Of a DNA stretch of 48,908 nucleotides, positions 1 to 48,908 are shown one piece after another. The position numbers and the translations under genes were made by a program. The stretch is from a virus (lineage: Duplodnaviria > Heunggongvirae > Uroviricota > Caudoviricetes), in the IMG/VR virus record IMGVR_UViG_2897346870_000004, positions 1 through 48,908 of that record; one strand, 5' to 3'. Within the stretch, counting starts at the first letter, position 1. The number at the start of each line of letters is the position of its first letter. The notes beneath the pieces are model-generated. The model did no database searches. It saw only the letters and a program-made list of their open reading frames with translations, and was not told where the DNA came from.

Positions 1-1236
1 CTACGATAACCGCGCATTCAACATAGCTACCTGTTCGTCGTTCATGTCATCAATCCACATACCGTAAATTTCATACACCATCTGCGCAGTTTCATGCCCC
101 ATCTGGCTGGCTATAAATGCCGGGTTCGCTCCTGCCGTCAACAACCAGCAGGCAAAAGTATGCCGCGTATGGTACGGATTACGGCGGCGAATACCAGCAC
201 GTTTTACTGCTGCATTCCATCTCGCCCCCAGACTGCTTACCGAGTAATAAGGTTTCTGTTTTCCGTTACACACCCTGGGCATGAAAACAAAATGCAGTTT
301 TTGCTTTTCGGTTCTGCCGTACTCCCGATGATAAAAAGTGATTTCGCTTTTGCGATGATGCCCGGTTAGTTTGTATTGCTCCTTCAGTGCTTCAATAGCA
401 GGCCGCAGTAGTGTTACCGTCCGAATCCCCGCATTTGTTTTTGGGGGACCGAACATATCAAGTATCGTCAGGTTTCTTCTGACATTCACAATTCCCTTCT
501 CGAAATCCACATCCTCCCACGCCAGAGCAGCCAGTTCCCCGTGACGAAGCCCGGAGTAAACGGCAAATTTCCACAAGTTCTGGCTCTGTCCTTTTTCACT
601 TTCCATTAATGCATTGAATTCTGTTTTAGATAACGGATCAGGCTTTATTCTGTTTCGCTGTAATTTTTTTACTCCTTCAAATGGTTTGGTTGATATAAAT
701 CCCGACTGATACGCAAAACGTAACAACGAACAGAGCAGGGCGATATAGTTATCAACTGTGCGCACGGTTCTTCCTTTTTTGTTGGATCTTGGATTATCCA
801 GGTAAAGCGTTTCTCCATGCAGCAGTTCATTCCGGTAGTTTAAGATATCGCTATAACGAATATGTGATATTGGGGTACTCTCACAAATTATTATCCTGAG
901 TGTTTTTAATTGTGATTTCGTTTTCTTCATTGTGTTTGTTGTTAACTCTGTCTCTTTAATTTTTGTCCAGATATCACAAAGCTCCCCGAACGTTTTTATG
1001 ACCCTCGTTGTCACCATTTTTGCCCCAGTGCTGGACTGGGGGAAACGTCTTAAATACTCAAATTCACCGGAATTGATTTCATGAACTATCAACGCTCTTA
1101 AATTCCCGGCTTTTTTAATGTTACTGTTAGTAACCTCCCAGCCTTTCAATGTTTCCCGACATCGTTTTCCTCGAAACATGAACCAGATGCGAATGTATTT
1201 ACCTCGAATCTCGACACCTGTTGGTAATTTAGACAT
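1..1236 (-). CDS. intR: Phage integrase (tyrosine recombinase)
   Basis: 411-aa ORF ending at a stop at the window edge; C-terminal H-x-x-R ... Y catalytic region (HTRHTFACWLL ... YEIYGMW) typical of lambda-type integrases; sits at the prophage end next to an excisionase. Confidence 0.9.
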   Translation of the reverse strand: MSKLPTGVEIRGKYIRIWFMFRGKRCRETLKGWEVTNSNIKKAGNLRALIVHEINSGEFEYLRRFPQSSTGAKMVTTRVIKTFGELCDIWTKIKETELTTNTMKKTKSQLKTLRIIICESTPISHIRYSDILNYRNELLHGETLYLDNPRSNKKGRTVRTVDNYIALLCSLLRFAYQSGFISTKPFEGVKKLQRNRIKPDPLSKTEFNALMESEKGQSQNLWKFAVYSGLRHGELAALAWEDVDFEKGIVNVRRNLTILDMFGPPKTNAGIRTVTLLRPAIEALKEQYKLTGHHRKSEITFYHREYGRTEKQKLHFVFMPRVCNGKQKPYYSVSSLGARWNAAVKRAGIRRRNPYHTRHTFACWLLTAGANPAFIASQMGHETAQMVYEIYGMWIDDMNDEQVAMLNARLS

Positions 1237-1237
1237 A

Positions 1238-1453
1238 TCATGAGTCTTTGATAAACTGATTTATCTTTGGATAGTTGTACCAGATAATCCCTCGCTTACT
1301 GTCTGGCTTCCCTAAAGGAGATACTCGTTTGAAGTGGAAGCCTTCCACCCAACAGTTCTGGCGGTATGCTTCAATTTGTCTGGCCCCCAGACCAGTGCGA
1401 AGCATCAGGCCGTATTCAACCATCCACTCTTCATTAAAGATTACTTGTGCCAT
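1238..1453 (-). CDS. xisR: Excisionase-like protein (start at internal Met MAQVIF)
   Basis: Small ORF immediately upstream of int; sequence matches my recollection of Rac YdaQ/XisR ([15 protein letters not shown]...). Confidence 0.75.
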
Positions 1454-1552
1454 CGCATCACCTCTGGCAGGCGCCAATGTTAGACTGAAATTGACGCCCG
1501 ATGTTGATTATTAATAATCAGCTATGAAGTTTTAATTTGAATACAATGCAAT

Positions 1553-1741
1553 TCACGAGGACTGAAGTTGCTCGCAATTAAAATTTATCAGTTTTACTTT
1601 CTGCTCTCTGGAAACGCCTGCTTCTTTTTTACCTGAGAGCATTTTTTCGCATTCTGATTTGGTTAATTTTGTTTTTGAGTACCTTGTCCAGTTAGTAGGA
1701 GTGCCACCTTCCTTTTCAATAGTGGCGGTAATTTTATACAT
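1553..1741 (-). CDS. Hypothetical small early protein (62 aa)
   Basis: ORF with GGAGGTG RBS upstream of ATG at 1741; lies between lar and xis in the leftward operon. Confidence 0.4.
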   Translation of the reverse strand: MYKITATIEKEGGTPTNWTRYSKTKLTKSECEKMLSGKKEAGVSREQKVKLINFNCEQLQSS

Positions 1742-1928
1742 GAACACCTCCATTATTATTTCCAGTGGTTCGTTTATTCCATCGTTCGAGTGCTTCTTTT
1801 TCACTTCCACCATAGCCGGTTCGGGATTCGCATCCGTTACACTTCGCGCGGTAATATCCTGAAATGGCTTTCACCGTTACTGATGGACAACCACAAAAAG
1901 GGCATGGTTTGACTTTTTCATACCGCAT
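1734..1928 (-). CDS. ralR: Restriction alleviation protein Lar/RalR
   Basis: 64-aa protein MRYEKVKPCPFCGC...CNGCESRTGYGG with paired Cys motifs; matches recalled Rac RalR. Confidence 0.8.
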   Translation of the reverse strand: MRYEKVKPCPFCGCPSVTVKAISGYYRAKCNGCESRTGYGGSEKEALERWNKRTTGNNNGGVHV

Positions 1929-1991
1929 TGTCTTTTCTCTCATAAAATAAAATTTTGTGATGGCGGTGAGGCTACACCGCCAAAGTCAATA

Positions 1992-3044
1992 TCAGGAGCC
2001 GATATATTCTGGTTTCATATCTGTCAGTGTCGTTTTATACGCCTCATATAATTCACCCAGATGTGGCCGGGCAGCATTCAGCGTATTTTCCAGAGCAGTA
2101 AATTTTTGTTCTGCTTCTGGATCACCTGAAGAAGGTAGGTCATTTATCATCTTCTCGATACGGGCAATAGCATTGAGACGGTGATGACGCTGAACCACTT
2201 TTCCTTTAAGTTCCGTATAGAGAGCGCCAAGTGTATTTTTATGATCTTCCACTTCCTGGCGAAGTGCTGTTGTTTCCCCGGTGCTTTGTGCCTGCTCAAT
2301 ACGTTCACGGAAAGCATCGATCCAGTTTTCCCCGGCATCCTGCTCAATAATTGTTGTTTCACGTTCCGCGCGGCAAGCGGAAGTGTTTTTATGTTCCTGA
2401 ACCGGATTAATGATTTTTTCCTGTGGCTCGTCCAGTTCGTCCCTGGTGTACACTCCAAGAATCACTTCGGGGCAATAAAGGCGCGCCCAGCGTTTCAGCG
2501 CTAGATAGGCAAGCTGCTGGCGAGGATCGTCGGCCCATAGCGTTGAGTTACGTGTTCTGGCCTGCGCCAGAAGTAATTCCAGTACGCGTGGTTTACTTTC
2601 GCCGCGTAGTGTTGCCTGGACACGAACACCGATCCCGTTTTCATCGGCCAGCTTCCAGCCAGGTACACGATATTCTTTCCCTTTGTCGCTCTTCCTGATT
2701 TCAAATTTCCCGATAATTTTTTCCCACGGCCCGAACCAGTCATATTCAATACGCCCGGTTAGCGGCCCACGAGTACTGATTACGGCATTAACCAGTTGCG
2801 CTTCATATCCGAGCACACCATTCACAACGAAAGTTTTCTGAGCTACTGCGTAAGGGTTCATTTGCCACTGCATCGCCTGCATGGTGATGGCCATGCAGTC
2901 TGATGGATTTCCCCGGAGGTGTTCCGGTACAGTAGCCATGCCGGAAGCCATTACCTGGGAAAATGTCTGAATTGCAGCCAGGGACTGAGGGCTGAAAACC
3001 GCAACATTAGAGTTAATATTTTCTTGTTGAGTTAATTCGTTCAT
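1992..3044 (-). CDS. Putative single-strand annealing recombinase (partner of RecE-like exonuclease; not K-12 RecT-like)
   Basis: 350-aa ORF with GAGGAAGG RBS, directly downstream of the RecE-like gene in the position occupied by recT/bet; sequence does not match my recollection of RecT or lambda Bet. Confidence 0.5.
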   Translation of the reverse strand: MNELTQQENINSNVAVFSPQSLAAIQTFSQVMASGMATVPEHLRGNPSDCMAITMQAMQWQMNPYAVAQKTFVVNGVLGYEAQLVNAVISTRGPLTGRIEYDWFGPWEKIIGKFEIRKSDKGKEYRVPGWKLADENGIGVRVQATLRGESKPRVLELLLAQARTRNSTLWADDPRQQLAYLALKRWARLYCPEVILGVYTRDELDEPQEKIINPVQEHKNTSACRAERETTIIEQDAGENWIDAFRERIEQAQSTGETTALRQEVEDHKNTLGALYTELKGKVVQRHHRLNAIARIEKMINDLPSSGDPEAEQKFTALENTLNAARPHLGELYEAYKTTLTDMKPEYIGS

Positions 3045-3055
3045 TGTGTCCTTCC

Positions 3056-6000
3056 TCAGATGCTCAGTGCTTCAAGACGACGAAGATCAAAGTCGTTTAA
3101 TTCGTCGGTATAACTTTCGGTAATCGGTGCTGGCCAGTTGTTTGTCTCCAGGGCTTCGTTTATCTGGCGTAGCGTCCGGCGATATTCCTGTCGACCAAGT
3201 TCCAGGAGTTCCTGCGAGGCTTCCACGACTGCCACCCAGTGATAGCCAGCATCTTTGTTGACGAAGATCCAGAAAAATTTGTCCAGGTTTGCCACATCGC
3301 AATACATTGCGGCGCTGAGGTGATAATCACGCTCAATAATTTCACGGTGCAGGCGATCTTTAAGTCGTTCCTGTCGCACATAACCGAGGCTGACTGACTT
3401 CACGTCAGCGCAAATGCTTTCGTATGGCAGCCGGATTTCGATATCAGGACGGACCCTGATTTCCAGCCCGGTTTCTTCATCAAACCCGAAATAGCTGATT
3501 TCAGATTTGCGATCCGGGTGGTTGAGTAGCCTTGCTGCATCGGTATTGTTTTGCAGTGCCGCGTGAATATTTTTTGCCTGTTCATACATCTCCGGACTGA
3601 TAAACGTTTTCCCGGCATTTTCTTCTTGCTGGCGTTTTTGCCAGTCCTCCAGTGTCACCAGTTCCGGGCGAATTTTCCGTGCGATTTCGGTTAATTGCTC
3701 TTTTGTGCCACTGATGTTGTAAGGCAAAGATTTAGCACGTTCTTTTTTTGCCAGTTCTGGGTCTACAGTTTCAATTTGATCCAGAAGCTGCTCCCGTGCT
3801 CCACTGGTTTTCAACAGAGGAGGGAGGCTTGCGTTGTATTCTTTAATACAGGCTTTCATTGCTGATGCTGTGTGTTTTTCCCCCTCAGGAATACGCCGAA
3901 ATTCCACCGGAAGCGAACCGTAAAGGATGCCTGTTTCTTCGGCCCCGGCACTTACAGACAGTGGCTGTATAAGAGTGCTGTTGTAGCTTTCGATCCACTC
4001 TTTCATCTGCTCTGGTGTCATCAGTGCTGGCAGACTGGCATTGTGTTTTTTAATGATGGCGATCAGTTCGCTAGAAGTAGTAACCACATATTCAGGAACC
4101 GGTACCGGAATGGCATATTCATCAGCGAATTTATCCGTTTCCAGAACATAGCTGTGAATGATCCGCCCACGCAGCAGTGCATCACTTTCCTCGTTCGGAA
4201 TAGTTCCGGCAATGTGCCGTCCGTGGTAATACATCAGGCTGATACGGGCATCCTTCAGCATCGTGCTGCTTATTCCGTTGGCGGAGTGATAAACCTCGTT
4301 CGGGAGGTTTTCATAGCGGCCAGGCTCGAAATATGACGGCCACATGATTTCAGTTGCTACAGGAGCTGACGCTTCACCAGTTTCATCACTGCAATCACGA
4401 TGCGGATCGCTGCCAGCATTCTCATTGTGCGGATGTTCAGCGCCTTCCATTTCCACCGGATCTTTTTCCTTAGCTTCAACCTGATTCTCTTCATCGAATG
4501 TTTCCTGGTATGTTGCGTCGCCCGTCACCGCCCCACAGTCAGGGCAGTTATCTCCGCCAGTCTGACCGCAGGCATTGCAGACTATTTCCGGTTCCTGTTG
4601 CACTACTGCCTCAGGTTGTTTCACATCCGGGCTGGTTTTTTCCGTTTCTGGCTGGTTCTGGTACACAGAATCGCGAGTCTGGATCCCCTTAACCCATTTC
4701 GGATCGTTCGGGTCGCTAATTCCGTCAACAAATTCACCACGTGATGCAGCAAGCAATTTATCGGCATCGACAGGATTTTTTGATGGAATGTTTTTCCGGG
4801 CTTCATGGAGTTCTGCCCGCAGTTCCTGATATTTCGCATCAACAGAATTTACCTGTGACTGAGCATCCAGCGGCTGCGTGTCCTGATGATGTTCAGTTGC
4901 GTCCGGTTCCATTGTTTCAGCCTCTCCCTGTTCATCTGCCGTTGTTTCAGATGGTTGCGGTTTTTCTTCATCATCCTGTTTTCCTTCTTCTGTTACACGC
5001 TGCGGCATCGGGGCAGAGGAGCGACCGCAGGCAATATCCACGATTTCCGGATCAGGGTTGGCATGATCGGTTTCAGTCAGTACTTTGTTCAGATATTCAG
5101 TGACGTGCGCGGGGATGACCTCGATCCCAATTGGTGCTTCTTTCACGGACGCAACCACGATGGCGCGTGAATAATCCAGCCCGCCAGGCATGGTGATGAA
5201 TTTGTCGCGGAAAACAGAAAAGGGCGGTTTATTTTCAGCGATAATTTCCTCAATGCGTTTAGCGTGTGCCGGATGAAGGTTATAGATGTCCACGTCCATT
5301 GAACGGGCCAGTACGCCAGTGGCTACATCGCGCGCCAGTGACGTCAGATCGTGGACGAAACCTTCGCCGCGATCGGTGAGGTTCCCGCCGCCAGCATTAG
5401 CACCGGAAGCCGTGCGAGTGATGCGTGAAACACGATTCCCTTTTCGCCATTCTTTTGTCAGAAGACCGCGATCAATGTGTTCGGTATCCAGCCAGGCTGA
5501 AATGAAATTCTTAAATTCATAGGGCTGATGTTTTTTCGTGATAGAGAAAACCCCCTTAATTGCATCAGTCAGGCGGAGCAGGGCGGCATTATCCAGAGTT
5601 GTCGGTTCTGCCATGCCGCGTATGGCCAACAGCAGATTCTGGACATAGCTGTTTTCCTGATCCATCTCAAGAGCAGTAATGTGTTCGCGTTGTTCTCGGG
5701 TGGCATGATGCAGGTATTTCCGATCCCCGGCCGCATAGGTAAAAATGTGCAGAAGACGCTGTGTGAACCGCAAAGTAGATACAGAAACTTCGCAATCCTG
5801 GCAATCCCCGTGAGCGTCTGCCAGTGTGTTTTCTTCCTGCCCTCCCGTCAGTTCTTCGGTTTCCTGAGCATTCTCCTGATGGTGAACGTCGTCTGGCGCT
5901 GCTCCCGATTTTAGTTCCCAGGTCATGGAGTCTTTGCTGAGTTGATAGCGTTCACTCCAGGTAAAATCGATCTCACCTTCAGGGGGCAGGTCATTAACGA

Positions 6001-6178
6001 CAGGAAAATTCGTGGCAACAGCTTTAAAATAGCTGCTCAGTTTTTTACCTGACTTAACGATCAGGTAGTCCAGAGTGGCACAGGTCGATTCAAAATCGTC
6101 GCTTGCCCACAGGACGACGTCAGGTTCACCGGATGATTTTTTCGCTTTCCGTAACGGGAAGAGTGGTTTTGTGCTCAT
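3056..6178 (-). CDS. recE: Exodeoxyribonuclease VIII (RecE-like), 1040 aa
   Basis: N-terminus [46 protein letters not shown] matches recalled RecE; C-terminal region has a RecE/YqaJ-like PD-(D/E)XK pattern (RVRPDIEI ... DVKSV). Confidence 0.8.
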
Positions 6179-6308
6179 TGTTTTTTAACCTCAACTCAGA
6201 TTAAAATTCGTTTTGTTCAGTGAATGATCTTGCCGGATACACACTGTTCATAGCCTGCGCCATACGCAGGCTATTTCTTTCAGATTTCACCTTTTAATTT
6301 CATTGCAA

Positions 6309-6554
6309 TCAGAGTTGCCAGAAATTCGGCTTTTTTTCTGTGGGCAGATTCTTTCCGATATGCACCAGGCTCATTTTTTTGACACCTTCGTGAAGTGTTT
6401 TAACGTTGCCTGATGGACCGTCGATATCAACTACAGTGAATGGGGTTTCTTTATTTTCTGTTTTAATCACGTAGCCAATACGCTTTCCTTCCAGATTAAC
6501 CTCGTGAACAATGTCATCAGTAGTTACAATAGTGGTTTCATAATTAGTAATCAT
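6309..6554 (-). CDS. racC: RacC-like protein
   Basis: ORF starting MITNYETTIVTTDDIVHEVNLEGKRIGYVIKTENK with GGAG RBS; matches recalled Rac RacC. Confidence 0.6.
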   Translation of the reverse strand: MITNYETTIVTTDDIVHEVNLEGKRIGYVIKTENKETPFTVVDIDGPSGNVKTLHEGVKKMSLVHIGKNLPTEKKPNFWQL

Positions 6555-6628
6555 GTTTTTCTCCTTAATTAAGGTTGAGCGAATCCCTGCCATTGCTGGC
6601 ATGAATTCAGTTTCGCATAGTCAGTTAA

Positions 6629-6805
6629 TTAAAGTTCGTGTGCCATCTGGTCTTTTTCGGCACAGATTTCACTACAATATTTTTTCATTTCCGTCGTTGG
6701 TATAACTCCACGCATGAAATGAAGTGGTCTTTTAATGCTTTTGCTTTCTTCAACCCCTTTATTGCAAAGGTGGTAAGCACATTTTATTTTCTTAGTCATC
6801 ACCAT
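6629..6805 (-). CDS. ydaE: YdaE-like small Cys-rich protein (58 aa)
   Basis: Hand-translated [61 protein letters not shown]; below the length cutoff of the ORF track; lies between racC and kilR as in Rac. Confidence 0.55.
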
Positions 6806-7020
6806 GATTCCGCCTTTACAGGTAAACCATCACGACCGAGGAAAACTTTAATCATGCAGTCAGTAATGCATGTTTTTGTGGTCAGGTTACGAATATATAG
6901 TTTTCGCTTTTTAATATTGTTTGCCGAGGCAATATATGTCCGGCCTTCATGAAGAACATAATCGCCAGGAGTCACACACTGACGTGGTATTTCATCAGTT
7001 CCGAAGTGATGTGCAATCAT
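6799..7020 (-). CDS. kilR: Cell-division inhibitor KilR
   Basis: [46 protein letters not shown] matches recalled KilR; GGAG RBS 6 nt upstream of ATG at 7020. Confidence 0.8.
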
Positions 7021-7461
7021 AATTATCTCCATTTTTACAAATGAACTTTGTTGATGCGGTGCCTGGTGCCTCCAGGTGACTGCAACCAGTTAACAATTAC
7101 AGTCGGCTTTCCCACCCAAACCAATAAGGACTAACATGACTTTTAACTGTGCCACGTGCGCTTAGCCGCATTCACCGCATCACAAAATTCACTTTAAAAA
7201 GGGCGGACATCAGCCGAACTTCAAGAAAAAAACTGATGCCGCCAGGACTACACACAGCAATGTCGTTATTTACAACCGGAGGCGCACACCCACCATTTAA
7301 ATTTAACAGACAAGACCGACTCTTTATGGATATCGGAAATGCGCCTTCGTGTTGTGCCCGGTTTTATTTCACCACCTCCGGGCTTCGGTGGTCTCGGCTA
7401 TACCCCTACAGCGAGAGCTTGTGTTAACATTTCAATACCCTTACAGTTGAGAGTTATTGAT

Positions 7462-7950
7462 ATGTTGGATGTATTTACTCCATTGTTGAAACTTTTTGCT
7501 AACGAGCCACTCGAAAGACTTATGTATACGATTATCATTTTTGGTCTCACTCTCTGGCTGATACCGAAAGAGTTTGCTGTCGCATTCAATGCTTATACTG
7601 AAATACCTTGGCTCTTTCAGATTATCGTTTTTGCCTTTTCTTTCGTGGTCGCCATTTCCTTCTCAAGATTGCGAGCACATATTCAAAAGCATTATTCATT
7701 ACTACCAGAGCAACGAGTATTGCTTCGTTTATCTGAGAAAGAAATCGCTGTATTTAAAGATTTCCTTAAAACAGGAAATCTTATTATCACTTCTCCTTGC
7801 CGTAACCCGGTTATGAAAAAATTAGAACGGAAGGGCATCATTCAACATCAGAGTGATAGCGCAAACTGTTCTTATTATCTCGTCACCGAAAAATACTCCC
7901 ATTTTATGAAGTTATTCTGGAACAGCAGGAGTAGACGTTTTAATCGTTAG
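7462..7950 (+). CDS. sieB: Superinfection exclusion protein B
   Basis: MLDVFTPLLKLFANEPLERLMYTIIIFGLTLWLIPKEF membrane protein matching recalled SieB; true start at internal ATG 7462, not the ORF-track start 7339. Confidence 0.85.
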   Translation: MLDVFTPLLKLFANEPLERLMYTIIIFGLTLWLIPKEFAVAFNAYTEIPWLFQIIVFAFSFVVAISFSRLRAHIQKHYSLLPEQRVLLRLSEKEIAVFKDFLKTGNLIITSPCRNPVMKKLERKGIIQHQSDSANCSYYLVTEKYSHFMKLFWNSRSRRFNR

Positions 7951-8102
7951 CTTACTGTGTGCTTCTCCAACCATCGGCGCGCACCAGTTTCGGTTTTAAA
8001 TGTTTTGCTTTTGGTATACGTCATGGCAGTGAACGTTCCATCCTGGTTGGGGAACACGCCGCACACCAGGGATTCGTTGTTGCCGAGGTCGATTTTTTGC
8101 AT
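7947..8102 (-). CDS. ydaF: YdaF-like small protein (51 aa)
   Basis: Hand-translated MQKIDLGNNESLVCGVFPNQDGTFTAMTYTKSKTFKTETGARRWLEKHTVS; overlaps the sieB stop by 4 nt, convergent. Confidence 0.5.
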   Translation of the reverse strand: MQKIDLGNNESLVCGVFPNQDGTFTAMTYTKSKTFKTETGARRWLEKHTVS

Positions 8103-8112
8103 TTTGCGAATC

Positions 8113-8247
8113 TCACATCTTGTTGCTACGTATAGCGACTTCTGCCTGCCAGAGATCCCAGTCGTTGCTGCGTAAAGCCTGCACAGCCTGGTTGTAAGTG
8201 ATACCGCAACAATCCATCAAATACTGAACTACTTCGTAATGCACCAT
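8113..8247 (-). CDS. ydaG: YdaG-like small protein (44 aa)
   Basis: Hand-translated MVHYEVVQYLMDCCGITYNQAVQALRSNDWDLWQAEVAIRSNKM with GGGGAGAG RBS; first gene of the leftward operon downstream of the left operator cluster. Confidence 0.5.
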   Translation of the reverse strand: MVHYEVVQYLMDCCGITYNQAVQALRSNDWDLWQAEVAIRSNKM

Positions 8248-8425
8248 CTTATCTCTCCCCTTAACGCCGGGTGGCGGAACTAACTGCTGCACTGCAAAAT
8301 TTGAATCCCGCCGTCATGTTCATACGCCTCGGGCTGGCTACTTAACCCCTGACCACTGCCTGGTAACTCGAAGTATTGCCCTGCGTTCTGTGGGGCGGGG
8401 TGGGTGGTATGCTGGAACTATAGGT

Positions 8426-8480
8426 AATGCCTAATTGATTGTCAATAGGCTATGCCTAATGTTTTGGGCGTAACCTAATA
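8426..8480. promoter_or_regulatory. Left operator-like cluster: ATGCCTAAT repeats at 8427-8435 and 8452-8460 plus a degenerate copy at 8472-8480
   Basis: Direct reading; the 22-bp segment 8440-8461 is the exact reverse complement of 9083-9104 on the other side of racR. Confidence 0.45.
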
Positions 8481-8554
8481 GGTGATGGCGACAGCAGAAA
8501 GTGATGGGGGGTTAAATAACGGAATCCAGGAGTTTTCCGTCAGACCATATAAGT

Positions 8555-9031
8555 TTAAGTTCCAGTTTTTGTGATGTTCTGGCTTTTCCGTTCAGATTCT
8601 AGAGCTTTCAGATACTTACCCACTTTCATTTCCATCGCTGCTATATAGGCGCGAACATCGTGGTCAACCCAATCTGGTTCTGTAGCATTTCCAGATAACA
8701 GGAAAGCTACAATCGCTCTTATTTCATCAGAGGCTGCTTGATAAAGGTTGTTTATATCTAAAAGTTCACTTTTTGTATCTGAATTGGTGGGGGTTGGTAT
8801 GGGGTATTCGTTAAGCCCCCAATGCTCTGGACCAACAACATCAGAAAAGAAACGCCATAATTCTGGAAGTTTATCTTTACTTATAGAGCCTTTCTTAATC
8901 CAGTCATAAATTGATGGTGGTTGGACTTTGAAGTGGCGTGCGACCTCCGCCTTTGATTTGACGGATCCCGATGCGATTTTTTTGTTAATGGCCTGCTCTA
9001 TCGCTCGGCCTAAGTCTTTACCACTAAGCAT
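8555..9031 (-). CDS. racR: Prophage repressor RacR
   Basis: 158-aa protein MLSGKDLGRAIEQAINKKIASGSVKSKAEVARHFKVQPPSIYDWIKKG with N-terminal HTH; divergent from ydaS; matches recalled RacR. Confidence 0.9.
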   Translation of the reverse strand: MLSGKDLGRAIEQAINKKIASGSVKSKAEVARHFKVQPPSIYDWIKKGSISKDKLPELWRFFSDVVGPEHWGLNEYPIPTPTNSDTKSELLDINNLYQAASDEIRAIVAFLLSGNATEPDWVDHDVRAYIAAMEMKVGKYLKALESERKSQNITKTGT

Positions 9032-9058
9032 TGCTTAATATTCTCCTATGCTCATTGC

Positions 9059-9126
9059 ATTAGGCAATCCCTACCCTTACCGCATTAGGCATAGCCTATT
9101 GACATTTATATTAGGCGTCGCCTAAT
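9059..9126. promoter_or_regulatory. Right operator-like cluster: ATTAGGCA(T) at 9059-9066 and 9084-9092, and perfect palindrome ATTAGGCG-T-CGCCTAAT at 9110-9126
   Basis: Direct reading; lies in the divergent racR/ydaS intergenic region about 30 bp upstream of the ydaS start. Confidence 0.5.
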
Positions 9127-9154
9127 ATTTCTGTGTGTTTTTGGAGTTCATTCG

Positions 9155-9451
9155 ATGAAAAAAGAGAACTATTCATTCAAGCAAGCTTGTGCTGTTGTCG
9201 GTGGGCAATCAGCAATGGCTAGGCTTTTAGGTGTATCACCTCCAAGCGTAAATCAATGGATCAAAGGGGTACGTCAATTGCCTGCCGAGAGATGTCCAGC
9301 AATTGAACGTGCAACAAGAGGTGAGGTTCTGTGCGAAGAACTTCGTCCTGATATTGACTGGTCATATTTACGACGTTCGGCATGTTGTTCGCAGAATATG
9401 TCAGTGAAGCAACTAAATGACAGTAACAAATCCTCATTTGATCATACCTGA
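9155..9451 (+). CDS. ydaS: Cro-like HTH protein YdaS
   Basis: 98-aa ORF with GGAG RBS; HTH segment QSAMARLLGVSPPSVNQWIKG; matches recalled YdaS. Confidence 0.85.
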   Translation: MKKENYSFKQACAVVGGQSAMARLLGVSPPSVNQWIKGVRQLPAERCPAIERATRGEVLCEELRPDIDWSYLRRSACCSQNMSVKQLNDSNKSSFDHT

Positions 9452-9473
9452 AACATCAAGAGGCAAATGATTC

Positions 9474-9896
9474 ATGAAAATCAAGCATGAGCACATCGAA
9501 TCAGTGTTGTTTGCCCTGGCAGCCGAAAAAGGGCAGGCATGGGTAGCCAATGCAATTACTGAAGAATATCTGCGCCAGGGGGGCGGCGAATTGCCCCTGG
9601 TTCCAGGCAAGGACTGGAATAATCAGCAGAATATCTATCACCGTTGGTTGAAAGGTGAAACGAAAACGCAAAGAGAAAAAATTCAGAAGCTGATCCCAGC
9701 AATTCTGGCAATCCTTCCGCGCGAGCTGCGTCACCGACTCTGCATCTTCGATACCTTGGAACGCCGTGCATTACTGGCGGCGCAGGAAGCGTTAAGTACG
9801 GCAATTGATGCGCATGATGATGCAGTCCAGGCCGTTTACCGGAAAGCGCATTTCAGCGGTGGCGGGTCTTCCGACGATTCTATCATTGTTCATTAA
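9474..9896 (+). CDS. ydaT: YdaT
   Basis: 140-aa ORF immediately downstream of ydaS; matches recalled YdaT. Confidence 0.8.
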   Translation: MKIKHEHIESVLFALAAEKGQAWVANAITEEYLRQGGGELPLVPGKDWNNQQNIYHRWLKGETKTQREKIQKLIPAILAILPRELRHRLCIFDTLERRALLAAQEALSTAIDAHDDAVQAVYRKAHFSGGGSSDDSIIVH

Positions 9897-9908
9897 GCAA
9901 AAGTTTTC

Positions 9909-10766
9909 ATGCTGTTTGTGCTTATTCTAAGCAACCGGGCAGCATCATACGGGGCAATTATGGCCGCATTACCATACATGCAACTGTACATAGCTGATTA
10001 CCTGGCTGACACCATGCATTTGTCAGCAGAGGAGCACGGTGCGTATTTGTTGCTGATGTTCAATTACTGGCAAACAGGAAAGCCAATACCCAAAAACAGG
10101 CTGGCAAAAATTGCCCGTCTGACTAACGAGCGATGGGCTGATGTTGAACCATCCTTGCGGGAGTTTTTTTGCGATAACGGCGAGGAATGGGTGCATCTTC
10201 GGATTGAGGAAGATCTGGCATCAGTCAGGGAAAAATTAACCAAAAAATCAGCCGCAGGAAAAGCATCTGTTCAGGCCAGAAGAAGCAGAAAGGAAGCAGA
10301 TGTTCAAACAAAACAAGAGAGAAATTTAACAGGTGTTCAAACAGATGTTGAAGTGGTGTTTGAACATGATGCCAACACAAAGGCAACTAATAAAGATACA
10401 GATAAAGATCTAAAAACAGATCCCCCCCTAAATCCCCCCCGGGGGAATCGAGGTGTCAAAAAGTTTGACCCTCTGGATATTGTTTTGCCGAACTGGATTT
10501 CTGTCTCGCTTTGGCGTGAGTGGGTTGAATTTCGCCAGGCATTGCGTAAACCGATTCGAACGGAGCAGGGCGCTAACGGGGCGATACGGGAACTGGAAAA
10601 ATTCCGCCAGCAGGGTTTTACCCCTGAGCAGGTGATTCGACATAGCATCGCCAATGAATACCAGGGCTTGTTCGCGCCGAAAGGTGTTCGGCCTGAGACG
10701 TTGCTCAGACAGGTTAACACCGTCTCGTTGCCGGACAGTGCGATCCCGCCAGGCTTCAGGGGGTAA
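9909..10766 (+). CDS. ydaU: Replication-module protein YdaU (DUF1376-like)
   Basis: 285-aa ORF upstream of the DnaC-like loader; conserved opening MAALPYMQLYIADYLADT. Confidence 0.75.
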   Translation: MLFVLILSNRAASYGAIMAALPYMQLYIADYLADTMHLSAEEHGAYLLLMFNYWQTGKPIPKNRLAKIARLTNERWADVEPSLREFFCDNGEEWVHLRIEEDLASVREKLTKKSAAGKASVQARRSRKEADVQTKQERNLTGVQTDVEVVFEHDANTKATNKDTDKDLKTDPPLNPPRGNRGVKKFDPLDIVLPNWISVSLWREWVEFRQALRKPIRTEQGANGAIRELEKFRQQGFTPEQVIRHSIANEYQGLFAPKGVRPETLLRQVNTVSLPDSAIPPGFRG

Positions 10767-10772
10767 CGAACC

Positions 10773-11519
10773 ATGAAAAATATTGCGACAGGCGGCGTTC
10801 TGGAACGCATCCGCCGACTGACCCCGCCACATGTAACCGCCCCATTCAGAACGGTAGCGGAGTGGCGCGAGTGGCAACTTGCTGAAGGCCAGAAACGTAG
10901 CGAGGAGATCAACCGCCTGAATCGCCAGTTGCGGGTGGAAAAAATTCTGAATCGCTCAGGCATCCAGCCGTTGCACCGTAAATGCTCGTTTGCGAATTAC
11001 CAGGTGCAGAACGACGGCCAGCGATACGCGTTAAGCCAGGCGAAATCCATCGCCGATGAACTGATGACCGGGTGTACAAATTTTGCGTTCAGCGGAAAAC
11101 CTGGTACCGGGAAGAATCACTTAGCGGCAGCTATCGGGAATCGCCTGCTGAAAGACGGTCAGACAGTGATTGTGGTTACCGTGGCTGATGTTATGAGTGC
11201 CCTCCACGCCAGCTATGACGACGGGCAGTCAGGCGAAAAATTTTTGCGGGAACTGTGCGAAGTGGATCTGCTGGTTCTTGATGAAATTGGCATTCAGCGC
11301 GAGACGAAAAACGAGCAGGTGGTACTGCACCAGATTATTGATCGACGGACAGCGTCGATGCGTAGCGTGGGAATGCTGACAAACCTGAACTATGAGGCCA
11401 TGAAAACATTGCTCGGCGAGCGGATTATGGATCGCATGACCATGAACGGCGGGCGATGGGTGAATTTTAACTGGGAGAGCTGGCGTCCGAATGTCGTCCA
11501 GCCAGGAATTGCGAAGTAA
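10773..11519 (+). CDS. ydaV: DnaC/IstB-like AAA+ helicase loader YdaV
   Basis: Walker [11 protein letters not shown] and Walker B LLVLDEIG motifs. Confidence 0.85.
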
Positions 11520-11541
11520 TTTTTACCGGGAGAAAAATTTA

Positions 11542-12114
11542 ATGGAGACTGTTTTTGACGCACTGAAAGCAATGGGGAAAGCTACGTCGGTAGAACTGGC
11601 TGCGCGACTTGATATCAGTCGTGAAGAAGTGCTGAACGAGCTGTGGGAACTGAAAAAGGCTGGCTTCGTTGATAAAAGCGTATACACCTGGCGCGTGGCT
11701 GATAACAACGTTCAGCAGGAACAGCCAGAGCAGGCAGAACTGCCGGAAGAAACCACCACGGCAACAGTCGCAAAAATTTCGGAGTGCGATTTAACTGCGA
11801 CGATTGAACAACGTGGCCCACAAACGGCGGATGAACTGGCTACGTTTTTCGGCATCACATCACGCAAAGTGGCTTCAACGCTGGCAATGGCAATCAGTAA
11901 AGGTCGTCTGATTCGCGTTAATCAGAACGGTAAATTTCGTTACTGCATGCCGGGCGATAATTTACCAGCAGAGCCGAAAGCTGCATCGGTAGCGGAAACT
12001 GATGGTAAAGCCTTTCCTCAGCCAGCCGGTGTTGCGTTACCAGTACAGGAAGCGGCAACACAGGAAGATATTAAAACAGAAACTGTGGCGGACATTGTGC
12101 AGTCGCTGCCATAG
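11542..12114 (+). CDS. ydaW: YdaW-like protein (DUF1627-like), apparently full length
   Basis: Start at ATG 11542 with GGGAGA RBS just after the ydaV stop; [33 protein letters not shown]-like N-terminus. Confidence 0.55.
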
Positions 12115-12318
12115 TTTACTGAAACGCAAGCGGATGACCTGGTTTTACCATCGCTGCATATGGCAAACCGCGAACTGCGTCGGGCGAAAAATCATGTCCA
12201 GAAGTGGGAGCGAGTCTGCGCCGCGCTGCGGGAGCTGAACAAGCACCGGGATATTGTCCGACAGATTGTCGATTCCTCCAGTCGTATTGTGTCGGAAAAG
12301 TGATTGCCGGAGGCGCTT

Positions 12319-12735
12319 ATGGCAAAAGTTTTTACACAGGAAGAGCGTGAAAAAATTAAGGAGCAGGTTGTTGAGTTGGTACGCCAGAGTGGGCGCGAGA
12401 CGTTAAGTCAACTGGAGGCCAAGACAGGTGCGACAAGATATCTGATGAGCATTCTTGCCAGAGAGTTGGTTGCCAGTGGCGATGTATACAACTCTGGCTA
12501 TGGGTTATTCCCGTCTGAACAGGCTCGTAAGGATTGGAAAAACGCCCGCAAAAAACTATCCAGGGCAAAGGTGAAAAAAACGGTTGTGGTTGATCCTGAC
12601 CTTATCTGGTCATTACCAGACGGAGAAATACGCCGCTATGACAGGCGTCAGAACATAATCTGTCGCGAGTGCCGGAAGAGTGAAGTTATGAAACGTGTAC
12701 TGGCATTTTATCAAGGAAATCTTCGGTATTTATAG
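12319..12735 (+). CDS. Hypothetical protein (about 138 aa)
   Basis: GGAGG RBS 5 nt upstream of ATG 12319; MAKVFTQEEREKIKEQVVELVRQSGRETLSQLEAKTGATR; no family recognised. Confidence 0.5.
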   Translation: MAKVFTQEEREKIKEQVVELVRQSGRETLSQLEAKTGATRYLMSILARELVASGDVYNSGYGLFPSEQARKDWKNARKKLSRAKVKKTVVVDPDLIWSLPDGEIRRYDRRQNIICRECRKSEVMKRVLAFYQGNLRYL

Positions 12736-12781
12736 ACGTTACTAGATCAAAGAGCATTAGTTCATATGTAAATTGACATTT

Positions 12782-12828
12782 TTCTGGCACAGGGGAGAGC
12801 TAGCGTGGTTGTCCGCTTTGTGCCAGAA
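12782..12828. repeat. 10-bp perfect inverted repeat TTCTGGCACA / TGTGCCAGAA separated by 27 nt
   Basis: Direct reading; at the left boundary of the AT-rich island, no following T-run. Confidence 0.5.
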
Positions 12829-12942
12829 GCGGAAGTTGCTAAAACGGTTTACCGTGTCCAAAGGAGTCAGGGGCAACAACGCGATATTGCTGACTGAGGT
12901 TTGGATCTAATCCTAGGACATGTCAGGAGCAATGCTAATCTA

Positions 12943-12971
12943 TTCATTAAAGCAGAGTATATGCCTATAAT
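12943..12971 (+). promoter_or_regulatory. Candidate sigma70 promoter (TTCATT, 17-nt spacer, TATAAT)
   Basis: Perfect -10 hexamer with a 17-nt spacer to a weak -35, about 84 bp upstream of the 13055 start. Confidence 0.3.
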
Positions 12972-13054
12972 TTAGAACCTTGCTATGGACATGAAAATGT
13001 GTAACATGCAATAGATCTCTACACACAGCAGGATTCCTACACCAAGGAGTGTTT

Positions 13055-13456
13055 ATGATTAACGAATCCAGTCCTTTCCCAGACAACGAAATTATATCCT
13101 TCTATGACTGTACTGGCATGTCCATTTTTTATCTACATAGTGATGGTGAAAGTTTTTATCACTATGACGGAACCCCACTAGCCTATTTATATAATAATGA
13201 ATATATGGTTTCATATTCAGGTCAGTATTTAGGTTGGCTATATAATGGGAGTATTATAGATTATAAAAATGGGGCTTATGTTTTTTTTACAGCTTATAGT
13301 TCTGGTGGGCCATCGCGACCAAGCCGAAAGTCTCGACCAAGTCGATTATCAAGAAGGAGCAGACCTGCTAAATTAATTCGTAATAGTCGACCGTCACGAC
13401 CTTCAAGACAAACCAGATGGAGCGAGCGAAGCAACATGAGTTTTTTCAGTAGTTAA
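13055..13456 (+). CDS. Hypothetical 133-aa protein: fourfold beta-hairpin-like repeat domain plus Ser/Arg/Pro-rich tail (cassette gene 1)
   Basis: AAGGAG RBS 5 nt before ATG 13055; four repeats of Y-x-x-x-G-x-x-[LIV]-x-[YWF]-[LF] (YDCTGMSIFYL, YDGTPLAYL, YSGQYLGWL, YKNGAYVFF); C-terminal SRPSR repeats; AT-rich. Confidence 0.6.
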   Translation: MINESSPFPDNEIISFYDCTGMSIFYLHSDGESFYHYDGTPLAYLYNNEYMVSYSGQYLGWLYNGSIIDYKNGAYVFFTAYSSGGPSRPSRKSRPSRLSRRSRPAKLIRNSRPSRPSRQTRWSERSNMSFFSS

Positions 13457-13534
13457 ATTCTCGTTGTATTAAAAAATAGATTGATTTGAAAGTTAGCATA
13501 TTTACCTACTATCAAATAATGAAAAGGGTTAAAG

Positions 13535-14950
13535 ATGAGTAATCTTCCTACTACAGTAAATACAACCGCAGTAACCACTGGTGTTGATAATTTCACGACG
13601 TCATTAACTACTTACCTCACCGATTTGAATCTTCCGGCAAACGGCGTTTTAGTCGGCAATGATCAGAGGTACACTGTAATTGATAACTTCCCAAAGGTTA
13701 TTGGTGGTATTGACAGTGCAAGGCTTTCAGATTCGTTATATCTATCAAAGTTTATTGCAGCGTGCGGCGCTGGCCTTTTTGATGCAGCACTAAATTTTTT
13801 ATGGAATGAAACAGTAGTAAATTTGAGATGGAAGGTTTCCCTTAACGATATAGACTATTTTTATGACAGTATTGTCACTGACACAAAAAGAAGAGATAAG
13901 CTTAAAACTGTAGATGATTTAGTTAATATAGAGGAGTGGGAGCTTGTTAAGGGTTGCCACTTAACGGGATTACTTTCGGATATAGGTTTTAAACATCTTG
14001 ATTATATAAGAGATATGAGGAACTGGGCTAGTGCAGCACATCCTAACCAAAGTCAGCTAACAGGATTCATGCTCATCTCATGGCTTGAAACCTGCATCAA
14101 AGAAGTGATTGCGAAAGAACCAGAACCTTCTGCATTACAAATAAAGAGAGTACTATCTAACATCAGAGGCGCTAACTTAGAAGGCGATGACTTAGCCCAT
14201 ATAAAATCTGCGATGGAAAACCTACCTCAAGATGTTGTTGATTCTTTCTTAAGAACTATATTTGGGATGTATACTAATGATAACGCGGCTGTACAGGTTA
14301 AGAATAATATAAAAGGAATTGCAAAAAAATGTTGGGATCTTTCGTCAGAAACTACGAAGTATAGTTGTGGTATAAGATATCAATCTTTTGCAGCTAACGG
14401 AGAGAGAGCTAGGAAAGATGCGGCTAATGAGTTTTTAACTACTGTATCTGGTCTTCCATATCTTCCATCAGACTCTTTGGCTGTTGAAATATCAATCAGA
14501 GTGACAAATTTATACCAAGCCCATTTTGGATGGAATAATTTCCATAATGAACCTGCTCATGCATCCTCTTTGGCAGCATATATCTCCTCTGCTGGGAATG
14601 TCCCTGACTCAGTTCGATTTGAATATGTTAAGACTATAGTTTTGTGTTATTTGGGCAACAGCTATGGAGTGTCTAATATGGCCGTTTCTTACTATGAAGA
14701 AATGATTGGTAAGTTCGGCGAGGCAGAGTTAAAAGAGTTCGTAAAAATAATTTATGATAAAGACGTGATATCTAGGCTTGCAACTCAAACATGTGCTTCT
14801 CGATATAAACATATAGCATCCAATTTTGTTAGCAGAACTACCAATCAAATAACCTCGCAAGCTCTTAATGCGATCATAGCATCGACTGCTCTCCAGTTAC
14901 CGAACCTATCGAAAGCAACGGCCTACGATAAACTTATTCGCTCATACTAA
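13535..14950 (+). CDS. Hypothetical 471-aa protein with HEPN-like R-x6-H motif (candidate abortive-infection effector; cassette gene 2)
   Basis: AAAGGG RBS; co-oriented 78 bp downstream of gene 1; followed by a strong terminator; motif RDMRNWASAAH at residues 159-169; no Walker A; AT-rich. Confidence 0.7.
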   Translation: MSNLPTTVNTTAVTTGVDNFTTSLTTYLTDLNLPANGVLVGNDQRYTVIDNFPKVIGGIDSARLSDSLYLSKFIAACGAGLFDAALNFLWNETVVNLRWKVSLNDIDYFYDSIVTDTKRRDKLKTVDDLVNIEEWELVKGCHLTGLLSDIGFKHLDYIRDMRNWASAAHPNQSQLTGFMLISWLETCIKEVIAKEPEPSALQIKRVLSNIRGANLEGDDLAHIKSAMENLPQDVVDSFLRTIFGMYTNDNAAVQVKNNIKGIAKKCWDLSSETTKYSCGIRYQSFAANGERARKDAANEFLTTVSGLPYLPSDSLAVEISIRVTNLYQAHFGWNNFHNEPAHASSLAAYISSAGNVPDSVRFEYVKTIVLCYLGNSYGVSNMAVSYYEEMIGKFGEAELKEFVKIIYDKDVISRLATQTCASRYKHIASNFVSRTTNQITSQALNAIIASTALQLPNLSKATAYDKLIRSY

Positions 14951-14987
14951 ATACTGTGAGACAAAAACAGGCTTAGATCAGATAACA

Positions 14988-15012
14988 GCCCTCTCTATTC
15001 GAGGGCTTTTTT
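14988..15012 (+). terminator. Rho-independent terminator (GCCCTC stem, 7-nt loop, GAGGGC, TTTTTT)
   Basis: Direct reading, 38 bp after the stop of the 471-aa gene. Confidence 0.65.
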
Positions 15013-15102
15013 GTAGGAATGCTTAATTGAATATCCGCTTTTCGCTCAAAGAGGACTAAAATGTTGGCTTGTTTCTGACTTAGAGCATTTAAGGAAGTGC
15101 TG

Positions 15103-15321
15103 GTGGTGACTGGTTGTTGTGTTCCATTTCTACAGAATAAAATCACAGAAACTATACCCAATAGTTGTATTGAATCACTGACGAGACAGCCTCATATTTA
15201 TCAGGACTGGTGTGCGTCTAATACAGGGGGTTGTCGTGCTGGTTCTCAAATGTGCGCTGGCTATTGCGGCTGTAATGGCAATTTATTGTCTTGCTGTTGT
15301 TCTTATGGAGCGGCTTTCTGA
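15103..15321 (+). CDS. Candidate cysteine-rich small protein (about 72 aa, GTG start)
   Basis: AAGGAA RBS 6 nt before GTG 15103; 11 Cys in about 72 residues (GCC, CAGYCGCNGNLLSCCCS); weak support, possibly spurious. Confidence 0.25.
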   Translation: MVTGCCVPFLQNKITETIPNSCIESLTRQPHIYQDWCASNTGGCRAGSQMCAGYCGCNGNLLSCCCSYGAAF

Positions 15322-15473
15322 TTGATTACATACTGGCTAGAAAAAAGGTGTTACCTTGGTTTATCTTTGTCCGGCAAGGTGCGCTCATTAATCTTAAGTA
15401 AATTTATTGCTCAAGTATTCAGATTACTTCTTATGGTTGAAGTCTCCTGTCAATGTAGAACCAATATATTTAC

Positions 15474-15510
15474 AAAAATGAGACCCGTCGGGGATAGCCC
15501 TGCCGGGTCT
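15474..15510 (-). terminator. Hairpin plus T-run terminator for the YeaR-like gene
   Basis: AGACCCG / CGGGTCT stem followed on the minus strand by CATTTTTG, about 30 nt after the stop. Confidence 0.45.
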
Positions 15511-15539
15511 GACTGTTAAAGCATTTTTAATATGATCAT

Positions 15540-15878
15540 CTATTTTTTGGTGCTATAGACTTTTTCGCCCGAGAAGTCTGGAGCGACCCAAAAGTTAATA
15601 TTAAACTGAGCATCATCGCTTAGTTCAACACGGTGCCAGTATTGTGGTGGGCTTGTTGCAAAAGCGCCAGCATTAATGACTACTTTTATCTCCGGTTCAG
15701 TAGCATTCTCATCAGTAAAACCATAATATGTTACAGTGCCTTCCATTACGCACAACTGCCCAAAAACACCTGCTGCTGTATTATGATGTGTTAATAACGC
15801 TGAAGGTACGTTCTCTTTTGTGAAGAACGGAGTTGAGCGTTTGATTACCCAATCTTTAGGAATTCTCTTGTGTGTCAT
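15540..15878 (-). CDS. YeaR-like (DUF1971 / TehB C-terminal-like) protein, 112 aa
   Basis: AGGAGG RBS; motifs RSTPFF, VMEGTVTYYG, EPEIKVVINAGAFATSPPQYWH, FNINFWVAPD resemble my recollection of YeaR; AT-rich moron on the opposite strand to neighbours. Confidence 0.7.
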   Translation of the reverse strand: MTHKRIPKDWVIKRSTPFFTKENVPSALLTHHNTAAGVFGQLCVMEGTVTYYGFTDENATEPEIKVVINAGAFATSPPQYWHRVELSDDAQFNINFWVAPDFSGEKVYSTKK

Positions 15879-15893
15879 AACCACCTCCTCAAA

Positions 15894-15916
15894 AACATGC
15901 ATTATAAATGCGTGTT
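15894..15916. promoter_or_regulatory. NsrR-like 11-1-11 inverted repeat AACATGCATTA-T-AAATGCGTGTT with a TATAAT at its centre on the minus strand
   Basis: Direct reading; 16 bp upstream of the YeaR-like start; resembles the NsrR operator consensus as I recall it (AAnATGCATTT-n-AAATGCATnTT). Confidence 0.4.
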
Positions 15917-16203
15917 TTTGAGGGTTATGTCAAGCTGTTATGAAACACATAATTGATATGTTGATTAGAGGAGAAGATATAATAAATATGGTTGTTTTTC
16001 GTATAACTATTTGTTTTACTTTTAGTTTATGCATTCTGTGTGTTAGGAATAAGTTATTAAAGTTTAATCAAAAAATCTCGATGTAGTCCACATAGATTAT
16101 TGTTACTGAACCTTATTGTGTGTATTAGTTGTGTTCTGAAATTTCAGCTTAATTATTTATGATGTATTTTTTAACGATAAATATTTTCCCAGGATACCTT
16201 TAC

Positions 16204-16230
16204 TGTGTATATAAATAAATTATATACACA
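16204..16230. repeat. 27-bp palindrome TGTGTATATAA-ATAAA-TTATATACACA
   Basis: 11-bp perfect arms with 5-nt spacer inside a roughly 790-bp AT-rich non-coding stretch. Confidence 0.6.
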
Positions 16231-16691
16231 TAAATAATGTAAAGGCGTCCTTTTAGATATATCTTATCAAATGTTAATGACTTGAGTGGGAAATATGATT
16301 CCAGCAACTTATCATGTGGCTACTTTATAAAAATAATGCCCATATAAAACAACAAGCGAAAAGGATTACGGATAAAAAAGGAGCGAGATGTGCGAACTTG
16401 TTATTTTCCATGTTTAACCACCTTAAATAATTGATGATGACGGGATGATTGCATCTGTAATGCTTTTATTGAAATGTTATGATAAAAAAGAACTTTTGCA
16501 TAACATTAAAATGTAATTTATCTAATCGTTTTTAATAATAAATGTCGTATTTCTATCCTTGTACCAGCTATTTGATATGTAGTGTTTGTTCATGCTATGT
16601 GGGGCTTTACACCATAGCCAGTTTATTTATACTTTATTCGTCAGCCTGAACAACTGGCATCTGCTGCGCTGCGCCATCGAGAGATTGAGAA

Positions 16692-17291
16692 ATGGCGCAT
16701 ATACAACTGGTCAAACAAACCTCTTCTGGTTTACTTCTCCCGGCGACGCCGGAGAGTTGCGATTTTCTGCATCAAATCAAAATAGGTGAGTGGATACACG
16801 CAGACTTTAAGCGTGTGCGTAACTACGCATTCCACAAGCGTTTTTTCAAACTCCTGCAACTGGGATTCGATTACTGGACTCCGGTCGGTGGGGCGATCAC
16901 ACCTCGCGAACGAGAACTGCTGTCTGGTTTCGTGGATTACTTGTGCGAATCAGTTGGTCGGGAACACACACCAGCCCTGAGTGATGCCGCAGAGCAATAT
17001 CTAAATACAGTTGCGACACGCAGAACTCGGGATACGGCATTGCTAAAGTCGTTTGAGGCTTTCCGCGAGTGGGTAACCATTCAGGCCGGATTTTACACCG
17101 AGCATATTTATCCGGACGGTAGCCGTGGGCGCAGGGCGAAATCCATCGCGTTTGCGAATATGGACGAAACCGAGTTTCAGCAGGTTTATAAATCTGTTCT
17201 GAATGTGCTGTGGAACTGGATTCTGTTCCGTAAATTCTCCTCTCAGGAGGAAGTTGAAAATGTGGCCGCACAACTACTGGAGTTTGCGTAA
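16692..17291 (+). CDS. Nin-region protein (DUF1367-like)
   Basis: 199-aa ORF at the start of the nin/Q module; family call from recollection. Confidence 0.5.
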   Translation: MAHIQLVKQTSSGLLLPATPESCDFLHQIKIGEWIHADFKRVRNYAFHKRFFKLLQLGFDYWTPVGGAITPRERELLSGFVDYLCESVGREHTPALSDAAEQYLNTVATRRTRDTALLKSFEAFREWVTIQAGFYTEHIYPDGSRGRRAKSIAFANMDETEFQQVYKSVLNVLWNWILFRKFSSQEEVENVAAQLLEFA

Positions 17292-17581
17292 TGGTGAATT
17301 TACGTAAAGCGGCTAAAGGCCAGATGTGCCAGATCAGAATCCCTGGCTACTGCAATCACAATCCCGAAACCTCTGTGCTGGCGCATTACAGGCTGGCGGG
17401 GACGTGCGGAACAGCGACAAAACCACACGATATGCAGGCAGCGATTGCCTGTAGCTCATGCCACGATTTAATCGACGGGCGGGTAAAAACCAGCGATTAC
17501 ACCAAAGAAGAATTACGCCTGATGCATGCAGAAGGTGTTTTTCGCACACAAGAAATCTGGAGAAAGGAAGGTTATTTATGA
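17291..17581 (+). CDS. YbcO-like protein (DUF1364, Cys-rich)
   Basis: 96-aa ORF, TAATG-coupled to the upstream gene; Cys motifs CQIRIPGYCNHNPETSVLAH and ACSSCHD. Confidence 0.55.
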   Translation: MVNLRKAAKGQMCQIRIPGYCNHNPETSVLAHYRLAGTCGTATKPHDMQAAIACSSCHDLIDGRVKTSDYTKEELRLMHAEGVFRTQEIWRKEGYL

Positions 17582-18120
17582 TTTACCCAACAAATACAGG
17601 CAAAAGCGGGGAACACCTTCGTCTCACCACGCTGGAAAGTGTCTGGATTCAGGGAAAACTGCGCATGTGGGGGCGCTGGTCGTATATTGGCGGCGGTAAG
17701 ACGGGAAATATGTTTAACCAGTTGCTGGCATCCAAAAAATTGACGAAAACAGCCGTCAATGAAGCCCTGCGCAGGATGAAAAAAGCGGGAATAGAGAAAC
17801 CTGAGCTGGAAGCGTTTTTGCGAGAGATGATCAATGGCAAGCAAAAGACCTGGCTGGCGCATTGTACTGATGCAGAGGCGTTATGTATTGATAGAGTCAT
17901 AAGTGAGGTGCTGGCAGAGCATCCTGGATTGATTAGTGTCCTCCGGCAACGGTATGAAGGACGGGGGATGACTAAGCGCAAAATGGCTGAATTGCTAAAT
18001 GATGCACATCCTGAGTGGTGTTTTAGCACATGCGAAAAGCGAATTGCTAATTGGTTGGCTGTTGCTGAGTATGCCCTATATATTCCCATGCGAGAATCAT
18101 TTGCTCAAAAAATAGCTTGA
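17578..18120 (+). CDS. Putative late-gene antiterminator Q (phage 82-type family)
   Basis: ATGA-coupled start at 17578; LRMWGRWSYIGGG motif resembles Q82-type antiterminators as I recall them; position immediately upstream of the lysis region. Confidence 0.55.
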   Translation: MIYPTNTGKSGEHLRLTTLESVWIQGKLRMWGRWSYIGGGKTGNMFNQLLASKKLTKTAVNEALRRMKKAGIEKPELEAFLREMINGKQKTWLAHCTDAEALCIDRVISEVLAEHPGLISVLRQRYEGRGMTKRKMAELLNDAHPEWCFSTCEKRIANWLAVAEYALYIPMRESFAQKIA

Positions 18121-18204
18121 TTTTTTACGCATAAACTGCTTCAATTCCGGTATGCTTCGCAAAGCTGTATCGCGAGGCGAACCAAGCGCATGAACTTTAC
18201 CAGA

Positions 18205-18232
18205 ACCCGCCATTGAGCGGGTTTTGTTGTTT
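18205..18232 (+). terminator. tR'-like intrinsic terminator (ACCCGC-cattga-GCGGGT-TTTGTTGTTT)
   Basis: Hairpin plus T-rich tract about 85 bp downstream of the Q stop. Confidence 0.5.
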
Positions 18233-18341
18233 CTGGTACTGGCGAACCTGATGTTTCATTTCTGGAGCGCGATTCCTGGCGGAATACCTAGAATCGAGAC
18301 ATTCTGGTAAAATTGTTTTCAGTACAGGATGTGGAGGTGAG

Positions 18342-18911
18342 ATGAGAGAACTACCTAAAGATTATTTTTTAGGAGTAGATGATGAGCTCGTCGATTATCT
18401 TGAAAAACAAGGGGAAGAGACGATACGAGAGATTCATCTTTCTAACAAAACCAATGTTGAGAATGGATACAAACTTCTGAACATTCAGATTGTTGGAATT
18501 GGTTCATCTTTTTTATTGCTGACACAGAAAACTAATTTCGATTTTCTCACCGCCGGAATTACCACATTTACATTACTATGGACATGGTGCGCCATTTACT
18601 TGGTATGTACTGGTTTATCTGTGAAGGTTAGGGGCCTGATCAATGCCCCTCCTGATCATCTATATCATGAAAAATATAAGGATATGGAGCCCTCGAGCTT
18701 TAAAATATTCGCTGATGCAGGATATTTAGGACCTGATAAGTTATTGCCGCTTATACGAAGGTATCGCCTTGTTGACTTGAGTGATACAGCAAGAGAGTTA
18801 CTGTTGGAAAATGAGAAAATCCGCACGAGTCTCGATAAAGCAAGGATGTATACCATCCTTGCTCCGGTAGCGGCGATGTTTATCTCGGCTGTTTTTTTAT
18901 ATGTTCAATGA
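18342..18911 (+). CDS. Hypothetical membrane protein (189 aa) inserted between Q and holin
   Basis: Strong GGAGGTGA RBS; three hydrophobic segments (one C-terminal); AT-rich. Confidence 0.5.
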   Translation: MRELPKDYFLGVDDELVDYLEKQGEETIREIHLSNKTNVENGYKLLNIQIVGIGSSFLLLTQKTNFDFLTAGITTFTLLWTWCAIYLVCTGLSVKVRGLINAPPDHLYHEKYKDMEPSSFKIFADAGYLGPDKLLPLIRRYRLVDLSDTARELLLENEKIRTSLDKARMYTILAPVAAMFISAVFLYVQ

Positions 18912-19041
18912 CTGAGTCGGCAGAATCTCCAACAAAAACACGACGTGTAGCAAAGTCTGTAGTACTTTGTATTGGAGTTGGTTTTGGTGCCACGGGTTGC
19001 TGAGGTTTATTTTCACCTTGTGGTTTGTTTTTTTCAGACAT
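18880..19041 (-). CDS. Hypothetical small protein (53 aa), convergent and overlapping the 3' end of the membrane-protein gene
   Basis: AGAGGA RBS before ATG 19041; low-complexity Pro/Gln-rich N-terminus. Confidence 0.3.
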   Translation of the reverse strand: MSEKNKPQGENKPQQPVAPKPTPIQSTTDFATRRVFVGDSADSVIEHIKKQPR

Positions 19042-19258
19042 AAAAATCCTCTTTGTTTGAATTGTTACTTTTGGCGATTTAACGATATCAAACACGAGTA
19101 TATACCGCCAGAAGCTTAATCTGGCACTCCATCTGGCCCCGGCATGTCCCGGGGCTTTTTCGTTGTTAGGCTCCGGAAACATCCTCGACTTCTTGTTAGC
19201 AAGCCTGAGAGCCTGAATCTTACACTTAGCACCATCCGAACTCTCGGAGGTGAGGCTT

Positions 19259-19600
19259 ATGAAAATGCACAATGCCCCTCATTCCTGGCCTGACTTACTG
19301 GAACTCTTACAAAGTTGGTGGCGTGGAGATACGCCGCTGGGTGCAGTGGTTATGTCAATTATTATGGCTGGTTTGCGCATTGCCTATTTTGGCTGTGGCG
19401 GCGGCTGGAAACGAAAAACGCTTGAGATTCTGCTTTGTGGTGCTCTGACGCTGACCTTTGCATCCGCGCTTGAGTATGTCGGATGGCCTAAATCACTTTC
19501 TGTTGCCATTGGTGGTGGGGTGGGGCTGATTGGTGTTGATGCTATTCGTGGTGCGGCAATGAGGGTCATCGGTAACAAGTTCGGTGCCCATAAGGAGTAA
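19259..19600 (+). CDS. Putative class I holin with MKM dual-start motif
   Basis: GGAGGTGAGG RBS; three predicted TM segments; immediately upstream of the endolysin; lambda S-like Met-Lys-Met start. Confidence 0.65.
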   Translation: MKMHNAPHSWPDLLELLQSWWRGDTPLGAVVMSIIMAGLRIAYFGCGGGWKRKTLEILLCGALTLTFASALEYVGWPKSLSVAIGGGVGLIGVDAIRGAAMRVIGNKFGAHKE

Positions 19601-19603
19601 TTA

Positions 19604-20080
19604 ATGCAGACACTTAATTCCCAGCGTAAAGCTTTCCTTGATATGGTGGCATGGTCAGAAGGAACAGATAACGGACGGCAGAAAACCAGAAATCACGGTT
19701 ATGATGTTATTGTCGGTGGCGAACTGTTCACTGATTACTCCGATCACCCCCGCAAACTTGTCACGCTAAATCCGAAACTCAAATCAACAGCCGCTGGACG
19801 TTACCAGCTTCTTTCACGCTGGTGGGATGCCTACCGCAAGCAACTTGGCCTGAAAGATTTTTCTCCAGAAAGTCAGGATGCTGTAGCGCTGCAGCAGATT
19901 AAAGAGCGTGGCGCTTTGCCGATGATTGATCGCGGTGATATCCGTCAGGCTATCGACCGTTGCAGCAATATATGGGCTTCACTGCCGGGCGCTGGTTATG
20001 GTCAGTTCGAGCATAAGGCTGACAGTCTGATTGCAAAATTCAAAGAAGCTGGCGGAACGGTCAGAGAGATTGAGGTATGA
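19604..20080 (+). CDS. R: Endolysin (lambda R-type lytic transglycosylase)
   Basis: [47 protein letters not shown] matches recalled lambda R almost throughout. Confidence 0.9.
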
Positions 20081-20541
20081 GCAGAGTAACCGCGATTATC
20101 TCCGCTCTGGTTATCTGCATCGTCGTCTGCCTGTCATGGGCTGTTAATCATTACCGTGATAACGCCATTACCTACAAAGCCCAGCGCGACAAAAATGCCA
20201 GAGAACTGAAGCTGGCGAACGCGGCAATTACTGACATGCAGATGCGTCAGCGTGATGTTGCTGCGCTCGATGCAAAATACACGAAGGAGTTAGCTGATGC
20301 GAAAGCTGAAAATGATGCTCTGCGTGATGATGTTGCCGCTGGTCGTCGTCGGTTGCACATCAAAGCAGTCTGTCAGTCAGTGCGTGAAGCCACCACCGCC
20401 TCCGGCGTGGATAATGCAGCCTCCCCCCGACTGGCAGACACCGCTGAACGGGATTATTTCACCCTCCGGGAACGACTGGTAATGATGCAGGCCCAACTTG
20501 AAGGTGCTCAGCAATACATAACCGAGCAGTGTTTAAAGTAA
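20077..20541 (+). CDS. Rz: i-spanin Rz
   Basis: [55 protein letters not shown] matches recalled lambda Rz. Confidence 0.9.
20297..20482 (+). CDS. Rz1: o-spanin Rz1 (lipoprotein, embedded in the +1 frame of Rz)
   Basis: Lipobox LVVVGC followed by a Pro-rich segment; entirely inside Rz. Confidence 0.85.
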
Positions 20542-20678
20542 AATCTTAACTACAATATGATTCATTTTGATGATTGTTTCATAAGGAACAGTGAAGTAAG
20601 ATCTAAGAGGAGTTAAATTTTATACAGTATAATCATAATATTGCAGCAAGGTGGTTATAATTGAAAGAATATTTAGAT

Positions 20679-22136
20679 ATGAATACATCTCATGTAAGAG
20701 TTGTTACTCATATGTGTGGGTTCTTGGTTTGGCTCTATAGTCTTTCAATGTTGCCACCAATGGTTGTAGCATTGTTTTATAAAGAAAAAAGCCTGTTCGT
20801 TTTCTTTATAACTTTCGTTATATTTTTTTGCATTGGTGGCGGAGCGTGGTATACAACTAAGAAATCTGGCATTCAATTACGTACCCGTGATGGGTTTATT
20901 ATAATTGTAATGTTTTGGATTTTGTTTTCTGTTATTAGTGCATTCCCTTTATGGATTGACTCAGAACTTAATTTAACGTTCATTGATGCTCTGTTTGAAG
21001 GGGTTTCTGGAATAACAACAACAGGAGCAACTGTAATTGATGATGTTAGTTCATTACCTCGGGCATATTTGTACTATCGGTCACAGTTAAATTTTATAGG
21101 TGGTTTAGGAGTTATTGTTCTGGCGGTTGCAGTATTGCCATTATTGGGTATTGGTGGTGCAAAGCTTTATCAGTCAGAAATGCCGGGGCCATTTAAGGAT
21201 GACAAACTCACTCCCCGCCTGGCCGATACGTCACGGACACTGTGGATAACTTATTCTTTATTAGGTATTGCTTGTATTGTCTGTTATAGACTTGCAGGAA
21301 TGCCTTTGTTTGATGCTATTTGTCACGGGATTTCCACAGTTTCGCTTGGTGGTTTCTCAACTCATAGCGAGAGTATCGGATATTTTAATAACTATTTGGT
21401 TGAGCTGGTGGCTGGTTCTTTTTCCCTGCTATCGGCTTTCAACTTCACTCTTTGGTATATTGTTATTAGCAGAAAAACGATAAAACCTTTAATCAGAGAT
21501 ATTGAACTTCGTTTCTTTCTGTTAATAGCCTTAGGGGTGATCATTGTTACCTCTTTCCAGGTCTGGCATATAGGTATGTATGACTTGCATGGAAGTTTTA
21601 TTCATTCGTTTTTTCTTGCCAGCTCCATGCTCACTGATAATGGTTTAGCTACGCAGGATTATGCAAACTGGCCCACGCACACGATAGTGTTTTTGCTGTT
21701 GTCAAGTTTCTTTGGGGGATGTATAGGTTCAACCTGTGGTGGAATTAAGTCACTTCGATTTCTTATACTTTTCAAACAAAGCAAACACGAGATAAATCAG
21801 CTTTCTCATCCCAGAGCGTTGTTGAGTGTAAATGTAGGAGGGAAGATAGTTACAGATCGTGTAATGAGGTCTGTATGGAGTTTCTTTTTTCTTTATACTC
21901 TCTTCACGGTGTTTTTTATACTGGTGTTAAATGGTATGGGATATGATTTTCTTACATCATTTGCAACAGTGGCTGCATGTATTAATAATATGGGATTAGG
22001 TTTTGGGGCTACTGCATCGTCATTCGGAGTGCTTAATGACATTGCAAAATATTTAATGTGCATAGCTATGATTCTTGGTCGCCTTGAAATTTATCCTGTT
22101 ATTATATTGTTTTCAGGTTTTTTTTGGCGCTCCTAA
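20679..22136 (+). CDS. trkG: Potassium uptake protein TrkG
   Basis: MNTSHVRVVTHMCGFLVWLYSLSMLPPMVVALFYKEKSLF matches recalled Rac TrkG; polytopic membrane protein; AT-rich. Confidence 0.9.
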   Translation: MNTSHVRVVTHMCGFLVWLYSLSMLPPMVVALFYKEKSLFVFFITFVIFFCIGGGAWYTTKKSGIQLRTRDGFIIIVMFWILFSVISAFPLWIDSELNLTFIDALFEGVSGITTTGATVIDDVSSLPRAYLYYRSQLNFIGGLGVIVLAVAVLPLLGIGGAKLYQSEMPGPFKDDKLTPRLADTSRTLWITYSLLGIACIVCYRLAGMPLFDAICHGISTVSLGGFSTHSESIGYFNNYLVELVAGSFSLLSAFNFTLWYIVISRKTIKPLIRDIELRFFLLIALGVIIVTSFQVWHIGMYDLHGSFIHSFFLASSMLTDNGLATQDYANWPTHTIVFLLLSSFFGGCIGSTCGGIKSLRFLILFKQSKHEINQLSHPRALLSVNVGGKIVTDRVMRSVWSFFFLYTLFTVFFILVLNGMGYDFLTSFATVAACINNMGLGFGATASSFGVLNDIAKYLMCIAMILGRLEIYPVIILFSGFFWRS

Positions 22137-22273
22137 TATATGGCTGATTTATAATTGTGAGTTTAATATTATGTTGACTCACTCATTGATCCAATACCTA
22201 ACTTTACCAGCAACACCTCCGCCCCCAGTAGCACTGGCTGCTGGGGTGCGTTTTATTCATAAAGCAAGGCTGT

Positions 22274-23065
22274 ATGAGCGAGAAATTAAAGATAGTCTAT
22301 CGCCCATTACAAGAATTGTCACCGTATGCGCACAACGCCAGGACGCACAGCCCTGAGCAGGTGGCACAACTGGTAGAAAGTATTAAGCAATTCGGCTGGA
22401 CTAATCCGGTGCTGATTGACGAAAAGGGCGAAATTATTGCGGGTCACGGTCGTGTTATGGCGGCTGAAATGCTCAAAATGGATTCTGTTCCGGTCATTGT
22501 TCTGTCTGGCCTGACGGATGAGCAGAAAAAGGCGTACCGCCTGGCAGATAATCGCCTGCCGATGAATGCTGGCTGGGATGAAGATCTGTTGCGGATGGAG
22601 CTGTCGGACCTAATCAATGCTGATTTTGATGTCTCCCTGACAGGCTTCATCCCGACAGAAATTGATGAACTGTTGACGGATGTTTTGCCCGGTACAGGAA
22701 ATGAGGAGGAGCCGTATACGACGAAAATTGATACGCCTGTTTATGAGCCGTCGGGCGGTAAACCGGATATCAGTGAACTGTACGACGATACGAAAACTCA
22801 GGAGCTGATCAGCCGGATACGTTCGGCGTCCCTTGAGCCTGATATTGAGAAATTCCTCCTGTGTGCGGCAGAACGTCACACGGTGTTTAATTTCAGCAGA
22901 ATTGCGGACTATTACGCTCACGCCCCCGCTGAAATTCAGTGTTTTTTCGAGGAGTCGGCGCTGGTGATCATTGATTATCAGCAGGCTATTGAAAATGGAT
23001 TTGTCCGGATGACGCAGCGCATGGTGGAGATCATGCATGGTGGTGAGGAGGAGGAATATGCGTGA
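22274..23065 (+). CDS. ParB-like nuclease-domain protein
   Basis: N-terminal ParB/Srx-like block LIDEKGEIIAGHGRVMAAEML ... KKAYRLADNRL; C-terminal about 160 aa unassigned. Confidence 0.7.
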   Translation: MSEKLKIVYRPLQELSPYAHNARTHSPEQVAQLVESIKQFGWTNPVLIDEKGEIIAGHGRVMAAEMLKMDSVPVIVLSGLTDEQKKAYRLADNRLPMNAGWDEDLLRMELSDLINADFDVSLTGFIPTEIDELLTDVLPGTGNEEEPYTTKIDTPVYEPSGGKPDISELYDDTKTQELISRIRSASLEPDIEKFLLCAAERHTVFNFSRIADYYAHAPAEIQCFFEESALVIIDYQQAIENGFVRMTQRMVEIMHGGEEEEYA

Positions 23066-23990
23066 TGATTTTTGCGCCTTTATTCTGACTCACGGGCGAC
23101 CAGACAAAGTTCTGACTTACCGGACGTTGCGTCGTGCTGGCTATACCGGGAAAATTTTTATCGTTGTTGATGATGAAGATAAGACACGGCATCAGTACAT
23201 GGCTGAATTTGGTGAACAGGTGCTGGTGTTTTCCAAAGCCGATATCGCCAGTCGTTTTGACGAAGCCGATAATTTCTGTGACCGCCGCTCAATTTTTTAC
23301 GCCCGTAATGCCTGTTTTGACCTGGCAAAACTGGTCGGGTGTAAATACTTCATTCAGCTCGATGATGATTATCACGAGTTCCAGTTTCGGGTGGATCGCA
23401 ACTATGACCAGGCCTATTTTCCGATAAGGAAACTGGATGCGATCCTTTCTGAAATGCTGGCGTACTACGAATCAATACCTGCTCTTTCCATCGCTATGTC
23501 GCAGGGCGGGGATTTTCTTGGTGACAATGGCGGCCATGCTTCGTGGGTGAAACGCAAGGCAATGAACAGCTTTATCTGTTCGGTTGATCGACCGTTCTCA
23601 TTCATGGGGCGCATTAACGAGGATGTGAATACGTACACGAATCTCGGTCGCTGTGGTGAATTGTTTATGACGATCGGTGCTGTCCAGTTAGGGCAGAAAC
23701 AGACGCAGAAAAACAGCGGCGGAATGACCGAGCTGTATCTGGATTCCGGAACCTACGTTAAAAGTTTTTACTCCGTCATGTATGCGCCGTCGTGCGTAAA
23801 AATTTCACTGATGGGTGCCAGCCATAAACGCATTCACCATCAGGTCACCTGGAACAACGCTGCAGTAAAAATCCTTCACGAAAAATACAGGAAGAAGACA
23901 CCCTGCATATCAATGGGGGTGACAAATGATTCCGTATTCGAAAGTCGAGTCTCTGGCAGCGTGCCGGATGACTGCACAACAAATCGCTGA
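23058..23990 (+). CDS. Hypothetical protein (about 310 aa), coupled to the ParB-like gene
   Basis: GAGGAGGAG RBS; start overlaps the upstream stop by 8 nt; acidic IVVDDEDK and QLDDDYHEF segments; function unknown. Confidence 0.5.
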   Translation: MRDDFCAFILTHGRPDKVLTYRTLRRAGYTGKIFIVVDDEDKTRHQYMAEFGEQVLVFSKADIASRFDEADNFCDRRSIFYARNACFDLAKLVGCKYFIQLDDDYHEFQFRVDRNYDQAYFPIRKLDAILSEMLAYYESIPALSIAMSQGGDFLGDNGGHASWVKRKAMNSFICSVDRPFSFMGRINEDVNTYTNLGRCGELFMTIGAVQLGQKQTQKNSGGMTELYLDSGTYVKSFYSVMYAPSCVKISLMGASHKRIHHQVTWNNAAVKILHEKYRKKTPCISMGVTNDSVFESRVSGSVPDDCTTNR

Positions 23991-24177
23991 CGTTCTGGAT
24001 GTTGATCTGAACCGACTGAAAGAAAATCGGGAAGCAATGACAGATTTTTATGCGGCCATCCGTAAGGGCAGAGCGAAAGGTGAAGCCGAGTTACGAGCGG
24101 CATTGTTTAAGCTTGCCAGAAAAGGGGATGCCTTTGCTCTGCGCGAACTACTCAGGGTGGATAAAAATCAGGACTAA
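23926..24177 (+). CDS. Small putative DNA-binding protein upstream of terminase
   Basis: GGGGGTGA RBS; MTAQQIADVLDVDLNRLKENREAM HTH-like segment; overlaps the preceding gene by 65 nt, start uncertain. Confidence 0.4.
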   Translation: MIPYSKVESLAACRMTAQQIADVLDVDLNRLKENREAMTDFYAAIRKGRAKGEAELRAALFKLARKGDAFALRELLRVDKNQD

Positions 24178-24180
24178 CTG

Positions 24181-25275
24181 ATGAGCAGACCGGACTGGGG
24201 GGCGTTGCAGCAGGAGTATATTGCTGAATACACCCGCTCCGGTATATCTCCGGTGGCATGGTGTGAAGCAAGGGGACTGAATTACGCAACAGCCCGTCGT
24301 TACATCAAAAAAACTCCGAAAAATGCGCAGACAGAAATGCGCAAAACTGCGCAAAAAAGTGCGCAGAAAAAATCTGCGCAGACTGCACAAAAGCGGAACG
24401 AAAAATCTCAGGAAAAAAAGCCAGTATTCGATGCGGGCCTGAATGAGGGCGACGCGGAGGAATTTTCGTTCTGTCCCGATGAATTCGGCATTTCTGACCA
24501 GCAGGCTAAGTTTGCGATGCTTGTTGCTCAGGGTAAAAAGCCGACAGAGGCGTACCGACTAGCCGGTTATGAGGGGCAAGGTGCGACAGCTAACAGCAAC
24601 GCCAGTCGTATGCTTAGAAATGCCAGGGTTTTTCGCGCTATCAGCTACTTCCGCAATCAGTACCAGAAACGCTATACCGCAGACCTGGATTTACTAGTGA
24701 GTCAGTTGATGGCCATTGTCCTGGCCGACCCCAATCAGCTTGCACAATTTCGCCGTGTTAACTGCCGTTATTGCTGGGGCGAGAATCATCTCTACCAGTG
24801 GCGCGATATAGCAGAATTCGACAAGGCAGCGGCGCAGGCTTCCAGAGATGGCAAACCCGAACCGGAATATGGAGGCCTCGGCTTTGTTGATAACGCCATA
24901 CCCAATCCGGACTGCCCGAAGTGCTGCGGTGAGGGAACGGGACAGCTTTATATGGCTGATACCACTCTGCTTGATGGGGATGCGCGGCAATTATATGCAG
25001 GGGCAAAATTCGGAAAATTCGGCGTTGAGATCCTGCTGGAGGATAAGGCTGCCGCCCGGCGTGAATTGTTGCGTTTGCTTTCTGCTGGCGGGGCTTTATG
25101 TGCAGATAAGCGGCTACAGGAACTGGAAATTGAACGGCGCAGAATGGAAAACCAGAAGCTGCGCAAAGAGATCGAAACGGTGGAAGATAATGAACATCCC
25201 CAGCCTGTGGCGATCAATATTAATGTGGTTGATGCCAGAGTAAGGAGTGATGAAGATGATCTCTCCGACGCTTAA
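24181..25275 (+). CDS. Terminase small subunit
   Basis: FGISDQQAKFAMLVAQGKKPTEAYRLAGYEG motif as I recall it from small terminases; precedes the large subunit. Confidence 0.65.
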   Translation: MSRPDWGALQQEYIAEYTRSGISPVAWCEARGLNYATARRYIKKTPKNAQTEMRKTAQKSAQKKSAQTAQKRNEKSQEKKPVFDAGLNEGDAEEFSFCPDEFGISDQQAKFAMLVAQGKKPTEAYRLAGYEGQGATANSNASRMLRNARVFRAISYFRNQYQKRYTADLDLLVSQLMAIVLADPNQLAQFRRVNCRYCWGENHLYQWRDIAEFDKAAAQASRDGKPEPEYGGLGFVDNAIPNPDCPKCCGEGTGQLYMADTTLLDGDARQLYAGAKFGKFGVEILLEDKAAARRELLRLLSAGGALCADKRLQELEIERRRMENQKLRKEIETVEDNEHPQPVAININVVDARVRSDEDDLSDA

Positions 25276-26557
25276 TGTGCCTCAGGCGCGATTTCTTTCA
25301 ATGCCCCATAAATTTAAAGCCTATATTGCTGGTTTTGGCTCGGGCAAAACATGGGTTGGGTGTGGCGGCATATGCAAGGGGATTTGGGAGCATCCAGGTA
25401 TAAATCAGGGATATTTTGCGCCAACGTATCCCCAAATTCGCGATATTTTTTACCCTACAGTGGAAGAAGTTGCTGCTGACTGGGGATTGAACGTAAAAAT
25501 TAATGAGGGAAATAAAGAGGTTCACTTTTATTACGGACGCCAGTATCGGGGAACCACTATCTGCAGATCGATGGAGAAGCCACAAACGATCGTCGGTTTC
25601 AAAATTGGTAATGCGTTGGTGGATGAACTGGACATTTTGCCGAAGGAAAAAGCCAGAACGGCGTGGCGCAAGATAATTGCACGTATGCGTTATAAGATTG
25701 ATGGACTTCGCAACGGTATTGACGTTACAACCACGCCGGAAGGATTCAAATTTGTCTACGAGCAGTTTGTTAAAGCCGTGCGTGAAAAAACAGAGCTGGC
25801 CTCACTGTATGGTCTGGTGCAGGCATCTACTTTCGATAATGAAAAGAACCTGCCAGCAGATTACATTCCTTCGCTTCTTGAATCATACCCTCCAGAGCTG
25901 ATTAAAGCCTATCTGCGAGGACAGTTTACTAACCTGACAAGTGGTACTGTTTACCATCAGTTTGACCGGAAACTGAATAATTGCGAAGAAGTGGAGCAGC
26001 CAGGGGAGCCGATTTATATTGGGATGGATTTTAACGTTGGAAAGATGGCGGGAATCGTCCATGTGCTGCGTTTGGGGCTTCCATGTGCGGTAACTGAAAT
26101 CATCAATGCCTACGATACGCCGGATATGATCCGCATCATTAAAGAACGCTTCTGGCTGTATGATGGGAATGATTACCGGAAAGTGAGGGAAATTTATATT
26201 TATCCAGATGCTTCCGGGGATTCCAGAAAATCAAGTAACGCAAGTACGACGGATATAGCCCAGCTTAAGCAGGCTGGTTTTAACGTTGTGGTGAACAGCT
26301 CGAACCCGCCAGTAAAAGATCGCGTTAACTCAATGAATGCAATGTTCTGCAATGCCAATGGTGAGCGTCGCTATAAAGTTAATGTGAAGCGTTGCCCGTT
26401 ATATGCCGAATCTCTGGAGCAACAGGTCTGGGATGAGAAGGGGGAGCCTGATAAAAAATCTGGCAATGATCACCCGAATGATGCCGGAGGTTATTTCATC
26501 GTTAAGCAATTCCCTATTGTCAAACCGACCGGAAGAGTCACATCACTTCGGATTTAA
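25247..26557 (+). CDS. Terminase large subunit
   Basis: Walker A AGFGSGKT near the N-terminus; C-terminal nuclease-like region; followed by portal. Confidence 0.85.
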   Translation: MMKMISPTLNVPQARFLSMPHKFKAYIAGFGSGKTWVGCGGICKGIWEHPGINQGYFAPTYPQIRDIFYPTVEEVAADWGLNVKINEGNKEVHFYYGRQYRGTTICRSMEKPQTIVGFKIGNALVDELDILPKEKARTAWRKIIARMRYKIDGLRNGIDVTTTPEGFKFVYEQFVKAVREKTELASLYGLVQASTFDNEKNLPADYIPSLLESYPPELIKAYLRGQFTNLTSGTVYHQFDRKLNNCEEVEQPGEPIYIGMDFNVGKMAGIVHVLRLGLPCAVTEIINAYDTPDMIRIIKERFWLYDGNDYRKVREIYIYPDASGDSRKSSNASTTDIAQLKQAGFNVVVNSSNPPVKDRVNSMNAMFCNANGERRYKVNVKRCPLYAESLEQQVWDEKGEPDKKSGNDHPNDAGGYFIVKQFPIVKPTGRVTSLRI

Positions 26558-26559
26558 TT

Positions 26560-27966
26560 ATGGCTGATATATCAACACCCAACCTCGACTATAACGATAT
26601 GCTGGAGGCGTGGGATATTAACGACGCACTGATGGGCGGTACGCTTGAAATGCGCAGGCAGGGGGAAAATTATCTCCCAAAATGGCCTAACGAAGATGAA
26701 GACGCTTATAAAAAACGCCTGTCTGTGGCTACGCTACTTCCTGTGTATGAAGAAAGCATCAAGCAAAATATTGGGCGCATATTTGCAGAGCCGACAGTAT
26801 TGAGTGAGGAAACGCCGGCAAAAATCAGGGAATATGCAGAAAATATCGACATGGAGGGGAGCCGACTGGATGTGTGGGCGCAGCAATTTTTCAGCCTCGC
26901 ATTTCAGTATGGTGTGGCACATGCGCTGGTGGACTATCCACGAACGGATATGAAAGAGATTCGGACAAAAGCCGATGAAAACGCGACCGGTGGTCGTCCG
27001 TACGTTACGATGCTGAATCCACGCCAGGTTATTGGATGGAAATCGAAAGTTGAAAAAGGGAAAGTTGTTCTCACTGATTTGCGTATAAAAGAGGTCATCA
27101 TTATTGATGGTGATGATTTCGGGCAGAAGAAGGTGGAGCAGATCCGCCATATTATGCCCCGTCGAGTTGAAATTTATCGACGTAGCGAAGGCACTAATGG
27201 CGAATCTGTCTGGACGCTTCATGAGTCATGGAATACCAGCCGTGATGATATTCCTCTGGTAACACTGTACACGAAGAAAACAGGATTTATGCGTGGTACA
27301 CCGCCATTGCTTAATCTTGGCTTGCTGAATATCAAGCACTGGCAAAGCCAGAGCGAGCAGGACAATATTCTTCATGTTGCCCGCGTTCCATTGCTGGTGG
27401 CCTACGGGCTGGACAGGAATGAAGAACTGACGGTTGGTGCATCCACCGCTACGATTTTTGAGGACAGAACAAAAAATGGCCTCGAATATGTTGAACATAG
27501 TGGCGCAGCGATAGAATCTGGCGAAACATCACTTGAGAAGCTGGAAAATCAGATGCGTCATGCCGGCGCTAAACTTCTGCGTGCTGAAAATACATCCACC
27601 AAATCTGTTGATCAGACTAATGAAGAGCGAATGCAGGAAAACTCGCCGCTTTATACAATGGCGAACTCCCTCGAAGATGCTCTCGATAATATTCTCCAGA
27701 TAATGGCGGAATGGATCGGAGAGAGTTGCGGTGGCAATGTGGATGTGCGCACTGAACTGGATGTATCTGCCCAGGTGTTTGACTCATCCTCCGCGCTGGC
27801 TGTTCAGTCATTGCGTCAGGGCGGTGATATACGTCAGATTGATGCGGTTCGGGTGTTGCAGGCGTTGAAATTTATCGATCAGGATTCCCGTCCAGAGGAA
27901 GTGATCGATGAATTAAAAAATCAGAGTGTAATGCTGATGGAAATCAATGATGCAAACCGTGAATGA
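26560..27966 (+). CDS. Portal protein
   Basis: 468-aa ORF immediately after the terminase large subunit. Confidence 0.7.
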   Translation: MADISTPNLDYNDMLEAWDINDALMGGTLEMRRQGENYLPKWPNEDEDAYKKRLSVATLLPVYEESIKQNIGRIFAEPTVLSEETPAKIREYAENIDMEGSRLDVWAQQFFSLAFQYGVAHALVDYPRTDMKEIRTKADENATGGRPYVTMLNPRQVIGWKSKVEKGKVVLTDLRIKEVIIIDGDDFGQKKVEQIRHIMPRRVEIYRRSEGTNGESVWTLHESWNTSRDDIPLVTLYTKKTGFMRGTPPLLNLGLLNIKHWQSQSEQDNILHVARVPLLVAYGLDRNEELTVGASTATIFEDRTKNGLEYVEHSGAAIESGETSLEKLENQMRHAGAKLLRAENTSTKSVDQTNEERMQENSPLYTMANSLEDALDNILQIMAEWIGESCGGNVDVRTELDVSAQVFDSSSALAVQSLRQGGDIRQIDAVRVLQALKFIDQDSRPEEVIDELKNQSVMLMEINDANRE

Positions 27967-29062
27967 ACGGCTGCGTGATGAATCAATTGCTCATGCAGTC
28001 TGGATATCCCGCTATAGCACTGGCGTGGCTGCCAGAATGGTGAAAATACTGAATGACAGCGATGCGGAACTTACTGCTCGCCTGCTGATAGCACTGGACA
28101 GCCTCGATCCAGGTAATTTTACCGTTAAGCGCCTGGAGTCACTTCTGGCGAGCGTCAGAGAGGTTAACCGCACTGCTATTAACAGCATGTTTACCAGTCT
28201 CTCCGGAGAGCTGAACGAGCTGGCAATTTATGAGGCTGGTTATCAGTTAAGTCTGTTTGATTCTATGCTACCTGATTTTGTTGCTGATGTTCACCCTCTG
28301 GTTGGTATCTCTCCTGATGCACTTTATGCCGCTGCAATGGCGCGACCATTCCAGGGACGACTGCTCAGTGAGTGGGCCTCAGATCTTGAGGCGGATCGGC
28401 TCAGACGCATAACAAATACAGTGCGTCAGGGTTTTTTGCTGGGGGATACCAATGAGCAGATCGCAAGAAAAATTCGGGGACATGTCAGTAAGGGATTTCA
28501 GGATGGTGCATTGCAGATGAGCCGGGCTAATGCGGCCAGCATTGCAAAAACAGCGGTTGGACATCTTGCTGCTACTGCCCGTGAGAGTTTTGCCAGCGCG
28601 AATAATGATTTGATTAAGGGTAAGCAATGGTTATCAACGCTTGATAATCGTACTACGCCACAATGTCGAATCAGGGATCGCCTCAAATATACGCTGAATA
28701 ATAAACCTGTAGGTCACAGCGTGCCTTATTTGCAGGGGCCGGGAAAAATTCATTTCTGCTGCCGCTCAACGGAAACGTTCATTCTGAAATCAGCGAAGGA
28801 ACTGGGTATTGATGTTCGCGATATTTCCCCGGCTGAGCGGGCCAGCATGGATGGCGTGGTGGCCGGAGATACAACCTACAGGGAATGGTTTTTGCGTCAG
28901 CCTTACACCAGACAAAAACAGATTGTGGGGGAAACCCGAGCAAAGCTGATTCGGGATGGTGGTATGTCGCCAGATGAATTTTACACCGATAAAGGCGAAT
29001 GGCTGACGCTGAAGCAGCTCCGTGAGCGTGATGCACAGGTATTCAGAAAAGCAGGGATTTAA
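27947..29062 (+). CDS. Head morphogenesis protein (Mu F / SPP1 gp7-like)
   Basis: Position after portal; family call from recollection. Confidence 0.65.
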   Translation: MMQTVNERLRDESIAHAVWISRYSTGVAARMVKILNDSDAELTARLLIALDSLDPGNFTVKRLESLLASVREVNRTAINSMFTSLSGELNELAIYEAGYQLSLFDSMLPDFVADVHPLVGISPDALYAAAMARPFQGRLLSEWASDLEADRLRRITNTVRQGFLLGDTNEQIARKIRGHVSKGFQDGALQMSRANAASIAKTAVGHLAATARESFASANNDLIKGKQWLSTLDNRTTPQCRIRDRLKYTLNNKPVGHSVPYLQGPGKIHFCCRSTETFILKSAKELGIDVRDISPAERASMDGVVAGDTTYREWFLRQPYTRQKQIVGETRAKLIRDGGMSPDEFYTDKGEWLTLKQLRERDAQVFRKAGI

Positions 29063-29166
29063 ATAAATCATTTATTACAACAGGCTACCTTCGGGTGGCC
29101 TTTTTTATTGCTGCGATCCGGATGGTGAGCAGCGTAACTGTCGGAAGACTTAAACCAGGTACTAAT

Positions 29167-29931
29167 ATGAAACTGAAAACGGTCGAGATTAACGGAAAAC
29201 AATACGCAGAAATTGATACTGCTGGCCTGCCAGTTTATGTGCACGACGATGGTAAAGAAATTGGCTTCGATGCACCGCTGGCGACAAAAAAAATTACAGA
29301 GCTTAATGGCGAGGCAAAAAATCATCGCCTGGCTAAAGAAGCTGCAGAGGAAAAACTGGCTAAGTTTGCCGCTATCGAAGACCCGAAGAAGGCGATCGAG
29401 GCACTGGAAATGCTGTCAAAAATCGACCAGAAAAAGCTGCTCGATGCGGGACAGGTTGACCAGGTTAAGGCAGAAATTACGAAAAATTTTCAGCAGCAAT
29501 TAGATGAAGAAAAGCAACGCTCTCAGATGCTGGAGAAGCAGCTTTACGATTCTATGATTGGCGGTAGTTTTGCGGGTTCAAAATATATTGCCGATAAAAT
29601 TGCGATCCCGGCAGATTTATTACAAGCCCGCTTCGGGCAGGCATTCAAAGTGGAAGAAGGGAGGATCGTTGCTTATGACGCTTCCGGCAACAAAATTTAT
29701 TCCCGCGCGAAGCCTGGCGAACTGGCGCAGTTTGATGAGGCGCTGGAGTTCCTTGTCGAAAATTACCCTCAGAAAGACTACATCCTGAAAGCCAGTGGCA
29801 ACAATGGCGGCGGCTCCCGTCCGACACAGCATGATATTGGTCAGAAAACGATGAAACGCTCTGCTTTTGATGCACTGGATGTTGCAGGTAAGCAAAACGC
29901 ATTGAAAGACGGTATCACAATCGTTGATTAA
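29167..29931 (+). CDS. Putative scaffolding protein
   Basis: Helical, charged protein between head-morphogenesis and capsid genes; start at ATG 29167. Confidence 0.5.
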   Translation: MKLKTVEINGKQYAEIDTAGLPVYVHDDGKEIGFDAPLATKKITELNGEAKNHRLAKEAAEEKLAKFAAIEDPKKAIEALEMLSKIDQKKLLDAGQVDQVKAEITKNFQQQLDEEKQRSQMLEKQLYDSMIGGSFAGSKYIADKIAIPADLLQARFGQAFKVEEGRIVAYDASGNKIYSRAKPGELAQFDEALEFLVENYPQKDYILKASGNNGGGSRPTQHDIGQKTMKRSAFDALDVAGKQNALKDGITIVD

Positions 29932-30029
29932 CACATTTGTCAGCTTCCGGATGGGAGCTGGTGTCAGGGCTGGATAGCTCATTACTCCATCTATTCACAA
30001 TTACGCAAATTTTTAAGGAATATTTAATT

Positions 30030-31169
30030 ATGGCTGGAAATACCCTGACCGGGTTGATCCCGACTATTTATACCGCCCTGGATGTTGTATCCCGTGAGCA
30101 GGTAGGTTTTATCCCTGCGGTAGCAAAAAACGCAAAAGCTGACGCCGCAGCAAAAGATCAGACGGTAACCGCGCCAGTTGCGCCTGAGGCGAAAACCGAA
30201 GATATCGTACCGGGGCCGTCAGCTCCGAATACCGGTGATCAAAATATTGGCACTGTTGATGTAAAAATTACTAAATCCAAAATGGCACCGGTTAAATGGA
30301 ATGGTGAAGAACAACTGGCTCTTGGCCCTTCAGGGACTTACAACACCATTCTGGCTGATCAGTTCAAGCAGGCTTTTCGCGCCCTTGCAAACGAGGTTGA
30401 GGCTGATCTTGGTGCGTTGTATTTCGGTGCTTCCCGCGCCGTGGGAACCGCAGGGACAACGCCGTTTGGTGTTAAAGATGATCTTTCTGATGCTGCTCTG
30501 GCTCGTCAGGTTCTGGAGGATAACGGCGCACCGACAACCGATCTGCAGATGGTGCTTGGCTCCACTGCCATTGCTAATTTGCGCGGAAAACAGTCTGTAT
30601 TGTTTAAAGTGAATGAATCCGGCACTGAACAGCTACTGCGTGAGGGCGTGTTGGGGCGTCTGGAGGGATTCAATATTCACAGTTCGGCAGGTGTGAAACG
30701 AGCGCCAAAGGTTGCTGCAACTGGTTATCTCGTGAATGGAGAGAAAAAAGAAGGCGATGTTCTTATTTCCATTGATACTGGTTCGGGGAGTATTTCTGCA
30801 GGTCAGATTGTTACGTTCGCTGGTGATCCGAATCAGTATGTTGTGGCAGCAGCGACCAGCAATCTGATTACTCTTGCAGCGCCCGGACTGCGTCAGGATC
30901 TGGCCGATGATACTGCCATCACAGTTGTTGGGGCCTTTACTGCAAATATGGCGTTTGATCGCAACGCGTTTCTGCTGGCATCCCGTACTCCGGCAATGCC
31001 GGAAGGTGGCGATAATGCTGATGATGTAATGAATGTTACGGACCCGATTTCAGGGATTACGTTCCAGATTGCACTGTATCGTCAGTATCGCCAGGTGCGC
31101 TATGAAGTTGGACTGGCATGGGGTGTTTCATCAGTGAAGCCGGCACATGGTTGTCTGATTCTTGGTTAA
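30030..31169 (+). CDS. Major capsid protein
   Basis: AAGGAA RBS; 379-aa ORF followed by a hairpin terminator, the usual arrangement after a major capsid gene. Confidence 0.65.
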   Translation: MAGNTLTGLIPTIYTALDVVSREQVGFIPAVAKNAKADAAAKDQTVTAPVAPEAKTEDIVPGPSAPNTGDQNIGTVDVKITKSKMAPVKWNGEEQLALGPSGTYNTILADQFKQAFRALANEVEADLGALYFGASRAVGTAGTTPFGVKDDLSDAALARQVLEDNGAPTTDLQMVLGSTAIANLRGKQSVLFKVNESGTEQLLREGVLGRLEGFNIHSSAGVKRAPKVAATGYLVNGEKKEGDVLISIDTGSGSISAGQIVTFAGDPNQYVVAAATSNLITLAAPGLRQDLADDTAITVVGAFTANMAFDRNAFLLASRTPAMPEGGDNADDVMNVTDPISGITFQIALYRQYRQVRYEVGLAWGVSSVKPAHGCLILG

Positions 31170-31179
31170 ACATTCAAAC

Positions 31180-31200
31180 GGGGCTTCGGCCCCATTTTTA
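31180..31200 (+). terminator. Hairpin GGGGC-TTCG-GCCCC followed by ATTTTTA
   Basis: Direct reading immediately after the capsid gene stop. Confidence 0.5.
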
Positions 31201-31211
31201 ATGGAGGGCAT

Positions 31212-31388
31212 ATGGCCGGATTAACTAAAGAGCAAAGAGCACAGCGTGAAGCCGCACAAAAAACGCAAATTGAGTTAGTGGTTATGGTGACCGATTATCA
31301 GATGTTTCCCGGCGCACCAACTATCGCTAATGTTCATCCTGATGAAGTTGACAACTGGAAGGCTATGGGCTGGAAAACTCAGGAGTAA
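31212..31388 (+). CDS. Hypothetical small protein (58 aa)
   Basis: GGAGGG RBS; MAGLTKEQRAQREAAQKTQIELVVMVTDYQ; below the ORF-track cutoff. Confidence 0.35.
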   Translation: MAGLTKEQRAQREAAQKTQIELVVMVTDYQMFPGAPTIANVHPDEVDNWKAMGWKTQE

Positions 31389-31391
31389 CAC

Positions 31392-31787
31392 ATGATCACT
31401 TACGTGACCTGTGATGACGTTGATAATGCGTTTGGGAACGCCTGGACGAGTGAGAACGCTAAAAATAAAGCTGTTTTAATGGCTAATGCCTGGCTTAATG
31501 GCTTCAACCTGAAAATTAACCCATCCCGTATTCCGGAAGAGGTAAAACTTGCGGGAGCATATGCAGCCAGAATTGCCTCATTCGGTAAGTTGTTTCAGCA
31601 GAAAAATGATTCTGGCGTTGTTATCAGTAAAGCCGTGTCGGCTGACGGGGTCAGTGTATCGAAATCATTTGCTGAGTTGCCAGCAAACAGCACTGTATTG
31701 CTTGAACCCGATTTACAGCTTGCGATAGCACTGCTGAAACCGTACGGACTTAGTCGCTCACAAGTCAGGGTTGTGAGGGGGGGATAA
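31392..31787 (+). CDS. Putative head-tail connector or head completion protein
   Basis: 131-aa ORF in the head-tail joining region; assignment by position only. Confidence 0.4.
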   Translation: MITYVTCDDVDNAFGNAWTSENAKNKAVLMANAWLNGFNLKINPSRIPEEVKLAGAYAARIASFGKLFQQKNDSGVVISKAVSADGVSVSKSFAELPANSTVLLEPDLQLAIALLKPYGLSRSQVRVVRGG

Positions 31788-31981
31788 TGGGGCTTCGTGA
31801 AGAGATTCAGTCAGAGGTTGCCGCTGCTTTTGATGAGGATTTAGCGGACGCCGTGAGTGATTTTTCTGGTTCTTACGTTACGCACCGGCACTGGGATCCT
31901 GTGACGGAAACTGGCGGCGAATCCACGGTGATGCTGCCAACTTACTGATTTAGTGTATGATGGTGTTTTTGAGGTGCTCCA

Positions 31982-32257
31982 GTGGCTTCTGTTTCTATCA
32001 GCTGTCCCTCCTGTTCAGCTACTGACGGGGTGGTGCGTAACGGCAAAAGCACCGCCGGACATCAGCGCTATCTCTGCTCTCACTGCCGTAAAACATGGCA
32101 ACTGCAGTTCACTTACACCGCTTCTCAACCCGGTACGCACCAGAAAATCATTGATATGGCCATGAATGGCGTTGGATGCCGGGCAACAGCCCGCATTATG
32201 GGCGTTGGCCTCAACACGATTTTACGTCACTTAAAAAACTCAGGCCGCAGTCGGTAA
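31982..32257 (+). CDS. insA: IS1 InsA
   Basis: [43 protein letters not shown] matches recalled InsA. Confidence 0.9.
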
Positions 32258-32679
32258 CCTCGCGCATACAGCCGGGCAGTGACGTCATCGTCTGCGCGGA
32301 AATGGACGAACAGTGGGGCTATGTCGGGGCTAAATCGCGCCAGCGCTGGCTGTTTTACGCGTATGACAGTCTCCGGAAGACGGTTGTTGCGCACGTATTC
32401 GGTGAACGCACTATGGCGACGCTGGGGCGTCTTATGAGCCTGCTGTCACCCTTTGACGTGGTGATATGGATGACGGATGGCTGGCCGCTGTATGAATCCC
32501 GCCTGAAGGGAAAGCTGCACGTAATCAGCAAGCGATATACGCAGCGAATTGAGCGGCATAACCTAAATCTGAGGCAGCACCTGGCACGGCTGGGACGGAA
32601 GTCGCTGTCGTTCTCAAAATCGGTGGAGCTGCATGACAAAGTCATCGGGCATTATCTGAACATAAAACACTATCAATAA
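32176..32679 (+). CDS. insB: IS1 InsB reading frame (expressed as InsAB' by -1 frameshift at the A6C run 32233-32239)
   Basis: Matches recalled InsB; A6C slippery run in the insA/insB overlap. Confidence 0.85.
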
Positions 32680-32946
32680 GTTGGAGTCATTACCGAATCC
32701 ACCGCAATCTATACCGGGCGAGGCGTGTTGACACGTTATAAGCTGGGCAGAATTGATGGGATTAATATTTTGCATGGTGACCTTAAATTAACCGCTCTGG
32801 TATGCGAGGTTACGGATAAACCCGCTGTCGACCATATTATTGAGATTTATGATCCTGTATTAAGGCAGTTACAACGATACGAGGTAATTACAGCGAGTGT
32901 AGATCCTTCCGCATCAGTTTACTCTATCCAGTTAAGGAGAGCGTAA

Positions 32947-33327
32947 ATGGCAAAGGCATGGGATATAGAACCGTCAATATTTGCCGGGATGATTGAGGAA
33001 GATGTGGGGCTGAAAATTCGCTACATCGCTATGCAGATTCTTACTGCTATTGATATTGCTGCTCCGGTTGATACCGGACGTTTCAGAAATAACAACCTGG
33101 TGTCGTTACAGCATCCCGATTTTGGTATATCTGATAACGTGGATCCGAACGGTACGATTGCGGTTCAGCGTGGGATCGGGGTTATTTCGAAAGCTGCAAA
33201 TTACGGAGTTATTTATATCCAGAATAACCTTCCTTATGCAGAGGCTCTTGAAAACGGTCATTCACAACAAGCGCCAACTGGCGTGTATGCCAACGCTTTT
33301 CATGGTGTTTTACAGGCTTACAAATGA
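32947..33327 (+). CDS. Putative tail completion or head-tail adaptor protein
   Basis: 126-aa ORF between the head-tail joining gene and the tail tube gene; assignment by position. Confidence 0.45.
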   Translation: MAKAWDIEPSIFAGMIEEDVGLKIRYIAMQILTAIDIAAPVDTGRFRNNNLVSLQHPDFGISDNVDPNGTIAVQRGIGVISKAANYGVIYIQNNLPYAEALENGHSQQAPTGVYANAFHGVLQAYK

Positions 33328-33716
33328 CGTTTACTGAAATCAGAAATACGGTTATTTCCAGAATGACGGCACAGACGATTATTGATGGAAAAGACGTATT
33401 GTATCCGAACGCGCCAACGTTCGATCCTTCCGGTAAGTTAATCTGGGCGCGGTTAAGTAATATTCCCGGGCAGGCTGGAGTTAATGAAATTGGCGCGGGG
33501 CCGATTGTTTATCGCACGGGGATAATCATTATTCAGTTATTTGTCCCCGCAGGTTCTGGTTCAAAACTCATTACTGAGACAGCCGATAAATTGCGGGAAC
33601 TGTTTGAGTTTCAGGATGACGATCGTCTCAGTTACCAGGCTGTTTCCTCAATAGCCGTTGGCGAAAAGAATGGCTGGTTCCAGCTTAATCTTCAAATTCC
33701 ATATCGCGCGCTCTAG
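33324..33716 (+). CDS. Putative tail terminator or completion protein
   Basis: 130-aa ORF, translationally coupled, directly upstream of the major tail gene. Confidence 0.45.
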   Translation: MTFTEIRNTVISRMTAQTIIDGKDVLYPNAPTFDPSGKLIWARLSNIPGQAGVNEIGAGPIVYRTGIIIIQLFVPAGSGSKLITETADKLRELFEFQDDDRLSYQAVSSIAVGEKNGWFQLNLQIPYRAL

Positions 33717-33742
33717 CGCAATTAATGACATAGGAGGCTCCT

Positions 33743-34705
33743 GTGAGTTCAGGTGCAAAGGTTATCTCGGCATTTATCCGGGAGACGGTTGCAGGCACTA
33801 CGCCAGCAAGTGGTGACTGGAGTTTATTAAAACGCACAAGCTGGGGAGTAAAACCCACCCAGAATAAAGGCGAAAATAATGAGATTGGTGGCTCCCGGAT
33901 GGCTCAGGGGGCGACGCCTGGCACTGTGGATGTCGGCGGTGATGTTGGTACCAAATTTCGCTGGGGTCAACATGATGATTTTCTTGCATCCTGTTTCGGC
34001 GCGGAATGGTCAGGCGATTCTCTGACAATGGGGAATGAGCGAATAACATTTTCTCTGGCGACCTATGCGTCCGATGTCGGAATTGCCTCTGTCGTCAGAG
34101 GAGCGCAGGTTGGCTCATGGAAAATGCAGATCCCTAACGACGGCGATATTACAGCGACCGTAACCTTTGCCGGACTGGACTGGGAATCAAAGGCCGATGA
34201 TACGAATTTTATCAAAGGCGAACCTGTGGATAGTGCAGGAAAGCTACGTTATTCGTTTAAGGAGGTTTCAGCAGTAAGCCTGAATGGTGTTGCCGGAGGT
34301 AACGGTTTTTGTATCGACAGTTTTGATATTCAGTTCGATAACAAACTCCAGACACAGCGTTGTATCGGGACTGGCTCGCCTTATGCAGGAGCAAATATTC
34401 CGACTACTTTTACACCGTCCGGTACGGTGACGCTTTCATGGTCTAAAGCCGCGTGGGAAATCTGGAGTAAAACACTGACTGGAGAAACAGTTCCGTTCAG
34501 CTTCACGCTTTCGAATGGAGAGGGGGCATACACTTTCAGTTTCCCGAAGGTTCAGGTGTCAGGTGAATGGCCTGATGGGGGTAATAGCGACATTATCCAG
34601 GTTCAATTGAGCATTACCGCAGCAGATGAAGCACCTACGATAACCAGAAAAAAAAATTCCCCGGCTGCCGTGATCGCAAAAGCCAGTGCTGAGGCGATTA
34701 GTTGA
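33743..34705 (+). CDS. Major tail (tube) protein, GTG start
   Basis: AGGAGG RBS 5 nt before GTG; 320-aa protein directly upstream of the G/GT chaperone genes. Confidence 0.6.
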   Translation: MSSGAKVISAFIRETVAGTTPASGDWSLLKRTSWGVKPTQNKGENNEIGGSRMAQGATPGTVDVGGDVGTKFRWGQHDDFLASCFGAEWSGDSLTMGNERITFSLATYASDVGIASVVRGAQVGSWKMQIPNDGDITATVTFAGLDWESKADDTNFIKGEPVDSAGKLRYSFKEVSAVSLNGVAGGNGFCIDSFDIQFDNKLQTQRCIGTGSPYAGANIPTTFTPSGTVTLSWSKAAWEIWSKTLTGETVPFSFTLSNGEGAYTFSFPKVQVSGEWPDGGNSDIIQVQLSITAADEAPTITRKKNSPAAVIAKASAEAIS

Positions 34706-34753
34706 TTTTCCGTTATTCCTCCTGTGGTACTGCCCTACAGGGGGACGCATTGA

Positions 34754-35215
34754 ATGAGGTTATGGATGTTTATTCTTAATCAGAAAATTATCATTGGTGG
34801 AGAACGCTGGTTTACGCCAATGAAGGACTTAAAACCTGTAGACGGGTTAAAACTGTTGGTGGTAAGCAGCGATAACGATCAGTATCGCTCCCGTAATGCA
34901 TTAATCCGTCGCCACATTGAGAAAATGGATGCCAGTTTGCACGTCGGAACGAAGGAGTTTGATATTTCAAAGGTTTCCGAGGTGGATTCTGTTGATGATT
35001 TACTCATTGATAATGCCGCTCGTTATCTGCTGAAAGACTGGAAAGGGGTTGGTGAACTGGTTAATGGTGTTGAGGTTGCACTGGAATATACGGCAGAACG
35101 AGGGATCGCGCTGCTTAAGCAGAATCCAGAGTTGTACTGGCAGATCCTTGCAGAAGCAGCCAGCATCGCCCAGGGTAAAGAGCAGCAGAAGCAGGATACG
35201 ATAAAAAAGCCATAG
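34754..35215 (+). CDS. G: Tail assembly chaperone G
   Basis: Position between tail tube and tape measure genes; slippery heptamer near its 3' end. Confidence 0.65.
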   Translation: MRLWMFILNQKIIIGGERWFTPMKDLKPVDGLKLLVVSSDNDQYRSRNALIRRHIEKMDASLHVGTKEFDISKVSEVDSVDDLLIDNAARYLLKDWKGVGELVNGVEVALEYTAERGIALLKQNPELYWQILAEAASIAQGKEQQKQDTIKKP

Positions 35216-35523
35216 CTGCCCAGCGGTGGTTATCGGAGTTCGGGGGAGAAAGGGGGGAAAAGGCAAGATGGAAGCGAGAAAAACTCAGGTTGCCACCGAT
35301 ACCGGAACCAGAAATAGACCCGGTGCTTAAGGAGTTGTTGTACGCCTATTCGGTAATATCCCGTGCCCGACGTTATGCTGGAATGGCTGGGGTGCCTTTG
35401 CCTTTATCTCTGACAGAGATAAATGAATATTTAGCCACTCATCCGGTATTGATTGAGCGCGATGAATTTGAAGCAGTGATCTTTGCACTGGATGACCAGT
35501 ATTTTCAGGAGCAGTGTGTGTAG
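35203..35523 (+). CDS. T: Tail assembly chaperone T segment (made as a G-T fusion by -1 frameshift at A AAA AAG, 35203-35209)
   Basis: -1 frame stays open from the slippery site to 35523. Confidence 0.55.
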   Translation, partial: KKAIAAQRWLSEFGGERGEKARWKREKLRLPPIPEPEIDPVLKELLYAYSVISRARRYAGMAGVPLPLSLTEINEYLATHPVLIERDEFEAVIFALDDQYFQEQCV

Positions 35524-35645
35524 TTGTTAATTACGTACACTCTGTTACAGAGATGTGATTGTGTCTTTAATTAAATCGATGATGCTCCTGGAGAAAAGCA
35601 TTGCGTGGCCTCGTAATCGCTATATCTACTATTATGTCGCCTGAA

Positions 35646-35669
35646 ACCCACTTCGCGGTGGGTTTTTTG
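35646..35669 (+). terminator. Hairpin ACCCAC-ttcgcg-GTGGGT followed by TTTTTT
   Basis: Direct reading between the GT stop and the tape measure start. Confidence 0.5.
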
Positions 35670-35688
35670 TTGTCAGGAGTTTTAATAA

Positions 35689-38600
35689 ATGGCAGAGCAA
35701 ACCTCGCGTCTCGCAATAATTATTGATAGCACTGGAGCGAAAAATAATGCTGACAATCTGACCTCCTCATTAGTCAAAATGACGCAGGCTGGGGAAACTG
35801 CTGCAAATAGCGCAGGGAAAGTGACTAAGGCAACAGAAGATGAGAAGAACGCGCTCGCAAAATTAAAAGCAGCTATTGATCCAGTTGGTGCCGCAATTGA
35901 TACTGTCGGTCGACGCTATTCTGAATTAAAGAAATTTTTCGATAAAGGGCTTATTGATAAAGAAGAATATGAATTTCTTGTCCGTAAACTTAATGAAACC
36001 ACAGAGGAATTGAGCGGGGTTGCGCAAGCGCAGAGAGAAGCCGAGAAGGCCGGAAAACTTGCTGCCGCCCAGCAGGAAGCGCAGGCTCAGGCCTTTCAAA
36101 GAATGCTGGACAAGATCGACCCTCTGGCTGCGGCGCTAAGAAATCTTGAACAACAGCATGATGAACTTAATGCTGCGTTTGCATCCGGGAAAATAAATGG
36201 TTCTCAGTTTGAGAATTATAGCCGAAAAATACAGGAAACACGGCGAGAGCTTACCGGAGAGGCTCAGGCAGAGCGAGAAGCAGCAAAAGCGCATGATGAA
36301 CAGGTTGTTGCTTTGCAACGTCTGATTGCTCAACTTGATCCTGTCGGAACTGCTTTTAATCGTCTGGTAGAACAACAGAAACAGCTCAATGAAGCAAAAG
36401 CTAAGGGGATGCTTTCTCCTGAAATGTATGAGGAGCTTTCTGGAAAACTTCGTGCTATGCGGAGTGAGCTTGAGGTTACTCAATCACAATTAAGCAAAAC
36501 CGGAATGTCGGCAAAACAAACGGCTTTTGCTATGCGCATGTTGCCTGCACAAATGACGGATATTGTTGTTGGGTTGTCCACTGGTCAGTCGCCATTTATG
36601 GTGTTAATGCAGCAGGGCGGCCAGCTAAAAGATATGTTCGGTGGGATTGGCCCGGCGATCAAAGGTGTAGGTTCTTATGTGCTGGGATTAATTAATCCTT
36701 TTACCCTGGCCGCAGCAGCCGTTGGGGTCTTAGGACTGGCTTACTATAAAGGCTCTCAGGAGCAGGACGAATTTAATAAATCTCTTATTCTTACCGGAAA
36801 TCAGTTGGGGACAACCAGCGGGCAATTGGGCGATATAGCTCAACGTGCCGGGAATGCGGCTGATTCGACAACTGGTGCTGCGGCGGCAGTATTAAATCAG
36901 CTTGTGCGTTCGGGAAAGGTAGCGAGCAGTTCGCTGGAGCAAGTGACGACAGCGATAGTAAAAACGAGCGAAGTAACAGGAATATCAACCGAACAACTGG
37001 TTAATGACTTCAATGAAATTGCAAAGGATCCTGTCAGTGCCATATCAAAACTTAATGATCAGTACCATTTTCTGACACTTGCGACTTATAACCAGATTAA
37101 GGCGCTACAGGATGAAGGGAACCAGCAGGAGGCCGCCCGCATTGCGACAGAAGAATACTCATCCTCAATGATCCAGCGCACCAACCAGATTAAAGAAAAT
37201 CTTGGTTATCTTGAGACTGCATGGAAAGCTGTCGCAGACTCCGCAAAATGGGCATGGGATTCCATGCTGGATATTGGCCGTGAGGCCTCCCTTGATCAAA
37301 AAATCTCAGATGTTCTCCGTCAAATTGATGAAATAGAAAAAAATACCCGACCCGGAGTTTTCGGGTTAGGTGGCATTGGAGATGGCGGAGCTCAAAATAA
37401 AAGGCTGGCACGATTAAAGCAGCAATTGGGCGTACTTCAAGCAGAAAAAATTGCTCAGGACGTACTAAATTCATCAATAAACGATTACAACAAGCGACAA
37501 CAGGAAGGAATTGAACTCAGACAGAGAGCAGATGCCTTTTCAAAACAATATCAGACCCGGGAGCAGCAGAGAGCTAGTGAACTTGCAAAACTGGAAAAGC
37601 TAAAGAATCAGTATTCAAAGGAAGAATATAATAATCTTATCGCTCAAATAAATGAGCGTTATAAAGATCCAAAGCAACCAAAGGCGAAAGGTTATTCTGA
37701 TGATGCAGCCCAACGAATGATTGATCATCTGAATCAACAGAATGCGTTACTAAGTTCACAAGCTGAGTTGACCGTTAAATTAAGTTCCTCTGAACAGGAA
37801 CTGGTTAAGTGGCGTCAGCGGATTGCCGACCTAGAGTCACGACCATCATCGAAATTAACCCAGGATCAGAAATCGCTTCTCTTACACCGGGAAGAAATAA
37901 CCGCGTTGATGGAGAAAAATGTTGCGATTGAAAAGAATAACAGGCTAATCAAGGAATCCGCCGAAATAACAGCATGGCGTGATTCATTGCAGGCTTCGAT
38001 TGATAATCGTCAGCAGGGGTATGATATTCAGATTGCTGGTTATGGGGTTGGCGATAAAAATCAGCAACGCCAGCAGGAATTACTGCGGATTGAACATGGA
38101 TATAACAATCAGCGTCTGCAACTTGAACGTGACTATGCAGATAAATCCCGTGGAATGTCAGATCATGTTTTTCAAGAGAAAATGCAGGCTCTGAATGATG
38201 CTCTGGAACGGGAAAAAGAAATTGTCAGACAGAAAAACGAGCAGCTCGATATTCAGGCAGGAGACTGGGTTAGTGGTGCCTCCCAGGGATTCAATAACTG
38301 GCTGGATGACACTAAGGATATCAGTGAGCAGATAAAATCAACCACGACTCAGATGTTTGATGGGATGACCGATGCGCTGGGTGATTTTGTCACGACAGGC
38401 AAGGCAAATTTTCGTTCTTTCGCTACTTCCGTGATTTCGGATCTTAGTCGAATAGCATTAAAGGCTTCAATTACTGGGATTTTCGACAGCATTAGTAACA
38501 GTTCTTCTGGGGGGATTTTAGGAACTATCGGGAGTGCTATTAGTAAATTTATTCCGAATGCAAAGGGCGGTGTTTATGAGTCTCCGTCATTGAGCACGTA

Positions 38601-38922
38601 TTCGAACGGTATTTATGATTCCCCGCAATTTTTTGCTTTTGCAAAAGGGGCTGGTGTTTTTGGTGAGGCTGGACCGGAAGCCATTATGCCATTAACACGA
38701 ACTTCCGATGGTTCTCTTGGTGTCAGAGCTATTAATAGTAAAAGTGGTAATGGAGGCGGAGATATTACCTATGCCCCTGTATACCAAATCACTATTCAAA
38801 ATGACGGCCAGAATGGAGAGATTGGCCCTCAGGCAATAAAAGCACTTATGGGGATGGTTGATCAGCGGGTGCAGGGCACTCTGTTAAATATGCGACGTGA
38901 TGGGGGAATGTTAAGTGGCTAA
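35689..38922 (+). CDS. H: Tail tape measure protein (lambda H-like)
   Basis: 1077 aa; [38 protein letters not shown] resembles recalled lambda H. Confidence 0.9.
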
Positions 38923-39253
38923 TACGGAAGAATTTCACTGGTTACCAGAGGATGGAATGAAAACAGAAAATAAACCATCGATAAAAACTGTAAGATTTGG
39001 CGATGGTTATGAGCAACGAAGTCCAAATGGACTTAATCATTCTCTGCGCGTTTTCACCTGTGATTTCAAAGTTGAGGCGAATGAACGTGATTCATTTGAA
39101 AAATTTTTAGCCCGGCATGAAGGCTATAAATCTTTTTTTTGGCGCCCGCCGGGTATTAACAGAAAAATCAGAGTGGTGTGTCGAACGTGGTCAGCGACAG
39201 AACATATCACCTATACCGATTTTTCGTGTCAGTTTGACGAAGTGGTGATCTGA
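38915..39253 (+). CDS. M: Minor tail protein M
   Basis: [16 protein letters not shown] and [14 protein letters not shown] resemble recalled lambda M. Confidence 0.85.
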
Positions 39254-39951
39254 TGCAGGACATACAACAGGAAACACTGAATGAATGCATTCGGGCGGAG
39301 CAGTCGGCCAGCGTGGTGCTCTGGGAAATCGACCTGACAGAGGTTGGCGGGGATCGCTACTTTTTCTGCAATGAGCAGAATGAAAAAGGTGAGTCTGTCA
39401 CCTGGCAGAGTCGGCAGTATCAGGCCTATCCCATTCAGGGGAGTGGATTTGAGATGAACGGCAAAGGTGCCAGTGCAAGGCCAACACTGAAAGTATCTAA
39501 CCTGCACGGCATGGTCACCGGGATGGTGGAGGATTTACAGAGTCTGGTCGGCGGAACAGTCGTCCGGCGTAAGGTCTACGCCCGTTTTCTGGATGCGGTG
39601 AACTTCGTCAACGGAAACAGTGACGCCGATCCGGAGCAGGAGGTGATCAGCCGCTGGCGCATCGAGCAGTGCAGCGAACTGAGCGCGGTCAGTGCCTCCT
39701 TTGTGCTCTCCACACCGACGGAAACGGATGGTGCTGTTTTTCCGGGACGTATCATGCTGGCCAACACCTGCACCTGGACCTATCGCGGTGATGAGTGCGG
39801 TTATAGCGGTCCGGCTGTCGCGGATGAATATGACCAGCCGACATCCGATATCACGAAGGATAAATGCAGCAAATGCCTGAGCGGTTGTAAGTTCCGCAAT
39901 AACGTCGGCAACTTTGGCGGCTTCCTTTCCATTAACAAACTTTCGCAGTAA
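39253..39951 (+). CDS. L: Minor tail protein L
   Basis: Matches recalled lambda L, including the C-terminal Cys cluster. Confidence 0.9.
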   Translation: MQDIQQETLNECIRAEQSASVVLWEIDLTEVGGDRYFFCNEQNEKGESVTWQSRQYQAYPIQGSGFEMNGKGASARPTLKVSNLHGMVTGMVEDLQSLVGGTVVRRKVYARFLDAVNFVNGNSDADPEQEVISRWRIEQCSELSAVSASFVLSTPTETDGAVFPGRIMLANTCTWTYRGDECGYSGPAVADEYDQPTSDITKDKCSKCLSGCKFRNNVGNFGGFLSINKLSQ

Positions 39952-39956
39952 ATCCC

Positions 39957-40700
39957 ATGACACAGACAGAATCAGCGATTCTGGCGCACGCCCGGCGATG
40001 TGCGCCAGCGGAGTCGTGCGGCTTCGTGGTAAGCACGCCGGAGGGGGAAAGATATTTCCCCTGCGTGAATATCTCCGGTGAGCCGGAGGCGTATTTCCGT
40101 ATGTCGCCGGAAGACTGGCTGCAGGCAGAAATGCAGGGTGAGATTGTGGCGCTGGTCCACAGCCACCCCGGTGGTCTGCCCTGGCTGAGTGAGGCTGACC
40201 GGCGGCTGCAGGTGCAGAGTGATTTGCCGTGGTGGCTGGTCTGCCGGGGGACGATTCATAAATTCCGCTGTGTGCCGCATCTCACCGGGCGGCGCTTTGA
40301 GCACGGGGTGACGGACTGTTACACGCTGTTCCGGGATGCTTATCATCTGGCGGGGATTGAGATGCCGGATTTTCATCGCGAGGATGACTGGTGGCGTCAC
40401 GGTCAGAATCTCTATCTGGATAATCTGGAGGCCACAGGGCTGTATCAGGTGCCGTTGTCATCAGCACAACCGGGCGATGTGCTGCTGTGCTGTTTTGGTT
40501 CATCGGTGCCGAATCATGCCGCCATTTACTGTGGTGATGGCGAGCTGTTGCACCATATTCCTGAACAACTGAGCAAACGAGAGAGGTATACCGACAAATG
40601 GCAGCGACGCACACACTCCCTCTGGCGTCACCAGGCATGGCACGCATCTGCCTTTACGGGGATTTACAACGATTTGGCCGCCGCATCGATCTTCGTGTGA
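39957..40700 (+). CDS. K: Tail assembly protein K (MPN/JAB plus NlpC/P60 domains)
   Basis: HSHP metal-binding motif; matches recalled lambda K. Confidence 0.9.
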   Translation: MTQTESAILAHARRCAPAESCGFVVSTPEGERYFPCVNISGEPEAYFRMSPEDWLQAEMQGEIVALVHSHPGGLPWLSEADRRLQVQSDLPWWLVCRGTIHKFRCVPHLTGRRFEHGVTDCYTLFRDAYHLAGIEMPDFHREDDWWRHGQNLYLDNLEATGLYQVPLSSAQPGDVLLCCFGSSVPNHAAIYCGDGELLHHIPEQLSKRERYTDKWQRRTHSLWRHQAWHASAFTGIYNDLAAASIFV

Positions 40701-41245
40701 AAACAGGGGCCGAAGCCATCCGGGCGCTGGCCACACAGCTCCCGGCGTTTCGTCAGAAACTGAGTGACGGCTGGTATCAGGTACGGATTGCCGGGCGTGA
40801 TGCAGGTGAAACCGAATTGTCTGCCCGTCTTAATGAGCCGCTGGCAAATGGTGCCGTGATCCACATCGTTCCGCGTCTGGCGGGTGCCAAAAGTGGCGGT
40901 GTGTTTCAGGCGGTGCTGGGTGCGGCGCTGATTGCGGTGGCATGGTGGAACCCTGTGGGCTGGCTGGGGGCCGCGGCTGTATCGGGTATGTATGCAGCAG
41001 GGGCCAGTATGATCCTGGGTGGTGTGGCGCAGATGCTGGCACCGAAAGCCAGGACGCCCACGGCAGCAAGTACAGATAACGGCAAACAGAACACCTATTT
41101 CTCCTCACTGGATAACATGGTTGCCCAGGGCAATGTTCTGCCCGTTCTGTACGGTGAAATGCGCGTGGGGTCGCGGGTGATCTCTCAGGAGATCAGCACG
41201 GCAGACGAAGGGGATGGTGGTGAAATCGTGGTGATTGGTCGCTGA
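40598..41245 (+). CDS. I: Tail assembly protein I
   Basis: MAATHTLPLASPGMARICLYGDLQRFGRRIDLRV matches recalled lambda I; overlaps the K 3' end. Confidence 0.85.
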   Translation: MAATHTLPLASPGMARICLYGDLQRFGRRIDLRVKTGAEAIRALATQLPAFRQKLSDGWYQVRIAGRDAGETELSARLNEPLANGAVIHIVPRLAGAKSGGVFQAVLGAALIAVAWWNPVGWLGAAAVSGMYAAGASMILGGVAQMLAPKARTPTAASTDNGKQNTYFSSLDNMVAQGNVLPVLYGEMRVGSRVISQEISTADEGDGGEIVVIGR

Positions 41246-41305
41246 TGCAGAATGTTTTATGTGAAACCGCCTCCGGGCGGTTTTGTCGTTTATGGAGCAT
41301 GACGA

Positions 41306-44300
41306 ATGGGTAAAGGCAGCAGTAAGGGGCATACCCCGCGCGAAGCGAAGGACAACCTGAAGTCCACGCAGATGCTGAGCGTGATAGACGCCATCAGTGA
41401 AGGGCCGATTGAAGGTCCGGTGGACGGATTAAAAAGTGTGCTGCTGAACAGTACGCCAGTGCTGGACAGTGAGGGGAATACCAATATCTCTGGTGTCACG
41501 GTGGTTTTCCGGGCAGGTGAGCAGGAGCAGACACCGCCGGAGGGATTTGAATCCTCCGGCTCCGAGACGGTGCTGGGTACGGAAGTGAAGTACGACACGC
41601 CGATTACCCGGACCATCACGTCTGCAAACATCGACCGTCTGCGCTTTACCTTCGGTGTGCAGGCACTGGTGGAAACCACCTCAAAGGGGGACCGGAATCC
41701 GTCGGAAGTCCGCCTGCTGGTTCAGATACAGCGTAACGGTGGCTGGGTGACGGAAAAAGACATCACCATTAAAGGCAAAACCACCTCACAGTATCTGGCA
41801 TCGGTGGTGGTGGATAACCTGCCGCCGCGCCCGTTTAATATCCGGATGCGCAGGATGACACCGGACAGCACCACAGACCAGCTGCAGAACAAAACGCTCT
41901 GGTCGTCATACACCGAAATCATCGATGTGAAACAGTGCTACCCGAACACGGCACTGGTCGGTGTGCAGGTGGACTCGGAGCAGTTCGGCAGCCAGCAGGT
42001 GAGCCGTAATTATCATCTTCGCGGGCGCATTCTGCAGGTGCCGTCGAACTATAACCCGCAGACGCGGCAATACAGCGGTATCTGGGATGGAACGTTAAAA
42101 CCGGCATACAGCAACAACATGGCCTGGTGTCTGTGGGATATGCTGACCCATCCGCGCTACGGCATGGGAAAACGTCTTGGTGCGGCGGATGTGGATAAAT
42201 GGGCGCTGTATGTCATCGGCCAGTACTGCGACCAGTCAGTGCCGGACGGCTTTGGCGGCACGGAGCCGCGCATCACCTGTAATGCGTACCTGACCACACA
42301 GCGCAAGGCGTGGGATGTGCTCAGTGATTTCTGCTCGGCGATGCGCTGTATGCCGGTATGGAACGGGCAGACGCTGACGTTCGTGCAGGACCGACAGTCG
42401 GATAAGGTGTGGACCTATAACCGCAGTAATGTGGTGATGCCGGATGATGGCGCGCCGTTCCGCTACAGCTTCAGCGCCCTGAAGGACCGCCATAATGCCG
42501 TTGAGGTGAACTGGATTGACCCGGACAACGGCTGGGAGACGGCGACAGAGCTTGTTGAAGATACGCAGGCCATTGCCCGTTACGGTCGTAATGTCACGAA
42601 GATGGATGCCTTTGGCTGTACCAGCCGGGGGCAGGCACACCGCGCCGGGCTGTGGCTGATTAAAACGGAACTGCTGGAGACGCAGACCGTGGATTTCAGC
42701 GTGGGTGCTGAAGGGCTTCGCCATGTACCGGGCGATGTCATTGAAATCTGCGATGATGACTATGCCGGTATCAGCACCGGTGGTCGCGTGCTGGCGGTGA
42801 ACAGCCAGACCCGGACGCTGACGCTCGACCGTGAAATCACGCTGCCATCCTCCGGTACCACGCTGATAAGCCTGGTTGACGGAAGTGGTAATCCGGTCAG
42901 CGTGGAGGTTCAGTCCGTCACCGACGGACTTAAGGTGAAAGTGAACCGGGTTCCTGACGGCGTTGCAGAATACAGTGTGTGGGGGCTGAAGCTGCCGACG
43001 CTGCGCCAGCGCCTGTTCCGCTGTGTGAGTATCCGTGAGAACGATGACGGCACGTATGCCATCACTGCCGTGCAGCATGTACCGGAAAAAGAAGCCATCG
43101 TGGATAACGGGGCGCACTTTGACGGCGACCAGAGCGGCACGGTGAATGGTGTCACGCCGCCAGCGGTGCAGCACCTGACCGCAGAAGTCACTGCAAACAG
43201 CGGGGAATATCAGGTGCTGGCGCGCTGGGATACGCCGAAGGTGGTGAAGGGTGTGAGCTTTATGCTTCGCCTGACCGTGGCAGCGGATGACGGCAGTGAG
43301 CGGCTGGTCAGCACGGCCCGGACGACGGAAACCACATACCGCTTCACGCAACTGGCGCTGGGGCGGTACACGCTGACAGTCCGGGCGGTAAATGCGTGGG
43401 GACAGCAGGGCGATCCGGCGTCGGTATCGTTCCGGATTGCCGCACCGGTAGCACCGTCGCGGATTGAGCTGACGCCGGGGTATTTTCAGATAACCGCCAC
43501 GCCGCATCTTGCCGTTTATGACCCGACGGTACAGTTTGAGTTCTGGTTCTCGGAAAAGCGGATTGCGGATATCAGGCAGGTTGAAACCACAGCCCGCTAT
43601 CTTGGCACGGCGCTGTACTGGATAGCTGCCAGTATCAATATCAAACCGGGCCATGATTATTATTTTTACATCCGCAGTGTGAACACCGTTGGCAAATCGG
43701 CATTTGTGGAGGCTGTTGGCCAGCCGAGTGATGATGCATCCGGCTATCTGGATTTTTTCAAAGGCGAGATAGGGAAAAGCCATCTGGCTCAGGAGCTGTG
43801 GACGCAGATTGATAACGGTCAGCTTGCGCCTGACCTGGCTGAAATCAGGACGTCCATTACGGATGTCAGCAATGAAATCACGCAGACCGTCAATAAGAAA
43901 CTGGAAGACCAGAGTGCGGCAATTCAGCAGATACAGAAGGTTCAGGTTGATACAAATAATAACCTGAACAGCATGTGGGCTGTGAAGCTGCAGCAGATGC
44001 AGGACGGACGCCTTTATATCGCGGGTATTGGTGCCGGTATTGAGAACACCCCTGACGGCATGCAGAGTCAGGTGCTGCTGGCGGCGGACAGGATTGCGAT
44101 GGTTAATCCTGCGAATGGCAACACAAAGCCGATGTTTGTTGGTCAGGGCGATCAGATATTCATGAACGAAGTGTTCCTGAAATATCTGACGGCTCCCACC
44201 ATTACCAGCGGCGGTAATCCTCCGGCATTTTCCCTGACACCGGACGGGCGGCTGACGGCGAAAAATGCCGATATCAGCGGTAACGTGAATGCGAACTCCG

Positions 44301-44785
44301 GGACGCTCAACAACGTCACGATTAACGAGAACTGCCGGGTTCTGGGAAAACTGTCCGCGAACCAGATTGAGGGCGATCTCGTTAAAACAGTGGGCAAAGC
44401 TTTCCCCCGGGACTCCCGTGCACCGGAACGGTGGCCATCAGGGACCATTACCGTCAGGATTTATGACGATCAGCCGTTTGACCGGCAGATTGTTATTCCG
44501 GCGGTGGCATTCAGTGGCGCTAAGCATGAGAGAGAGCATACTGATATTTACTCCTCATGCCGTCTGATAGTGCGGAAAAACGGTGCTGAAATTTATAACC
44601 GTACCGCGCTGGATAATACGCTGATTTACAGTGGCGTTATTGATATGCCTGCCGGTCACGGTCACATGACACTGGAGTTTTCGGTGTCAGCATGGCTGGT
44701 AAATGGCTGGTATCCCACAGCAAGTATCAGCGATTTGCTGGTTGTTGTGATGAAGAAAGCCACTGCAGGCATCACGATTAGCTGA
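41306..44785 (+). CDS. J: Host specificity protein J (central tail fiber)
   Basis: 1159 aa; [53 protein letters not shown] matches recalled lambda J along its length. Confidence 0.95.
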
Positions 44786-44804
44786 ATTTTATAACCCAGA
44801 TACG

Positions 44805-44828
44805 GGCGCCAGAAATGGCGCCTTTTTT
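44805..44828 (+). terminator. Hairpin GGCGCC-agaaat-GGCGCC followed by TTTTTT
   Basis: Direct reading after the J stop. Confidence 0.6.
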
Positions 44829-44852
44829 ATTGCAGAAAAGCGAGAGGTAATT

Positions 44853-45452
44853 ATGCGTAAATTATGTGCTGTTATTCTGTCCACAGTAGTCTGGCTGGTC
44901 GCCGCTGGTACGCCAGCGAGCGCAGCAGAGCATCAGTCCACACTAAGCGCCGGGTATCTTCAGACCCATACTGATATGCCAGGCAGTGATGACCTGAAGG
45001 GCATTAACGTGAAATACCGTTATGAATTTACGGACACGCTGGGGCTGGTGACGTCATTCAGTTATGCCAATGCCAAAGATGAGCAAAAAACGCATTACAG
45101 CGATACCCGCTGGCATGAAGATTCCGTGCGTAACCGCTGGTTCAGCATGATGGCGGGGCCATCTGTACGCGTGAATGAATGGTTCAGTGCTTATGCGATG
45201 GCAGGTGTGGCTTACAGCCGTGTTTCGACTTTTTCCGGGGATTATCTCCGCGTAACTGACAGCAAGGGGAAAACGCACGATGTGCTGACCGGAAGTGATG
45301 ACGGTCGCCACAGCAACACGTCTCTGGCGTGGGGGGCTGGCGTGCAGTTTAACCCGACCGAATCCGTGGCCATTGATATTGCTTATGAAGGCTCCGGCAG
45401 TGGTGACTGGCGCACTGACGGTTTCATCGTGGGTGTCGGTTATAAATTCTGA
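44853..45452 (+). CDS. lom: Outer-membrane protein Lom (Ail/Lom family)
   Basis: Signal peptide MRKLCAVILSTVVWLVAAGTPASA; C-terminal GYKF beta-barrel ending; matches recalled lambda Lom. Confidence 0.9.
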   Translation: MRKLCAVILSTVVWLVAAGTPASAAEHQSTLSAGYLQTHTDMPGSDDLKGINVKYRYEFTDTLGLVTSFSYANAKDEQKTHYSDTRWHEDSVRNRWFSMMAGPSVRVNEWFSAYAMAGVAYSRVSTFSGDYLRVTDSKGKTHDVLTGSDDGRHSNTSLAWGAGVQFNPTESVAIDIAYEGSGSGDWRTDGFIVGVGYKF

Positions 45453-45478
45453 TTAGCCAGGTAACACAGTGTTATGAC

Positions 45479-45506
45479 AGCCCGCCGGTTCAGGCGGGCT
45501 TTTTTG
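45479..45506 (+). terminator. Hairpin AGCCCGCC-ggttca-GGCGGGCT followed by TTTTTT
   Basis: Direct reading after the lom stop. Confidence 0.65.
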
Positions 45507-45516
45507 TGGAGTGGAT

Positions 45517-47916
45517 ATGGCAGCAGTAAAAATCTCAGGTGTGCTGAAAGATGGTGCGGGAAAACCAATACAGAACTGCACTATTCAACTGAAGGCAAAG
45601 CGTAACAGCACCACGGTACTGGTGAACACGGTGGCCTCTGAAAATCCTGATGAAGCCGGGCGTTACAGCATGGATGTTGAGTATGGCCAGTACAGCGTCA
45701 CCCTGCTGGTTGAAGGTTTTCCGCCTTCACATGCCGGGACCATTACCGTCTATGAAGGCTCCAGACCAGGTACGCTGAATGATTTTCTCGGTGCCATGAC
45801 GGAAGATGATGTCATGCCGGAGGCATTGCGTCGTTTTGAGGAAATGGTGGAAGAAGCGGCACGCAACGCTGAAGCCGCCTCTCAGAGCGCAGCGGCGGCA
45901 AAGAAATCCGAAACTGCAGCGGCATCATCGAAGAACGCGGCGAAAACCTCAGAAACGAATGCAGCTAATAGTGCACAGGCGGCAGCGACCTCAAAGACTG
46001 CATCGGCAAACTCCGCGACAGCAGCCAAAAAATCAGAAACCAACGCGAAAAATAGCGAGACAGCCGCAAAGACGAGCGAAACCAACGCAAAGTCCAGCCA
46101 GACGGCAGCGAAAACCAGCGAAACGAATGCCAAAGCCAGTGAAACTGCGGCAAAAAACAGCCAGGTTGCAGCAGCCCAAAGCGAGAGCGCGGCAGCCGGT
46201 TCTGCGACTTCAGCAGCTGGATCAGCAACTGCTGCGGCTAACAGCCAGAAAGCTGCGAAGACGAGTGAAACTAACGCAAAGTCCAGCCAGACGGCAGCGA
46301 AGACCAGCGAAACGAATGCCAAAGCCAGCGAAACTGCGGCGAAAAACAGTCAGGATGCAGCAGCCCAAAGCGAGAGTGCTGCAGCTGGTTCTGCAAGCGC
46401 GGCGGCTGCTTCTGCCACTGCATCAGCCAACAGTCAAAAAGCAGCAAAAACCAGTGAAACCAATGCAAAGACAAGCGAGACTGCAGCGGCGAACTCGGCG
46501 AAAGCATCGGCAGCAAGCCAGACAGCAGCTAAAGCAAGTGAAGACGCAGCCAGAGAGTATGCAAGTCAGGCAGCAGAGCCGTATAAATATGTCTTACAGC
46601 CACTGCCTGATGTGTGGATACCGTTTAACGATTCACTGGATATGATTACGGGCTTTTCGCCGTCATATAAAAAAATTGTTATTGGTGATGATGAAATAAC
46701 GATGCCTGGCGACAAGGTTGTTAAGTTTAAACGCGCATCAACTGCCACATATATCAATAAATCAGGCGTATTTAGTGTTGCTAAAATTGATGAGCCACGA
46801 TTTGAAAAAGAAGGTTTATTGATTGAAGGACAGCGCACTAACTATTTTGTTAAATCCAATACTCCCGCTGAATGGACGAGTACCAGCAATATCGATAAAA
46901 CTAATAATGGTGTTGATGAATTTGGTTTTTCATATGCCAAAATGCGAACAAAAGATAATATGACAGGACAATCATCTGCACTTAGTCTGCATACATGCAG
47001 TGCATCCCGGGGGATTGATGTTAGTGGCGATAATAAGTATTGCACTGTTTCATGCAGGGTTAAAGCTCCTGATGGTCTTCGTTGTCGTTTGCGTTTTGAA
47101 AAATACGATGGGTCGGTTTATACATTTTTAGGAGATGCTTATTTAACTTTCGGAACTCTGATAATAGAAAAAACTGGCGGGGCAGCCAATAGAATAGCAG
47201 CTACTGCAACTAAAGATCCGGTTACAGGGTGGATTTTCTATGAGGCAACTATAGAAGCTGTTGAAGGTGAAACCTTAATTGGCGCAATGATTCAGTATGC
47301 GCCGAAAAAAGGTGGTATAACTGAAGCGGGAGATTATATTTACCTTGCAACACCACAATTTGAAAACGGCGGATGTGCTTCATCTTTTGTTATTACGACA
47401 ACTGCACCCGCAACCCGCTCCAGTGATATGGTGACGATCCCAACTGAAAATAATATCTATAATAGACCGCTTACGTGTCTTGTCGAGGTTAATAGAAATT
47501 GGGGCGATATTCCTCCTAATGTAGCACCGCGTATTTTTGATTTTTCTGGTGTGCCACCTATTGAGTCAATTACATACGCTTTTAACACAACTGAGAAATA
47601 TTACGGTCAGCTTTATATGCAAACTTATAAAGCGTCGACAAGTACTTACGTTTCTAGTGTGTTTGCTGGTCGAGCTGATGTTCGAAAATTCATTGGTGGT
47701 TTTAATATTTATTCTGATGGTACTAAACGAGTAGTTTCTAACGGTGAGGCTACTAAAACTATGAAAACGGAGTGGACGGGCGTAAAAACACGGACCTTTA
47801 TTCGAATTGGAGGTCAAGCCACATCGGGAACTCGTCATCTATTCGGCCATTTGAGAAATCTTCGTCTCTGGCATAAAGAATTAACTGATGCGCAAATGGG
47901 GGAGAGTATTAAATGA
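45517..47916 (+). CDS. stf: Side tail fiber protein (Stf-like N-terminus, Ala/Ser/Thr repeat shaft, divergent AT-rich C-terminal module)
   Basis: MAAVKISGVLKDGAGKPIQNCTIQLKAKRNSTTVLVNTVASENPDEAGRYSMDVEYGQYSV matches recalled lambda Stf N-terminus; internal tandem repeats; 3' half visibly AT-richer. Confidence 0.85.
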   Translation: MAAVKISGVLKDGAGKPIQNCTIQLKAKRNSTTVLVNTVASENPDEAGRYSMDVEYGQYSVTLLVEGFPPSHAGTITVYEGSRPGTLNDFLGAMTEDDVMPEALRRFEEMVEEAARNAEAASQSAAAAKKSETAAASSKNAAKTSETNAANSAQAAATSKTASANSATAAKKSETNAKNSETAAKTSETNAKSSQTAAKTSETNAKASETAAKNSQVAAAQSESAAAGSATSAAGSATAAANSQKAAKTSETNAKSSQTAAKTSETNAKASETAAKNSQDAAAQSESAAAGSASAAAASATASANSQKAAKTSETNAKTSETAAANSAKASAASQTAAKASEDAAREYASQAAEPYKYVLQPLPDVWIPFNDSLDMITGFSPSYKKIVIGDDEITMPGDKVVKFKRASTATYINKSGVFSVAKIDEPRFEKEGLLIEGQRTNYFVKSNTPAEWTSTSNIDKTNNGVDEFGFSYAKMRTKDNMTGQSSALSLHTCSASRGIDVSGDNKYCTVSCRVKAPDGLRCRLRFEKYDGSVYTFLGDAYLTFGTLIIEKTGGAANRIAATATKDPVTGWIFYEATIEAVEGETLIGAMIQYAPKKGGITEAGDYIYLATPQFENGGCASSFVITTTAPATRSSDMVTIPTENNIYNRPLTCLVEVNRNWGDIPPNVAPRIFDFSGVPPIESITYAFNTTEKYYGQLYMQTYKASTSTYVSSVFAGRADVRKFIGGFNIYSDGTKRVVSNGEATKTMKTEWTGVKTRTFIRIGGQATSGTRHLFGHLRNLRLWHKELTDAQMGESIK
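46066..46443. repeat. Two tandem 189-bp repeats (about 90% identical) inside stf, with shorter degenerate TSETNAK-type units on both sides
   Basis: Copies start at 46066 and 46255 by direct alignment. Confidence 0.7.
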
Positions 47917-48194
47917 AAGATTTAACACTCAAATTTGCAGACAGGGCCGACTTTTCGGCCTTTATGGAGAGCATTGGCTATTATGATGACGAGTCGATGC
48001 AGGATGATATTCTTATTGACGTGATAGGTAATGTGTACAAAGAAACCGGAGAACTTACTGAAGATGGCGAGCCGGTATGTGTTAAGGAGGACGGATATTT
48101 TGTAAATGTGCGCATCATTAATGATTCGCAAATATCGTCATTATTCGATGAACACGCGGTTGCTGTTGAGCATCAACTCCGTAGCTGGATGTGA
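47913..48194 (+). CDS. Hypothetical acidic protein (93 aa) downstream of stf
   Basis: Start overlaps the stf stop (ATGA); occupies the usual tail-fiber-assembly position but does not resemble Tfa as I recall it. Confidence 0.4.
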   Translation: MKDLTLKFADRADFSAFMESIGYYDDESMQDDILIDVIGNVYKETGELTEDGEPVCVKEDGYFVNVRIINDSQISSLFDEHAVAVEHQLRSWM

Positions 48195-48203
48195 GGAAGA
48201 AAA

Positions 48204-48908
48204 ATGGCTACATCGACAGTAATTCCTGATGACATCAAAACGCTAAAGGGAGATGTCAGTAAGGCAAAGGAAGATATTTCCTCAATTAACGTAAAAGTAT
48301 CAACGCTTCAGACTGATATGGACAGTGCAAAGCAGGATATCAGTACCAGATACACAAAAACTGAAGTTGATAATAAGCTGAAAAACAAACTAGAAGTGAA
48401 CGATCTGGAAAGCGGTCGTTATGGTGGAGATTTTTACCCGTTGACTGGCCGTGAAGCGTTTTATTTGTGGGGATTGGGCACGACTACAGCGGCGGCAAAC
48501 CTTTATCTTAATCCTGACCCCGCAATTTCGTCTGTGCTGCGGTCAACATCGTCTATCCGCTATAAACATTCAGTAGAGACAATAGATTCAGAGCACGCTG
48601 ATCTCATTTTCAGGATGCGCCCTGTGTGGTACAGGTCACAATGCGAAAATGACAGGCGTGACTGGGGATTCTACGGATTGATTGCCGAGGAAGTAGGAGA
48701 AATTGCCCCTCAGTTTGTACACTGGCGACCAGCTAACGAAGATGATGCACCGGAAGCTATTTCCAGCAATGGCCTTGTTGCCGAAGGTGTAATGTACGAA
48801 CGTCTGGTTGTTCCACTGATTCACCATATCCAGAAGCTGACTGAAAGAGTTGATGAACTTGAGTCAGAATTAAAGTTGTTATCAACTTCCCGAAGCGATA
48901 TCGGATAA
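48204..48908 (+). CDS. Fiber-like protein with N-terminal coiled coil and C-terminal intramolecular-chaperone (peptidase S74-like) domain
   Basis: C-terminal pattern SSIRYKHS ... WGFYGLIAEEVGEIAPQFV ... ERVDELESELKLL resembles S74 chaperone domains as I recall them; complete ORF ending at the window edge. Confidence 0.5.
   Translation: MATSTVIPDDIKTLKGDVSKAKEDISSINVKVSTLQTDMDSAKQDISTRYTKTEVDNKLKNKLEVNDLESGRYGGDFYPLTGREAFYLWGLGTTTAAANLYLNPDPAISSVLRSTSSIRYKHSVETIDSEHADLIFRMRPVWYRSQCENDRRDWGFYGLIAEEVGEIAPQFVHWRPANEDDAPEAISSNGLVAEGVMYERLVVPLIHHIQKLTERVDELESELKLLSTSRSDIG

Follow-up and report, generated by a model that had tools for sequence, protein, structure and literature searches.

The stretch of DNA analysed here very probably carries the immunity region of a Rac-type lambdoid prophage, in which the repressor RacR acts on two operator clusters flanking its own gene, racR, and so represses both a rightward early promoter (PR) and a leftward early promoter (PL). 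The original prediction had likened the layout to the OL and OR operators on either side of lambda cI. This likeness is supported by the presence of the same motif in both clusters, by promoters arranged as mirror images, by the association of the motif with the RacR DNA-binding domain, and by the derepression of leftward genes when RacR is lost. The RacR system and its right-hand operators are already known, and because the right cluster has been published, the right half of the finding is known biology. The left operator pair and PL appear to be undescribed, yet they are what lambdoid biology predicts.

The whole stretch, hereafter the window, is 48,908 nucleotides long. Its genes run, from the start, in the order intR, xis, the RalA sRNA, recT, recE, racC, ydaE, kilR, sieB, ydaF, ydaG, racR, ydaS, ydaT, ydaU and ydaV, an order that identifies the window as the early region of a lambdoid prophage of Rac type. 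Across the 901 bases surrounding the finding, identity is 99.9% to Escherichia coli FDAARGOS_497 and 98.3% to K-12, and racR and ydaS are the genes annotated in those matching sequences. In homologous DNA, the annotated genes to the left of racR are kilR, racC, recE, recT, ralR, xisR and intR. The racR open reading frame (8555-9031 including the stop codon, minus strand) encodes a 158-amino-acid repressor and is annotated as RacR in the 99.9%-identical DNA. To its right lie ydaS (9155-9451, plus strand), the first gene of the rightward operon, which encodes a Cro-like helix-turn-helix protein (Pfam YdaS_toxin, 2.6e-31; P22_Cro, 3.4e-9), and ydaT (9474-9896, plus strand; Pfam YdaT_toxin, 2e-11), whose product is a CII analogue (function in PMC11879457). 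YdaS and YdaT have been regarded as analogues of Cro and CII, respectively (PMC5917428, PMC11879457). On the other side, the first gene after the predicted PL is ydaG (8113-8247, minus strand), an open reading frame for 44 amino acids (Pfam UBA_4, 3e-5) annotated as 'phage protein' in two of the homologous loci (L001 and L005). The second gene of the leftward operon is ydaF (DUF1391; 7947-8102, minus strand), assigned from its open reading frame, homologous annotation and Pfam. As in other lambdoid phages, a Cro-type gene thus stands divergently beside OR, and PL is followed by genes for recombination, kil, xis and int.

The motif coordinates on which the original prediction was based are all correct on re-examination of the sequence. 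The nonamer ATGCCTAAT occurs at 8427-8435 and 8452-8460 with a degenerate copy, AACCTAATA, at 8472-8480, and on the right ATTAGGCA occupies 9059-9066 and ATTAGGCAT occupies 9084-9092. This 9-mer, which had been taken as the repeat unit, is only half of the true unit, the 17-bp palindrome ATTAGGC-N3-GCCTAAT. When the whole window was scanned for the 17-mer, with at least 11 of its 14 specified positions required to match, seven sites were found, and all of them lie beside racR (starts 8419, 8444 and 8463 on the left; 9023, 9059, 9084 and 9110 on the right). By first-order Markov simulation, 2.0 such matches would be expected in the entire window. The corresponding expectation for the 710-bp interval 8419-9126 is approximately 0.03, giving P of approximately 1e-14 by Poisson arithmetic, and the clustering of the motif around racR is genuine and greatly exceeds chance expectation. 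When up to one mismatch is allowed, the 9-mer shows no window-wide enrichment (10 found versus 14.4 expected). Measured between centres, adjacent sites in the left cluster are 25 and 19 bp apart, and those in the right cluster 36, 25 and 26 bp. The 25-bp spacing noted earlier for both clusters therefore describes one left gap and one right gap, and not the 19-bp gap on the left or the 36- and 26-bp gaps on the right.

Much is known about the right cluster. The 123-bp racR-ydaS intergenic region carries three GCCTAA/TTAGGC repeats, and RacR forms three complexes with this region in EMSA and enriches it in ChIP-qPCR (Krishnamurthi et al., 2017; PMC5700373). DNase I footprinting of RacR subsequently gave the half-site ATTAGGC and inverted repeats named O1-O3, of which O1 is located at the promoter of ydaST and O3 covers the start codon of racR (Wisniewska et al., 2022; PMC9638921). 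In the same study, the promoter PydaS was assigned to TTGACA/TAATAT by primer extension and mutagenesis, mutagenesis of the -10 element of PydaST abolished promoter activity, and a leaderless racR promoter was also mapped. [quoted passage not shown] RacR is an octamer by size-exclusion chromatography, which has been read as four dimers on four intergenic inverted repeats (PMC11014345).

The right-hand sites of the window match the K-12 RacR operators O1-O3 in position and sequence, and share with them the ATTAGGC half-site and the PydaS hexamers. OR1 (9110-9126; inverted repeat I14), which is the published O1, reads ATTAGGCGTCGCCTAAT and matches the motif at 14/14 positions, confirming that this site is a perfect 17-bp palindrome; the K-12 O1 is GTTAGGCGTCGCCTAAT instead. 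OR2 (9084-9100; ATTAGGCATAGCCTATT; 13/14) corresponds in position and sequence to the O2 inverted repeat of the RacR footprint (PMC9638921) and overlaps the -35 element of PR, which is PydaST. A promoter scan places this element, TTGACA, at 9099-9104 on the plus strand, as mapped previously (PMC9638921, PMC11879457), and the -10 element, TAATAT, at 9123-9128 on the same strand with an 18-nt spacer. The next site, at 9059-9075 (ATTAGGCAATCCCTACC; 11/14), has one good half. It is lineage-specific, being present in Escherichia loci and missing in other genera, and it has been counted among the 'four inverted repeats' of the octamer model (PMC11014345). The fourth site (9023-9039; ACTAAGCATTGCTTAAT; 11/14) lies over the racR start codon and was absent from the original prediction; it is O3 of PMC9638921, whose published sequence ACTAAGCATTGCTTAATATTCTC matches 9023-9045. 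Next to it, at 9040-9045 on the minus strand, is GAGAAT, the -10 hexamer of the leaderless racR promoter PracR3, which was defined by mutagenesis in PMC9638921 and whose position was read here from the window sequence. The right-hand sites are thus the region that has been footprinted and shifted in EMSA (PMC5700373, PMC9638921), and the expectation that they control the ydaS-ydaT transcript agrees with the published operators and with repression at PydaST.

The left cluster has the same organization. A promoter scan predicts PL on the minus strand with a perfect consensus -35 element (TTGACA, 8440-8445) and, after a 17-nt spacer, the -10 element TATAGT (8417-8422); 11 of the 12 hexamer positions match the consensus. 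The predicted promoter points leftward into ydaG-ydaF-kilR-recET-xis-int. OL2 (8444-8460; AATAGGCTATGCCTAAT; 13/14) is the exact reverse complement of OR2 and differs from the footprinted K-12 OR2 by one spacer base. OL1 (TATAGGTAATGCCTAAT) occupies 8419-8435, between the -35 and -10 elements, and is imperfect, with 11 of 14 positions matching. Both sites belong to the RacR operator family defined as T/ATAGGC-N3-GCCTAT/A (PMC9638921). On each side of racR, O2 overlaps the -35 element by 2 bp, and O1 takes up the spacer and extends 4 bp into the -10 element. When PL and PR are aligned in the same sense, 22 identical bases comprising O2 and the -35 element are followed by O1 and the -10 element, with a single 1-nt indel. 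Positions 8440-8461 and 9083-9104 are confirmed to be exact reverse complements of each other (inverted repeat I1, 22 nt), and the alignment explains this block as O2 together with the -35 hexamer TTGACA. The operators therefore cover the -35 and -10 elements of two outward-facing early promoters, of which PR has been mapped and PL is predicted.

A weak third site on the left, OL3 (8463-8479; TTTGGGCGTAACCTAAT; 11/14), is centred 19 bp from OL2. Scanning of the homologous loci with the 17-mer did not reveal OL3 outside Escherichia. Its functional status is doubtful because of this absence, and because 8 of its 17 columns vary when the left region is compared column by column in 38 distinct haplotypes of E. 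coli type. In the same comparison, variable columns number 2 of 17 in OL1 and 3 of 17 in OL2 (two of them in the N3 spacer), 0 of 6 in the PL -35 hexamer and 1 of 6 in the -10 hexamer. The corresponding figures are 28 of 71 for the upstream flank (8480-8550) and 26 of 86 for the downstream flank (8331-8416), so that OL1 and OL2 together have 5 variable columns in 34 versus 54 in 157 for the flanks. RNA structures in the vicinity were also considered. The PL leader RNA (8285-8411, minus strand) gave no sign of being structured or put/nut-like (z of +0.8, no Rfam match), and a hairpin considered as an intrinsic terminator between racR and OL3 (8517-8542, minus strand) is followed only by UAUUU and folds no better than shuffled sequences (z of -0.02).

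Published work bears on the left side through expression data. Depletion of RacR raises expression of ydaG, ydaF, kilR, racC, recET, xisR and intR by 40- to 70-fold or more (PMC6765115; bioRxiv 10.64898/2026.09.06.749655), although this leftward derepression could come about by an indirect route, via YdaS, YdaT, or excision and replication. The papers on K-12 RacR differ from the present account in that sites downstream of racR go unmentioned; in those describing its operators, 'ydaG' occurs only in RNA-seq lists, and neither 'loop' nor 'left operator' is present. We found no description of left operators, a ydaG promoter or looping in the Rac literature, where an older account in a subscription journal is possible. 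Literature searches likewise gave no RacR binding, footprint or transcription start site data for the left cluster and nothing relevant among genome-wide RacR binding data (ChIP-exo, DAP-seq, gSELEX), and the OxyS/kilR paper holds no promoter data. We infer the occupancy of the left sites by RacR from their sequence identity with OR2 and from their conservation, and the activity of PL is likewise a prediction.

To assess conservation, loci with RacR homologues were gathered from phage records, viral contigs and species-representative genomes, and were scanned with the 17-mer. The right cluster is present at every genuine RacR homologue locus, and a left pair with 25-bp spacing is present at all but one, such that 11 of 12 lineages carry clusters of the same motif on both sides of the repressor gene. 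Loci with the left pair include E. coli Rac variants (~87% DNA identity and ~92% protein identity to the window), Escherichia ruysiae, Mixta, Morganella, Proteus, Klebsiella phage KpF5, an Achromobacter metagenome-assembled genome and Pigmentiphaga. In alignments anchored on OL2, the series O2, TTGACA, ~4 nt, O1 and -10 element is kept in the midst of unrelated sequence. OL1 is retained in 11 lineages at a constant 25 bp from OL2; the PL -35 element is TTGACA in 10 of 11 lineages (TTGACT in Proteus, L013), with unrelated flanks; and the -10 position is occupied by TAATAT in other genera, or by TACTAT in one Achromobacter locus. A symmetrised logo of 44 sites shows that TAGG/CCTA is invariant and that the N3 spacer is variable. 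Outside the two clusters, only two sites matching at 11 or more of the 14 positions occur in ~89 kb from 11 lineages.

The motif is therefore conserved in Rac-like prophages, as the original prediction required, and the sole exception is Klebsiella sp. R390 (L012). There, no left pair occurs within 5 kb, and decay of the locus is suggested because the PR -35 element and O1 are degraded too. Three further candidates (L016-L018) were rejected as RacR homologues, having 40-47% identity over 38-45 residues and no motif. The distance from OR2 to OL2 ranges from 591 to 2154 bp across loci; where it is long, the genes between the repressor and OL encode an HSDR_N-domain protein (KpF5) or are small open reading frames (Pigmentiphaga). 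Expressed in helical turns, this distance is ~61.0 in E. coli and 58.5, 56.3, 59.9 and 115 to 205 elsewhere, and the idea of a conserved helical phasing between OL and OR was dropped because the turn counts differ among lineages.

Conservation of the operators parallels that of one part of the repressor. Residues 1-73 of RacR, which include the stretch PSI(Y/H)DWI(K/N)KGSISK(D/E)KLPELW, are nearly invariant in all lineages, and the C-terminal part diverges. In Pfam searches the RacR of the window gave a weak match to HTH_17 and did not qualify as Peptidase_S24; E. coli RacR is outside the S24 cI/LexA family. At two beta-proteobacterial loci, from Achromobacter and Pigmentiphaga, the C-terminal part is a Peptidase_S24 domain (1e-13 and 4e-15). 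Because the same two-sided operators accompany different C-terminal domains, these comparisons of sequence argue strongly that it is the N-terminal domain of RacR that reads both clusters.

The limits of the exchangeable unit can be seen in the distribution of homologous DNA. About two-thirds of the matching E. coli genomes match only from window position 8300 to ~8411, and heteroimmune phages share the leader (8250-8410) and diverge beyond it. In phage vB_EcoS-666R9, for example, homology ends at the equivalent of ~8410 and is followed by a different repressor, which has its own repeats of the GTACTT/AAGTAC type on either side. The edge of the immunity module is thus near 8410, just downstream of the PL -10 element, and from the position of this break the left operators and racR form one exchangeable immunity cassette.

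Other explanations for the left cluster were weighed against RacR-mediated repression of PL. The left sites could serve mainly the Cro-like YdaS, or YdaT, to damp early leftward transcription after induction. There is precedent in prophage CP-933P, where PaaR2 and YdaS both regulate PL933P and their footprints overlap (PMC8630535), and YdaS is a Cro-type helix-turn-helix protein that represses its own promoter (PMC9638921). The motif, however, was itself derived from RacR footprints, and it accompanies the RacR-type N-terminal domain even where a different Cro-like gene is adjacent (L002). The YdaT box is a different sequence, ATGATT-N6-AATCAA, and shared binding by YdaS would supplement RacR rather than supplant it, and we consider a role mainly for these proteins quite unlikely. 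More improbable is that the left cluster is a functionless relic of duplication or gene conversion of PR and its operators, with the leftward genes controlled only indirectly. Recent gene conversion could account for the perfect 22-bp identity between the two sides, OL3 is decaying in E. coli haplotypes, and literature searches gave no left-side binding data. A relic would not be expected to keep O2, -35, O1 and -10 in at least eight genera while flanks diverge fully and the distance to the repressor varies, to have E. coli substitutions that avoid half-sites and hexamers, or always to face the downstream gene on the correct strand.

Two further proposals dispense with left operators altogether, and both fare worse. 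If RacR-YdaS-YdaT were a self-contained toxin-repressor module, its operators would be purely intergenic and the left repeats unrelated to it. Databases do label the proteins 'toxin YdaS' and 'toxin YdaT', and in published models the intergenic region accommodates all four dimers of the octamer (PMC11014345). Against such a module, which we regard as very remote, the motif and promoter architecture are identical in kind on both sides, the neighbouring genes amount to a full early region of lambdoid type, in which int, xis, recET and kil lie leftward and the replication genes rightward, and leftward genes are derepressed upon RacR depletion; Jobling's critique takes the same lambdoid view (PMC5917428). 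Nor is this a type II toxin-antitoxin system, in the sense of a two-gene operon autoregulated from a single operator, because the operators flank a separate, divergent repressor gene and would control two long early operons. Least probable of all is that the palindromes are not protein operators but work as RNA or DNA structures, either hairpin terminators or cruciforms, to end the transcription of racR or convergent transcription. A terminator scan did pick out stem-loops with a T run after them at 8446-8458 and 9108-9128, but such matches are no commoner than in shuffled sequences (2 found, 1.3 expected), for which reason the palindromes were rejected as terminators. Moreover, the stems are short with only three G-C pairs, the right-hand sites carry RacR footprints (PMC9638921), and the pattern of variation, in which the N3 spacer and outer positions change and TAGG/CCTA does not, fits a dimeric helix-turn-helix protein.

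In the favoured scheme of a two-sided immunity region, RacR would be the analogue of lambda cI, its dimers binding the 17-bp palindromes of the two clusters around racR. Occupancy of O1 and O2 is expected to occlude PR and PL: as O2 lies on the -35 element and O1 over the spacer and -10 element, bound repressor would exclude RNA polymerase. The right pair (9084-9126) would thereby shut off PR and expression of ydaS (Cro-like), ydaT (CII-like) and the replication genes, and the left pair (8419-8460) would do the same at the mirror-image PL for ydaG, ydaF, kilR, racC, recE, recT, ralR, xis and int. The additional right-hand sites (9059-9075 and 9023-9039) may cover the racR promoters and provide autoregulation.

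The resemblance to lambda extends to several features. In both, the repressor gene has a cluster of 17-bp pseudo-palindromic operators on either side, with O1 and O2 covering the -10 and -35 elements of early promoters that diverge from each other. The first gene to the right is Cro-like, and the genes for recombination, kil, xis and int are found to the left. The repressor is translated from a leaderless transcript and is an octamer in solution (for RacR, PMC11014345). The cargo genes that RacR relatives carry between the repressor and OL occupy the position of rexAB. The two systems differ in operator sequence, which is unrelated, and in that E. coli RacR is without an S24 autocleavage domain and has a different C-terminal fold (PMC11014345). 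OL and OR are ~0.64 kb apart here versus ~2.3 kb in lambda, the Rac arrangement has four sites on the right and two strong sites on the left, and an N-like antiterminator was not found downstream of PL. Repression of racR by YdaS is reportedly absent (PMC9638921), and for this reason the switch is not a strict copy of that of lambda. CP-933P of E. coli O157:H7 is likewise a lambdoid cryptic prophage with YdaS/YdaT-type analogues of Cro and CII and an octameric repressor (Jurenas, 2021; PMC8630535). Its repressor is PaaR2, however, its operators are GTTTAGTAA-type repeats, and a toxin-antitoxin pair lies inside the repressor operon. Moreover, PL933P with its operators OL1-3 has been identified and tested experimentally (PMC8630535), whereas PL here is predicted.

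The two operator clusters may also cooperate through the RacR octamer. As a tentative proposal, one that we find plausible but somewhat doubtful, the OL pair may be the partner of O1 and O2, with the RacR octamer bridging OL and OR through a ~0.64-kb loop instead of placing four dimers on the intergenic region, and with the same operator pair shared by repressors that have unrelated C-termini. Such a loop would explain why the near-consensus PydaST and PL are silenced so extremely tightly, and it would also influence the autoregulation of racR by feedback. One operator pair would then serve either an octamerising RacR C-terminus or an autocleaving S24 C-terminus.

As a textbook lambdoid switch, the Rac immunity region has little bearing on general biology. 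For Rac itself, RacR acts in present models as a purely local repressor, directed at the 'toxins' YdaS and YdaT, with the whole octamer on the racR-ydaS intergenic region. Conserved left operators over a consensus leftward promoter would directly explain why kilR, recET, xis and int are derepressed together upon loss of RacR, and the left operator pair makes looping between OL and OR directly testable. Across the family, the pairing of one DNA-binding domain and its operators with either a non-cleavable or an S24 C-terminus provides a natural comparison of non-inducible and SOS-inducible switches.

The right operators of the window differ slightly from those of K-12. O1 of the window (9110-9126) is a perfect palindrome, and O1 of the K-12 locus (2312-2328) reads GTTAGGCGTCGCCTAAT and matches the operator unit ATTAGGC-N3-GCCTAAT at 13 of the 14 specified positions. 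OR2 of the window (9084-9100) is identical to the left operator OL2; the spacer of OR2 in K-12 (2286-2302) is one base different from that of OL2. On the left side, the sequence CATCACCTATTAGG at 8480-8494, located at the distal edge of OL3 and containing a back-to-back pair of half-sites (ACCTA-T-TAGGT), does not vary among the 38 E. coli haplotypes, although the remainder of OL3 does. Between these sites and racR, 13 nt past the stop codon of racR, lies the hairpin ACGGAAAACUCCUGGAUUCCGU (8517-8542, minus strand), with UAUUU after it. It is a weak candidate for a terminator between racR and the predicted leftward promoter PL, but its fold is not better than those of shuffled sequences.

Downstream of PL, the leader (8250-8410) is 86-98% identical to sequences of many lambdoid prophages and phages that carry other immunity regions, and this homology stops at about 8410, the expected transcription start site of PL. 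The transcribed strand of the leader is C-rich. Folding of the leader revealed no unusual structure (z +0.8), and a search of the same region against Rfam gave no match.

Farther along the predicted PL operon, an Rfam search of the window placed two sub-threshold matches in the sieB-kilR gap, both on the minus strand: a DicF-like match at 7201-7256 (39.1 bits versus a gathering score of 48, E 2.5e-6) and an STnc100-like match at 7013-7199 (35.5 bits versus 47). These matches therefore lie within the operon and immediately 5′ of the division inhibitor gene kilR, an arrangement that parallels dicF-dicB of the Qin prophage. Near the distal end of the operon, the ralR/RalA type I toxin-antitoxin pair is confirmed by a match to the RalA antitoxin small RNA (1557-1735, plus strand) whose score of 215 bits exceeds the Rfam gathering score.

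Contig JARKOR010000130.1 (5.2 kb), which was binned to 'Candidatus Nanosynbacter', carries the same operators together with a racR gene whose product shows 100% identity to RacR of E. coli; the metagenome-assembled genome was probably contaminated with E. coli DNA. The repressors of the Achromobacter (5001-6098) and Pigmentiphaga (5001-5906) loci join an N-terminal domain of the RacR type, with 74-75% identity across residues 1-77, to a Peptidase_S24 C-terminal domain, and both loci retain ATTAGGC-N3-GCCTAAT operators on the two sides of the repressor. In the heteroimmune relative, phage vB_EcoS-666R9, the two-sided design is shared but the specificity is swapped, as a different 139-aa repressor lies between its own GTACTT/AAGTAC-type repeats (2660-2720 and 3225-3270).

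In Klebsiella phage KpF5 (928-2082, minus strand) and Klebsiella sp. R390 (from about 5645 onward), a gene for a protein with an HSDR_N domain, which forms the N terminus of the R subunit in type I restriction, separates the repressor from the left operators. Because this gene fills the slot equivalent to that of rexAB in lambda, it may be cargo expressed in the lysogen.

Follow-up and report, generated by a model that had tools for sequence, protein, structure and literature searches.

The window analysed here is a 48,908-nt stretch of DNA from the IMG/VR virus record IMGVR_UViG_2897346870_000004. It carries a compact cargo cassette with two genes, designated ORF-A and ORF-B, and the following features were located in and around it.

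12812–12833, no strand: left boundary palindrome, TCCGCTT-TGTGCCAG-AAGCGGA; no second exact match occurs in the window, and chance would give 0
12841–15041, plus strand: swappable cargo cassette of 2.2 kb, containing the promoter candidate, ORF-A, ORF-B, and the terminator
12943–12971, plus strand: candidate sigma-70 promoter; -35 TTCATT (12943–12948, 3/6), 17-nt spacer, -10 TATAAT (12966–12971, 6/6)
13044–13049, plus strand: Shine-Dalgarno sequence AAGGAG for ORF-A, 5 nt ahead of the ATG at 13055
13055–13456, plus strand: ORF-A, 133 aa, 4-fold beta-flower protein
13457–13534, plus strand: ORF-A/ORF-B spacer, 78 nt, with AAGGG at 13524–13528
13535–14950, plus strand: ORF-B, 471 aa, all-alpha; N-terminal HEPN-like domain and C-terminal helical-repeat region
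14009–14041, plus strand: codons of R159-DMRNWASAA-H169, with the predicted catalytic R162-N163-x5-H169 motif
14987–15012, plus strand: intrinsic terminator found by the terminator scan; 7-bp GC-rich stem (14987–15007) followed by a T-run
15034–15055, no strand: right boundary palindrome, TCCGCTTT-TCGCTC-AAAGAGGA, a degenerate version of the palindrome on the left

The cassette is best read as a mobile 'moron' that occupies the cargo slot of a lambdoid, Rac-like E. coli prophage, between replication and nin/Q-like genes. Its upstream neighbours are ydaU, ydaV, a DUF1627 gene, and a DUF977 gene, and its downstream neighbours are DUF1367, DUF1364, and DUF1133 genes; this gene set bears out the site between the replication genes and the nin/Q module proposed in an earlier sequence-only reading of the same DNA. 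The AT-rich island described there was recovered in the GC profile (0.36–0.41 over 12.8–15.8 kb and 0.28–0.30 at 15.8–16.6 kb, with flanks of about 0.50) and turned out to be composite, comprising the swappable cassette and a conserved prophage backbone (15042–16690) that is 97% identical in another Rac-like prophage. The flanks in the Rac-like prophage of NCTC10444 are 96.6–97.3% identical up to position 12840 and from position 15042, and between them lies another 2.2-kb cargo. The same cassette (window positions of about 12811 to 15047) was found at 92–94% nucleotide identity in Proteus, Enterobacter mori, a P2-like prophage, and metagenome contigs, and a Pantoea plasmid carries a copy without the 5' end. 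ORF-A and ORF-B co-travel as a discrete 2.2-kb cassette, which supports the earlier claim of a self-contained cassette in the sense of a mobile unit with sharp boundaries. The co-occurrence outside the source prophage, which had been proposed as a check, was observed in at least five genomic contexts, and each gene was also found without the other. In other strains, this slot of the prophage holds QueH or an alpha/beta hydrolase as cargo.

The left palindrome forms a hairpin with a dG of -12.4 kcal/mol, and junctions with other genomic contexts lie within it. The right palindrome alone folds weakly (dG -4.5 kcal/mol) and contains the junctions of loci L002, L086, L098, and L099; the two palindromes pair as direct repeat D4 and inverted repeat I1. 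Their origin from integron attC sites was rejected on reading the sequence, because the flanking palindromes have no GTTRRRY core. In a reading considered unlikely, the cassette would be swapped among prophages, islands, and plasmids via recombination inside the flanking palindromes (TCCGC-N11/12-GCGGA).

The arrangement of two co-oriented ORFs with a 78-bp gap and a ribosome-binding site each (AAGGAG and AAGGG, respectively) was as the sequence-only reading had described it, and so was the downstream intrinsic terminator (dG -12.1 kcal/mol, z -3.95; no shuffle folded equally well). The promoter claim held in part: the -10 element is an exact TATAAT, whereas the -35 element agrees at only three of six positions, and the site scored under the threshold of the promoter scan. 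Judging from these motifs, a real promoter at 12943–12971 is plausible. The spacer between the genes holds a weak promoter-like site at 13493–13520 (9/12 positions in the promoter scan), with no terminator detected by the terminator scan and no stable fold (z +0.96). The cassette is probably a single transcription unit.

ORF-A consists of eight beta-strands (residues 14–78), a tail of Arg/Ser/Pro triplet repeats (85–120), and a C-terminal RWSExSNxSFF segment, and the same architecture is seen in the alignments of its family. In the AlphaFold model, pLDDT is about 91 in the strands, 86 in the C-terminal segment, and 53–63 in the tail. The RefSeq start corresponds to an internal Met (window position 13118); homologues conserve the N-terminus that begins at 13055. 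The earlier statement that neither protein is recognisable fails for ORF-A, which belongs to Pfam family PF21784 (E = 2e-26, residues 15–131, profile positions 2–116 of 116) with a score of 93.1 bits against a gathering cutoff of 25 and with the eight-stranded four-hairpin fold of the family. This family includes the validated defence gene Cernunnos, an integron cassette of Vibrio cholerae that carries PF21784 and has verified anti-phage activity (Darracq et al. 2024, bioRxiv 10.1101/2024.07.02.601686); a second, independent screen recovered Cernunnos too. Homologues of Cernunnos, defined by blastp against the V. cholerae N16961 protein (E < 1e-5, at least 50% query coverage), occur mainly in Escherichia prophages, and it acts as a single gene (bioRxiv 10.1101/2024.07.02.601686). 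ORF-A shares this Pfam domain with Cernunnos and covers its full profile; none of the 58 relatives obtained in the ORF-A family profile search was a Vibrio protein. ORF-A had no match in PADLOC-DB v2.0 at E values up to 1, and no MNT or DNA-binding domain was found in it with Pfam. Most likely, ORF-A is an independent single-gene defence with a putative anti-phage effect, stacked upstream of ORF-B by chance.

For ORF-B, the earlier statement stands: there was no match in Pfam at E values up to 1, none in NCBIfam, and none at E values up to 1 in PADLOC-DB v2.0 (2023), a release older than Cernunnos and HepS. Searches of the PDB with its sequence and profile gave spurious matches only, Foldseek against PDB and viral models gave nothing under E = 0.01 with a weak likeness to ARM/HEAT-type helical repeats, and no papers on the protein accessions or the PHROG id were found in the literature. 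The RDMRNWASAAH segment at residues 159–169 and the lack of a Walker A motif were verified. The motif DYIRDMRNWASAAHPN is invariant across 40 aligned sequences, and among 48 sequences at 22–50% identity, the only invariant columns are W90, R162, N163, and H169. The stretch R162-N163-W-A-S-A-A-H169 conforms to the HEPN-superfamily motif (Rx4-6H with a polar residue after Arg), its spacing of six residues being the upper limit of that rule, and the model of ORF-B predicts the four-helix up-down bundle of the superfamily. DUF4145 and Abi-type HEPN proteins (AbiD/F Abi_2, AbiJ, AbiV, and AbiU2) are likewise stand-alone members of the HEPN superfamily in defence islands, but none of their models matched ORF-B significantly, and ORF-B scored below the thresholds of the described HEPN families (DUF4145, Abi_2, HEPN_AbiV, and others). 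In hhalign against a single DUF4145 HEPN protein, the RN..H motif of ORF-B sits on the RNEASH (RNxxxH) motif, at a probability of only 18%. A Pfam scan of 48 divergent members gave no consistent match, with one member matching DUF4145 (0.007) and one Abi_C (0.08). The HEPN reading of ORF-B draws on the conserved R162, N163, and H169, the placement of the motif in hhalign, and the predicted fold; no sequence profile ties ORF-B to a named HEPN family. ORF-B belongs to an uncatalogued family with a predicted N-terminal HEPN-superfamily domain, in which R162-N163-x5-H169 is the predicted RNase site.

The ORF-B family comprises about 1,030 clusters at 50% identity and is distributed patchily over bacteria and archaea, including Firmicutes, Actinobacteria, and Cyanobacteria, on islands, plasmids, and prophages. 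Members were found on 90 plasmids and 17 IMG/VR contigs, and tblastn of ORF-B against 50,697 sequenced phage genomes returned no match. The family is horizontally mobile. The defence-gene setting suspected from the sequence was also recovered, since relatives of ORF-B are located in defence islands according to a descriptive listing of their neighbours. A Proteus relative adjoins a CBASS cyclase and a 4TM effector, an Enterobacter hormaechei relative lies near CD-NTase/Cap15, DUF4145, and HigBA, the Pantoea plasmid copy lies near DUF4297-HerA, and ORF-B of the Pseudomonadaceae locus L013 lies near an Mrr nuclease. The 122 ORF-B neighbours include Hma, DISARM, BREX, PARIS, and type I/II restriction components. 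In E. coli AH50 and E. hormaechei, the ORF-B homologues are flanked by a DUF4145 gene in convergent orientation. To seek a conserved partner of ORF-B, its neighbours in 80 genomes, which represent many phyla and include two archaea, were clustered all against all, and nothing recurred in more than four loci.

The relationship between the two genes is the point on which the interpretations differ most. In other lineages, an unfiltered family HMM detected no beta-flower gene in the vicinity of about 95 ORF-B loci, and two ORF-B homologues, one 85% and one 66% identical, lack ORF-A altogether. ORF-A carries a +1 frameshift in Proteus and is truncated by a 5' deletion in Pantoea, and ORF-B is intact in both. 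Close homologues of ORF-A occur without ORF-B, as seen in Pectobacterium and in a prophage of Bacillus. An obligate two-gene system is therefore unsupported, and ORF-A and ORF-B probably form two modules that can be separated. As judged from these broken copies and solitary loci, ORF-A appears to be dispensable for ORF-B. A two-component system, obligate or facultative, in which ORF-A with its Arg-rich tail would serve as sensor, regulator, or adaptor for the HEPN effector ORF-B, is consistent with the joint movement of the pair, at 92–94% nucleotide identity, through at least five contexts and with the 78-nt gap lacking a terminator. In addition, a divergent pair at L013 (ORF-B 58% and ORF-A 32% identical) is still adjacent, which hints at functional linkage rather than mere stacking. 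Set against the solitary ORF-B and ORF-A loci, the disrupted copies of ORF-A, and the single-gene function of Cernunnos, a two-component system is unlikely.

Homologues of the beta-flower gene also directly adjoin Gabija, Old, and PDC-S46 on the same strand, which would fit an accessory role; locus L108 was rejected as a beta-flower relative, being a low-complexity SRP-repeat artefact. The beta-flower module could be a shared sensor, regulator, or booster, whose effector is HEPN-like here and Gabija, Old, or PDC-S46 elsewhere. A joint reading, in which the (SRP)n-tailed beta-flower protein is a promiscuous accessory beside unrelated effectors and, separately, recombination at the palindromes shuffles the cassette, is considered unlikely.

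The cassette might alternatively serve no defence at all and bring lysogenic-conversion or regulatory cargo, in which case ORF-B would be HEPN-like but not catalytic, acting as a scaffold or binding RNA, and the function of ORF-A would be unrelated. The occupation of the same slot by QueH or alpha/beta hydrolase genes and the lack of ORF-B matches in defence databases are in line with such cargo, but the invariant R-N...H triad is a catalytic HEPN signature, the ORF-B family has spread patchily by horizontal transfer and lies beside known defence systems, and the Pfam family of ORF-A contains a validated defence gene. These data make non-defence cargo distinctly unlikely.

A toxin-antitoxin addiction module, with ORF-B as HEPN toxin and the upstream ORF-A as antitoxin stabilising the mobile element rather than acting against phages, would agree with the HigBA modules close by in two contexts. 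It is very improbable, given that the ORF-B family has no conserved partner in the 80 genomes, that ORF-A has neither an MNT nor a DNA-binding domain, and that the genes are separated by 78 nt and do not overlap. Conserved co-occurrence and an indispensable antitoxin, which characterise type II/VII systems, were not seen for ORF-A and ORF-B. The role of ORF-A as antitoxin was rejected because two lineages keep an intact ORF-B beside a disrupted ORF-A, and an essential antitoxin would not survive such loss.

An interbacterial toxin delivered by type VI secretion or a polymorphic-toxin system is also highly unlikely as the identity of ORF-B: in four contigs, an Hcp gene precedes the 85% identical homologue by 30 nt, and the E. 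mori copy adjoins an Rhs deaminase toxin with its immunity gene, but ORF-B has no PAAR, Rhs, or MIX-type N-terminal domain, and a T6SS effector was rejected because of the missing conserved downstream immunity gene and the spread of the family over Firmicutes, Actinobacteria, Cyanobacteria, and archaea, all without T6SS. HEPN domains are present in polymorphic toxins, as Anantharaman et al. reportedly noted in 2013, which counts for this option; 471 aa is large for a cargo of the Hcp lumen, which counts against it.

The explanation favoured here, held to be only slightly more likely than not, is that the cassette contains two stacked single-gene defence modules, where ORF-B would be a new family of the HEPN abortive-infection type and ORF-A a Cernunnos-family protein with a putative defence function. 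Among the closest known counterparts of ORF-B is HepS of the Salmonella prophage Gifsy-1, a solo HEPN abortive-infection protein that is inactive by default, is triggered by a phage protein, and cleaves tRNA (Sargen et al., Nature 2026, PMC13043305). Like HepS, ORF-B is a single, predicted HEPN-like protein without a partner gene, and the accessory slot in which it lies follows the replication genes of a lambdoid prophage. HepS is tetrameric, and its homologues are limited to 250 aa or less and carry an R100-x4-H105 motif (PMC13043305), whereas ORF-B has R162-x6-H169 and an additional helical region of about 280 aa. With its 471 aa, ORF-B falls outside the HepS family as delimited by length (no more than 250 aa), Rx4H, and PSI-BLAST homology to STM14_3211. 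The combination of a HEPN domain with a non-HEPN region in one prophage-encoded protein, predicted for ORF-B, is known from Tha-1 and Tha-2, the tail-activated HEPN defence of Staphylococcus aureus prophages; Tha has 301 aa and a C-terminal HEPN domain with R265NSIMH270 (Rostol et al. 2024, PMC11087260). The HEPN domain is C-terminal in Tha and the HEPN-like domain is N-terminal in ORF-B, and no sequence relationship between them was detected.

For these two stacked modules, the following course of events can be proposed. The weak promoter of the cassette, whose TATAAT begins at 12966, would initiate transcription, and the terminator at 14987–15012 would stop it. By analogy with HepS, Tha, and AbiD/F, ORF-B would be an autonomous effector that is silent in the lysogen. 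A phage-derived cue, perhaps sensed by the C-terminal helical region of about 280 aa, would switch it on, and the active protein may then cut cellular RNA, so that the infection is aborted. ORF-A would act as a separate single-gene defence.

The practical value of these results is modest: defence islands could be annotated better, and the 2.2-kb cassette makes a clean construct for experiments. The cassette offers a compact natural test of a Cernunnos-type beta-flower protein alone or together with neighbouring effectors, and it also bears on how defence cargo is exchanged at a fixed slot of lambdoid prophages. Palindrome recombination, if true, would mean that cassettes are shuffled among the cargo slots of prophages by a mechanism not recognised so far. 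The ORF-B family is new to the catalogues, being absent from Pfam, NCBIfam, and PADLOC, and its architecture, with a predicted N-terminal HEPN domain and a large helical region, is new for the solo-HEPN abortive-infection class. If ORF-B is anti-phage, a family widespread in bacteria and archaea would join this class.

The region matches the E. coli PF9285 chromosome at 100% identity and lies in a Rac-like lambdoid prophage with the upstream gene order kilR, sieB, racR, ydaS, ydaT, ydaU, ydaV, followed by DUF1627 and DUF977 genes. The affinity to Rac is also indicated by the RalA sRNA (window 1557-1735), detected at 215 bits. In the type I toxin-antitoxin system RalR/RalA, a known feature of the Rac prophage, RalA acts as the antitoxin. 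The DUF1627 gene (window ~11542-12303) is a RefSeq pseudogene with an internal stop, split in the window into ORFs 11491-12114 and 12160-12303. The cassette, a swappable cargo unit, is followed by DUF1367, DUF1364, and DUF1133 genes and then by lysis genes. Its features in the window are as follows:

12812-12833 and 15034-15055, palindromes TCCGC-N11/12-GCGGA at both cassette ends
12841-15041, the 2.2-kb cassette
12966-12971, perfect TATAAT of the candidate promoter
13055-13456, plus strand, ORF-A, 133 aa
13535-14950, plus strand, ORF-B, 471 aa
14987-15007, terminator stem, with a T-run

The sequence-only reading had described a self-contained transcription unit. The coordinates of both co-oriented ORFs were confirmed, with a gap of 78 nt, and each has a ribosome-binding site (AAGGAG 5 nt 5' of the ORF-A ATG and AAGGG 6 nt 5' of the ORF-B ATG); the terminator, called clean, is strong (dG -12.1 kcal/mol, z -3.95). 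The promoter was upheld in its TATAAT element, but the -35 element matches at 3/6 positions and the promoter is absent from the promoter-scan list. The AT-rich island was also borne out in composition, with a GC content of ~0.50 in the flanks, 0.36-0.41 in the cassette, and 0.28-0.30 at 15.8-16.6 kb, but it is composite, because the part beyond 15042 belongs to the conserved backbone of the prophage. This backbone includes a DUF1971 gene (15540-15902, minus strand) resembling the N-terminal domain of TehB and a ~0.7-kb non-coding stretch (15900-16650, GC 0.28-0.30), both outside the cassette; hokD occupies this area in other lambdoid prophages. ORF-A and ORF-B are likely co-transcribed, since the terminator scan revealed no terminator and folding no stable structure in their spacer. 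RefSeq annotates ORF-A as a 339-nt CDS from an internal Met (window 13118-13456); this public start is probably too short, because the 21 residues upstream of it are kept in homologues and the strong AAGGAG precedes the ATG at 13055.

The cassette forms a discrete and mobile unit. In the Rac-like prophage of E. coli NCTC10444, the sequences on either side (through 12840 and from 15042 onward) are 96.6-97.3% identical to the window, and the 2.2-kb cargo between them consists of two hypothetical genes unrelated to the cassette. After the DUF977 gene, other lambdoid prophages hold QueH, an alpha/beta hydrolase, or small ORFs with an IS3 element; this position is therefore a variable cargo slot. 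The alternative cargo at exactly the same slot (L002 3235-5214, NCTC10444; also L089) encodes proteins of 320 aa, weakly matching HEPN_RES_NTD1 (1.9e-4), and 333 aa, weakly matching GNAT, and may be another conflict system. The cassette was found in 2/5,426 complete E. coli genomes and recurs elsewhere (window ~12811 to 15047) in several contexts, at 92-94% nucleotide identity in the first four listed:

Proteus mirabilis, integrase island beside smpB
Enterobacter mori chromosome, adjoining an Rhs toxin and HigBA
End of a P2-like prophage, after gpU and gpD
Metagenome contigs
Pantoea plasmid, copy lacking the 5' end, directly 3' of a DUF4297-HerA defence system

When the loci L002, L086, L098, L099, and L101 were compared with the cassette ends, the homology breakpoints fell inside the end palindromes in every context examined (Rac-like and P2-like prophages, Proteus island, Enterobacter chromosome, and Pantoea plasmid). 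A relaxed form of the palindrome pattern was rare in unrelated loci (14 occurrences in 838 kb). The end palindromes are possibly a site at which cargo is exchanged by recombination.

In agreement with the sequence-only reading, ORF-B lacks a Walker A motif and has RDMRNWASAAH as residues 159-169. It had zero matches among Pfam, NCBIfam, or PADLOC (2023 copy) models and matched PHROG 27609 (function unknown) at 1.9e-74. The family is large, with over 1,697 clusters at the 90% identity level and 1,030 representatives at the 50% level (E <= 0.001), and is scattered among Proteobacteria, Firmicutes, Cyanobacteria, Bacteroidota, Actinobacteria, Chloroflexota, and the archaea Nitrosotalea and Methanococcoides. 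W90, R162, N163, and H169 are its sole invariant columns (48-sequence alignment, 22-50% identity); the last three are the triad (Arg, polar residue, His) that a catalytic HEPN site would be expected to have, and six residues separate Arg from His. In hhalign, the motif aligned with the RNEASH motif of a neighbouring DUF4145 protein at a low probability of 18%. The HEPN assignment made from the motif thus gained an invariant triad, and ORF-B quite likely contains a HEPN-superfamily domain, but no described HEPN sequence family matches it and, judged by sequence, it is a member of none. The AlphaFold model (40-sequence alignment) is all-alpha and confident, with a pLDDT of 88.4. Foldseek returned no global match and only weak ARM/HEAT-type helical-repeat similarity, so the C-terminal ~280 residues form a helical-repeat region without known relative.

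The ORF-B gene is present on 90 plasmids (50/90 conjugative) and 17 IMG/VR contigs and in none of 50,697 sequenced phage genomes, a distribution more in keeping with accessory cargo than with a core gene of phages. After clustering of all neighbours within 2.5 kb of ORF-B in 80 genomes, no family occurred in more than four loci; ORF-B is without an obligate partner. Strong matches among 122 neighbours (38 genomes) included Hma, DISARM, BREX helicases, PARIS AriA, methyl-directed restriction enzymes, and type I methyltransferases, along with ordinary housekeeping genes, and the association with defence genes is qualitative. DUF4297-HerA and an Mrr nuclease are among the named neighbours, CBASS adjoins relatives in Proteus and Enterobacter hormaechei, and a DUF4145 gene and an integrase lie beside the relative in a tRNA-Thr island of E. 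coli AH50.

The claim that neither protein matches anything did not hold for ORF-A, which is a 4-fold beta-flower protein (Pfam PF21784, E=2e-26, full profile coverage), a fold described by Durairaj et al. 2023. In its model, the eight strands (residues 14-78) have a pLDDT of ~91, the tail (85-120) is of low confidence, and the C-terminal segment is better defined. The tail (window 13307-13420, residues 85-122), over which the PF21784 match extends and AlphaFold confidence is low, consists of about ten X-Arg-Pro/Ser triplets (SRPSRKSRPSRLSRRSRP...) and then W-S-x-x-S-x-x-F-F, both conserved in both subfamilies. Beta-flower proteins encoded beside Old, Gabija, and PDC-S46 and in a Bacillus prophage all bear an (SRP)n tail. 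PF21784 is also carried by Cernunnos, a single-gene cassette among the 16 from the V. cholerae integron whose anti-phage activity has been verified; its homologues are found mainly in Escherichia prophages (Darracq et al. 2024, bioRxiv 10.1101/2024.07.02.601686). Cernunnos was recovered again by a 2026 screen. By the shared profile, ORF-A is related to Cernunnos at family level and is a possible homologue of the Cernunnos protein itself.

The proposed two-gene cassette stands insofar as the pair travels as a mobile unit, in enterobacteria; obligate linkage is not supported, with solo ORF-B loci and broken ORF-A speaking against it. Linkage is also favoured by a divergent pair from a genome of the Pseudomonadaceae (ORF-B 58% and ORF-A 32% identical; L013). 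Against obligate linkage, the beta-flower family HMM had no match in the remaining 78 genome loci of ORF-B, nor in 16 further viral loci. An 85%-identical ORF-B without ORF-A starts 30 nt 3' of a T6SS Hcp gene (four metagenome contigs, L103-L106), where homology to the window starts 27 nt inside ORF-B, and a 66%-identical one stands alone. ORF-B is intact in Proteus, where ORF-A has a +1 frameshift within an A-run (an allele common to five contigs), and in Pantoea, where only about the last 120 nt of ORF-A are left. Relatives of ORF-A without ORF-B lie on the same strand 84 nt downstream of PDC-S46 in Scalindua (L085 2737-5402), 46 nt upstream of Old (L092 4001-6244), and 184 nt upstream of GajA/GajB, a complete Gabija system (L096 2256-6624), as a lone moron in a Bacillus prophage, flanked by terminase and integrase genes (L094 4001-4369), and beside unknown genes in Pectobacterium. 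Because each gene occurs alone and ORF-A is disrupted where ORF-B is intact, two separable modules are favoured, with room for a facultative accessory role of ORF-A. The solo loci of both genes and the disrupted ORF-A beside intact ORF-B rule out ORF-A as an essential antitoxin.

By function and genomic position, the known systems nearest to ORF-B are the solo HEPN prophage defence proteins HepS and Tha (Sargen et al. PMC13043305; Rostol et al. 2024 PMC11087260), and Cernunnos is nearest to ORF-A. Its size, and the lack of a sequence match to any PDB chain, set ORF-B apart from the HepS family, and it also falls outside every HEPN or Abi family that has a profile. In the lysogen, the cassette would be expressed from its own promoter, and ORF-B would rest inactive, as HepS does. 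The predicted R162/N163/H169 site would be activated by a phage cue, which the C-terminal helical region perhaps senses, and the ensuing RNA cleavage would arrest the cell and abort the infection, with ORF-A supplying a second, Cernunnos-type defence layer. ORF-B is predicted to be a solo effector of HEPN type, uncatalogued and new in its architecture, whose gene is stacked with that of a beta-flower protein.

What the first reader, a model, noticed from the sequence alone, without database searches (positions are those of the whole stretch)
13091..13432. Small cassette protein: fourfold repeat domain plus Ser/Arg/Pro-rich tail encoded by DNA-level repeats
Seen: residues 13-78 contain four similar units (YDCTGMSIFYL, YDGTPLAYL, YSGQYLGWL, YKNGAYVFF), suggesting a repeated beta-hairpin fold. 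Residues 86-126 are a low-complexity GGPSRPSRKSRPSRLSRRSRPAKLIRNSRPSRPSRQTRW tail, and the underlying DNA carries repeated TCGACCAAG-type units. A compact repeat domain joined to a basic disordered tail could be a nucleic-acid or surface binding partner (sensor, antitoxin or regulator) for the 471-aa protein. The role is inference.
Basis: partly seen in the sequence, partly recalled or inferred. Interest (0 to 1): 0.5.

Follow-up and report, generated by a model that had tools for sequence, protein, structure and literature searches.

The report
Prophage 4-fold beta-flower protein gene
This small gene in an E. coli Rac-like prophage encodes a known but mechanistically unexplained "4-fold beta-flower" protein, a family with one experimentally shown anti-phage member, and its Ser/Arg/Pro tail is a conserved, probably folded part of the protein rather than a floppy tail or a DNA repeat.

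Summary
The ORF at 13055-13456 (+) encodes 133 aa. Residues 14-78 form four homologous beta-hairpins, and residues 84-122 form a basic Ser/Arg/Pro region. The protein matches Pfam PF21784 (Bflower, 93 bits against a cut-off of 25), and RefSeq already names it "4-fold beta flower protein".

- **The tail is not low-complexity filler.** It is conserved across the whole family and under purifying selection. AlphaFold2 with a deep alignment predicts it as ordered (pLDDT 95-98). It consists of about 12 triplets of the form x-h-[R/K], with a Pro every 9 residues (4 x 9).
- **The DNA repeats are trivial.** Tandem Repeats Finder finds nothing, and the Ser and Arg codons are mixed.
- **The 471-aa neighbour is not a conserved partner.** The two genes travel together only in one closely related 2.2-kb cassette lineage. 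Each is also found without the other.

Best explanation: a self-contained prophage moron with its own upstream leader, probably a single-gene anti-phage protein like the PF21784 cassette Cernunnos of Vibrio cholerae. It would act by binding through a ring of basic residues. That mechanism is inferred, not shown.

Verdict: a new member of a known kind, of moderate interest. The unexplained point is that the middle residue of the tail triplets is uniform within each protein but differs between proteins.

The parts
12821..13054 (+). Conserved upstream leader that travels with the beta-flower gene. It contains an invariant TATAAT at 12966-12971 (likely -10 box) and the Shine-Dalgarno AAGGAG at 13044-13049.
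   Evidence: Homology with four other elements (IMG/VR contig L015, Proteus L019, Pectobacterium L002, an Enterobacter remnant L012) starts at about 12821 in all of them. TATAAT is invariant in the four enterobacterial sequences. No -35 box reaches the scan threshold. No RNA structure is supported and there is no Rfam match.
13055..13456 (+). CDS of the 133-aa 4-fold beta-flower protein (stop codon at 13454-13456).
   Evidence: Pfam PF21784, E = 2e-26, 93.1 bits against a cut-off of 25, profile positions 2-116 of 116. RefSeq annotates the 98.5% identical copy WP_134737087.1 as '4-fold beta flower protein'. The exact protein is held by NCBI under the same name on 33 contigs. dN/dS is 0.05-0.31.
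13094..13288 (+). Residues 14-78: eight beta-strands forming four homologous hairpins (the 'petals'). This part is acidic and rich in aromatic residues.
   Evidence: AlphaFold2 strands in both models. hhalign between hairpin profiles gives P from 8e-10 to 2.5e-7. Residues 1-85 have pI 4.05 and 20 F/Y/W.
13304..13420 (+). Residues 84-122: GGP followed by about 12 triplets x-h-[R/K], with Pro at 86, 95, 104 and 113 (four 9-residue units). This is the basic 'belt'.
   Evidence: Alignments A1 and A2 and the column counts over 199 family sequences. pLDDT is 95-98 with the deep alignment, with no regular secondary structure. Codons are heterogeneous and dN/dS is low.
13418..13447 (+). Residues 122-131: C-terminal motif W-S-x2-S-x3-F-F.
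   Evidence: W122 and S123 are invariant in 95 diverse sequences. S126, F130 and F131 are nearly invariant in the close subfamily. The model shows a beta-bridge at 122 and a short helix at 128-131.
13535..14950 (+). Neighbouring 471-aa protein of unknown function. It is in the same cassette but is an independent module.
   Evidence: No Pfam, NCBIfam or PADLOC match; it matches phrog_27609 (unknown function) at E = 1.9e-74. Homologues occur without a beta-flower gene. Its 90% identity cluster has 114 members across Enterobacterales.
14987..15013 (+). Terminator-like hairpin followed by a T-run, closing the two-gene cassette. Cassette homology ends at about 15050.
   Evidence: The scan finds 7 pairs, 5 of them G-C, followed by TTTTTT. 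The element is conserved in L015 and L019, after which the sequences diverge.

Best explanation
The ORF is a real, expressed-type gene for a cytoplasmic member of the 4-fold beta-flower family (PF21784). It sits as a foreign, low-GC 'moron' between the replication genes and the nin-like genes of an E. coli Rac-like prophage.

**Shown:**
- The protein has four homologous beta-hairpins forming a small acidic barrel.
- The barrel is followed by a conserved basic region of about 12 x-h-[R/K] triplets, arranged as four 9-residue units each starting with Pro.
- The protein ends in a W-S...F-F motif.
- The basic region is selected at the protein level and is predicted to be ordered.

**Inferred structure:**
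- The 36-residue basic region leaves the barrel after strand 8 and returns to it at W122.
- It therefore forms one extended, polyproline-II-like loop that could encircle the 4-fold barrel, one 9-residue unit per petal.
- This would present a ring of about 12 Arg/Lys residues.

**Inferred function:**
- The gene is a self-contained unit with its own leader.
- In the lysogen it probably acts as a single-protein anti-phage or exclusion factor, like the PF21784 cassette Cernunnos of Vibrio cholerae.
- It has no catalytic motif, so it would act by binding, not by catalysis. The basic ring would bind a polyanionic target: phage or host nucleic acid, or the anionic inner-membrane surface. The membrane option follows the functional hypothesis drawn from the Tubby/scramblase clan.
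- The adjacent 471-aa gene would be a separate defence-type gene that happens to share the cassette.
For: **Family membership and reality of the gene**
- Pfam match and RefSeq annotation.
- 413 representatives at E <= 1e-3 in 1.84 billion proteins, most matching profile positions 14-132, so the tail is part of the family.

**Fold and tail**
- Tail selected as protein.
- Net positive charge is only weakly compensated by the domain: rho = -0.19, mean total charge +3.5.

**Foreign origin**
- GC is 36-41% against about 50% in the flanks.

**Autonomy**
- The leader plus the gene alone are shared with Pectobacterium at 80% identity.
- Nothing else is shared among 8 genomes.
- The gene occurs as a single insertion between housekeeping genes.

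**Defence context in four distant lineages**
- AbiTii in a prophage.
- PADLOC candidate PDC-S46 (E = 4.6e-274), with HEPN_AbiV and SLFN_AlbA_2, in Ca. Scalindua.
- HEPN_RiboL-PSP and an AriAB-like ATPase in Luteolibacter.
- SMODS plus S_4TM in the Proteus island.

**Literature**
- Cernunnos is a single-gene cassette with PF21784 that protects against phage, and its homologues are reported preferentially in Escherichia prophages (10.1101/2024.07.02.601686).
- Cernunnos was recovered again in an independent phage selection (10.64898/2026.03.17.712381).
Against: - There is no functional assay of this protein.
- I could not retrieve the Cernunnos sequence, so I do not know how close it is. No Vibrio protein appeared in the searches.
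- PADLOC has no model that matches.
- The family also occurs in stable, housekeeping-like neighbourhoods in MAGs, in phage-like contigs and as exported lipoproteins. The fold is therefore a general binding module, and defence is not guaranteed for every member.
- The gene is always next to the 471-aa gene in E. coli.
- The belt geometry is my inference from lengths and periodicity, because no coordinates were available.
- The ordered tail rests on one AlphaFold2 run. The shallow alignment gave pLDDT of about 50 for the tail.
- The polyanion target is a guess.
Confidence: 0.5

Rival explanations
1. The beta-flower protein is an accessory subunit (sensor, regulator or antitoxin) of a two-gene system with the 471-aa protein. 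More generally, it could be a promiscuous adaptor that pairs with different effector proteins.
For: - The same strand, a 78-bp gap, no terminator between the genes and one terminator after the pair.
- The pair is shared as one 2.2-kb block at 92-94% identity by an E. coli prophage, an IMG/VR viral contig and a Proteus island, with equal dS of 0.17 for both genes.
- In all 10 E. coli contexts read, the two genes are adjacent.
- Elsewhere the gene lies 38-84 bp from, and co-directional with, a defence-type gene: AbiTii, PDC-S46 or HEPN_RiboL-PSP.
- The 471-aa protein carries a fully conserved R162-N-x5-H169 motif that resembles a HEPN RNase motif. This is a lead only.
Against: - No partner family is conserved.
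- 471-aa homologues at 66% identity stand alone, with 1.3 kb free of ORFs upstream.
- The Pectobacterium copy at 85% identity keeps the leader but has no 471-aa gene.
- The beta-flower gene is frameshifted in Proteus while the 471-aa gene stays at 97% identity.
- Single-gene insertions exist.
- Cernunnos is reported as a single-gene system.
- The three shared cassettes are one recent lineage, so their linkage may be inheritance only.
- The HEPN idea found no support in Pfam or hhalign.
Confidence: 0.2
2. It is a beta-flower protein with a non-defence role, for example a general membrane-associated, envelope-associated or nucleic-acid-associated structural protein. On this reading it is carried passively by the prophage, and its neighbours are coincidental.
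For: - The family is found in bacteria, archaeal MAGs and phages, with conserved non-mobile synteny in some MAGs.
- Some members have lipoprotein signal peptides and tandem duplications.
- The authors who described the fold proposed a lipid-binding or scramblase-like role from its resemblance to Tubby (PMC10584680).
- Protein evolution is faster than in the neighbouring gene (omega 0.29 against 0.05), and occasional frameshifts occur.
Against: - The close subfamily (59-95% identity) jumps between Gammaproteobacteria, Desulfobacterota, Planctomycetota and Verrucomicrobiota. It sits in prophages and defence islands.
- A PF21784 cassette has a demonstrated anti-phage phenotype.
Confidence: 0.2
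3. The tail is an intrinsically disordered, protamine-like or RS-like region that binds nucleic acid non-specifically. On this reading the confident AlphaFold2 model is an artefact.
For: - Extreme composition: 15 K+R in 48 residues, pI 12.
- The shallow-alignment model gives pLDDT of about 50 for the tail.
- DSSP assigns no secondary structure.
- The class of the middle residue does not covary with any column of the domain.
Against: - Exact register and length are conserved over 199 sequences, with near-invariant Pro at six positions and R/K at fixed positions.
- pLDDT is 95-98 in all five models with the deep alignment.
- The middle residue can be V, I, L, M or F throughout, which is not typical of disordered regions.
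- The same tail is present in exported lipoprotein members, which have no access to cytoplasmic nucleic acid.
Confidence: 0.1

Closest known systems
Pfam PF21784 'Bflower', the 4-fold beta-flower proteins (Durairaj et al. 2023, Nature, PMC10584680)
   Same: Full-length match well above the gathering score. Eight short antiparallel strands in four hairpins. Aromatic-rich barrel. The C-terminal region is covered by the profile. No PDB relative, as the authors also reported.
   Different: Nothing places it outside the family. The paper does not describe the periodic basic tail of this family and gives no function. The long loops rich in basic residues that it describes belong to a 5-fold example, which has a different topology.
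Cernunnos, the single-gene anti-phage integron cassette of Vibrio cholerae N16961 (Darracq et al. 2024, bioRxiv 10.1101/2024.07.02.601686)
   Same: It carries a PF21784 domain. It is a small single gene. Homologues are reported mainly in Escherichia prophages. It is mobile and surrounded by other defence genes.
   Different: Here the gene lies in a prophage moron with its own leader, not in an attC cassette. No phenotype is known for this copy.
Tubby C-terminal domain and phospholipid scramblase-like proteins (Pfam clan CL0395)
   Same: The same Pfam clan as the beta-flower families. A closed barrel built from repeated hairpins with an aromatic network. Basic surface residues used for binding anionic lipids in Tubby.
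Two-component lactococcal abortive infection system AbiT (AbiTi plus AbiTii)
   Same: One homologue (L021) lies 38 bp downstream of an AbiTii-domain gene, and it is similar in size to AbiTi (127 aa).
   Different: AbiTi is predicted to be endoribonuclease-like, not a beta-flower (PMC13064643). No PADLOC model matches the beta-flower proteins. The 471-aa neighbour here has no AbiTii domain.

Membership tests
PF21784 4-fold beta-flower | Match to the Pfam profile above the gathering score, over the full length | tested here: met
   93.1 bits against a cut-off of 25; residues 15-131 match profile positions 2-116 of 116.
PF21784 4-fold beta-flower | Eight short antiparallel strands arranged as four hairpins (4-fold symmetry) | tested here: met
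   AlphaFold2 predicts strands 14-17, 23-27, 33-36, 41-46, 50-53, 58-63, 66-69 and 75-78, at pLDDT 95 or more with the deep alignment. The hairpin profiles are homologous to one another. The symmetry itself could not be inspected because no coordinates were available.
PF21784 4-fold beta-flower | Semiconserved [DNEQ]xxG motif at the hairpin tips | tested here: inconclusive
   The exact motif occurs only in hairpin 1 (D18-C-T-G21). The other tips carry D38-G39, S55-G56 and N72-G73. G21, G39, G56 and G73 are invariant or nearly invariant.
PF21784 4-fold beta-flower | No relative among solved structures (described as a new fold) | tested here: met
Cernunnos anti-phage system | Carries a PF21784 domain | tested here: met
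   domain statement in 10.1101/2024.07.02.601686.
Cernunnos anti-phage system | blastp-level homology to the V. cholerae N16961 cassette protein (the criterion the authors used) | not testable with these tools
   The sequence and locus tag were not in the held text or supplement. No Vibrio protein was among the hits.
Cernunnos anti-phage system | A single gene is sufficient | tested here: inconclusive
   The gene travels alone in at least 8 genomes. In E. coli it is always beside the 471-aa gene. Sufficiency needs an experiment.
Cernunnos anti-phage system | Protects against phage infection | not testable with these tools
   Needs plaque assays.
Two-gene toxin-antitoxin or sensor-effector operon with the 471-aa protein | Conserved co-occurrence of the two families across divergent homologues | tested here: not met
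   The genes co-occur only in one cassette lineage at 92-94% DNA identity. They are absent from each other's more distant homologues.
Tubby / scramblase-like domain | 12-stranded barrel enclosing a central hydrophobic helix | tested here: not met
Intrinsically disordered basic (RS- or protamine-like) tail | No fixed structure; composition conserved rather than positions | tested here: not met
   Positions are conserved. pLDDT is 95-98. This rests on prediction only.

The most novel reading that the evidence does not exclude
The beta-flower barrel together with its periodic Arg/Lys region may be a previously undescribed minimal recognition module.
- The basic region would be an ordered, polyproline-II-like belt of four 9-residue units around a 4-fold barrel.
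- One stripe of this belt, the middle residue of each triplet, is kept uniform within a protein: all S, A, V, I, L, M, F or G. It is free to differ between proteins.
- That pattern would fit a periodic binding surface that reads a repetitive polymer (nucleic acid backbone, lipid head groups or a phage structural lattice). It could also fit a self-assembling protein.
- The module could work alone as a phage sensor-effector, or be plugged next to different HEPN or ATPase effectors.
Probability: 0.2. Interest if true: 0.65.

Novelty: new member of a known kind. Interest (0 to 1): 0.4.

Why it matters
Beta-flower proteins were named only in 2023 from predicted structures. One member has since been shown to protect bacteria from phages, but nobody knows how a protein of about 120 residues without an enzyme domain does this.

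This copy sits in a natural E. coli prophage with its own leader. It therefore offers a directly testable case in the best-equipped phage-host system. The conserved, periodic basic region gives clear mutants to make: an arginine-ladder mutant, swaps of the middle residue, and a tail deletion.

For annotation, the result is a caution. An apparently low-complexity Ser/Arg/Pro tail can be an ordered, selected part of a fold. Adjacency in one cassette lineage is also not evidence of a functional pair.

Tried and rejected
- **DNA-level repeat or slippage origin of the tail.** Rejected: no tandem repeat, mixed codons, and synonymous sites near saturation.
- **Non-coding region or antisense ORF 13294-13437.** Rejected, because selection acts on the + frame and the family is large.
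- **RNA element in the conserved leader 12821-12925.** No Rfam hit and no covariation.
- **AbiTi identity.** Rejected.
- **HEPN assignment of the 471-aa protein.** Only a motif resemblance. Pfam, the PDB sequence search and hhalign against three HEPN neighbours gave nothing, although these tests were underpowered.
- **Contact inference for the tail by mean-field DCA on 180 sequences.** The output was dominated by local and gap artefacts and was unusable.
- **Covariation of the tail middle-residue class with domain columns.** Maximum z = 3.8, unconvincing.
- **Charge compensation between domain and tail.** Weak.
- **Retrieval of the Cernunnos sequence.** The supplement is truncated and the names are absent. 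Profile searches did not surface a Vibrio protein.
- **Foldseek against AFDB.** The library was not available.
- **Pseudogenisation in E. coli.** It looked frequent from the gene calls, but re-reading the DNA showed only 1 clear frameshift in 10 contexts, possibly an assembly error.
- **Proline-rich antimicrobial peptides (ribosome-tunnel binders).** I considered a resemblance of the tail to these. I did not pursue it, because Pro content is only about 15% and exported family members carry the same tail.

Full report
**Where the window comes from**

The window is a Rac-like lambdoid prophage of Escherichia coli. It matches E. coli LSN03-016011/A at 99.9% over the region of the finding. There the prophage is integrated next to ttcA and carries intR, recET, kilR, ydaT, ydaU and ydaV.

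The finding lies in a stretch with 36-41% GC, falling to 28%, at about 12800-16600. This stretch sits between the replication genes (ydaU, ydaV, DUF1627, DUF977) and the nin-like genes (DUF1367, DUF1364), whose GC is about 50%. That position is a typical 'moron' slot for foreign cargo.

**Check of the observation**

- The ORF runs 13055-13456 on the + strand, with ATG at 13055 and AAGGAG at 13044-13049.
- The finding's coordinates 13091-13432 are residues 13-126 in this numbering.
- The four quoted units are at residues 17-27, 37-45, 54-62 and 70-78. Each coincides with one beta-hairpin in both AlphaFold2 models.
- I cut the family alignment into four hairpin profiles and compared them with hhalign. 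This gives P = 4e-9 (1 vs 2), 8e-10 (2 vs 3) and 2.5e-7 (1 vs 4). The repeats are therefore homologous, not a chance resemblance.
- The tail string is present at residues 84-122.
- The claim of DNA-level repeats does not hold:
  - Tandem Repeats Finder finds nothing.
  - The only direct repeat in the tail is one 15-nt pair at 87% identity.
  - TCGACCAAG with up to 1 mismatch is no more frequent in the window than in shuffles.
  - The Ser and Arg codons are mixed, including both TCN and AGY Ser codons.

**What it is**

The protein matches Pfam PF21784 (Bflower, '4-fold beta flower protein') at 93.1 bits against a cut-off of 25, over profile positions 2-116 of 116. RefSeq already uses that name for the copy in strain LSN03-016011/A. 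The exact protein of the window is held by NCBI under the same name on 33 contigs.

**The tail is a conserved, periodic and probably ordered part of the fold**

- *Conservation in close relatives.* In 23 relatives at 59-95% identity the tail aligns without gaps. S87, P89, P95, R100, S102-P104, P113-R118, W122, S123, S126, F130 and F131 are nearly invariant.
- *Extent in the wider family.* A full HMMER scan of 1.84 billion representatives finds 413 family members at E <= 1e-3 and 128 at E <= 1e-10. Most are 115-125 aa and match profile positions 14-132. The tail therefore belongs to the family as a whole.
- *Periodicity.* Over 199 aligned sequences the pattern is GGP followed by about 12 triplets x-h-[R/K]. 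R/K dominates at positions 88, 91, 97, 100, 106, 109 and 115. Pro is present in 114-169 sequences at positions 86, 89, 95, 104, 113 and 116. Pro at 86, 95, 104 and 113 gives an exact period of 9, that is four 9-residue units. The region ends at the invariant W122-S123.
- *Selection.* dN/dS in the tail is 0.05-0.31, like the domain (0.05-0.15). Synonymous sites are close to saturation.
- *Predicted order.* With a 24-sequence alignment AlphaFold2 left the tail at pLDDT of about 50. With 95 diverse sequences all five models reach a mean pLDDT of 94-95 and pTM 0.88. The tail is at 95-98, has no regular secondary structure, and shows a beta-bridge at W122 and a short helix at 128-131.

I could not see coordinates. 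My inference from lengths is as follows. A 36-residue extended loop that leaves the barrel after strand 8 and returns at W122 is about long enough to encircle an 8-stranded barrel once. That would place one 9-residue unit on each petal.

The domain is acidic (pI 4.05) and the tail basic (pI 12.0). Across the family, charge compensation between them is weak (rho = -0.19, mean net charge +3.5). Much of the positive charge should therefore remain available.

**An unexplained regularity**

The middle residue of the triplets is uniform within a protein but differs between proteins. It is S here, A in L011, V in L010, P0038 and P0054, M in P0024, I in P0043, L in P0057 and P0080, F/Y in P0084, and G in P0065.

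The fraction of identical pairs among these 11 positions is 0.310. Column shuffles give 0.090 +/- 0.003. The codons are heterogeneous in the S, V and A types, so this is selection and not repeat homogenisation. The residue class does not covary convincingly with any column of the domain.

**Is the 471-aa protein its partner?**

*For:*
- The genes are 78 bp apart on the same strand. There is no terminator-like site between them and one good site after the pair.
- The block 12821-15050 is shared at 94% identity with an IMG/VR viral contig and at 92.6% with an integrase-bearing island next to smpB in Proteus mirabilis. The flanks are unrelated in both cases.
- dS is the same for both genes, at 0.17.
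- In all ten E. coli contexts read, the two genes are adjacent.

*Against:*
- These three cassettes are one recent lineage.
- The Pectobacterium copy (85% protein identity) shares the leader and the gene (window 12809-13446, 80% identity) but has no 471-aa homologue.
- Among eight genomes, nothing within 4.5 kb is shared except the beta-flower gene.
- 471-aa homologues at 66% identity have no beta-flower gene within 4 kb, and have 1.3 kb free of ORFs upstream.
- In Proteus the beta-flower gene is frameshifted near codon 33 in five contigs, while the 471-aa gene stays 97% identical.
- The 471-aa protein's 90% cluster has 114 members across Enterobacterales, against 22 for the beta-flower protein.

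I conclude that these are two independent modules sharing a cassette. A looser adaptor role cannot be excluded.

**Context elsewhere**

The close subfamily occurs in Pectobacterium, Proteus, Erwinia, Shewanella, Pseudomonas, Vreelandella, Desulfotalea, Ca. Scalindua and Luteolibacter. This spread is a sign of horizontal transfer. Its neighbours are as follows:

- An AbiTii-domain gene inside a prophage.
- The PADLOC candidate PDC-S46 (E = 4.6e-274), with HEPN_AbiV and SLFN_AlbA_2 nearby.
- HEPN_RiboL-PSP and an AriAB-like ATPase.
- SMODS plus S_4TM.

Other copies are single insertions between housekeeping genes. Some lie in conserved chromosomal neighbourhoods of MAGs. Some are on phage or phage-like DNA. 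Some family members carry lipoprotein signal peptides or two tandem copies of domain plus tail.

**Literature link**

- Darracq et al. tested 88 integron cassettes of V. cholerae N16961. [quoted passage not shown] Its homologues are reported to be found preferentially in Escherichia prophages. The mechanism is unknown (10.1101/2024.07.02.601686).
- Cernunnos was recovered again in an independent selection with ICP2 or T4 (10.64898/2026.03.17.712381).
- I could not obtain its sequence. Membership in Cernunnos, as opposed to PF21784, is therefore untested.
- AbiTi, the small partner of AbiTii in Lactococcus, is predicted to be endoribonuclease-like and is not a beta-flower (PMC13064643).

**Verdict**

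- It is not supported on disorder of the tail or on partnership with the 471-aa protein.
- The most likely reading is a stand-alone, Cernunnos-like prophage defence gene that acts through a basic binding surface (confidence about 0.5).
- The mechanism is inference. The family and its anti-phage potential are already known, so this is a new member of a known kind.
- The periodic, apparently ordered basic region, with its uniform middle residue within each protein, is the one feature I did not find described in the literature I could search.

Noticed in passing
window 13535-14950: The 471-aa neighbour has no Pfam, NCBIfam or PADLOC match and matches only phrog_27609 (unknown function). In homologues at 66% identity, a block including D156-Y-I-R-D-M-R162-N-W-A-S-A-A-H169-P-N-Q is 100% conserved. 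The R-N-x5-H spacing resembles a HEPN RNase motif. Its 90% cluster has 114 members across Escherichia, Klebsiella, Enterobacter, Proteus and Morganella.
   Followed up: partly
window 12821-15050; L015 4763-6991; L019 5706-7937: The same 2.2-kb two-gene cassette occurs at 92-94% identity in three unrelated mobile backgrounds, with sharp common end points. The backgrounds are an E. coli Rac-like prophage, an IMG/VR viral contig, and a Proteus mirabilis integrase island at smpB lying next to SMODS plus S_4TM genes. I did not look for flanking repeats that could explain how it moves.
   Followed up: partly
window 12821-12925: A leader of about 100 nt upstream of the likely promoter is conserved at about 80% in five enterobacterial elements, including a remnant in Enterobacter chinensis (L012) that keeps only the leader and the first 17 codons. 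There is no conserved ORF, no Rfam hit and no covariation support for an RNA structure. Its role is unknown.
   Followed up: partly
family alignment (residues 87-117 of the window protein); P0038, P0043, P0065, P0084 and others: The middle residue of the tail triplets is uniform within each protein but differs between proteins (S, A, V, I, L, M, F/Y, G). The identical-pair fraction is 0.310 against 0.090 in shuffles. Codons are heterogeneous, so this is not repeat homogenisation. No explanation so far.
   Followed up: partly
L019/L020 5952-6345; L032 3022-3225: The beta-flower gene is frameshifted near codon 33 in Proteus mirabilis (five contigs). It is frameshifted at codon 65 in one E. coli NCTC assembly, which may be an assembly error. 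Cluster members of 51-68 aa also exist. Between the window and L015, omega is 0.29 for this gene against 0.05 for the neighbouring gene.
   Followed up: yes
P0044, P0081, P0082, P0083, P0090, P0135 (family members): Some family members have lipoprotein-type signal peptides, and some carry two tandem copies of barrel plus basic tail. The whole module therefore also works outside the cytoplasm.
   Followed up: no
window 15540-15902 (-) and 15900-16600: A DUF1971/TehB-like 120-aa gene lies on the opposite strand just after the cassette. It is followed by a 28-30% GC stretch of about 700 bp with no sizeable ORF, before the DUF1367 gene. This is probably further foreign cargo in the same slot.
   Followed up: no
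L003 3737-5917; L004 1494-3674: In Ca. Scalindua the beta-flower gene lies 84 bp downstream of a 726-aa protein that matches the PADLOC candidate defence family PDC-S46 over its full length (E = 4.6e-274). HEPN_AbiV, SLFN_AlbA_2 and an HD-domain gene are nearby.
   Followed up: partly
L014 4004-4339 (Rhizobium phage RHph_TM3_3_3); L024 6001-6390: Beta-flower genes also occur in a sequenced Rhizobium phage (35% identity) and in a phage-like metagenomic contig among DNA ligase and polymerase genes. Phages themselves therefore carry the module.
   Followed up: no

What the first reader, a model, noticed from the sequence alone, without database searches (positions are those of the whole stretch)
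15540..15916. Prophage-borne YeaR-like gene with an NsrR-like operator over its promoter
Seen: a 112-aa minus-strand ORF with strong RBS and its own terminator resembles my recollection of the YeaR/DUF1971 family. Sixteen bp upstream of its start is AACATGCATTA-T-AAATGCGTGTT, an 11-1-11 inverted repeat close to the NsrR operator consensus as I remember it, with a TATAAT at its centre on the coding strand. Established: chromosomal yeaR is repressed by NsrR and induced by nitric oxide or nitrate. Inference: this moron would be switched on by nitrosative stress independently of prophage induction, a possible host-fitness function.
Basis: partly seen in the sequence, partly recalled or inferred. 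Interest (0 to 1): 0.5.

Follow-up and report, generated by a model that had tools for sequence, protein, structure and literature searches.

The report
Prophage NO-stress gene with NsrR operator
A Rac-like E. coli prophage carries a small stress-protein gene, closest to a Salmonella gene previously linked to nitric-oxide stress and virulence, together with the DNA site through which the host's nitric-oxide sensor NsrR most likely keeps it off until the cell meets nitric oxide; this is a tidy but unsurprising case of a phage supplying a host-regulated fitness gene.

Summary
A 112-aa ORF (15540-15878, minus strand) has a GAGGAGG ribosome-binding site and a hairpin plus U-tract downstream. It is a DUF1971 protein (Pfam E 2e-26).

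It is 41% identical to E. coli YeaR. It is 79% identical to the Salmonella protein encoded beside nhaB-dsbB, the position I take to be STM1808. It is about 78% identical to PDB 3DL3.

The palindrome at 15894-15916 scores 18.3 bits (ln P -15.0) with a matrix built from 19 published E. coli NsrR sites. That beats 16 of 26 published sites. About 0.015 such hits are expected per window.

In 51 of 52 Enterobacterales orthologous loci, a 19-30-bit NsrR site lies 15-27 nt upstream of the start codon. The prophage promoter aligns with these, so gene and operator were probably captured together.

Both candidate -10 hexamers lie inside the operator. Repression by holo-NsrR and release by NO is therefore the best-supported mechanism, but it is untested.

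The window's operator allele is among the weakest, with C at a position that is usually T. The gene occurs in 456 of 5426 complete E. coli genomes, in a Rac-like prophage in all four loci whose annotation I read (two others were mobile-element-disrupted or unexamined). It is absent from K-12 Rac.

Verdict: a new member of a known kind, of moderate interest.

The parts
15540..15878 (-). CDS for a 112-aa DUF1971 protein of the STM1808 type (coordinates include the TAG stop)
   Evidence: The ORF is listed. It matches Pfam PF09313 at E 2.3e-26. It is 79% identical to the Salmonella protein encoded beside nhaB-dsbB, matches PDB 3DL3 at E 3.5e-59, and is 41% identical to YeaR. H31, H32 and H82 are invariant in the family alignment.
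15884..15890 (-). Shine-Dalgarno sequence GAGGAGG, 5 nt before the ATG
   Evidence: Read directly from the sequence. The GGAGG core is conserved in the chromosomal orthologues.
15894..15916 (.). NsrR-type 11-1-11 operator; the coding strand reads AACACGCATTTATAATGCATGTT
   Evidence: The site scores 18.3 bits, P 3e-7, and is the top hit in the window by 8 bits. Homologous sites of 19-30 bits are present in 51 of 52 Enterobacterales orthologous loci. The core positions are invariant among the 26 distinct sequences of the promoter-plus-gene region (13 distinct promoter/leader alleles).
15901..15906 (-). TATAAT hexamer at the centre of the operator; a candidate -10, 21 bp from TTGACA
   Evidence: Read from the sequence. 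It was not called by the sigma-70 scan, which allows 16-18 bp spacers. It is absent from the L088-type allele, which reads TTTAAT here.
15905..15910 (-). CATTTA, the alternative -10, 17 bp from TTGACA; positionally homologous to the TATTTT or TATATT of the chromosomal orthologues
   Evidence: Seen in alignment A3 and in the prophage alleles. This assignment is an inference.
15928..15933 (-). TTGACA, a -35-like hexamer
   Evidence: Read from the sequence. It is invariant among the prophage alleles. It aligns with the conserved TTTACA of the chromosomal orthologues.
15876..15929 (-). Extended quasi-palindrome of about 54 nt that includes the operator, the Shine-Dalgarno sequence and the AUG
   Evidence: The inverted repeat has 17-nt arms, 16 of 17 complementary. 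As RNA it folds at -22.3 kcal/mol, z -5.75. It is kept in all prophage alleles, with 3 pairs changed on both sides, but covariation is not decisive. It is absent from the chromosomal orthologues.
15474..15510 (-). Terminator-like hairpin plus U5 tract, about 30 nt after the stop codon
   Evidence: The fold gives -19.4 kcal/mol, z -2.2. The simple scan did not call it. Homology with the EBJ003-type prophages ends at the stop codon, so this element is specific to this allele's context.
15917..16691 (.). AT-rich non-coding spacer (26-32% GC) between the DUF1971 promoter and the divergent DUF1367 gene
   Evidence: Shown by the composition profile and the ORF list. Part of it persists in a prophage that lacks the gene (L005).

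Best explanation
This is a moron, an accessory gene with its own expression signals, in a complete Rac-like lambdoid prophage. It encodes a 112-aa DUF1971 protein of the STM1808 type.

The gene has its own promoter and ribosome-binding site and a terminator-like hairpin. It is transcribed opposite to the phage early-right operon.

A 23-bp NsrR-type palindrome covers both candidate -10 hexamers and the likely transcription start. In a lysogen growing without nitrosative stress, the host's [4Fe-4S] NsrR dimer would sit on this site and keep RNA polymerase off. Nitric oxide, or nitrite- and nitrate-derived NO, nitrosylates the cluster and NsrR leaves. A short, unstructured, strongly translatable leader would then be made, independently of prophage induction.

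Shown here: the protein's family and subfamily, the quality of the site, its homology and conservation across orthologues, and the prophage context.

Inferred: NsrR occupancy, which -10 is used, NO induction, and any benefit to the host. The expected benefit rests on Salmonella STM1808, which secondary citations place in the NsrR regulon with a role in virulence.
For: - Family: Pfam DUF1971 at E 2.3e-26.
- Subfamily: 79% identity to the Salmonella protein encoded immediately after nhaB-dsbB. STM1808 is cited as NsrR-regulated and linked to virulence (PMC7527575, citing Karlinsey 2012).
- Matrix source: 19 CFT073 sites, ChIP-seq-positive or independently validated, from PMC5320621 Table 4.
- Site score: 18.3 bits, ln P -15.0, 0.015 hits expected per window, higher than 16 of 26 published sites.
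- Matrix specificity: the same matrix finds only the known yeaR and tehA sites in 12 kb of K-12 (those two are training sites). In 463 kb of control sequence it gives 8 hits of 14 bits or more, all plausible real sites in three Oceanospirillales loci.
- Conservation: 51 of 52 Enterobacterales orthologous loci have a 19-30-bit site 15-27 nt before the ATG, against 0.25% of control windows reaching 16 bits.
- Shared ancestry: the promoter alignment shows that the -35 hexamer, operator, Shine-Dalgarno sequence and ATG are homologous between the prophage and the Kluyvera/Leclercia-clade chromosomes. The protein tree places the prophage copy as sister to that clade.
- Purifying pattern: among the 26 distinct sequences of the promoter-plus-gene region (13 distinct promoter/leader alleles), the high-information operator positions are invariant except positions 5 and 11. 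Variation falls mostly on positions that NsrR sites tolerate.
- Other alleles score 24.8-27.3 bits.
- Moron features: opposite strand, GC 0.26-0.41 against about 0.50 in the flanks, variable neighbours, and absence from K-12 Rac and from L005.
Against: - There is no binding or expression data for this locus.
- The window allele has C at operator position 5. No training site has C there, and it costs 5.3 bits.
- With an AT-rich null model, ln P falls to -13.3, below the published cut-off.
- No canonical sigma-70 promoter is called. TTGACA is 21 bp from TATAAT, and the hexamer at 17-bp spacing (CATTTA) lacks the -7 T. Intrinsic promoter strength and the exact start site are therefore unknown.
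- Most Vibrionaceae orthologues lack a site, so NsrR control is not universal in the family.
- I could not read the primary STM1808 paper. The assignment of the Salmonella orthologue to that locus tag rests on synteny plus my recollection of the gene order.
Confidence: 0.75

Rival explanations
1. The operator in this particular allele has decayed. The T-to-C change at position 5 and the A-to-T change at position 13 weaken NsrR binding enough that the gene is expressed constitutively or only leakily repressed. NsrR control would survive only in the better alleles.
For: The window allele (18.3 bits) and the AMSCJX02 allele (17.4 bits) are the lowest-scoring among the prophage alleles and the Enterobacterales orthologues, which score 19-30 bits. 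Position 5 costs 5.3 bits. The T-to-A change at position 12 creates a consensus TATAAT.
Against: The right half-site, AACATGCATTA, is near consensus. Single 11-bp half-sites are reported to suffice for NsrR (Partridge 2009, as cited in PMC5320621). The score still exceeds the leave-one-out score of hmp, 16.7 bits. This allele is the commonest: 16 of 35 scored IMG/VR loci, and roughly 300 of 465 E. coli genomes are at least 99% identical over the region.
Confidence: 0.15
2. The palindrome acts mainly as a nucleic-acid structure. One version is an RNA hairpin that hides the Shine-Dalgarno sequence and AUG in transcripts started upstream. Another is a bidirectional insulator or terminator (A5-stem-T5). 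On this reading, NsrR binding is secondary or absent.
For: The 54-nt quasi-palindrome pairs CCUC with GAGG and CAUAACC with GGUUAUG (-22.3 kcal/mol, z -5.75). It is kept in all 13 distinct alleles, with 91% of cells paired and 3 pairs changed on both sides. The extension is absent from the chromosomal orthologues.
Against: The covariation is not decisive: 22 of 500 shuffles reach the observed score, and the sequences are close relatives. The double changes could come from template-switch mutation at a quasi-palindrome rather than from selection. No good promoter lies upstream; the nearest consensus match is about 220 nt away and is weak. The U-run is inside the stem, so this is not a canonical terminator. 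The 23-bp core is explained by homology with NsrR sites in orthologues that lack the extension.
Confidence: 0.1
3. The palindrome is the operator of a different regulator, such as a phage repressor or another host factor, or it is a chance palindrome in AT-rich DNA.
For: AT-rich intergenic DNA inflates chance matches: with an AT-rich null model, about 0.08 hits are expected per window. A loose IUPAC version of the motif with 3 mismatches is found once, against 0.64 expected.
Against: No second copy exists anywhere in the window, including the immunity region, so it is not a reiterated phage operator. The match is to the full weighted matrix, not just to a palindrome. Orthologues across many genera carry near-consensus NsrR sites at the same spot.
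Confidence: 0.04

Closest known systems
Salmonella enterica STM1808 (DUF1971 protein of the NsrR regulon; Karlinsey et al. 2012)
   Same: The two proteins are 79% identical over their full length. The histidines at positions 32 and 82 are invariant in the family alignment. The Salmonella locus has an NsrR-type palindrome shortly before the start codon (L036: 19.2 bits, 27 nt upstream). Both genes stand alone, with no partner gene.
   Different: The Salmonella gene is a chromosomal core gene between dsbB and ycgN. The gene here is carried on a Rac-like prophage, is found in only about 8% of E. coli genomes, is AT-shifted (GC3 0.35), and has a remodelled promoter and an extended palindrome. The STM1808 identity of the Salmonella locus is inferred from synteny. 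Its zinc binding and NO-resistance phenotype come from my memory of a paper I could not read.
E. coli yeaR-yoaG operon (repressed by NsrR, activated by NarL)
   Same: YeaR has the same Pfam domain (PDB 3BB6 matches at E 1.6e-24). It has an NsrR 11-1-11 site in its control region and was up 160-fold in nitrate-grown CFT073.
   Different: Identity is only 41%. No yoaG-like gene lies downstream here. The yeaR operator lies about 45-70 nt before the ATG, in a different promoter architecture. The gene here is therefore a paralogue, not an orthologue.
TehB, the tellurite methyltransferase with an N-terminal DUF1971 domain in some species (PDB 3M70)
   Same: The DUF1971 domain is homologous (E 5e-11). 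RefSeq labels some copies of this gene 'TehB family protein'.
   Different: No SAM-methyltransferase domain is present. The NCBIfam TehB model scores 49 bits against a cut-off of 303.
Vibrio fischeri DUF1971 protein, PDB 3DL3 (deposited as 'Tellurite resistance protein B')
   Same: It is about 78% identical over 111 residues (E 3.5e-59), so the fold of the prophage protein is effectively known.
   Different: The Aliivibrio fischeri loci show no NsrR-type site within 200 nt upstream (L072, L078). No function has been assigned.
Lambdoid prophage morons (for example bor and lom of lambda, sseK3 and sodC of Salmonella prophages)
   Same: The gene is an autonomous promoter-gene-terminator unit. It lies in a variable slot of the phage map, has an AT-rich composition, and is expressed under host control during lysogeny (PMC7067206).
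   Different: Here the regulatory input can be named from sequence: an operator of a host regulon, apparently carried over with the gene from a chromosomal ancestor.

Membership tests
DUF1971 (Pfam PF09313) | A significant match to the family profile above the gathering score | tested here: met
   The match is 92 bits against a cut-off of 23.1, E 2.3e-26, covering profile positions 1-80 of 80.
STM1808-type subfamily of DUF1971 | High full-length identity to the Salmonella protein encoded next to dsbB, closer than to YeaR or TehB | tested here: met
   Identity is 79% to the L036 protein against 41% to YeaR. The L036 gene order is nhaB-dsbB-DUF1971-...-ycgN-ycgM. Equating this locus with locus tag STM1808 relies on my memory of the LT2 gene order.
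STM1808-type subfamily of DUF1971 | Conserved histidines (H32, H82) reported as needed for zinc binding and NO resistance | tested here: met
   H31, H32 and H82 are invariant in the 16-sequence alignment. That these residues bind zinc comes from my memory of Karlinsey 2012, which could not be read here. Metal binding itself cannot be tested with these tools.
YeaR orthologue (yeaR-yoaG operon) | Orthologous sequence and a downstream yoaG (DUF1869) partner | tested here: not met
   Identity is 41%. No minus-strand ORF of 40 aa or more lies directly downstream of the stop codon, and a terminator-like hairpin follows the stop.
TehB tellurite methyltransferase | A SAM-dependent methyltransferase domain | tested here: not met
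   The protein has 112 aa. The NCBIfam TehB equivalog model scores 49 bits against a cut-off of 303, and only over the N-terminal domain.
NsrR regulon operator (E. coli type) | An 11-1-11 inverted repeat that matches the NsrR position weight matrix above threshold | tested here: met
   The site scores 18.3 bits, ln P -15.0. The published PatSer cut-off is -14.28, but for a different matrix. The site ranks above 16 of 26 published sites. With an AT-rich null model ln P is -13.3, so the pass is not by a wide margin for this allele. Other alleles give ln P of -21 to -23.
NsrR regulon operator (E. coli type) | The site overlaps the core promoter, as expected for a repressor | tested here: inconclusive
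   Both candidate -10 hexamers (15905-15910 and 15901-15906) lie inside the site, and the -35 hexamer is 11 bp upstream of it. The transcription start is not mapped, and no canonical promoter is called.
NsrR regulon operator (E. coli type) | The site is conserved upstream of orthologous genes | tested here: met
   In 51 of 52 Enterobacterales loci a site of at least 16 bits lies 15-27 nt before the ATG. Only 0.25% of control windows reach 16 bits, and the controls are examined.
NsrR regulon operator (E. coli type) | NsrR binds the site, and the gene is derepressed in an nsrR mutant or by NO | not testable with these tools
   This needs EMSA or ChIP and reporter or RNA measurements.
Prophage moron | An autonomous transcription unit in a variable slot, present or absent among related phages, with atypical composition | tested here: met
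   The gene is on the strand opposite to the replication and nin genes, with promoter-like elements and a terminator-like hairpin. Its neighbours differ among related prophages: a 471-aa ORF and a Bflower gene, or KilA-N and Hok, or QueH. It is absent from K-12 Rac and from L005. GC is 0.26-0.41 against about 0.50 in the flanks.

The most novel reading that the evidence does not exclude
The 54-nt quasi-palindrome that extends the NsrR operator out to the Shine-Dalgarno sequence and start codon may be a selected second layer of control that arose on the phage. It is specific to the prophage lineage and shows three double-sided changes among alleles. Transcripts that start at the NsrR-gated promoter would begin inside the palindrome and be freely translated. 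Any read-through transcript from upstream phage or antisense promoters would fold a hairpin of about -22 kcal/mol that buries the Shine-Dalgarno sequence and AUG. Expression of the moron would then depend strictly on the host NO signal. The many operator alleles (17-27 bits) would represent tuning of the NO threshold in different lysogens.
Probability: 0.12. Interest if true: 0.55.

Novelty: new member of a known kind. Interest (0 to 1): 0.38.

Why it matters
E. coli has YeaR and TehB. A DNA search of 5426 complete genomes found no E. coli copy of this STM1808-type gene other than this one, which lay in a Rac-like prophage in every locus whose annotation I read, although a highly diverged chromosomal homologue would escape that search. 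About 8% of those genomes, many from clinical and poultry isolates, carry the prophage-linked copy.

If the operator works as predicted, this prophage adds a gene to the host's nitric-oxide regulon ready-wired, with no new regulator needed. That would be a clean example of a regulon member moving horizontally together with its operator.

The set of natural operator alleles, spanning 17 to 27 bits, is a ready-made series for testing how NsrR site quality sets repression. The gene is also a candidate contributor to survival under host-derived NO.

None of this changes the current understanding of NsrR or of DUF1971, whose biochemical function remains unknown.

Tried and rejected
- **YeaR orthology:** rejected. 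Identity is 41%, there is no yoaG partner, and the operator is placed differently.
- **TehB methyltransferase:** rejected, because there is no methyltransferase domain.
- **Anti-phage defence role:** no PADLOC hit for this gene or its two neighbours.
- **Reiterated phage operator:** no second copy of the palindrome in the window.
- **Second NsrR site at 15974-15996 (10.0 bits):** at chance level, since 2-9 such hits are expected per window.
- **Canonical sigma-70 promoter and intrinsic terminator:** neither was called by the simple scans. I assigned the promoter elements by homology and the terminator by folding.
- **Fur control:** the Fur-box-like element of the Kluyvera/Leclercia-clade orthologues is absent here (12 of 19 matches, which is background).
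- **Known RNA family in the region:** Rfam finds nothing near the locus; its only hit in the window is RalA at 1557-1735.
- **RNA-structure covariation in the extended palindrome:** inconclusive.
- **Literature:** no searchable paper combines NsrR with DUF1971, names the protein accessions, or reports an NsrR-controlled prophage gene. The primary papers Karlinsey 2012 and Lin 2007 are not held.
Full report
**1. What is in the sequence**

On the minus strand an ORF runs from ATG 15878 to the TAG stop at 15540-15542 and encodes 112 aa. GAGGAGG lies at 15884-15890, 5 nt before the ATG. The longer 120-aa reading that starts at 15902 has no ribosome-binding site. Homologues begin at the MTH/MSH position, so 112 aa is correct.

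Fifteen nucleotides upstream of the ATG lies the palindrome at 15894-15916. On the coding strand it reads AACACGCATTT-A-TAATGCATGTT, with arms complementary at 9 of 11 positions. TATAAT lies at its centre (15901-15906).

About 30 nt after the stop codon there is a G+C stem (15481-15510) followed by U5 (dG -19.4 kcal/mol, z -2.2). The simple terminator scan missed it because the loop is long.

The repeat is longer than reported. The arms are 17 nt with 16 of 17 complementary (15887-15903 and 15907-15923). A further outer pairing of CATAACC with GGTTATG reaches the start codon.

**2. The protein**

Pfam assigns it to DUF1971 (92 bits, E 2.3e-26). The TehB model of NCBIfam matches only the N-terminal domain and scores far below its cut-off.

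Against solved structures, the best match is 3DL3, a Vibrio fischeri structural-genomics entry (E 3.5e-59, about 78% identical). E. coli YeaR (3BB6, E 1.6e-24) and the Haemophilus-type TehB (3M70) follow.

Pairwise identity is 41% to K-12 YeaR. It is 79% to the Salmonella enterica subsp. diarizonae protein, whose gene lies directly after nhaB-dsbB and before ycgN-ycgM. From my knowledge of the LT2 gene order, that position is STM1808.

STM1808 is cited as a member of the Salmonella NsrR regulon with a role in virulence (PMC7527575 and PMC7082413, both citing Karlinsey 2012). I could not read the primary paper. My recollection that STM1808 is a zinc protein needing H32 and H82 is marked as memory. 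Those histidines are invariant in the family alignment.

The family is highly conserved, at 73-82% identity from Kluyvera to Vibrio. The gene is therefore 'YeaR-like' only at the domain level. It is an STM1808-type paralogue.

**3. Genomic context**

The window is a complete Rac-like lambdoid prophage:

- A closely related prophage, identical over the 901 bp searched, sits next to ttcA.
- The window carries RalA sRNA.
- It has DUF1627 and DUF977 replication-region genes, then DUF1367, YbcO and DUF1133 (Q-like) genes, followed by lysis and structural-length ORFs.

The DUF1971 gene lies between the replication and nin-like modules, on the opposite strand. It sits in an AT-rich island (12900-16650; GC 0.26-0.41 against about 0.50 in the flanks).

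The other contents of this island differ among related prophages. Here they are a Bflower-domain ORF and a 471-aa ORF of unknown function. Elsewhere they are KilA-N plus Hok, or QueH.

The K-12 Rac remnant lacks the region. One prophage (L005) keeps part of the upstream spacer but has IS elements and a NACHT gene instead.

The gene is present in 456 of 5426 complete E. coli genomes, always at 95% nucleotide identity or more, so no diverged chromosomal copy was detected. It is also present in Shigella (L006).

It occurs in three deposited phage records, the vB_EcoS-666R9 group, which are the only DUF1971 carriers among 50,697 phage records. It also occurs in 36 IMG/VR viral contigs.

**4. Scoring the site**

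I built a symmetrised matrix from 19 CFT073 sites listed in Table 4 of Mehta et al. 2015 (PMC5320621). These are the ChIP-seq-positive sites plus yeaR, ygbA and tehA, with one duplicate dropped.

- The window site scores 18.3 bits. Leave-one-out scores of the known sites run from 7.6 to 29.6, with hmp at 16.7.
- The exact tail probability is 3.1e-7 (ln P -15.0). That gives 0.015 expected hits in the window and about 1.5 in a 5-Mb genome. With an AT-rich null model the values are ln P -13.3 and 0.08 per window.
- The published cut-off for a similar but not identical matrix was ln P -14.28.
- The site outscores 16 of the 26 distinct published sites, even though many of those were in the training set.
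- The next-best position in the window scores 10.0 bits, which is chance level.

The penalties come from C at position 5 (-5.3 bits; no training site has C there) and T at position 13 (-1.7 bits). The right half-site is near consensus.

**5. Comparative test**

A scan of one genome per species returned 80 loci that encode close relatives of the protein.

In 51 of 52 Enterobacterales loci, the best site in the 200 nt upstream scores 18-30 bits and ends 15-27 nt before the ATG. These loci come from Kluyvera, Leclercia, Pseudescherichia, Buttiauxella, Pantoea, Enterobacter, Citrobacter, Klebsiella, Raoultella, Salmonella, Yokenella, Phytobacter and Silvania. The one exception, in Leclercia adecarboxylata, has the same palindrome with a one-base deletion at its centre.

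Only 0.25% of 1981 control windows from the same loci reach 16 bits. A position-by-position scan of 463 kb outside the upstream regions gave eight hits of 14 bits or more. All eight are paired palindromes in Neptunomonas and Parendozoicomonas loci and look like genuine sites of neighbouring operons.

Most Vibrionaceae and Shewanella orthologues have no site. Two Photobacterium loci do. This agrees with the early prediction of an NsrR-controlled 'tehB homolog' in enterobacteria and Photobacterium (Rodionov 2005, PMC1274295).

**6. Homology of the control region**

When the 140 nt before and around the ATG are aligned, the prophage promoter lines up with the Kluyvera/Leclercia/Pantoea/Enterobacter clade. 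The shared order is a -35 hexamer (TTGACA in the prophage, TTTACA in the chromosomes), then the palindrome, GGAGG and the ATG, with the same spacings.

A neighbour-joining tree puts the prophage protein as sister to that clade. Its GC3 is 0.35 against 0.44-0.69 in the clade. The most economical reading is that the gene was captured together with its operator and then drifted toward phage-island composition.

In the chromosomal orthologues, a plausible promoter is TTTACA-17 bp-TATTTT (or TATATT), with the -10 hexamer inside the left arm of the operator.

In the window, the homologous hexamer is CATTTA (15905-15910), which has lost the -7 T. A T-to-A change at operator position 12 has created TATAAT four bases downstream, 21 bp from TTGACA.

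The L088-type allele keeps T at position 12. It therefore has CATTTT at 17-bp spacing and no TATAAT.

I cannot tell which hexamer is used. Both lie inside the operator, so occlusion by NsrR follows in either case. This is an inference.

**7. Allelic variation**

Thirty-five IMG/VR loci with usable upstream sequence show nine operator alleles scoring 17.4-28.0 bits. One of them (28.0 bits, site 25 nt before the ATG) comes from L122, whose protein is only 78% identical. The window allele is the commonest, in 16 of the 35 loci.

In 26 distinct sequences of the promoter-plus-gene region, nucleotide diversity is 0.09-0.12 in the 50 nt before the ATG. It is 0.003-0.008 in the preceding 50 nt and 0-0.04 in the coding region.

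Within the operator, the variable positions are 3, 4, 5, 11, 12, 17 and 21. Five of these seven are low- or moderate-information positions in the matrix. All other positions are invariant. This pattern fits constraint on NsrR contacts sitting in a local mutational or recombinational hot spot.

**8. The extended palindrome (unexplained)**

If transcribed from upstream, the region 15876-15929 would fold at -22.3 kcal/mol (z -5.75). CCUC would pair with GAGG of the Shine-Dalgarno sequence, and CAUAACC with GGUUAUG.

All 13 distinct prophage alleles keep such a fold (-13 to -29 kcal/mol). Chromosomal orthologues fold only the operator core.

Three pairs show changes on both sides, for example A:U to C:G, and C:G to A:U in L093. 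The covariation score is reached by 22 of 500 shuffles. With such close relatives that is not decisive.

Selection on an RNA or DNA structure is possible. So is templated (template-switch) mutation at a quasi-palindrome, which would also explain the local excess of polymorphism.

**9. Mechanism and rivals**

Best-supported explanation (confidence 0.75): holo-NsrR represses by occupying the core promoter. NO releases it. The moron is expressed during lysogeny, independently of prophage induction, and supplies an STM1808-type protein that E. coli otherwise lacks.

Rivals:

- This allele's operator is too degraded to give tight repression (0.15).
- The palindrome works chiefly as a structure (0.10, not exclusive of NsrR control).
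- It is the site of another regulator, or a chance palindrome (0.04).

**10. Novelty**

The domain family, the NsrR motif and the NsrR control of this gene family are all known or predicted. What I could not find in the searchable literature is the prophage-borne copy with its operator.

It is a new member of a known kind, a credible candidate for experimental follow-up, and of moderate interest.

Noticed in passing
window 15876-15929 (minus strand): The NsrR palindrome is embedded in a quasi-palindrome of about 54 nt that pairs CCTC with the GAGG of the Shine-Dalgarno sequence and CATAACC with GGTTATG, which includes the start codon. As RNA it folds at -22.3 kcal/mol, z -5.75. It is kept in all 13 distinct prophage promoter/leader alleles, with three double-sided changes, and is absent from the chromosomal orthologues. 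The covariation test is inconclusive.
   Followed up: partly
L088-L123 (IMG/VR prophage copies), positions -49 to 0 relative to the ATG; window 15879-15927: There is a local polymorphism hot spot. Nucleotide diversity is 0.09-0.12 in the operator and leader, against 0.003-0.008 in the preceding 50 nt and 0-0.04 in the coding region. Nine operator alleles score between 17.4 and 28.0 bits; the highest comes from L122, whose protein is only 78% identical.
   Followed up: partly
L007-L028 (Kluyvera, Leclercia, Pantoea, Pseudescherichia and Buttiauxella chromosomal orthologues), about 40-60 nt upstream of the NsrR site: A Fur-box-like element, for example GATAATGAGATTCATTATC, matches the 19-nt consensus at 13-17 positions and lies just upstream of the -35 hexamer. 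It is absent from the Citrobacter/Klebsiella/Salmonella clade and from the prophage copy, where 12 of 19 matches is background.
   Followed up: partly
window 13535-14950 (+) and 13049-13456 (+): The same AT-rich island holds a 471-aa ORF with no Pfam or PADLOC match (it matches only phrog_27609, of unknown function) and a 135-aa Bflower-domain ORF (PF21784). In strain Combat13F7 the long ORF is annotated as two pieces.
   Followed up: partly
L070, L073, L080 (Neptunomonas, Parendozoicomonas), 0.7-1.7 kb from the DUF1971 gene: Pairs of strong NsrR-type palindromes (14-22 bits, spaced about 24-35 nt apart) lie near the gene in these Oceanospirillales. Most Vibrionaceae and Shewanella orthologues have no site within 3 kb.
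   Followed up: no
window 1557-1735 (+): Rfam matches RalA, the antitoxin sRNA of the RalR/RalA system of Rac, at 215 bits. It is the only Rfam hit in the window.
   Followed up: no
window 15917-16691: A 775-bp non-coding spacer of 26-32% GC lies between the DUF1971 promoter and the divergent DUF1367 gene. Part of it (about 15923-16120) persists in a prophage that has lost the DUF1971 gene (L005), so it belongs to the phage backbone. Its function was not examined.
   Followed up: no
window 15974-15996: The second-best NsrR matrix hit in the window (10.0 bits) lies 58 bp upstream of the operator. It is within chance expectation, since 2-9 such hits are expected per window.
   Followed up: no

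What the first reader, a model, noticed from the sequence alone, without database searches (positions are those of the whole stretch)
15917..16691. Roughly 790-bp AT-rich non-coding stretch with a 27-bp perfect palindrome
Seen: no ORF of plausible length, extremely AT-rich, and it contains TGTGTATATAA-ATAAA-TTATATACACA at 16204-16230 (11-bp perfect arms). A non-coding region this long is unusual in a phage genome. It could hold promoters or operators for the divergent YeaR-like and nin/Q genes, a small RNA, or an H-NS-silenced acquisition scar. No function can be read from sequence alone.
Basis: seen in the sequence. Interest (0 to 1): 0.4.

Follow-up and report, generated by a model that had tools for sequence, protein, structure and literature searches.

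The report
Composite prophage control region, missed gene
The "empty" AT-rich gap in this E. coli prophage is a junction of ordinary control signals that also hides an unannotated 28-codon membrane-peptide gene and a widely conserved folded RNA leader in front of the genes that switch on phage late functions.

Summary
The palindrome and the AT-richness are real. The palindrome has 11-bp arms at 16204-16230, and 4 of 1000 shuffles do as well. The stretch is neither one element nor fully non-coding. The true gap is 15879-16691, in a Rac-type prophage, at a cargo hotspot just before the nin/Q operon. Five parts were found.

1. An NsrR-type 11-1-11 operator overlaps a TATAAT in front of the YeaR-like gene (15894-16916 region: 15894-15916).
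2. A 61-nt hairpin (16191-16251) followed by UUUU looks like a rightward terminator. The palindrome is only its tip, and it is imperfect in sister variants.
3. A missed 28-codon ORF, "p28", lies on the minus strand (16325-16411). It is intact in all 251 copies examined, has no indels, shows dN/dS 0.29, and matches no known family. Its module occurs in 1186 of 5426 complete E. coli genomes and is never annotated.
4. A conserved upstream region of p28.
5. A promoter (16606-16633) plus a two-hairpin leader (16640-16699) in front of the NinB-like (DUF1367)/YbcO/Q genes. The leader is conserved across about 30 enterobacterial genera with strong covariation, and its second hairpin sequesters the ribosome-binding site and AUG.

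The promoter and first hairpin were annotated in phage 82 in 1996 as a "possible regulator-binding site". Nothing in the stretch matches Rfam. All functions are inferred.

The parts
15894..15916 (-). NsrR-type operator: an 11-1-11 dyad, AACATGCATTA-T-AAATGCGTGTT. It is the core of a 17-3-17 inverted repeat at 15887-15923. It overlaps a TATAAT (minus strand, 15906-15901) about 23 nt upstream of the DUF1971/YeaR-like start codon (15878).
   Evidence: Inverted repeat I2; minus-strand sequence. The K-12 yeaR promoter has the same layout, with TAAAAT inside AAATGGTATTTAAAATGCAAATT. Sister variant v8 reads AAGATGCATTA-A-AAATGCATCTT. The 23-bp 11-1-11 architecture of NsrR sites is stated in PMC3887101. 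The consensus letters are recalled from memory.
15940..16086 (+). 48-codon ORF that is NOT conserved; treated as non-coding.
   Evidence: In-frame stop codons in loci L002 and L004.
16191..16255 (+). Long imperfect hairpin: lower stem AGGATACCTTTAC / GTAAAGGCGTCCT, upper stem the 27-bp palindrome (16204-16230). On the plus strand it is followed by TTTT(AGATAT). Interpreted as a terminator-like structure for rightward transcription.
   Evidence: Fold energy -23.8 kcal/mol, z -5.7 on the plus strand; -26.1, z -6.1 on the minus strand. All six distinct variants keep a hairpin of -20 to -30 kcal/mol plus the invariant TCCTTTTAGATAT, although the apical arms differ. The lower-stem A-C mismatch in the window is G-C or A-T in other variants. 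Not flagged by the simple terminator scan.
16204..16230 (.). The reported 27-bp perfect palindrome, which is the apex of the hairpin above.
   Evidence: 4 of 1000 shuffles reach an arm of 11 or more. The arms carry 1-3 mismatches in sister variants.
16325..16411 (-). Missed small gene 'p28': MENNKFAHLAPFLSVILFACCFIWALFL, a polar N-terminus followed by a C-terminal hydrophobic segment of about 18 residues. Shine-Dalgarno AAGGTGG at 16424-16418, 6 nt before the ATG.
   Evidence: Intact, exactly 28 codons, in 181 of 181 fetched loci (13 protein and 16 DNA variants) and in 70 of 70 metagenome hits. No gap columns, against 8-12 in the adjacent spacer; 79-84% identity against 66-70%. dN/dS 0.29 between the two variant groups. 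No Pfam, NCBIfam, PHROG or PADLOC match. Never annotated in RefSeq.
16412..16605 (-). Upstream region of p28. It contains a conserved block at 16491-16537, a hairpin ATGTTATG/CATAACAT (16472-16503), and a tentative weak promoter on the minus strand (-35 TTATTA 16538-16533, -10 TACATT 16515-16510).
   Evidence: Travels with p28 whatever lies to the left or right. In variant group 2 one hairpin position would be G.U on the minus strand and A.C on the plus strand. The promoter is read from the sequence only (7 of 12 matches) and is not supported by the scan.
16606..16633 (+). Sigma-70 promoter of the nin/Q operon: TTTACA-16 nt-TATACT.
   Evidence: 10 of 12 match. The hexamers are invariant while the spacer varies among E. 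coli variants. In other genera the same position keeps a -10 together with either a good -35 (TTGACC, TTGATT) or an extended -10 (TGATATTAT, TGATAATAT). Annotated as putative -35 and -10 in phage 82 record X92588.1.
16640..16658 (+). Leader hairpin H1: GUCAG-CCUGAACAA-CUGGC. It begins at about +1 to +3 of the predicted transcript. The stem covaries and the loop core UGAAC is invariant.
   Evidence: RNAalifold. Pair counts on 33 sequences from about 30 genera and on 82 distinct sequences: 98% of cells paired, and 4 of 5 pairs show 3-5 pair types. G.U outnumbers A.C 13 to 6, mildly favouring plus-strand RNA. Single copy in the window.
16670..16699 (+). Leader hairpin H2: UGCGCCA pairs with UGGCGCA, which includes the UG of the DUF1367 start codon (16692). 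The ribosome-binding site lies in or is paired within the enclosed loop.
   Evidence: Compensatory changes track the coding arm: Pantoea CUGUGUCA/UGGCACAG, Serratia GUUGUGCCA/UGGCACAAC, C. braakii GCACCA/UGGUGC. The same arm forces all first ORFs behind this leader to start M-A-(H/Q).
16692..18120 (+). The operon served by the leader: DUF1367 (NinB/Orf family), YbcO-like nuclease and DUF1133 Q-type antiterminator. Start and stop codons overlap by 1 and 4 nt.
   Evidence: Pfam; PHROG 319 NinB/Orf at E 3e-70; coordinates.

Best explanation
The 813-bp AT-rich gap is a mosaic junction. It lies where a variable cargo hotspot of Rac/Qin-type lambdoid prophages meets the fixed start of the nin/Q operon. 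From left to right it holds five parts.

1. The promoter of the YeaR-like cargo gene, with an NsrR-type operator over its -10. The gene is therefore probably switched on by nitric oxide or nitrosative stress.
2. About 300 bp of AT-rich DNA ending in a 61-nt hairpin plus a U-tract. This probably stops rightward transcription coming from the early/cargo region, at the position where lambda has terminator tR2. The reported palindrome is only the tip of this hairpin.
3. A small leftward gene, p28, for a 28-residue tail-anchored membrane peptide. It probably behaves as a lysogen-expressed accessory gene.
4. The upstream region of p28.
5. A near-consensus promoter whose transcript begins with a hairpin carrying an invariant CUGAACA loop. 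A second hairpin follows and locks up the ribosome-binding site and start codon of the first nin gene.

The three genes behind the leader (NinB-like, YbcO, Q) are translationally coupled. The leader most likely keeps Q, and hence lysis, off until some factor or alternative fold opens hairpin 2. Untranslated transcripts would then be cut short by Rho.

Shown: the sequence features, their modular inheritance, the conservation of the p28 ORF, and the covariation of both leader hairpins. Inferred: every functional statement, namely NsrR control, termination, p28 expression, translational gating and Rho polarity.
For: Modularity.
- The left 420 bp travels with the DUF1971 cassette.
- The right 370 bp travels with the nin genes whatever cargo lies to the left: IteA/IteS, NACHT, relBE-hokD, QueH or transporters.
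- The right 370 bp also travels whatever first gene lies to the right.

NsrR-type operator.

Hairpin and palindrome. Lambda has tR2 at the equivalent place.

p28. Its module is in 1186 of 5426 complete E. coli genomes.

Promoter.

Leader structure.
- (RNAalifold).
- 96.8% of cells paired against 85.1 +/- 1.0 in shuffles, 0 of 500 shuffles as high; covariation score 0.345 against 0.051 or less for slid partners.
- 96.6% against 81.7%; 176 double-change cells against 53.5.
- The same element sits upstream of ylcH in K-12 DLP12 and of orf33 in phage 82.
- The DLP12 operon is reported to need an IS-borne promoter for adequate expression (PMC4118853; PMC12844172). This fits a leader that holds expression down.
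Against: - There is no expression, binding or termination data for any part.
- The hairpin was not called by the simple terminator scan. Its U-tract is short (UUUU then AGAUAU).
- The -35 TTGACA near the YeaR-like promoter is 21 nt from the TATAAT, which is too far for a standard sigma-70 promoter.
- The p28 coding signal rests on few substitutions (6.6 synonymous, 9.9 non-synonymous) and on only two deep variant groups. Its commonest variant has a weaker Shine-Dalgarno (AAAGTGA).
- In this window's own sequence the single-sequence fold of the leader is no more stable than shuffles (z -0.27) and does not form H1 as the minimum-energy structure. Support for H1 comes from comparison, not from energy.
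- H2 conservation in alignment A3 is partly forced by the search pattern used to collect those sequences.
Confidence: 0.6

Rival explanations
1. The stretch is a functionless, H-NS-coated AT-rich acquisition scar, and the palindrome is an accident of TA-rich low-complexity sequence.
For: GC is 0.26-0.30. The stretch belongs to a horizontally moving cassette. The perfect arms are not kept in sister variants. IS elements insert here. About 300 bp (15930-16190) has no feature that could be supported.
Against: Only 4 of 1000 shuffles reach an 11-bp arm. The larger hairpin is kept in all variants. The p28 ORF, the promoter hexamers and both leader hairpins show selective conservation. H-NS coating and function are not mutually exclusive.
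Confidence: 0.12
2. The 27-bp palindrome is a double-stranded DNA operator for a dimeric regulator that controls the divergent genes.
For: Perfect dyad symmetry, significant against shuffles. It lies between divergent genes.
Against: The arm sequences differ among variants by 1-3 positions, and one variant shifts register, which is not expected of a protein-contact site. The palindrome is more than 300 bp from the YeaR-like start, 400 bp from the nin promoter, and downstream of p28. There is no second copy in the window. It is embedded in a longer hairpin whose lower stem shows pair-restoring changes.
Confidence: 0.08
3. A small RNA of about 85 nt is made from the promoter-like site CTGAAA-16-TATGAT (16136-16163) and ends at the hairpin plus U-tract (16191-16255). 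It would be about 142 nt in variants carrying the 57-bp insert.
For: A 9 of 12 promoter match. The hairpin plus UUUU is a plausible sRNA 3' end. Both are kept in all variants.
Against: The number of promoter matches in the region is below the shuffle expectation (5 found against 6.3 expected). All of this cassette is about 90% conserved, so conservation says little. No Rfam match. A 57-bp indel falls inside the putative RNA.
Confidence: 0.12
4. p28 is the toxin of a type I toxin-antitoxin pair, and its conserved upstream region encodes or binds an antisense antitoxin RNA.
For: It is a 28-residue hydrophobic tail-anchored peptide. A conserved upstream region of about 190 nt carries a hairpin. 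It is prophage-borne and often lies next to hokD.
Against: There is no repeat that would give the divergent leader RNA complementarity to the p28 untranslated region. No supported antisense promoter was found. There are no tandem copies. No match to known toxin families. Toxicity is untested.
Confidence: 0.2
5. Leader hairpin H1 is a nut/boxB-like or boxA-like site that makes RNA polymerase termination-resistant, rather than a partner in translational control.
For: It is promoter-proximal, with a covarying stem and an invariant loop. The loop U-GAACA-A resembles the lambda U-GAAAA-A and P22 U-GACAA-A boxB loops, and 7 of 9 positions of the rrn boxA 3' part; these comparisons are from memory and are a lead only. 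It sits ahead of the Q gene, where lambda needs antitermination.
Against: There is only one copy per phage, with no left-operon partner. There is no boxA 5' of it, because the hairpin starts at about +1. The identical loop occurs in phages with unrelated immunity and antitermination systems, including HK639 and phage 82. No terminator is evident between the leader and Q in this window.
Confidence: 0.15

Closest known systems
Phage 82 / DLP12 region upstream of orf33 (ylcH): putative -35, putative -10 and 'possible regulator-binding site' (GenBank X92588.1; Mahdi, Sharples, Mandal and Lloyd 1996)
   Same: This is the same element as the window's promoter plus H1, with the same layout: -35, -10, an inverted repeat with the loop CCTGAACAA, a ribosome-binding site enclosed by a second hairpin, and then the first nin-region ORF. 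Model R1, built from other genera, hits the K-12 copy at 36.6 bits.
   Different: In phage 82 and DLP12 the H1 stem is 9-10 bp and GC-rich, and the first ORF is a 33-codon peptide followed by ybcN (NinB-like). In the window the stem is 5 bp and the first ORF is full-length DUF1367. The 1996 annotation treats it as a DNA repeat. The covariation found here points to an RNA hairpin and adds the second, start-codon-sequestering hairpin.
Lambda terminator tR2 (between ren and ninB)
   Same: It occupies the same map position, immediately upstream of the NinB-family gene that opens the nin region. The window's hairpin plus U-tract at 16191-16255 may play the tR2 role.
   Different: Lambda has a canonical GC-rich terminator directly followed by the ninB ribosome-binding site. 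It has no promoter and no match to the leader model. In the window the candidate terminator is AT-rich, interrupted, 440 bp upstream, and separated from the nin gene by p28 and a promoter.
E. coli K-12 yeaR-yoaG promoter with its NsrR site
   Same: A DUF1971 gene (41% identical protein) is preceded by an A/T-rich 23-bp dyad of the ATGC-ATTT type with the -10 hexamer at its centre.
   Different: The gene is prophage-borne and has no yoaG partner. The dyad is extended to 17-nt arms. No NarL-type heptamers were looked for. Regulation is untested.
Small hydrophobic prophage or chromosomal peptides of E. coli (type I toxins such as Hok, ShoB, Ibs, TisB; small membrane proteins)
   Same: Size (28 aa), a polar head plus one hydrophobic segment, a strong Shine-Dalgarno, orientation opposite to phage early transcription, and frequent adjacency to hokD.
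   Different: No sequence similarity to any library family. No partner RNA identified. Found only in Escherichia/Shigella among the loci examined.
Lambda N-gene leader (nutL boxB plus a downstream stem that limits N translation)
   Same: The order promoter, then a small conserved-loop hairpin, then a structure occluding the start of the first gene of an operon that controls phage development. This comparison is from established knowledge, recalled from memory.
   Different: There is no boxA, no N-like gene behind it, a single copy per genome, and the loop sequence differs. See the membership test.

Membership tests
NsrR operator | 23-bp site made of two 11-bp inverted half-sites separated by one base | tested here: met
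   AACATGCATTA-T-AAATGCGTGTT at 15894-15916. Architecture as stated in PMC3887101.
NsrR operator | Match to the consensus AAGATGCATTT-N-AAATGCATCTT (letters recalled from memory) | tested here: met
   The window matches 18 of 22 positions. Sister variant v8 (AAGATGCATTA-A-AAATGCATCTT) matches 21 of 22.
NsrR operator | Overlaps core promoter elements of a known NsrR-regulon type gene | tested here: met
   TATAAT lies at the dyad centre, upstream of a DUF1971 gene, as TAAAAT does in K-12 yeaR.
NsrR operator | NsrR binding and derepression by nitric oxide | not testable with these tools
   Needs a gel shift or ChIP and an expression assay.
Intrinsic (Rho-independent) terminator | Stable stem-loop with a GC-rich base | tested here: met
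   -23.8 kcal/mol, z -5.7. The base pairs GGAUaCC with GGcGUCC. A hairpin is kept in all variants.
Intrinsic (Rho-independent) terminator | Run of U directly 3' of the stem | tested here: inconclusive
   UUUUAGAUAU on the plus strand, invariant, but only four consecutive U. The minus strand has GGGAAAAUAUUU. Not called by the scan.
Intrinsic (Rho-independent) terminator | Lies at the 3' end of a transcription unit, with RNA 3' ends mapping there | not testable with these tools
   In L005-type loci it follows a plus-strand NACHT gene. In the window no plus-strand gene ends nearby. Needs Term-seq.
Protein-coding small gene (p28) | ORF kept open with fixed length across diverged copies | tested here: met
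   251 of 251 copies are 28 codons. No gap columns, against 8-12 in the spacer.
Protein-coding small gene (p28) | Excess of synonymous over non-synonymous change | tested here: met
   dN/dS 0.29; variable sites by codon position 6, 8 and 12. The counts are small.
Protein-coding small gene (p28) | Translation detected | not testable with these tools
   No ribosome profiling or tagging data were available. The peptide strings are absent from the paper library.
Type I toxin-antitoxin system | Small hydrophobic toxin peptide | tested here: met
   28 aa, with a C-terminal hydrophobic stretch of about 18 residues.
Type I toxin-antitoxin system | Adjacent antisense or divergent RNA complementary to the toxin mRNA | tested here: not met
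   No direct repeat links the divergent leader transcript to the p28 upstream region. No supported antisense promoter. Absence of evidence only.
Lambda-type nut site (boxA + boxB) | boxB hairpin with a U.A-closed GNRA-like pentaloop | tested here: inconclusive
   The loop nCUGAACAm could form U-GAACA-A, but only with a 2-nt bulge. Covariation supports a 9-nt loop.
Lambda-type nut site (boxA + boxB) | boxA a few bases 5' of boxB | tested here: not met
   H1 starts 6-7 nt after the -10, so no transcribed sequence precedes it.
Lambda-type nut site (boxA + boxB) | Two copies per phage, one in each early operon | tested here: not met
   One hit in the window with filters off (59.5 bits; the next is 12 bits, E 0.39). 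The motif scan agrees.
Structured 5' leader that occludes the translation start | Shine-Dalgarno and/or AUG held in a helix supported by covariation | tested here: met
   H2 pairs 66-71/89-94 and 73-74/86-87 in A2. They are 97% paired and four of them show double changes.
Structured 5' leader that occludes the translation start | Regulatory effect on translation, and a defined signal | not testable with these tools
   Needs reporter fusions with compensatory mutants.
Any Rfam family | Score at or above the family's gathering threshold | tested here: not met
   Only RalA, at 1557-1735, passes in the window. In 15850-16760 every hit is a eukaryotic miRNA or snoRNA model far below threshold.

The most novel reading that the evidence does not exclude
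The promoter-proximal two-hairpin leader is an undescribed, host-factor-read riboregulator. It has an invariant CUGAACA loop plus a hairpin sequestering the ribosome-binding site and AUG. It would act as the master gate for Q antiterminator synthesis, and so for the lysis decision, in a large class of lambdoid prophages of Enterobacteriaceae that includes DLP12, phage 82, and Rac-, Qin- and Gifsy-like elements. p28 would be a new Escherichia-specific membrane-active peptide, possibly a toxin, parked beside this gate.
Probability: 0.25. Interest if true: 0.7.

Novelty: new member of a known kind. Interest (0 to 1): 0.5.

Why it matters
Three consequences follow if the inferences hold.

1. About one in five complete E. 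coli genomes carries an unannotated 28-residue membrane-peptide gene. Small hydrophobic prophage peptides are often toxins, exclusion factors or modulators of host membrane proteins.

2. The genes that trigger late development (Q) in many enterobacterial prophages sit behind a near-consensus promoter and a conserved folded leader, and nobody appears to have tested that leader. It is a concrete handle on how cryptic and intact prophages keep lysis genes silent. It also bears on why the DLP12 rusA operon is silent in K-12.

3. The leader, including the first two or three codons, is shared by unrelated first genes and is sometimes duplicated. It therefore looks like a recombination joint as well as a control element, which is relevant to how lambdoid mosaics are built.

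For the finding as originally posed the lesson is more modest. The palindrome itself is an ordinary hairpin tip, not a special site.

Tried and rejected
- 48-codon ORF at 15940-16086: rejected as a gene, because it has in-frame stops in L002 and L004.
- Other small ORFs in the left part: crossed by 1-nt indels in sister variants.
- Palindrome as a LexA, CRP or NsrR box: the sequence does not fit (read directly from the sequence).
- Second copy of H1 at 37791 (AGTTCC-TCTGAACA-GGAACT): lies inside a 1077-codon ORF that I take, without checking, to be the tape-measure gene, and is not found by the covariance model. Treated as coincidence.
- K-12 'rem' as the equivalent of the 92-aa protein or of p28: rejected. 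K-12 Qin lacks both p28 and the leader at that spot.
- Literature search for the p28 peptide strings: no paper. The search for 'ylcH' gave only chemistry false positives. The 'DUF1367' search gave nothing on regulation.
- ERROR to flag: the genome contigs pattern had 15 N instead of 18, so its zero hits mean nothing and are not used. The corrected pattern was run on metagenome contigs.
- Lambda was checked for the leader: absent, with tR2 in its place.
- PADLOC on the neighbouring cargo proteins: no hits.
- The p28 promoter could not be located with confidence.
Full report
**Setting.** The window is a Rac-type lambdoid prophage of E. coli. RalA, the antitoxin RNA of the Rac ralR locus, is the only Rfam family that passes threshold (1557-1735). 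The finding lies between a leftward DUF1971 (YeaR-like) gene and a rightward set of three genes:
- DUF1367, which PHROGs places in the NinB/Orf family (E 3e-70);
- a YbcO-type nuclease;
- a DUF1133 Q-type antiterminator.

The three rightward genes overlap by 1 and 4 nt, so they are probably translationally coupled.

**Checking the observation.**
- The palindrome is exactly as described (16204-16230, 11-bp arms, 5-nt loop).
- It is the longest perfect small-loop palindrome in the window. Only 4 of 1000 dinucleotide shuffles of the gap do as well.
- GC falls to 0.26-0.32.
- PGAP annotation of identical loci starts the DUF1971 gene at the ATG at 15878, preceded by GAGGAGGTGG. The gap is therefore 15879-16691, 813 bp.

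**The stretch is modular.**
- The gap (window 15903-16691, the query) has a match in 851 of 5426 complete E. coli genomes, full-length in 462.
- The left 420 bp occurs only with the DUF1971 cassette.
- The right 370 bp occurs with the nin genes whatever lies to the left: IteA/IteS, a NACHT protein, relBE-hokD, QueH, or transporters.
- The site is therefore a cargo hotspot between the replication genes (DUF977/LygF) and the nin region.

**Left end: the YeaR-like promoter.**
- A 17-3-17 inverted repeat (15887-15923) has as its core a 23-bp 11-1-11 dyad, AACATGCATTA-T-AAATGCGTGTT.
- A minus-strand TATAAT sits at its centre, about 23 nt before the start codon.
- The K-12 yeaR promoter has the same arrangement, and the two proteins are 41% identical.
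- A sister variant reads AAGATGCATTA-A-AAATGCATCTT.
- The 11-1-11 architecture of NsrR sites is stated in PMC3887101. The consensus letters are from my memory.
- I infer NO-responsive repression by NsrR. This was not tested.

**The palindrome.**
- Among 23 distinct versions of the left part, the perfect arms occur only in the window's own group. Others have one to three mismatches, or pair in a shifted register. That argues against a protein-contact operator.
- The palindrome is the tip of a 61-nt hairpin (16191-16251) whose 13-bp lower stem is AGGATACCTTTAC/GTAAAGGCGTCCT.
- The single A-C mismatch in the window's lower stem is G-C or A-T in other variants.
- Every variant folds to -20 to -30 kcal/mol. 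The window's fold is -23.8 kcal/mol, z -5.7.
- On the plus strand the stem is followed by the invariant UUUUAGAUAU.
- I read this as a terminator-like structure for rightward transcription, at the map position where lambda has tR2.
- The U-tract is short and the simple scan did not call it, so confidence here is moderate.
- A 48-codon ORF at 15940-16086 is broken in two relatives and is not a gene.

**A missed gene, p28.**
- On the minus strand, 16411 to 16325 encodes MENNKFAHLAPFLSVILFACCFIWALFL, with AAGGTGG 6 nt upstream.
- It is intact and exactly 28 codons in 181 of 181 fetched loci (13 protein variants, 16 DNA variants) and in 70 of 70 metagenome hits.
- Between the two deep variant groups the ORF is 79-84% identical with no gap columns. 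The adjacent spacer is 66-70% identical with 8-12 gap columns, and the flank beyond the stop codon is unrelated.
- dN/dS is 0.29, from 6.6 synonymous differences over 16.7 sites against 9.9 non-synonymous over 67.3.
- Replacements keep the hydrophobic tail (A/V, F/L/C, I/V).
- There is no match in Pfam, NCBIfam, PHROGs or PADLOC, and RefSeq never annotates it.
- The module is in 1186 of 5426 complete E. coli genomes, including CFT073.
- It is in only four sequenced phages, all of them Escherichia phages.
- Among DUF1367 loci from species-representative genomes, it is present only in Shigella flexneri and Escherichia ruysiae.
- One scan meant to test its range was mis-specified and is disregarded.
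- I put the chance that p28 is a real gene at about 0.75. Its function is unknown. A membrane-active accessory peptide expressed in the lysogen is the natural reading, and a type I toxin is possible, but no partner RNA was found.

**Right end: promoter and leader.**
- TTTACA-16-TATACT (16606-16633) matches 10 of 12 positions.
- Among E. coli variants the two hexamers are invariant while the spacer changes.
- Upstream of DUF1367 in about 30 other genera the same position keeps a -10, together with either a good -35 or an extended -10.
- Directly after it come two hairpins.

| Hairpin | Window coordinates | Sequence and pairing |
|---|---|---|
| H1 | 16640-16658 | GUCAG-CCUGAACAA-CUGGC; the stem varies freely but stays paired, and the loop core UGAAC never changes |
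| H2 | 16670-16699 | UGCGCCA pairs with UGGCGCA of the start-codon region; the GG of the ribosome-binding site pairs with CC just before the AUG in most genera |

**Support for the leader structure.**
- RNAalifold predicts exactly these helices.
- On 33 sequences, 96.8% of cells pair against 85.1 +/- 1.0 in shuffles (0 of 500 as high). There are 51 double-change cells against 14.4. The covariation score is 0.345 against 0.051 or less when partners are slid.
- A covariance model built from that alignment finds one copy in the window (59.5 bits).
- On 82 distinct sequences it gives 96.6% paired against 81.7%, and 176 double changes against 53.5.
- That second set was gathered with a pattern that fixes the H1 loop and the H2 arms. 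Only its H1 stem statistics are unbiased.
- G.U outnumbers A.C 13 to 6 in H1, which mildly favours a plus-strand RNA.
- In the window's own sequence the leader fold is not unusually stable (z -0.27). The K-12 version is (z -6.2).

**Reach of the leader.**
- The same leader precedes unrelated first genes: DUF1367; a 92-aa protein that is a leader-derived N-terminus fused to PHROG 1212; 26-36-codon ORFs; and LexA-N-like proteins. All begin M-A-(H/Q), because ATGGCGCA is one arm of H2.
- Some phages carry two copies 1.2 kb apart.
- K-12 has the leader upstream of ylcH in DLP12.
- Phage 82 record X92588.1 annotates its putative -35, putative -10 and the H1 repeat as a "possible regulator-binding site". 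The promoter and repeat were therefore noticed in 1996.
- I found no test of their function. Rfam has nothing here.
- Papers note that the DLP12 operon needs an inserted promoter for adequate expression. This fits a leader that holds expression down.
- Lambda lacks the leader.

**Mechanism proposed (inference).** A strong promoter in front of a coupled NinB-like/YbcO/Q operon would be lethal in a lysogen unless checked. H2 blocks initiation at the first start codon. Without translation, coupling fails and Rho would end transcription before Q. H1, at the very 5' end with an invariant loop shared by phages with unrelated immunity systems, is the likely docking site for a host factor or a fold-switch partner that relieves the block. 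A nut-like antitermination role is a weaker alternative, because there is no boxA and no second copy.

**Verdict.** The value lies in what surrounds it: a probable NO-responsive operator, an unannotated small gene, and a widespread, structurally supported but functionally untested leader in front of the late-gene switch.

Noticed in passing
window 1557-1735: RalA antitoxin sRNA (Rfam RF02694, 215 bits). It marks the element as a Rac-type prophage carrying the ralR/ralA type I toxin-antitoxin pair.
   Followed up: no
window about 12900-16650; loci L001-L008, L261: The interval between the DUF977/LygF gene and the nin leader is a cargo hotspot. Different strains carry here the DUF1971 cassette, QueH, a LysR regulator with transporters, IteA/IteS, a NACHT protein, relBE-hokD, or hok alone.
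   Followed up: partly
window 13535-14950 (+): A low-GC 471-aa protein with no Pfam, NCBIfam or PADLOC match; PHROG 27609, function unknown. It is probably cargo, given its place in the hotspot.
   Followed up: partly
window 18342-18911 (+): A 189-aa protein between Q and the holin (PHROG 11870, function unknown; predicted membrane segments). It looks like an accessory gene in the late-promoter region.
   Followed up: no
L376 8281-8470 (K-12 DLP12, upstream of and including ylcH): The K-12 small protein YlcH (33 aa) is the first ORF behind the same leader, and its stop overlaps the ybcN start. Similar 26-36-codon ORFs ending in ...CGGEA or ...ASDFL... follow the leader in other phages and may be remnants of a NinB-like N-terminus.
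   Followed up: partly
L319 1846-1933 and 3062-3145; L327 7819-7906 and 9048-9131: Two tandem copies of the leader lie 1.2 kb apart. The first, with loop UCUGGACAA, precedes a 75-aa membrane protein. This suggests cargo is inserted by recombination at the leader.
   Followed up: partly
L261 5353-5631 (CFT073) and similar loci: The 92-aa 'hypothetical protein' after the leader is a 26-aa leader-derived N-terminus fused to a 66-aa PHROG 1212 protein. That protein is free-standing (MKKSWFQH...) in other phages.
   Followed up: partly
window 16187/16188: A 57-bp insertion/deletion polymorphism relative to sister variants, bounded by TTCCCAGG direct repeats (slippage deletion).
   Followed up: yes
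hit H49 (strain RM10740) and L005 4799-6027: IS1 is inserted inside the AT-rich stretch in one strain. IS3 is inserted between the p28 module and DUF1367 in another. In L001 an IS3 splits the Q gene.
   Followed up: no
window 15097-15520: Short ORFs resembling the region upstream of hok in other prophages (MLVVTGCCVPFLQNKITETIPNS...). This may be a decayed hok/mok remnant left of the DUF1971 gene. No Rfam Sok or hok hit.
   Followed up: no
window 6250-6274, 7757-7782, 18839-18863: Three other perfect 10-bp-arm palindromes with 5-6-nt loops. They are GC-richer and are likely terminators or operators of other genes.
   Followed up: no
window 16174-16183: ACGATAAATA resembles the high-affinity H-NS nucleation motif TCGATAAATT (motif recalled from memory). 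This fits possible H-NS coating of the AT-rich part.
   Followed up: no
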